Source: an uncultured virus (IMG/VR IMGVR_UViG_3300008624_000520) (Duplodnaviria > Heunggongvirae > Uroviricota > Caudoviricetes). From it: a DNA stretch of 20,000 nt. Location of the stretch: the IMG/VR virus record IMGVR_UViG_3300008624_000520, positions 52,100-72,099 of that record. One strand, 5' to 3'. Under the pieces are notes generated by a model. That model made no database searches. It saw nothing but the letters and a program-made list of their open reading frames with translations, and had not been told where the DNA came from. This document shows, piece after piece, positions 1 to 20,000 of this stretch. The position numbers were made by a program, and so were the translations under genes. Positions within the stretch are counted from its first letter, which is position 1, and each line of letters opens with the position of its first letter.

Positions 1-1041
1 GTCACTATCTGAAAACTCTTTTTGCATGTCTCCAGCTCCCAAACTATATCTATTTTCAACCCATTTGTTGAATCCTTCATCCTCTAACAAAGGTATCCAA
101 AAATCACTACCCATGTCTTTAAGTCTAACTTTCACTTCAGGAGCGATTTCTCCTGTTTCGGGATTCTGTTTTTGATACCATCCAACAGTAGGTTTAATAA
201 CATATCCAGATTCTAATCCCATTTCTAATAAACCAGACCAAGGACTAATACCCTCTTCCCAGGAAACTTGCACAATTATCTTAGACTTCTCTCTAACAAA
301 TCTAGACTTTTCAACATTTATTACAAATTCATAACCTGTAACTTCTGTTCCTGTTTTTTGTTGCCTTCTGCCTATAATATAAATGTTGTCTGCTGAATAA
401 TATATACCTGTTCCACCACTTACAACGTCTTTAGGAAACAATCCTATTTCTTTATATGTGTGATTAACCACAATCGCTGGTATATCTTTTATAGTTAAAT
501 GAGGTGTAATCATTCTAAACAGTGACTTCATTTGTTTAGCTCTTGTCATATCTGCTACTGATTTACCCTCTAAAGCATCTTCTACTTCTTTTTTACTTGC
601 CAAGTTACCCACACTATCAACAATAATCATTACATGGTCGTCTCTTTCTAAACCATTCAACTGTTGCATAGCATCGTGTTTTAATTGTTCTATGTCTGAT
701 ATTGGACTGTGGATTACCCTATTGGTGTCTATTTTAAATGTATCAAAATATGCCTGTGGTGCTCCAAACTCACTATCATAAAACAAAATAACACCATCTT
801 TATATTTGTCTAAATATGCTTTAGCCAACAACATAGCAAATGCTGTTTTAAAATGTTTACTTGGTCCTGCAAATACAGTTAATCCTGTTGTAAGACCTCC
901 GTCTAATTTTCCACTCAACGCAACATTAACTGCAGGTACAGATGTCTGTATTATATCCTGTTCGTTAAAAAATTTGGAATCAGTTAAGACTTCAGATTGT
1001 TTAATCGTCGTGTTTTTCTTTAATTTATCTATTAGGTTCAT
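1..1041 (-). CDS. uvsX: UvsX RecA-like recombinase (3' end runs off the window)
   Basis: Not in the ORF track. Manual translation from ATG at 1041 (SD GGAGAGG upstream) gives MNLIDKLKKNTTIKQSEVLTDSKFF...NVALSGKLDGGLTTGLTVFAGPSKHFKTAF, with the UvsX-type Walker A GPSKHFKT. Lies downstream of gp43 as in T4-like phages. Confidence 0.95.
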   Translation of the reverse strand, partial: MNLIDKLKKNTTIKQSEVLTDSKFFNEQDIIQTSVPAVNVALSGKLDGGLTTGLTVFAGPSKHFKTAFAMLLAKAYLDKYKDGVILFYDSEFGAPQAYFDTFKIDTNRVIHSPISDIEQLKHDAMQQLNGLERDDHVMIIVDSVGNLASKKEVEDALEGKSVADMTRAKQMKSLFRMITPHLTIKDIPAIVVNHTYKEIGLFPKDVVSGGTGIYYSADNIYIIGRRQQKTGTEVTGYEFVINVEKSRFVREKSKIIVQVSWEEGISPWSGLLEMGLESGYVIKPTVGWYQKQNPETGEIAPEVKVRLKDMGSDFWIPLLEDEGFNKWVENRYSLGAGDMQKEFSDSD

Positions 1042-1831
1042 TACCTCTCCTTATTCTGTTTGCATCTACCGCAACTTTTAAAATATTATCACTATTATAG
1101 CACAGCGACGAAGTGTGAGTCAAGTCTTTAGGTAAACAAGTACCACCAAATCCTACCTTTCCGTCTGGTCCTGGTACTGCCCAATGTGTTTTACCCAAAT
1201 TAGGATCATTACTAAAAAAGTCTGAAATCACATCGTAATCCATATCCCAAGCATCACATATATTTTTAAATTCATTTGCTAAACCTACTTTAACAGCAAG
1301 TGCTGCATTTCTTGCTATTTTTATCATTGCTGCTTCTTCTGGTTTAATATGACACCATATATTTTTGTGGCATTCAATAGTTTCTATAAAATGATCCATT
1401 TGATACCCACCTACTACCAATGGTAACTCTGGGTTATCAATATCTTCTTTCCAATGCCTTTCTCTTAAAAACTCTGGCCATATAATTGCTCCATAACTTT
1501 TAGTGTATTGAGCTGTTTGATCAGGACCAATTGTGCTCCTTATAACTATTCTATTTACTTTTTTATAGACGTTCTTACATACTTCATCTATTATAGAAGT
1601 ATCTAATTTACTAGGCCAAACTGCTGATCCTGTTTTTTCTTTTTCAGGATCAACCAACAGATTTGTAGGAACACATATAATAGCATAATCTATGCCCCAC
1701 CAATCTTCTATTCTTTTATCTAGAGCAGGATCATGAATTAATACACCAGGACTTCCTTTAACATGATTCTTAAAGAAATACTCTGTAGCTTTACCTACAA
1801 AACCATAACCTACTATCGCTATTTTAGCCAT
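1025..1831 (-). CDS. UDP-glucose/GDP-mannose dehydrogenase family protein, short form (268 aa)
   Basis: Rossmann motif IAIVGYGFVG, ICVPT, IRSTI, PEFLRE, and catalytic GFGGTCLPKD. Start moved to ATG 1831 (MAKIAIV), which overlaps the upstream ORF end. Confidence 0.88.
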   Translation of the reverse strand: MAKIAIVGYGFVGKATEYFFKNHVKGSPGVLIHDPALDKRIEDWWGIDYAIICVPTNLLVDPEKEKTGSAVWPSKLDTSIIDEVCKNVYKKVNRIVIRSTIGPDQTAQYTKSYGAIIWPEFLRERHWKEDIDNPELPLVVGGYQMDHFIETIECHKNIWCHIKPEEAAMIKIARNAALAVKVGLANEFKNICDAWDMDYDVISDFFSNDPNLGKTHWAVPGPDGKVGFGGTCLPKDLTHTSSLCYNSDNILKVAVDANRIRRGNEPNR

Positions 1832-2009
1832 TCTTAATTCTTCGTTCAAGTATTTCAATTTGACTATCCTTTTTCTTTTGCCAGGCGGTCTCATTTCTAT
1901 CTTTACCGTTACTCATCTTTTTAGCTGTAAATTTGGAAGCTTTTAATCTTTCTAAAGCTCCTTCTCTTCTTTCCTTACGGCCAAACTTTCTATCTTTTCC
2001 GTGTCTCAT
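1824..2009 (-). CDS. Small, highly basic hypothetical protein (61 aa, MRHGKDRKFG...)
   Basis: ATG at 2009 with SD GGAGAG; fits between its neighbours with short overlaps. Confidence 0.7.
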   Translation of the reverse strand: MRHGKDRKFGRKERREGALERLKASKFTAKKMSNGKDRNETAWQKKKDSQIEILERRIKNG

Positions 2010-2109
2010 CTTCTCTCCAAAAATCATTTTCAAAAGCAACTTGAATACCAACATATATCGCCGTATTGACAAGTATTAATACTAAAAACATAACCCAACC
2101 TGAAATCAT
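1990..2109 (-). CDS. Small single-pass membrane protein (39 aa, MISGWVMFLVLILVNTAIYVGIQVAFENDFWREDETRKR)
   Basis: Manual translation. ATGA overlap with the methyltransferase stop; hydrophobic N-terminus and charged C-terminus. Confidence 0.65.
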   Translation of the reverse strand: MISGWVMFLVLILVNTAIYVGIQVAFENDFWREDETRKR

Positions 2110-2762
2110 TTAATAAAAACTCCTAACCAAAAATCTTTTTTATCTGACATATCAACTCCACCTGCATAAGTTTGTACAATCCAATCATCCATATTTTCTG
2201 TTCCTCCGTATCCGCCTATTGGTACCATCTCAGAAAACTCTTCTCGTTTCTTTGAATACTCATAAAATTTATCTAATTTCATAGGTGTAGTTTCTATTGC
2301 TTTAATAACATCTGCTCCCTTAGGACCACAATTAACCTGAAGAGGATATTCTATGCCTATATCAGAGTGAGCATTACCTGACATAGCCCAATCTATTTCT
2401 AATGATGTACCACTTGTTTCTTTTCTTAAACTTTCCACAATTAATACCTTTGGTTTAGATATATTGATAATCTGTTCCAACAAATGAAATGGACTATGCA
2501 AATGATATAATAATCCCATACACAGAACAACATCAAATTCATGGCCGAGCCATTGTTTATAATAATCATTAGCTGTGCCATAAAAATCTGGTGTAATATC
2601 TCCACTTGGATCATATCTTATATGTGGGTCTACTGTAAATAAACTGTCTGCATATTCATTAACAAGTTCTGAGTGAACACCAGTAGAAGCGCCAAATTCA
2701 ATAACACTTTTATTTGATGCATACTTTTCAAATACCTCTCTCAGAAAAGTAGAATACTTCAT
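2106..2762 (-). CDS. Class I SAM-dependent methyltransferase (218 aa)
   Basis: Motif I VIEFGASTG and FDVVLCMGLLYHL. Start moved to ATG 2762 (MKYSTF), which has an ATGA overlap with the upstream small ORF. Confidence 0.82.
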   Translation of the reverse strand: MKYSTFLREVFEKYASNKSVIEFGASTGVHSELVNEYADSLFTVDPHIRYDPSGDITPDFYGTANDYYKQWLGHEFDVVLCMGLLYHLHSPFHLLEQIINISKPKVLIVESLRKETSGTSLEIDWAMSGNAHSDIGIEYPLQVNCGPKGADVIKAIETTPMKLDKFYEYSKKREEFSEMVPIGGYGGTENMDDWIVQTYAGGVDMSDKKDFWLGVFIK

Positions 2763-2836
2763 ACTATATAATTCCACACAAGGATTGCAATAAACGCTCC
2801 AAACAGTATATTATAAATTATAATATCTAAATTCAT
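2759..2836 (-). CDS. Small hydrophobic peptide (25 aa, MNLDIIIYNILFGAFIAILVWNYIV)
   Basis: Manual translation. SD GAGGAG; ATGA overlaps at both ends (gp43 stop and methyltransferase start) fill the gap exactly. Confidence 0.65.
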   Translation of the reverse strand: MNLDIIIYNILFGAFIAILVWNYIV

Positions 2837-5328
2837 CCAAATAACTCCTCTAATGATGCTTGTGGCTCTGTATGCCAACCCAATGGATTTAAAATATGCT
2901 CCAAGGGATCAACAAATGCCTTTTGAAAAATTAAATCATAATCAATATATTTTTCTAAACCAAATTCTGTAGGGAGTTTTGTAACAAATGCTATCGTATT
3001 TTCCTTTAAAGGATTAGGTTCTTTTAAATACAAAAACTTAATTTTATCTCCCTCTTGGATTTTTTCATATTTTAATCCTAAATCAAGTTTACCTAAATAA
3101 TGATTATATAATAATCCACCCCTAACATGAATAGGAGTACCTTTACCATATATGTCTGCTGTACTTCTATATTTACTCATATTATTACAACCCCTAGGGA
3201 ACGCAATTAGTTCTGCTGACTTAGTGAGAAAGTCCTTTTTGGCGTCTGCTACGTAGGTTTGTAAAGTATCTTGATCGCTAGTAAGTATTAAACGTACGGC
3301 CTCCCTTAGAGACTCTCTAATTACGCCAGGAGTGCTTGATCTCACTATCTCTAAACCCATTACCTTTAATTTAGGGGCTTGTAACCGCAATCCTTCATCG
3401 TCATATACATTCAAAGCATAACGTTTCTTAGCTACAAATATGCCTTTGTCTGCTATTATCTCCCTTTTAAAATCTATTTTCTTTTCAAAAGCATTAGTAT
3501 AATTAGCTAACCTTTGCATTGCCTGATCTATTGCTGGTTCTATTTTCTCTGATGCCACCTTGTCTATTAAACTAATAACTTTTTGTCTAGACTTATCAGG
3601 GAAAAAGTTTTGAACCATATTGTCTAATGTAACATAACAAGAATCAGTATCACTATAAAAAGAATAAGTTTTATCTTCTGTGCCACAGACTTTATTAACA
3701 TACTTATCAATTTCCTTTGCTGTATCTCTAATTACTAATTGTCCTGTCATTGTAATACCTTCTGCAATTCTATCATCATAGAATCTAAAGTATTGGTTTG
3801 CCAGGGCACCATATAAACTATTTAATTGGATCTTTCTTGCCATTTGGAAGTTATTATATTTACTAACTTCATTCTCATAAACTTTAGCTCCTGTTTCTTG
3901 GAACTTCCTCTGAGAATCTTGCATAAGTCTTTTATATCTTAATCTATCATTAAAAAACTTCTGTACTATCTCAGGAAACAGGCCTTGCTTTTCTCTTGTG
4001 TAACAAGATCCATTAGCTGCCATAGCGTAATTCTTTTCTTTTAATTTGTCTAACTTATACCTATCTAACAAATCATCTACTTTTACTTCATATTGAAAAC
4101 CAGGAACAATAGTTTCTGGACTCATATTGTATTGCATAAGTATAGAAGGATATAGACTTGTGGCATCAAAACTAGCCACCCAATCATAGCCACCTGGTAC
4201 AGGCTCTTGTACATAAGCCCCTTCGATTGTTCTCTCTTTCCTACCACCACCCTGATGTAAGACAATTTTCTTCTCCCACAAATGATTATATAATAAACTA
4301 TCCCAAGTTCTAACTGCAGAATATACATCGTTATAATTACATTTAGCATCGTATGCCATTGTAACTGCCAGTTCAATAAGTTTCATCTTATCTTCTAACT
4401 CATCAACAAGAACTGTATCAATAATATTATACTCTACAAATCTATTCCAATCTTTTTCATAAAACTCTTTAAATGTCTCATAACCGCTTTCAAGTTTGTT
4501 TTTACCTAACTCTGTTTCAGCAATAAAATCTAATCTATAAGATTCCCTAGTAACATAAGTAAATTTTCTATACAAATCTAAATAGTCTAAATTTGCAACA
4601 CCTGTTATTTCATATGCTGTCACTTCTTTTTGCATAAACCTAACTTTTCTTTTATTAACCAAGCCAAATGGAGAAAATCTTTTATGTTCTCCTTCTCCTA
4701 ATATTCTCTCTGTTCTGGATAGTAAATATGGTATATCAAATAAATTACTATTCCAACCTGTAATAATATCTGGACAGTTTTCTTCCCACCACTCTAAAAA
4801 GGTTTTAAGAAGATTATATTCGTCTGTACAATTAATATAATCTATATCATAATCTGCTACTTCTGCTGATGGTGTAAACTCCCCAAGTCCGAAAGTTGTT
4901 ATCTTCTTGGTGTTGTTGTTTTGAAGTGTGATAACTAAAACTTTCTCGCTTGGAGAGTCTACGTTAGGAAATCCACCCTCTGATGTTGTTTCAATATCAA
5001 TAGAGTAGATAGCCATTTTTTTAGCATCCCATTCGATATCTCCAGGATACTTTTCTGTTATGTATTGATAGGCATAATAGTTCTGTCCAAATATTGGAAA
5101 ATTAGAAACGTCTTTATACCTATTAAAAAATTCTGTTGCTTCTTTATTAGAATCAAATTGTATAGGAGATACGGTCTCTCCATAAATGCTTTTGTATTCT
5201 GAGGGTTTGTCTGATTTGACAAATAGGGTGGGTCTAAAATTATGTCGTGATGTAAAACGTTCGCCGTTCTTTACTCCGCGAACTAGAATTTTGTCACCAT
5301 AGTGACGTGCATAAGTATAAAAATTCAT
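2833..5328 (-). CDS. gp43: Family B DNA polymerase (T4 gp43-like), 831 aa
   Basis: ExoI DIET, ExoII GWNSNLFDIPY, ExoIII YNIID, polymerase motifs DATSLYPS, KIQLNSLYG, YSDTDS, KKRYAL. Confidence 0.98.
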   Translation of the reverse strand: MNFYTYARHYGDKILVRGVKNGERFTSRHNFRPTLFVKSDKPSEYKSIYGETVSPIQFDSNKEATEFFNRYKDVSNFPIFGQNYYAYQYITEKYPGDIEWDAKKMAIYSIDIETTSEGGFPNVDSPSEKVLVITLQNNNTKKITTFGLGEFTPSAEVADYDIDYINCTDEYNLLKTFLEWWEENCPDIITGWNSNLFDIPYLLSRTERILGEGEHKRFSPFGLVNKRKVRFMQKEVTAYEITGVANLDYLDLYRKFTYVTRESYRLDFIAETELGKNKLESGYETFKEFYEKDWNRFVEYNIIDTVLVDELEDKMKLIELAVTMAYDAKCNYNDVYSAVRTWDSLLYNHLWEKKIVLHQGGGRKERTIEGAYVQEPVPGGYDWVASFDATSLYPSILMQYNMSPETIVPGFQYEVKVDDLLDRYKLDKLKEKNYAMAANGSCYTREKQGLFPEIVQKFFNDRLRYKRLMQDSQRKFQETGAKVYENEVSKYNNFQMARKIQLNSLYGALANQYFRFYDDRIAEGITMTGQLVIRDTAKEIDKYVNKVCGTEDKTYSFYSDTDSCYVTLDNMVQNFFPDKSRQKVISLIDKVASEKIEPAIDQAMQRLANYTNAFEKKIDFKREIIADKGIFVAKKRYALNVYDDEGLRLQAPKLKVMGLEIVRSSTPGVIRESLREAVRLILTSDQDTLQTYVADAKKDFLTKSAELIAFPRGCNNMSKYRSTADIYGKGTPIHVRGGLLYNHYLGKLDLGLKYEKIQEGDKIKFLYLKEPNPLKENTIAFVTKLPTEFGLEKYIDYDLIFQKAFVDPLEHILNPLGWHTEPQASLEELFG

Positions 5329-5357
5329 TATATATCCAACACCATAATATACTACAC

Positions 5358-5386
5358 ATTATAGACTCTTACGAACCTATAATCAA
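5358..5386 (-). promoter_or_regulatory. Sigma70-type promoter upstream of gp43 (family copy 1)
   Basis: Minus strand TTGATT-ataggttcgtaAGAGTc (17 nt)-TATAAT; spacer related to three other copies. Confidence 0.8.
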
Positions 5387-5839
5387 CTAATCTTCTTTAA
5401 AAAAGGTACGATTAATTAAATGTTCTTCTGCTATTTCTTGTTTTGAACGTCCATGATATTTGACTGCATGATGTGTCTCAATCATATACTCATTTACGTT
5501 ATGCCTATATTTAATAGGTTCAACCGGCGCACCATTAGCATCTGTTCCGCCTTCTGTTTCTTTTATAGTAATAAACTCACCGAGGATTCTTCCATATTTA
5601 CCTTTTCCATCAAGCCTCGTTTTGAGTATAGCTCCATTCTTGAGTTGGTCTTTAAGGAATTCTTTAGCCATGAGTCCGAACTTTTTCTCGTCGAGGTCAC
5701 GGGTCCTACTCTCGGGAGTATCAATCCCATACAAACGTACTCTCTGCTTTTTGAGCCAGACACCGAAACCGAGGTCGATATCAACATCTACTGTATCTCC
5801 GTCTACTACTCTTACAATTTTACTTCTATATTCGTACAC
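5387..5839 (-). CDS. Thermonuclease (SNase-like) family protein
   Basis: RVVDGDTVDV, RVRLYGIDTPESRT and KYGRILG motifs; GTG start directly after the upstream stop. Confidence 0.9.
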   Translation of the reverse strand: MYEYRSKIVRVVDGDTVDVDIDLGFGVWLKKQRVRLYGIDTPESRTRDLDEKKFGLMAKEFLKDQLKNGAILKTRLDGKGKYGRILGEFITIKETEGGTDANGAPVEPIKYRHNVNEYMIETHHAVKYHGRSKQEIAEEHLINRTFFKED

Positions 5840-6178
5840 TTAATTCTTAGTTATTTCGTTTAGTACCTTTTTATTTATAAAGTCTGGTTGTATAAGACCA
5901 GATCCAAACTTAGAATTATAAGCATTTAATAAATTTTTATCAGGATCGTAAACTGAAATTATATGATTAGGAAATATAGGAACTTTGTGCTGTTTTGCAA
6001 AGGGAGCGTAAGGAGCTAGGCCTACACCAAACTCATCTTCACTACCTGGTTTAGGCATCATTAGGATAACTGCTGGTTTCTCTACAAGTAAAAATGCTTT
6101 ACCATCTATTTCTGTATCTGAAACCTGCCCTATAATGTCCTCACCTGAGGTTAGTTTAATAATCTGAACGTTTGCCAT
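5840..6178 (-). CDS. Conserved T4-like phage hypothetical protein (IIKLTSGEDIIG type)
   Basis: SD AGGAG; the N-terminal KLxSGEDII pattern and the position after hsp20 resemble marine T4-like phages. Confidence 0.75.
   Translation of the reverse strand: MANVQIIKLTSGEDIIGQVSDTEIDGKAFLLVEKPAVILMMPKPGSEDEFGVGLAPYAPFAKQHKVPIFPNHIISVYDPDKNLLNAYNSKFGSGLIQPDFINKKVLNEITKN
5872..5879 (-). promoter_or_regulatory. Possible T4 late promoter TATAAATA just upstream of the nuclease gene
   Basis: Exact TATAAATA on the minus strand ~30 nt before the GTG start, but intragenic and in AT-rich DNA. Confidence 0.4.
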
Positions 6179-6193
6179 GCTCCTTCTCCTGCA

Positions 6194-6652
6194 TTATTTA
6201 GTTTTTATTTCAATTGATTTAGGCTTTTTGGCCTCTGGTATTTCATTTACCAAAGATACTGTCAAAACCCCGTCTTTTAACTTGGCACCTTTTACTACTA
6301 CGGTGTCAGCCAAAGACCAGGAGCGCGTGAATTTACGTTCAGCTATTCCTTTGTGTATAAAGTTGTCAGGTGTGCCGTCTATGCAGCCCTGAAGTTGATC
6401 TCCCTTAATAGTAAGTGTTCCATCCTCTACTGTAACATCTAGATCTTCTTCTTTGAAACCAGCAAGTGCTAGTTGTATTTCAAATTTCTCGTCATCTATT
6501 TTTTGAATGTTAAAAGGTGGAAAGTTATTATTTACCGGCTCAAAGTCCTTTTGAAGTAAATCAAAGACTCTGTTGAATCCGATAAATTGTCTTTCTATTT
6601 GTGGGAAGGTGTGGACGAAATTGTCCCAATTCGCTGTGGTTAGTTTTACCAT
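6194..6652 (-). CDS. hsp20: Small heat shock protein Hsp20 (IbpA-like)
   Basis: FPPFNI, EIQLALAGF, HKGIAERKFTRSWSL, GAKLKDGVLTV; alpha-crystallin domain. Confidence 0.95.
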   Translation of the reverse strand: MVKLTTANWDNFVHTFPQIERQFIGFNRVFDLLQKDFEPVNNNFPPFNIQKIDDEKFEIQLALAGFKEEDLDVTVEDGTLTIKGDQLQGCIDGTPDNFIHKGIAERKFTRSWSLADTVVVKGAKLKDGVLTVSLVNEIPEAKKPKSIEIKTK

Positions 6653-6658
6653 TGTTTT

Positions 6659-6674
6659 CTCCTTATTAAGCGAG
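6659..6674 (-). promoter_or_regulatory. ROSE-like SD-sequestering hairpin (candidate RNA thermometer) at the hsp20 RBS
   Basis: Minus strand CUC(G)CU-UAAUA-AGGAG: the UCGCU motif pairs with the SD, leaving a bulged G. Confidence 0.6.
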
Positions 6675-6676
6675 TT

Positions 6677-6704
6677 AAAAAATGGACACCCTTTCGGCGT
6701 GTCC
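6677..6704 (-). terminator. Hairpin with GAAA tetraloop plus U-tract (terminator/attenuator-like) in the hsp20 leader
   Basis: Minus strand GGACAC-G-CC-GAAA-GG-GTGTCC-A-TTTTTT. Confidence 0.6.
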
Positions 6705-6860
6705 TCTTAGGATGATCAGGGGGTGCAGTTTCAAAGTCTTTAGCGTTAAAACTAATTCATCTTCAGTTTTCCCCCCATCACAAACTGCTGGTCTCATTTC
6801 AATCCATCCAGTAGCGCCTGTTTAACCAAGCATTCCTGCGTTGTTTTTCGACTTCGCATT
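6677..6860 (-). ncRNA. Candidate structured RNA or long structured leader between a late promoter and hsp20
   Basis: Longest non-coding gap in an otherwise packed region, with several complementary segments, a late promoter at the 5' end and a hairpin/U-tract at the 3' end. Confidence 0.45.
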
Positions 6861-6861
6861 T

Positions 6862-7530
6862 TTATTTATACGCAGAAGAATTTCTAGACACCATTTTATC
6901 CCTAATTTGGTCCTCTATGGGTAAATTTCTGAACCATAAGTTCATTGCGTACTTCTCTCCTGCTAATACCGGTTGTGCTTGATGCATTGTTTTAGGATCA
7001 GGAACCTGTGTTCCTATGACTGTATTGCTAAATACCACACATCTACCTGCTTTGGGTTTGACCCCCTTACCTAACTCTGTAAATACTGTGGCACCACCAT
7101 CTGTCACATCATTACAATATAAAAGAACCGTTGCTACTCTATTTCCTTTTGTTCCATGTGGTCCTGTGTGGGCTCGTTCTGTATTTATAGGAAAAGCATC
7201 TAAGTGGGCATCATATTCCTCTCCTAATTCGTAATGTAATGCTTGCACATTTTCTGCTTGTGTGTGATGTAATTGTGTTAATTGAGATGCTCTCAATAAA
7301 AAGTGAACGGCTGTTACGCTTTTCCTATAATCCAACCAGCCCATTTGATTTGTTCTTGCATAATGTTCGTAATCATCACCTTCCTTTCCTTGTGTGACTC
7401 TGCCACGAGTCCATTCAACATTATCTTCCATATCTTTTATCAGTTGCTTACATTCAGGCTTACTCATAAAATTATCCCAAACCATAATCGTTGGGTTGAA
7501 TAAACTAATTACCTGTTTTAATTCTGCCAT
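6862..7530 (-). CDS. 2OG-Fe(II) oxygenase, prolyl 4-hydroxylase-like
   Basis: YDAHLD (HxD), RVATVLLYCNDVTDGGATVF, distal His in TMHQAQPV, GEKYAMNLWFR. Likely start ATG 7530 (SD GGTGGA). Confidence 0.92.
   Translation of the reverse strand: MAELKQVISLFNPTIMVWDNFMSKPECKQLIKDMEDNVEWTRGRVTQGKEGDDYEHYARTNQMGWLDYRKSVTAVHFLLRASQLTQLHHTQAENVQALHYELGEEYDAHLDAFPINTERAHTGPHGTKGNRVATVLLYCNDVTDGGATVFTELGKGVKPKAGRCVVFSNTVIGTQVPDPKTMHQAQPVLAGEKYAMNLWFRNLPIEDQIRDKMVSRNSSAYK
6863..6870 (-). promoter_or_regulatory. T4 late promoter TATAAATA
   Basis: Exact consensus overlapping the stop codon of the 2OG gene, facing the hsp20 leader. Confidence 0.7.
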
Positions 7531-8818
7531 AAAATCCACCTAGTTCAGGAAAGGTTTTTATAAAATCTGTTCCCCTTCTCCTGTCATGTTCATCTACAAA
7601 GCTAACAAAATCGTTTCTTTGTACTTCTAATTCTTTTCCTTTAAATCTATTTGCTTTAATCCAATCAACTGTTCTTTTAAATTTCATTATTTCATAAGTT
7701 TGATATATATGATCGAAGTCTCGCATAGTTTCTAAACTATTGTCTAACATACTTATAACATTATCGTCTGCAATCCTAGCAGTTAGGTGTAATGGTTCAA
7801 CCATATTAGGCATATCTACTGTAATTAAATCACCATAAGTATTTTTCAATTCTGCTACTTTAAATATGAACTCATCAAAGTTAGGAATAGATAAGAAACA
7901 AAAAGTACACATGATTCCTACAGGTATGCCTGCTGCTAAAACTCTATGTAGGTTCTGTTCAAACCTATTCATTTTTAAACCATTCCTTATATACTCTGCT
8001 TGGTCGCCCCAGCTGTCTATACTGACATAACATTTTTGGCCAGGCAAATCTGCAACTAACCTGATGTATTCTAAAACTCTCCTTTCAGTCACCATCAAAT
8101 TTGTGCTTATTTCGAAAGATAAGTTCTCTTTAGGATGCTCTTTAACATACTCCAATAGCTTAAACGTATTATTGTCTAATAAGGGTTCTCCACCCGTCAA
8201 GCGTATAGTATTTAGGTGTGGATATGCCTCAGGCAACCACTTCCAAAACTTCTTAACGTCGGGGTTCTGTGAGGGTGCTAGAATGTCATTTCTTGTTTGA
8301 TACTTATCGTGATTTGGCTTGCTTTTTAAGTCATATGTTCCATACTTGTCTAACTCCTTTTGCCATGTAGAACTCTTTCCTGCCCCACAATAACTACATG
8401 ACATTTGACATTTATTAGTGAAACTAACCGTCAAATACCTTGGCCATACATCTTCCTCAGGAGGAATTGATGCTGTTTTTGCTATTAAGTCTGGATCGTC
8501 TTTTAAAAACTGTACAGCGAGCATTTGTCTGTCGCTAAAGTTTCCTGTTTTTTCTATATTATAACAATAAGCGTCTTCTGCGGGTTTACCGCCTTCTAAC
8601 ATTTCTTGTCTTACTGCTTTGGTATAGGGTGTGTTGTGTAGATCGCTTTGTGAAGGGATTTTATGTTGGGGACAATGATAGCATGAATGCTTTAGTCCTT
8701 CTGCTAAACTCAATTCCAAATAATACCACTTTAATAAACAGAATCCTGGACCTATCTCGTCCAAATCATTTTTTATTTTACTTAACCAGTATTCCTGATT
8801 ATTTAATTTTCTTGCCAA
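7505..8818 (-). CDS. Radical SAM protein with an N-terminal Cys-containing (twitch-like) region
   Basis: CQMSCSYC (CxxxCxxC), LTGGEPLL, ISTN, VSIDSWG...YIRNG. The TTG start is uncertain. Confidence 0.88.
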   Translation of the reverse strand: MARKLNNQEYWLSKIKNDLDEIGPGFCLLKWYYLELSLAEGLKHSCYHCPQHKIPSQSDLHNTPYTKAVRQEMLEGGKPAEDAYCYNIEKTGNFSDRQMLAVQFLKDDPDLIAKTASIPPEEDVWPRYLTVSFTNKCQMSCSYCGAGKSSTWQKELDKYGTYDLKSKPNHDKYQTRNDILAPSQNPDVKKFWKWLPEAYPHLNTIRLTGGEPLLDNNTFKLLEYVKEHPKENLSFEISTNLMVTERRVLEYIRLVADLPGQKCYVSIDSWGDQAEYIRNGLKMNRFEQNLHRVLAAGIPVGIMCTFCFLSIPNFDEFIFKVAELKNTYGDLITVDMPNMVEPLHLTARIADDNVISMLDNSLETMRDFDHIYQTYEIMKFKRTVDWIKANRFKGKELEVQRNDFVSFVDEHDRRRGTDFIKTFPELGGFYGRIKTGN

Positions 8819-9218
8819 TGTTGTATTTGGGGATCAATTCCCACTCACCTTTTTCTTTAAATGATATAATTTTTATCTGACTTAAAGGTGCAAATTCCTT
8901 TGGCTCTGTTATTAAAACTACTAAATCCCAATCGGATAGTAATTTAGCTATGGTGTTTCGTCTCTCTAAGTCGTTGTCTTGGAAGTCTGCCTCCTTGCCA
9001 TCTAATGCAAACAATTCTTTAAAATGTGTTATAAAGTATCTGCCTTTCTTATGTAATATATGGCACGACTGATAAAGGACTTTTTCTTTTTTCGAAGCAA
9101 CACCTATTCGAGATAGGGTTTCCCTGACTTTCAGGAAATCTTCGGGGTCCTTCAAAGAAACTTCTAAGGGTGAATACCCAGGATAGTCAATGTTGAAGTA
9201 ATTGTCTTGATCACTCAT
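8799..9218 (-). CDS. regA: RegA translational repressor
   Basis: DFLKVRETLSRIGVAS, LYQSCHILHKKGRYFITHFKELFALDGK, KGEWELIPKYNIG. Confidence 0.97.
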   Translation of the reverse strand: MSDQDNYFNIDYPGYSPLEVSLKDPEDFLKVRETLSRIGVASKKEKVLYQSCHILHKKGRYFITHFKELFALDGKEADFQDNDLERRNTIAKLLSDWDLVVLITEPKEFAPLSQIKIISFKEKGEWELIPKYNIGKKIK

Positions 9219-9264
9219 TCTCAATACGCCTTTCGTGTATCATATAAATTATTAGGTTACCAAT

Positions 9265-9272
9265 TATTTATA
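9265..9272 (-). promoter_or_regulatory. T4 late promoter TATAAATA upstream of regA
   Basis: Exact consensus overlapping the gp62 stop, ~46 nt before the regA ATG. Confidence 0.65.
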
Positions 9273-9732
9273 CTTTACCGCCTTTAGACGTATTAAGGTA
9301 TAGTTTTATAACATCAATATCAGTGTCTGATAAAAGTCTTAAAGCTTCTTTTGCTTTATTAAAACTATATCCAAAAAAGCGCTGTATCGCGTCAATGTTC
9401 TCCTCTTCAGATTTTAACCACTTATTATATCTTTTTGCTTTTCGTACTACTTCTCTTAAGAAATCGTACTGCAATTTTTTATCTAGATGAGATCTAGAAT
9501 TCATTTCATTGCCTGCAATAACTGTATCAGGCCCCATTCCCATAGCTCTATTTACAATAAAAGCATTATATTCATTCTCAGTTCTCTCATCAACTATTAA
9601 ATCTTCTTTACTAAAATTAATGGAATTCACAAAGTCAAAAGGAGAAATCTTCTTCAATTTCTCCTGGAATTGATCTTCAACGATCTCCTCTACGGGATCG
9701 CCAAACCCTTCTAATATTGCTTTATCAACCAT
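9268..9732 (-). CDS. gp62: Clamp loader small subunit
   Basis: SPFDFVNSIN, YNAFIVNRAM, NEMN, QYDFL, GYSFNKAKEAL, C-terminal KGG; located between gp44 and regA. Confidence 0.92.
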   Translation of the reverse strand: MVDKAILEGFGDPVEEIVEDQFQEKLKKISPFDFVNSINFSKEDLIVDERTENEYNAFIVNRAMGMGPDTVIAGNEMNSRSHLDKKLQYDFLREVVRKAKRYNKWLKSEEENIDAIQRFFGYSFNKAKEALRLLSDTDIDVIKLYLNTSKGGKV

Positions 9733-9806
9733 ACTACTAATTTATAAGTGAAATAAGCTAATCCACCTATAAAAAACCAAATTGTAAAATTATAAAAAAA
9801 TTCCAT
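9711..9806 (-). CDS. Small single-pass membrane protein (31 aa, MEFFYNFTIWFFIGGLAYFTYKLVVWLIKQY)
   Basis: Manual translation. TAATG overlap with the upstream lipoprotein ORF. Confidence 0.6.
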   Translation of the reverse strand: MEFFYNFTIWFFIGGLAYFTYKLVVWLIKQY

Positions 9807-9985
9807 TAATCAAATAAAGTTTCTGCTCTACAGACATTATTCCTTCTGCAAATTTCTAAATTGTGTTGAAATACTACTGGCTCAACCCACTCAAAACGGG
9901 GCATACCTTCTTCGTACCAATAAGGAACATAATCTGTCGTACTACACCCTACTAGGAATGTTATCATTAGCAAATATCTAGTCAT
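9806..9985 (-). CDS. Small predicted lipoprotein (59 aa, MTRYLLMITFLVGCSTTDYVPYWYEEG...CRRNNVCRAETLFD)
   Basis: Manual translation. Basic N-terminus, hydrophobic core, lipobox LVG|C, purine-rich RBS (AGAGGAAAGAGAG). Confidence 0.75.
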   Translation of the reverse strand: MTRYLLMITFLVGCSTTDYVPYWYEEGMPRFEWVEPVVFQHNLEICRRNNVCRAETLFD

Positions 9986-10003
9986 TTTGTTTCTCTCTTT
10001 CCT

Positions 10004-10177
10004 CTAATTAAATCCAAAATCATTCTCTTTACTCTCTCTGTAACTTTCGAGCAAAAGCTCTGTTATAGAAATTTTACGTTTTTTGGCTTCTGCCTTTAAT
10101 TCCTTTTTTAACTCCTCAGGAACACGAATGTCTATTCTGGCAGTTGCCTTTCCTGCTTCATTATAATCTTTTGTCAT
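10004..10177 (-). CDS. Ribbon-helix-helix (Arc/CopG/HicB-like) DNA-binding protein, 57 aa
   Basis: ARIDIRVPEELKKELKAEAKKRKISITELL fits the RHH pattern. ATG 10177 has an ATGA overlap with the gp44 stop and SD GGAG. Confidence 0.75.
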   Translation of the reverse strand: MTKDYNEAGKATARIDIRVPEELKKELKAEAKKRKISITELLLESYRESKENDFGFN

Positions 10178-11118
10178 GCAAACTCCACATTTGCCATAAT
10201 TTCTGTCAAACATGCAGTAAGGTTAATTTCCTGATCTGCCACAAATGCCGCTTTATACTGATAATCGGCTATTAACAGAACTAGCTGTGGAATTGACTTA
10301 ATCTCAGGTAATAGAATATCATATATCTGTCTAAATATACCCTGAGGGTCAGTATCCACATTATTGGCTACCCACTGCCTCATCTTCTTCCAATTCTTCT
10401 CCCTTAGGCTCTCTATGAGCTGCTTAGCGTTGATTTCTTGGAAGTTACTTAATACACCCTCATCTATTTTTCCTGCTACGGAGTACCTTTGTAGCTCATT
10501 TATGACCCTTCTATAGTCAGGAAAATACTTCATTAGGAGCTCCGCTAACACTTTCTCAGAGTAGTCTATTCCTTCATTACTAAGGATATACTGCATCCTT
10601 TGTAAGAACTTAGCAGCGAGCTGAGGACGATCTGAGGGTGCTATCTTAAAGTCCACTACCGTTGTTCTACTATGTAACGGTGTTATAATCCTATTTATAT
10701 AGTTACAAGTAAATATGAACCTACAATTCGACGAAAACGTTTCTATAAACGCCCGTAATGCTGGTTGAACACTCTCTCTGTTCAAATAGTCAGCCTCATC
10801 AAGTATAACTACCTTGGTTTTACCCTCAAAGGATACTGCTGATGCAAAGTTGCGTATCTTAGTTCTAAGTGTATCTATTTGTCTACCCTCATCACTACCA
10901 TTAATAATAATGTAGTCACATCCTAGTTCTTCACATAATGCACGCGCGAGGGTTGTTTTGCCTGTACCTGCTGATCCAGACAATAGTAAGTTAGGTATCT
11001 CCTTTTTAGTAATAAACTGCTGAAATGTAGTTTTTACTTCATCAGGCAATATACAGTCCTCTATACTATGTGGACGATATTTTTCTACCCATAAAAATTG
11101 TTGTGGTTCCATATTCAT
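10174..11118 (-). CDS. gp44: Clamp loader large subunit (RFC-like AAA+)
   Basis: LWVEKYRP, Walker A GSAGTGKTT, Walker B ILDEAD, LHSR, YFPDYRR. Confidence 0.97.
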   Translation of the reverse strand: MNMEPQQFLWVEKYRPHSIEDCILPDEVKTTFQQFITKKEIPNLLLSGSAGTGKTTLARALCEELGCDYIIINGSDEGRQIDTLRTKIRNFASAVSFEGKTKVVILDEADYLNRESVQPALRAFIETFSSNCRFIFTCNYINRIITPLHSRTTVVDFKIAPSDRPQLAAKFLQRMQYILSNEGIDYSEKVLAELLMKYFPDYRRVINELQRYSVAGKIDEGVLSNFQEINAKQLIESLREKNWKKMRQWVANNVDTDPQGIFRQIYDILLPEIKSIPQLVLLIADYQYKAAFVADQEINLTACLTEIMANVEFA

Positions 11119-11177
11119 TTTATCAGAAACTTTTTTTGCTCCAAAATATCTTCGATTTTTTTCCGTCGAAAAAAGGT

Positions 11178-11798
11178 CTAGCCAAATTTCTCCTTTACAG
11201 AAGTCGAATCTGAAAAGTTCAACTCTATATTAGTACCGACACTATCATACTCGTCAGACATTACTGCTACTTCTGTAGCTGCCTCTTGTACATGTTGCAT
11301 TACATTTTCAGGTGTACTTATGTCGTAAGGATCGTCTTCAGCATTGTCTTGGAAACCTTCTTCAACAAATGACTTAACTATTGTTCCGTCAGTTACTATT
11401 GCTGCATATCTCCAGGACCTCATTCCAAATCCTAAATTATCTTTTCGGACATCCATGCCCATCTTAATTGTAAACTCACCACTACCATCAGGTATCAGTT
11501 TAACATTTACAATTTCCTGTTTCTCTTTCCACTCTTCCATAACGAATGTATCATTAACACTAACACAATAGATATCATCTATGCCTAGTTCTCTAAACTC
11601 AGAATATAGCTCTTCAAATCCAGGAAGTTGTTGTCCTGAACATGTAGGAGTAAATGCTCCTGGCAAACCAAAAACTATTACTGTCTTATCTTTAAACAGA
11701 TCATCTGTTGTTAATGTAGTCCATTTAAAACCCTCTGTTGCGTGGGTTATTCTTCTATGGAATGTTGCTTGTGGAATTTCTTCTGGCAATCTACTCAT
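11178..11798 (-). CDS. Peroxiredoxin (Prx5/Redoxin type)
   Basis: LPGAFTPTCS peroxidatic motif, CVSVNDTFVM, PDGSGEFT, GFGMRSWRYA. Confidence 0.95.
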   Translation of the reverse strand: MSRLPEEIPQATFHRRITHATEGFKWTTLTTDDLFKDKTVIVFGLPGAFTPTCSGQQLPGFEELYSEFRELGIDDIYCVSVNDTFVMEEWKEKQEIVNVKLIPDGSGEFTIKMGMDVRKDNLGFGMRSWRYAAIVTDGTIVKSFVEEGFQDNAEDDPYDISTPENVMQHVQEAATEVAVMSDEYDSVGTNIELNFSDSTSVKEKFG

Positions 11799-11977
11799 TT
11801 ATCCATCTCCGATTGATTAAATATATCTAAATCACCCTTCATTACTTTCCTAACAAGTGATATTGCTGGATTTGGACGAGTAAATATATACTCTATGGTT
11901 TCCCCAAATTTGTTGAACTCAACAATCCAACCATTTGTGGCCTCTCTTAGAGTTACCTCTAAATTTTCTTCGTTCAT
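11795..11977 (-). CDS. Hypothetical protein (60 aa)
   Basis: SD AGGAG; ATGA overlap with the peroxiredoxin start. Confidence 0.75.
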   Translation of the reverse strand: MNEENLEVTLREATNGWIVEFNKFGETIEYIFTRPNPAISLVRKVMKGDLDIFNQSEMDK

Positions 11978-11985
11978 AAAAACTC

Positions 11986-12642
11986 CTATATATTTGAAGA
12001 ACGTTCTAAAGCTAGCCAGTATTTCAAATCACCTTTACTGCTTTCTAAGAACATAAATTTCTTCTGTGAAAGTGTGACGCTATAACTTCCAGGTATAACC
12101 TTAAAGTTTTCTATTGCTAGTCTAGCATCAAACGTTTTGTCAGTTGTTCCTATTGTTTGCCTAAAGCTATTAGATTTAGGTGTACTAGGATCACTAACTG
12201 TTACTACAACATCACTACCGTTGCCAATTATACTTAACATAGGAGCTGCTGTTATAGCTGCTGCTTTTAAGATCATATCAACATCATCTTTAGTGAAGTC
12301 AAACTGGAAGAAGTTATCTACTTCAATACTTTTATCAGGTGCACTAACTATAATGTTAGGGTCTGCATAGTAGTATTCAAAAACAGATGTGCCTTTGCTA
12401 ACTTTTAAACTTTCGTCTTGAAAGTCAACATCAGTATCTTCCATTAGTGTTAATAGTGAAAGCAAACTATTTAAATCATAGATTGCAAATTCTTTTGGAA
12501 AACTCTCGCTAATCTCAGCTTTAGCAAAAATGTTTTTGCCTGTGCTAATTGTGGCTAAAGAGTTTCCTTGACGAACAAGAATGTTCGTATTAATTGTCGC
12601 AAAGTTCTTGAGTACATCAAGAGTCCCTGTGCTTATTTTCAT
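11986..12642 (-). CDS. gp45: Sliding clamp
   Basis: MKISTGTLDVLKNFATINTNI, FAIYDLNSLL, ENFKVIPGSY, YWLALE. Confidence 0.96.
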   Translation of the reverse strand: MKISTGTLDVLKNFATINTNILVRQGNSLATISTGKNIFAKAEISESFPKEFAIYDLNSLLSLLTLMEDTDVDFQDESLKVSKGTSVFEYYYADPNIIVSAPDKSIEVDNFFQFDFTKDDVDMILKAAAITAAPMLSIIGNGSDVVVTVSDPSTPKSNSFRQTIGTTDKTFDARLAIENFKVIPGSYSVTLSQKKFMFLESSKGDLKYWLALERSSNI

Positions 12643-12680
12643 AATATATTACTCCAAAGATTTATTCTTATATACTGCTT

Positions 12681-12709
12681 ATTATAGACTCTATCCAAGT
12701 GAGAGTCAA
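12681..12709 (-). promoter_or_regulatory. Sigma70-type promoter upstream of gp45 (family copy 2)
   Basis: TTGACT-ctcacttggatAGAGTc (17 nt)-TATAAT; contains the perfect dyad GACTCT-N9-AGAGTC. Confidence 0.85.
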
Positions 12710-13668
12710 TAGTTAAGAGTACCAAAACCATCTAATTCAAACTCAATTTTATATGCTAAGTCTTGATGGCATTTAACTCCTGGATGCAACAAATCTCTTC
12801 CTACATCATCTAAGCCCAACCCAGGTGGTGGCTCTTTTTCTTGCATAGGTTTTAATATTGTTTCACTCATTACTTGTAGAGCCTCTTCAGGATCTGCTGG
12901 TAATGTAACACCAACTCCAGGTATGTGTTGGTGTATTAAAGTTAGGTCGTCTGCATAATTATATGTAGATTCTTTTGACATGTCTGCTGGGTCGTCAGAC
13001 GTTCCGTTAATCCATAGTATAGGTATGTTCCAATTCTCTCCTAGTCTAATTATGGTTTTCATCATTATCATATGTTGCCATTTTGCTACGCCCAAAGATT
13101 GATATAAAAAGAGTAGTTCTTTCTCTTTACTGTCTGGTTTGAGTGCCGCTGGTATATAATCTATATTCTTTACACTAACCGGAACATCTGGAATGCCTAC
13201 AGAAATGCCTGTAGAATTTTGTGAACCAATTAATACCATATGTTTAGGCGGTGTTTTCCAATACTTACTTAGTTGTAAAAGGTTAAAGGGTAAGTTCTCT
13301 AGTCTACCACCATAAGTAGATGCATTATAGAAAGGAATGCCCATTCTTTCTTCTAAAATTTTGTGATATAAATCTCTGTTATGTAGTCCAGGACCTACAC
13401 CAATGCATTCTGTAGAACATAAGACCCAATCACCGTCCAAATCTGCCACTTCATGATCGGATCTGAAACCCAGAGAGTCAAATTTATAAGTAATGGGATC
13501 ACTCTCGTTGTCATAATATTTCCACGTAGGTCCATACTTTTCTCTCGCTTTATTAAACCAGTCCCATGATTCATGTAACAACCACTTATATTCTTCTTTG
13601 GGATCTGCTTGGTAAGATATTAAACCGTGTTTTCCTAGGGTTATTTTTTGTAGTGGAACATTATTCAT
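12706..13668 (-). CDS. Hypothetical protein, divergent SGNH/GDSL-like (320 aa)
   Basis: YKFDSLGFRS N-terminal pattern and C-terminal RDLLHPG (DxxH); block I is degenerate (STECIGVG). Confidence 0.5.
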   Translation of the reverse strand: MNNVPLQKITLGKHGLISYQADPKEEYKWLLHESWDWFNKAREKYGPTWKYYDNESDPITYKFDSLGFRSDHEVADLDGDWVLCSTECIGVGPGLHNRDLYHKILEERMGIPFYNASTYGGRLENLPFNLLQLSKYWKTPPKHMVLIGSQNSTGISVGIPDVPVSVKNIDYIPAALKPDSKEKELLFLYQSLGVAKWQHMIMMKTIIRLGENWNIPILWINGTSDDPADMSKESTYNYADDLTLIHQHIPGVGVTLPADPEEALQVMSETILKPMQEKEPPPGLGLDDVGRDLLHPGVKCHQDLAYKIEFELDGFGTLNY

Positions 13669-14425
13669 TCTTGAATTCAGGGGGCCTCTTTTCTATAAAT
13701 GAGGCTATGCCTTCTTCTATATCTTTTGACTCTAGACACATGTCCTTAGCCCAAAGAGCAAAGTCAATGGCTTCATCCATATTAGAGTTTACTGTATGCC
13801 ATACTGCTCCCTTAGTCCCCCTCACAGCTATTGGTCCACACTCTGTGGCTATACGATGTGCAAAGGCTAAAGCTCTCTCATCAACGTCTCCATGGCATAC
13901 CATATTACATAGTCCTACTCTCTCCAACCACCAAACATCATGCTCGTCACCTGGCATCATAAAAGAAATAGCTCTATTAGAACCTATTCTTTGTGTCAAT
14001 TTAACTTGCATAGTAACAGCATTGAAACCTAATTTAGTTTCAGGACACATGAATCTGCTAGTCTCATCTGCGAAAACAAAATCACTAGCTAACATCAATC
14101 CAAAACCCTCTCCTATACACCAGCCTTTAATTGCTGATATAATTGGTTTAGGTGTTACCATATCGTTATCTGATAATAGAAAACCCCAACCCTCTTTTAG
14201 TCCTTGATGTATTGTCTTAACATCAAAACCTGCTGTAAAATGGTTGGGATTGCCGGATCGTATGACAAGAACCCTAGCTTCATCGTCATCTCTGAACTGA
14301 ACTAGGGCGTCATTGTATCCTGCGTAAAAGGGTTTGTCTAAGATATTTAAAGGACCGACACCGTTTATTGTTAAAACGGCGACGTGGTCGTTTAAATCGT
14401 AAGTGATTCTCTCACCAAATTCCAT
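13661..14425 (-). CDS. Enoyl-CoA hydratase/isomerase (crotonase superfamily)
   Basis: FTAGFDV, PKPIISAIKGWCIGEG, ASDFVFA, F.CPETKLG, EGIASFIEKRPPEF. Confidence 0.93.
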   Translation of the reverse strand: MEFGERITYDLNDHVAVLTINGVGPLNILDKPFYAGYNDALVQFRDDDEARVLVIRSGNPNHFTAGFDVKTIHQGLKEGWGFLLSDNDMVTPKPIISAIKGWCIGEGFGLMLASDFVFADETSRFMCPETKLGFNAVTMQVKLTQRIGSNRAISFMMPGDEHDVWWLERVGLCNMVCHGDVDERALAFAHRIATECGPIAVRGTKGAVWHTVNSNMDEAIDFALWAKDMCLESKDIEEGIASFIEKRPPEFKNE

Positions 14426-14442
14426 AATATAAACTCCAAAAA

Positions 14443-14775
14443 TTAGAAGCTAGCGAATGTATTGCCTTCACTATCGTTTATCAATACTGTGATTCCTGCT
14501 GCTTCGCATGCTGACTTAACTGCTGCACGCGAGGCCGCTTCATCAGGAAGTGTTTCTAAATCTGCGTTTAGCTCATCAAAAGTTGCTTTGTCTGTTGCTT
14601 CAGCCTCTATTGTAAGCACTAACTCAGCTTCATCCCAAGTGTAAGTCTTAGTCACGCCTGCTTCTGCATATTTAGTTCTCCAAACCGTATCGTGATCTGG
14701 ATGTGAGTCAGCAATCTTAGGTAGTTCCACGCCTGTATTAGGCCTTGTCATTGTTACTGTTCTTGTGTACGCCAT
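14443..14775 (-). CDS. Hypothetical protein under a late promoter (110 aa, Ala/Thr/Glu-rich)
   Basis: SD GGAG; TATAAATA ~30 nt upstream. Confidence 0.8.
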   Translation of the reverse strand: MAYTRTVTMTRPNTGVELPKIADSHPDHDTVWRTKYAEAGVTKTYTWDEAELVLTIEAEATDKATFDELNADLETLPDEAASRAAVKSACEAAGITVLINDSEGNTFASF

Positions 14776-14805
14776 TTATGTCTCCAAAATTGTAAAATAT
14801 ACTCT

Positions 14806-14813
14806 TATTTATA
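14806..14813 (-). promoter_or_regulatory. T4 late promoter TATAAATA
   Basis: Exact consensus, intergenic, directly downstream of a terminator. Confidence 0.8.
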
Positions 14814-14837
14814 AAGAAACGGCCTGCTAAGCAGGCC
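14813..14837 (-). terminator. Rho-independent terminator
   Basis: Minus strand GGCCTGC-TTA-GCAGGCC followed by GTTTCTTT, just after the stop at 14855. Confidence 0.8.
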
Positions 14838-14854
14838 TGATTGGTTGAATAAAT

Positions 14855-15208
14855 TTAATAACCTTGATCTTGTGGATAATCTTCTGCAAATATATCGCTA
14901 GCTACATGCTTTTCATCATGTACATATAAAGCAATAAGAGCATAATGTAAGACCTTTAGTAAGTCTTTCCTTGCATCTACAATTGATCCTTTCTTTCCAT
15001 ATCTTTGTGCATACTTTAAGATATTTCCTATACAAAATCCTAATCCATGTCCTCCATCAACGATAAATTCAGTTGCCTGAAACTTATCTGAGGAGTAATG
15101 TCCGTTGCCATATGTTGCATCGATATAACGACGGAGCTCGTCTATGAGCTCCCCTTCGTTAAACTTATAATTAGGACTATTCGTCGTCTTCGATTTCAAA
15201 GTCTTCAT
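14855..15208 (-). CDS. DUF3310-like phage protein (117 aa)
   Basis: HY...QATEFI...GFCIGNILKYAQRYGKK...DLLKVLHYA. Start moved to ATG 15208 (SD AGGAG). Confidence 0.82.
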   Translation of the reverse strand: MKTLKSKTTNSPNYKFNEGELIDELRRYIDATYGNGHYSSDKFQATEFIVDGGHGLGFCIGNILKYAQRYGKKGSIVDARKDLLKVLHYALIALYVHDEKHVASDIFAEDYPQDQGY

Positions 15209-16370
15209 GTATCTCCTGTTCTTTAGTTGTATCCTCAGCAAGTTCTACTGTTGGATCAACCTTAGTGTACAAATCGATGAATGCTTCTTTAGTATCATCA
15301 TCAAATCTATTAACACAAAGTTGAACTGCTTTCTTTTTGTCTCCAAAAACTGCAAAAGCGTTAACGATGTGTTCCAATCTACGAGTTGAAATTAGCTCAT
15401 CAATAGCTCCTTCGTAGTAAGTTTTTCTTATTACGTCGGACCAAGTAACTAAGTGAGTTGCAAAACCTTCGTCTACATTATTCACTCTTTCCATTTTCTT
15501 GAGAACTATTTTCTTCTCCGTAGCCATTGTAGGGTACTCCTGCTCCACGGTAATTGCAAACCTTTCTAGGAATGCTTCGTCGAGTATGTTGGCACTTATG
15601 AACTTGCCATCATCTGATCCTCGACCTTTAGTATTGGCTGTTGCCACTATATTAAAGCCTGGAGCAGGAGTTACGGTTTCGCCTGTCTTCTTGTTGAAAT
15701 AAGGCTTCCCCTCAAGGATGGCTTGTAAGCACATCAACTTGTTTGAACCCCTATCGATTTCATCAAGGATAAGAACGGCGCCACGCTTCATAGCGGTGAG
15801 GACTGGGCCTTCTCTGTACACGACGTTACCGTCAACTAGAGTATTGCCACCAATTAAATCATCCTCATCAGTTTCAATACTTATGTTTACTCGTATGGCT
15901 TCTCTTTTAAGAGCTGCACATACTTGTTCTGCCATTGTGGTTTTACCATTACCTGATAACCCACTAATGAATATTGGATAAAACAAGTTGCCTTGTAATA
16001 CCTTTTTCAAATCTCTGTAAAAACCAAACGGTACGAATGTTTTATCTTTTCCAGGAATCAGGTCTTCAACTTCAACTTTAAGTTTAGCTTGGACAAGCTC
16101 TGCTGGGAGCTGTGTTTCAACTACTTCAAGTGGAACTCTAGGAGCTGCTACTGGAGCTGTTTGAACATTCAAACCTGAGCCTTGAAACATGGGTGCTAAA
16201 TTATAAACACCTCTGTCTACTTTAAAGGTTGGTTTGTTAATGAGCCAGGCTGGAAATCCTAAACCGATTTCAGTGGCTGTCTCTATGATTTGTTTACGGG
16301 TAAAAACACTTGTGCCATTGTCTTTGGCTTCTAGTGCCTCCTGTAATCTTTCTCTATCAACTTGTTTCAT
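15177..16370 (-). CDS. cobS: CobS-like/MoxR-type AAA+ ATPase
   Basis: Walker A GLSGNGKT, ETDEDDLIGG, Walker B LILDEID, ATANTKGRG, LDEAFLERF, ISTRRL. The symbol is the customary phage label; no cobalamin role is implied. Confidence 0.92.
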   Translation of the reverse strand: MKQVDRERLQEALEAKDNGTSVFTRKQIIETATEIGLGFPAWLINKPTFKVDRGVYNLAPMFQGSGLNVQTAPVAAPRVPLEVVETQLPAELVQAKLKVEVEDLIPGKDKTFVPFGFYRDLKKVLQGNLFYPIFISGLSGNGKTTMAEQVCAALKREAIRVNISIETDEDDLIGGNTLVDGNVVYREGPVLTAMKRGAVLILDEIDRGSNKLMCLQAILEGKPYFNKKTGETVTPAPGFNIVATANTKGRGSDDGKFISANILDEAFLERFAITVEQEYPTMATEKKIVLKKMERVNNVDEGFATHLVTWSDVIRKTYYEGAIDELISTRRLEHIVNAFAVFGDKKKAVQLCVNRFDDDTKEAFIDLYTKVDPTVELAEDTTKEQEIHEDFEIEDDE

Positions 16371-16407
16371 ATTAAAATCCTCACAATTTTTTATTTAATA
16401 TACCGTT

Positions 16408-16436
16408 ATTATGCACTCTCGTGAACCAAGAGTCAA
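16408..16436 (-). promoter_or_regulatory. Sigma70-type promoter upstream of cobS-like gene (family copy 3)
   Basis: TTGACT-cttggttcacgAGAGTg (17 nt)-CATAAT, with an A-tract upstream. Confidence 0.85.
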
Positions 16437-16453
16437 CCTTTTTTTCAAAAGAT

Positions 16454-18940
16454 TCATGCTACTAACTCTATGATTTTGTTAAGGAATAACCTTTGATTTG
16501 TTTTTCCTTTGTTAAAATTTCTAAATCCTCTCATCAAATCGCCTTTTTTATTGGATTTTACTTCCAATTCTTTGGTCTCAATCTTAAGATCATCTCTGCC
16601 TTTGATTAGGAATCTTTGATCAAATCCATATTTGTCTTCAACTATCATAAACTTGTTCTTCAAACAGTCCTTCCATTCATTTGAACACCATTCAAAAGAA
16701 GGGCTCCAATAGTGGTCTACGTCCATGCCATCCATCCAAACATTCTTATTCCACTCTTTCCAAAAGTGGTTTCTTTTGCCTTCAATAATGTGGAAGTTAA
16801 TCATTCTAGAACCTGTGGTTTGTTGGTACCACTCTAGTAATGTTGGAGTAGCAAATTCATTTCTTGAGTACCTCTCTGCCTTGGCTTCAATAACCACTGT
16901 TGCACTACCGTCTTTAATTGCTACCTTCTCATCGTAAATACTTTTACTTCTAGCTGAGACCTCTTTGTCGTCCCAACCTTTCCTGGTTATGTAACATAAG
17001 TTATCTGTTGCACCACCATCTGTTAAAAATATTGTGCTTAATATTTCAACATTATATCTTTTTCTAAATATTTTTGCCACTTCTTTACCAACAATAATTG
17101 CTGAGTTAAGAGGTGTGCTACCTAAAGCAAAGTGAGGATTCTTAATGTAACCCCAACACTCTCCATTGTCACCATAGTCATTGTAATATCTTCTGTGATC
17201 AAAGCCACACTTCATAACACTCAAATACTTCATTGCATTTATGTATTCGTTCTTTGAACACATGGAAGACAACATATGAACCAAGCAAAAACTGCTGTTA
17301 TCAACTATCATTTGACCGTCTTCCAGAGTTTCAATTGCTTCTTTTTGTTTTGTCCACCAGTGGTTTTTTCTATCTTCTTCAGTTAATCCTTTGTTACCTG
17401 CTGAGCTAAAACCATATACATCAAATGGAATGTTTACTTTCCTACAAAATGCTGCCACGTTCATCATTTGATCTATTGTTCCTGACATGTTTCTATACAT
17501 ACTTCCTGATAAGTCTACGAACATTAGGATACCGTGGTTTTTACCATCAGGTACTATTAAAGCCCTTTGGAATAAATCTTCTGTCAATTTGTAAGCCCAA
17601 AGCTTATCCTCATTTAACTTACCAATTTTGGCTATTGAGGACTTCTTATAAGCAGTTGCTGCTTTTCTAAGTTCAAATTGTTGTGCCATGCTATTAATAA
17701 TTGGAGTCTGTGTTCTGTTCCACTTCTCATATATCTTAGTAGCTACGTCATATACTTCATGACCTGGAATGTTTCTTTCTGTCCAGTGGCCGTCCTTATC
17801 TCTAGACGCTTGTTGTAATTCAATGGAAAGATCCCAATTATAAAGTTCATTCATTGGGACTATATAATCTTTTGGATCTAACTTAGGAGCTTTAACATAA
17901 ATTAAATCTGCTGCGTCTTGATCTACTAATGTTTTTTCATTATCTCTAAAAGCATTATCTGAAAATGATTCATTGTTGTCTAAAGCTTTTTGTAAATCAT
18001 CTAATTTTTCTTTAAGCTCTTGGTCTTTTTTGGCCTGTTCAGCTGCTGCTTTTTTGGCATCTTCTTCAGCCTGTCTTTCTTCAGGAGTTAGCTTCAACCA
18101 TCTTTGATATTCTTCTTCTTCCTTTTTAGCTCTTTCTTCTCGCTCTGCTTCTTCTCTGGCTTCTGCCTCTGCTTCAGTTTCTTCTCTGTCATATTCATCA
18201 GGGTCTATTGGGTTACCAAAACTGTCTGATTCTACTTCATTAATATCAGGCTTTGCCTCGTCATCCCCAGCTTGTGCTTCTCCGTTATCCACATCCTCAC
18301 TGGCTGAATCTGAGGCATCACCCTTAAATCTTTGTGGCATCATCTTTTCGATCATGCTTTCTAATTCGTCTTTCTTTTCATCTACATCTTTAGCATTAGC
18401 TGCAAACAATTCATTGGCTAAACGTTCAACGTCTTCCCAAGTCTCTGCTTTGGCAATCCTATCTACTAAATCTTTTTCTTCTGTAGTAAACTTGACACCC
18501 ATCATATGACCTACTTTATAATGTAAGTTCACTCTATCAATTAATGGGAGTTTGTTGATGTCTAAATCTTTTATTCCAAAAAAGTCTCCATCAACTAATT
18601 CTTTATAACCTTTGAAAAAGCTACTAACTAATCCAGGATATCTTTCTTTAACCTTACGTTCAATCCTTACGTCTTCTACTACGTTAAGAAAGTTTTTCTT
18701 AGCCCTGTCATCACATACTGCGTCATGCCATCCTTCAGCTGGTGTTTCATGTGCGTGTCCTACTTCATGGCCTATGAATAAGTCATAAAGTGAGGGTGAC
18801 ATTTTCTTCCAGAGTGGAAGGTATAAAGTTCTAGCCTTTACATCAAATGCTGCTGTTGGAGCTTTAGGATCATGTACTATTGAAATGTCTTCTGTTGCTA
18901 AACATTTTGCTAGTATTGATTTGGATTCTATTCTGTTCAA
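16454..18940 (-). CDS. Metallopeptidase-motif plus vWA domain protein (partner of the AAA+ ATPase), 828 aa
   Basis: HEVGH zinc motif, NVVEDVRIE, central acidic/coiled-coil linker, MIDAS DLSGS, STPL, LTDG. Confidence 0.88.
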   Translation of the reverse strand: MNRIESKSILAKCLATEDISIVHDPKAPTAAFDVKARTLYLPLWKKMSPSLYDLFIGHEVGHAHETPAEGWHDAVCDDRAKKNFLNVVEDVRIERKVKERYPGLVSSFFKGYKELVDGDFFGIKDLDINKLPLIDRVNLHYKVGHMMGVKFTTEEKDLVDRIAKAETWEDVERLANELFAANAKDVDEKKDELESMIEKMMPQRFKGDASDSASEDVDNGEAQAGDDEAKPDINEVESDSFGNPIDPDEYDREETEAEAEAREEAEREERAKKEEEEYQRWLKLTPEERQAEEDAKKAAAEQAKKDQELKEKLDDLQKALDNNESFSDNAFRDNEKTLVDQDAADLIYVKAPKLDPKDYIVPMNELYNWDLSIELQQASRDKDGHWTERNIPGHEVYDVATKIYEKWNRTQTPIINSMAQQFELRKAATAYKKSSIAKIGKLNEDKLWAYKLTEDLFQRALIVPDGKNHGILMFVDLSGSMYRNMSGTIDQMMNVAAFCRKVNIPFDVYGFSSAGNKGLTEEDRKNHWWTKQKEAIETLEDGQMIVDNSSFCLVHMLSSMCSKNEYINAMKYLSVMKCGFDHRRYYNDYGDNGECWGYIKNPHFALGSTPLNSAIIVGKEVAKIFRKRYNVEILSTIFLTDGGATDNLCYITRKGWDDKEVSARSKSIYDEKVAIKDGSATVVIEAKAERYSRNEFATPTLLEWYQQTTGSRMINFHIIEGKRNHFWKEWNKNVWMDGMDVDHYWSPSFEWCSNEWKDCLKNKFMIVEDKYGFDQRFLIKGRDDLKIETKELEVKSNKKGDLMRGFRNFNKGKTNQRLFLNKIIELVA

Positions 18941-18976
18941 TTAACTTTTCTCACTAAGTTATTTAATTTATATATG

Positions 18977-19006
18977 TATTATGCACTCTCGTGAACCAAG
19001 AGTCAA
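18977..19006. repeat. 30-bp exact direct repeat, identical to 16407-16436
   Basis: tattatgcactctcgtgaaccaagagtcaa occurs at both positions. Confidence 0.95.
18978..19006 (-). promoter_or_regulatory. Sigma70-type promoter upstream of the peptidase-vWA gene (family copy 4)
   Basis: TTGACT-N17-CATAAT, identical to copy 3. Confidence 0.85.
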
Positions 19007-19052
19007 GCACTTTTCCGGTAGATTTAGCAATCTTTTTGCTAAAATCAAGGAC

Positions 19053-20000
19053 TTAGATGCTTAAGTCAAAAGAAATGAGGAATTCTCGTCCGCCAGCAGC
19101 ATATTCTGGCAGAATTTCGAATTTTTTATTGAAAATGTCCCTGATCTGTAACCCTATCCTGTACCTGGGTCCTAGGTAGTAACCTAGAGTTAGGTCTAAG
19201 GTTGATACATCATCTATAGGCCGGTTGGCATAATCCAAACCCTTTTCAAACTCACCTATATAGACTATTCCATAGTCAATTTTGCCAAACGTATTTGAAT
19301 AACTTAGTTTGGTCTTATACTTGGGTGATTGAAGTTTATCTGTATCTGTATATTGAACTAATATACTATAATTTTCATATGATTTATTGAACTTAAACCC
19401 TGAGGATTCATAACTGCCTGTATTGATATATTGATAGTCAGCAAAATTAAAATCTATTCCGTCGCTAAACTCGTAATGCCAAATTGTAATGCCCTTCCAT
19501 CCTACTTCTAAACCTACACCCTTTTCAGGATTTAAAAGTGAATTAGGTTTAACCATTTGGTCTCCAAACCTTTCATATAAATTAGGAAGTCTATAACTAT
19601 TCCCTAATGAAAATCTAAAATCTTTTACTTCAACACCTGTTCTTATTGTTTGAGCGTCATCTTCGTAACGATATCCTATCCCAAATTTATATGGAACGAC
19701 AGATGTTCTTACTTTAGCTTCTTGTTCTTTAAACCAGTTAAAATAGACTCCTGTTCTCCAAGCCTGATATCTTGTAGGGACTGGAGATCTAAAATAGTAA
19801 TCATAATCTTCTTGTTGTGCTGTTACGCCTGTTAAGAAATTTTTATATTTGTACTTTGCGTCTGCAAATATACGAGAACTTTTAACACCCCAACCTGTAT
19901 TATGTTTTGCACTATTTAAATTGTATCCTAGGGTGAACCAATCATTCCTAATAGATATATCTGTTTTATAACCTGATTGATTACAATCATTATATTCTAT
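19053..20000 (-). CDS. TonB-dependent outer-membrane receptor, C-terminal beta-barrel part (5' end outside the window)
   Basis: The frame is open from 20000 to the stop at 19053, longer than the ORF track shows. It contains SLGNSYRLPNLYERFG...NSLLNPEKGVGLEVG, YINTG, IRDIFNKKFE and terminal GREFLISFDLSI, with alternating aromatic beta-strands. Confidence 0.85.
   Translation of the reverse strand: MEYNDCNQSGYKTDISIRNDWFTLGYNLNSAKHNTGWGVKSSRIFADAKYKYKNFLTGVTAQQEDYDYYFRSPVPTRYQAWRTGVYFNWFKEQEAKVRTSVVPYKFGIGYRYEDDAQTIRTGVEVKDFRFSLGNSYRLPNLYERFGDQMVKPNSLLNPEKGVGLEVGWKGITIWHYEFSDGIDFNFADYQYINTGSYESSGFKFNKSYENYSILVQYTDTDKLQSPKYKTKLSYSNTFGKIDYGIVYIGEFEKGLDYANRPIDDVSTLDLTLGYYLGPRYRIGLQIRDIFNKKFEILPEYAAGGREFLISFDLSI

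Follow-up and report, generated by a model that had tools for sequence, protein, structure and literature searches.

The leader of Pseudomonas ibpA carries the thermometer ROSE_3, which PMC3669281 describes as two hairpins in 61–62 nt, with a U(U/C)GCU motif placed on the Shine-Dalgarno sequence; its 5′ hairpin is proposed there to stabilise the mRNA. In classical ROSE elements, the extra 5′ structures are said to help folding or stability (PMC4166951, PMC3669281). IbpA itself is reported to bind its own 5′ UTR through Arg93 and to repress its own translation (PMC10474464), a self-repression so far shown only in gammaproteobacteria. Structured hsp20 leaders in phages are also already on record, since PMC10690425 lists 19 candidate structured RNAs at most 25 bp from HSP20 genes of DNA viruses. 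Of these, the 18 with a checked length measure 29–93 nt, which is the scale of the ROSE-like part of the leader described here; this comparison draws on the tables of that work, and pieces of the module described below may be among its other candidates. In the titles and abstracts surveyed on hsp20, phages, non-coding RNA and late promoters, the present element is not described.

The gap between the oxygenase and hsp20 genes

The window, a stretch of 20,000 nt, comes from a 72-kb virus record whose minus strand encodes T4-like RegA, clamp loaders, sliding clamp and DNA polymerase. The runs and samples holding the stretch are marine or aquatic. Within the window, a 2OG-Fe(II) oxygenase gene and hsp20 are separated by 209 nt (6653–6861), the largest gap among those of the 25 main minus-strand ORFs. 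The first-pass annotation had called this gap anomalous and stated that genes elsewhere overlap or abut; the size of the gap does stand out, but the second statement is overstated, as nine other gaps measure 55–112 nt. From 5′ to 3′, the gap contains a late promoter (6870–6863), a two-domain module of ~146 nt (6857–6712) and a two-hairpin ROSE_3-like leader (6704–6659). The features are as follows.

6862–7539, minus strand: upstream 2OG-Fe(II) oxygenase gene (PF13640, E 1.3e-15), whose stop codon overlaps the late promoter
6863–6870, minus strand: T4-type late promoter box TATAAATA, also located before hsp20 in relatives
6787–6857, minus strand: domain 1 of the module, an irregular nested rod (from RNAalifold and pair counts) with variable sequence and conserved structure
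6816–6831, minus strand: apical hairpin of domain 1, 5 bp with a 6-nt loop (pairing p 0.98–1.0), showing the clearest covariation
6712–6781, minus strand: domain 2 of the module, with a G/C-rich closing helix (6781–6771/6723–6712), A-rich internal loops and a variable apical hairpin
6740–6759 (approximate place), minus strand: ~16 nt of extra sequence in the window's variant only, supplying the AAAACUGA/UUAGUUUU hairpin
6684–6704, minus strand: ROSE-like hairpin I, GAAA-capped, followed by A and U6 (6682–6677); a weak terminator-like match
6659–6674, minus strand: ROSE-like hairpin II, in which UCGCU (6673–6669) pairs with the Shine-Dalgarno AGGAG (6663–6659) with a G bulged
6194–6652, minus strand: hsp20, encoding an IbpA-like small heat-shock protein of 152 aa (PF00011, phrog_432)

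Host-type genes are also present in the window, namely an enoyl-CoA hydratase (13661–14425), a redoxin (11178–11798), a piece of a TonB-dependent receptor (19053–19556) and a radical SAM protein (7505–8818), and may aid host assignment. ARAGORN found 0 tRNA or tmRNA genes in the window; one tRNA-Thr gene lies outside it, elsewhere in the 72-kb genome.

In T4 late promoter numbering, position −13 falls on the box's first T (PMC2988020), so the predicted +1 is at 6857. By itself, the TATAAATA box is no more frequent in the window than chance would allow (6 copies against 3.2 expected; 18 of 200 shuffles), and all six copies are on the coding strand. The five further boxes lie at window positions 5872, 7182, 9265, 10692 and 14806, and the genome as a whole has 15, of which the minus strand carries 14.

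Transcript data consist of assembled contigs from eight of the 22 runs found; such contigs carry no strand, single-transcript or level information, and run X6 bears a flag as probable DNA. The first contig base is 6857 in runs X1, X2 and X6 (studies P1, P2 and P4) and 6847 in X5, while those of X3, X8, X14 and X4 start further down (6836, 6761, 6735 and 6699). The U-run is bridged into hsp20 in six of the eight runs, and the X2 contig spans 6857 to the hsp20 stop codon. The stretch 6858–8200 is without contig cover in the eight runs, and missing RNA cover there is no proof of silence. Taken together, the contigs weakly show a 5′ end at 6857 and continuity with hsp20. As the first-pass annotation proposed, the RNA most likely starts at the T4-type late promoter, with the contigs that start at the predicted +1 giving a weak hint of this. 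Two contigs have unusual ends. One from X3, with a depth of 203, joins 6771 back to 6836 via four extra letters, making a 70-nt loop; a circular form could explain it, as could a library or assembly error at the G-run. The other, from X4, stops at an adapter inside hairpin I (6699), which marks either a reverse-transcription stop or a processing site.

The ROSE_3 model scores 22.3 bits in the window and 21–30.3 bits in four relatives, and the Rfam gathering threshold of 43 bits is not reached; by its anatomy the element is predicted to be a ROSE_3-like thermometer and is not filed as a ROSE_3 member. Hairpin I forms with p 0.98–1.0 at 10–42 °C in 15 modelled leaders, with or without the module, and also precedes hsp20 in phages lacking the module. 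This GAAA hairpin and its U6 had been taken as the terminator of the module's RNA. That reading is not supported, since the hairpin corresponds to ROSE_3-like hairpin I, occurs in module-free relatives and is bridged by the contigs of six runs; it is better read as ROSE hairpin I. Folding at 10–42 °C gave inconsistent temperature trends, and when 30 nt of CDS were added, a rival pairing opened the UCGCU/AGGAG helix in several models. A consistent effect of the module on Shine-Dalgarno access was not found in these folding models.

Fold of the module

Ten distinct variants of the module (type A), including that of the window, were aligned (alignment A3). RNAalifold on A3 gave a nested 5′ rod and a separate 3′ domain, in agreement with a hand-drawn nested fold, which is paired in 92.7% of 381 cells compared with 31–48% in slid controls. 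Two-sided changes occur in 11 of its 40 pairs (22 cells), a level that none of 500 shuffles reached; both kinds of control are lenient, because the variants are related to one another and also served to derive the fold. Every two-sided change falls in domain 1; one of them, at columns 4/105, is spurious and comes from L007 being misaligned by one base.

Domain 1 is paired from +1 onwards by a basal helix (6857–6856/6788–6787), followed by the pairs 6852–6850/6793–6791 and 6838–6836/6811–6809. At its apical hairpin, the column pairs 47/62, 50/59 and 51/58 have changed on both sides, and the hairpin is missing in one of the 10 variants (L325). The predicted +1 is located at, or a few bases from, the start of a helix in short leaders, type A and type B. 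Domain 1 is also the most divergent part of the locus, with a mean identity of 64%; the upstream gene reaches 80%, and the ROSE part and CDS 93%. In L008/L009 a whole segment of domain 1 is swapped for a different, fully paired one, and indels are found among the variants as well.

Domain 2 is nearly invariant across type A, loops included. Covariation was not found in it within the 10 type-A variants, because its sequence hardly varies. An interdigitated T-loop platform, as in RNase P, the T-box and the L1 stalk, is formed by two T-loops flanking an internal loop. In the domain-2 loop, UGAAA is conserved on the 3′ strand, and the 5′ strand varies and is shortened in L007.

Every pairing proposed in the first-pass annotation can form at its coordinates in the window sequence. 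Its structured RNA of ~190 nt is upheld by a fold conserved in 10 variants, but the pairing scheme differs from the one proposed. Among the helices listed, the GCUUG/CAGGC hairpin, the G/C helix and the GAAA hairpin are conserved, whereas the UGCG/CGCA helix (82.5% paired on A3), the CUACUGG/CCAGCAG helix (72.4%) and the AAAACUGA/UUAGUUUU hairpin fail. The enclosed AAAACUGA/UUAGUUUU hairpin is not conserved and depends on the window-only insertion of ~16 nt, in which its 3′ arm sits. Three of the proposed helices taken together are 79.8% paired, with a covariation score matched by 203 of 500 shuffles. Covariation among homologues is borne out for domain 1 of the nested fold, but not for these three helices or for the crossing helix considered below.

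Likewise, folding better than shuffled controls holds for the full 194-nt stretch (z −2.43; 5 of 200 shuffles), partly owing to the ROSE-like hairpin, but is weak for the module alone in the window (z −1.34; 14 of 150 shuffles as good). For the module by itself, z ranges from −0.99 to −5.1 over the 10 type-A variants, with values below −2 in four. In the window, three competing structures (unconstrained minimum, comparative fold, crossing fold) differ by no more than 0.7 kcal/mol at 15 °C and 2.5 kcal/mol at 37 °C. Single-sequence folding is not decisive because these alternatives are so close and the z values modest.

A loop–loop pairing of the domain-1 loop with domain 2 reaches 6 bp only in the window, as judged by eye. 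In addition, a pairing between the inter-domain linker and the early CDS appears in some folds and was rejected: it cannot covary, and synonymous variation in this part of the CDS (1 of 12 codons, compared with 21% overall) does not point to unusual conservation. The stretch is a conserved structured RNA, as seen in its fold, its position, its optional presence and its ROSE-like anatomy.

Relatives and other inserts at the same site

An Hsp20 search gave 24 viral loci, 12 of them at 88–100% identity. Among these 12, the module is unchanged in five, variant in six (five distinct) and cleanly missing in L012, whose Hsp20 is 88% identical. Distant Hsp20 relatives (57–64%) mostly contain the promoter, about five bases and then the hairpin. 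A metagenome pattern scan yielded 64 matches, comprising 12 true leaders and 52 chance hits; its pattern demanded motif and hairpin and was blind to modules elsewhere. The distinct variants number 14, of which 10 are type A and four type B, each located between TATAAATA and the hsp20 hairpin. On an Hsp20 tree of 36 rows, the length from box to start codon is 57–61 nt in 21, 85–93 nt in two and 145–439 nt in 13, frequencies that are not unbiased, as the motif scan contributed two rows and four distant ones were hand-picked. The long leaders are of type A in seven rows and type B in three (205–263-nt inserts), the others being L074 and L104/L131. The module is an optional insert, and the site takes different inserts.

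The type-B inserts, each consisting of a three-way 5′ domain and a domain-2-like 3′ domain, are located as follows.

L089, 1233–1437: type-B insert
L097, 1178–1440: type-B insert with a three-hairpin expansion
L309, 821–1025, minus strand: type-B insert
L405, 912–1116: type-B insert

The type-B 3′ domain adjoins hairpin I, has loop motifs similar to those of domain 2, and possesses a closing helix that shows two-sided changes when L089 is compared with L097. With the type-A domain-2 model, L089 came first among 27 loci (E 0.25), and the full model over 66 loci gave E 0.79. Restricted to leaders, the domain-2 model gave E 0.0008 for L089, 0.055 for L309 and 0.27 for L097, all rough values for a likeness seen before testing, and no match in L131. 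Type B was not found by a sequence-only profile of either domain. Homology between the 3′ domains of types A and B, judged from these sequences, is likely but unproven.

Two distant relatives contain a different insert of ~340–380 nt between TATAAATA and the hsp20 leader (L104:1040–1480, L131:1020–1490), with repeated tetraloop-like motifs, conserved sequence blocks and possible long-range pairing; it has no Rfam match and no match in phage records. A third insert at the same site (L074:1365–1443) is 87 nt long, rod-like and GGA-rich. Among the cultured T4-like phages Melnitz, Mosig, HTVC008M and C48C1, three carry a short leader behind TATAAATA, and none matches the module model. Directly upstream of the hsp20 late promoter, Melnitz (L352:1061–1160) and HTVC008M (L354:563–690) have a hairpin-rich, non-coding-looking stretch, which in Melnitz is annotated as a 34-aa hypothetical protein.

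The suggestion that the RNA is unrecognised agrees with the Rfam searches, in which the module matched no family. Rfam 15 (4227 families) left the module 6857–6712 unmatched (best E 6.2–7.1), as well as the corresponding part of the leaders L007, L010, L089 and L097, and the Rfam ROSE models did not match it. Over the window and its relatives, Rfam gave sub-threshold ROSE_3 only and no riboswitch family. BLASTN with the window, type-B and L131 leaders against 50,697 phage records returned 21–36-nt pieces or nothing. No module copy away from hsp20 was found in viral, GTDB and own-genome scans. A loose domain-2 pattern gave 120 loci from 40 of the 64 parts of the viral contigs scanned, and only five, already known, had motif, closing helix, promoter and hairpin. 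Promoter plus domain 1 as a pattern gave 12 loci (eight known, four by chance), the type-B start pattern 51 (five before hsp20, the other 46 without similarity) and the GTDB pattern scan 10 matches, none convincing. An exact 17-mer of the module occurs at 16 loci, 11 known and five unrelated.

The domain-2 17-mer is also present at L035:72–88 and L039:1501–1517, on the opposite strand just past the end of a psbA-like gene; these copies are probably due to chance. A second own-genome match of the model (window 9373–9488, E 0.07–0.1) lies inside a clamp-loader gene and was taken as chance. Resemblances to hammerhead, TPP, cobalamin, glycine, RNase P, box C/D k-turn and CsrB-like RNAs were discarded, the letters being paired or not conserved and Rfam silent.

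Possible roles and comparison with known systems

The reading favoured here, which we give roughly an even chance, is that the module forms an accessory 5′ extension of the ROSE-like hsp20 leader, likely stabilising the mRNA and binding a protein in cis. Transcription likely begins at 6857, and domain 1, whose pairing starts at the very first nucleotide, probably protects the 5′ end against decay, taking over the 5′-terminal-stem role that hairpin I would play in short-leader relatives. This shielding role is drawn from the mRNA-stabilising function proposed for hairpin I of ROSE_3 (PMC3669281). Domain 2 is a predicted protein-binding surface, because its loop letters are conserved beyond the needs of pairing, and hairpin II would melt with heat, freeing the Shine-Dalgarno sequence. 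On this view, the module would adjust how long the mRNA lasts and how strongly feedback represses it, and would not switch transcription. Against a cis-acting leader stands the dispensability of the module, absent from L012 at 88% Hsp20 identity, and against a plain stabiliser stand the conserved domain-2 loop letters, which it would not need.

By analogy with IbpA, phage Hsp20 would be the best candidate ligand of domain 2. It keeps equivalents of Arg93, Arg97 and the aromatic residue at 34, whereas Lys98 is Ser in the phage protein. Its Arg106 aligns with IbpA Arg93, in a column where IbpB differs, and is invariant in 22 relatives. The arginine does not link the protein to the module, because module-free relatives have it too.

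A rather unlikely alternative is a discrete trans-acting small RNA that borrows the strong late promoter, is freed by leaky termination at hairpin I and its U-run or by cleavage in the linker, and then acts as a decoy that occupies an RNA-binding protein of the host or the phage. Its self-contained fold and clean presence or absence are consistent with this, as is the occupation of the same site by different RNAs (type B, L074, L104/L131). In addition, a terminator pattern matches at 6700–6686 (2 found compared with 0.8 in shuffles), and leader contigs are deeper than CDS contigs in X3 (203, 72, 43.5), X5 (9.0 vs 3.9–4.7) and X6 (11.2 vs 4.0), but not in X8 (5.6 vs 6.4), which leaves room for partial termination or processing. 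However, contig depth cannot rank parts of a gene, and a shared 3′ end was not seen among the contigs of the eight runs. Moreover, most relatives have a short or broken U-run, L012 has a U-run in spite of lacking the module, and the module was never found away from hsp20. It is unlikely that the promoter–thermometer site acts as a cargo bay for exchangeable non-coding RNAs, with the module as a high-copy small RNA whose conserved domain 2, held in common with a distant type-B RNA, titrates a host factor (host IbpA, a translation factor or a defence protein); if so, phage heat-shock control and counter-defence would share one transcript.

An improbable reading is that the module is a passenger or selfish RNA inserting behind late promoters and folded only to spare the ROSE element or avoid nucleases. 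Its patchy occurrence on the Hsp20 tree (13 long leaders among 36 rows) and the divergence of domain 1, which outpaces its flanks and includes segment swaps and indels, would fit such an element. However, no transposase, endonuclease or second module copy was found in the 72-kb genome, and domain 2 is nearly invariant, loops included, and resembles the type-B 3′ domain.

The mutually exclusive pairings proposed in the first-pass annotation would make the leader a riboswitch or attenuator, in which alternative pairings, perhaps ligand-driven, control hsp20 read-through or translation. The crossing helix (6788–6782/6731–6725) is present in the window with 1-nt linkers, and there its fold lies close in energy to the minimum, as given above. 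The conserved loop letters could be an aptamer, and for Melnitz, a related phage, use of a glutamine riboswitch has been reported at another place (PMC9004378). However, the crossing helix is complete only in the window, with an ensemble p of 0.02–0.33; on A3 it is paired in 66.7% of cells, two of its seven pairs are broken in 7 and 9 of the 10 sequences, and covariation was looked for in the 10 variants and not found. The proposed switch is not supported by this comparison. Furthermore, hairpin I forms regardless of the module in all 15 modelled leaders, and neither a conserved anti-terminator or anti-anti-SD pairing nor an Rfam riboswitch match was found, which makes the riboswitch reading quite improbable.

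Very improbable is a functional unit of the upstream ORFs (21 and 40 aa), translationally coupled to hsp20: an ATG-started ORF of at least 12 aa begins at the first base in seven of the 10 type-A variants, but that ATG lies two bases upstream of the predicted +1, and codon-level conservation was checked and is absent, the ORFs measuring 13–62 aa, shifting frame through indels and differing in sequence, while substitutions preserve base pairs instead.

The locus highlights how marine T4-like phages place a bacterial-type, thermometer-like leader behind their own late promoter, and how optional folded RNA modules, missing from current libraries, extend it. The surprise is moderate, since similar unrelated extensions recur at the same site. 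Near-identical phages with and without the module (L006–L011 and L012) provide a natural comparison, and a leader this short lends itself to reporter assays and probing. Such work bears on the open ROSE question of what 5′ hairpins do, and on whether phage small heat-shock proteins self-regulate through RNA.

Compared with the intergenic structured non-coding RNAs of T4-like marine phages, namely wcaG, manA, PhotoRC-II, glnA and tmRNA, as reported in PMC10665884 and PMC9004378, the module is of the same general kind, but without an Rfam or ARAGORN match here. The 3′ part resembles Pseudomonas ibpA ROSE_3 (RF02523; PMC3669281, as described there) in its GC-rich hairpin I, its UCGCU/Shine-Dalgarno hairpin II within the last ~55 nt and its IbpA-like gene. 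The short leaders of L012, L075 and L084 measure 53–56 nt, compared with 61–62 nt in Pseudomonas ibpA. Unlike Pseudomonas ROSE_3, the window's element is phage-encoded, is preceded by a T4 late promoter and not by a heat-shock one, scores 22.3 of 43 bits and has an optional two-domain module of ~146 nt in front. Classical three- or four-hairpin ROSE elements (rhizobial ROSE1, E. coli ibpA), as presented in PMC4166951 and PMC3669281, likewise have stable 5′ structures before the thermosensing hairpin, whereas the extra part of the phage leader is longer, contains large conserved internal loops and is gained or lost as a unit.
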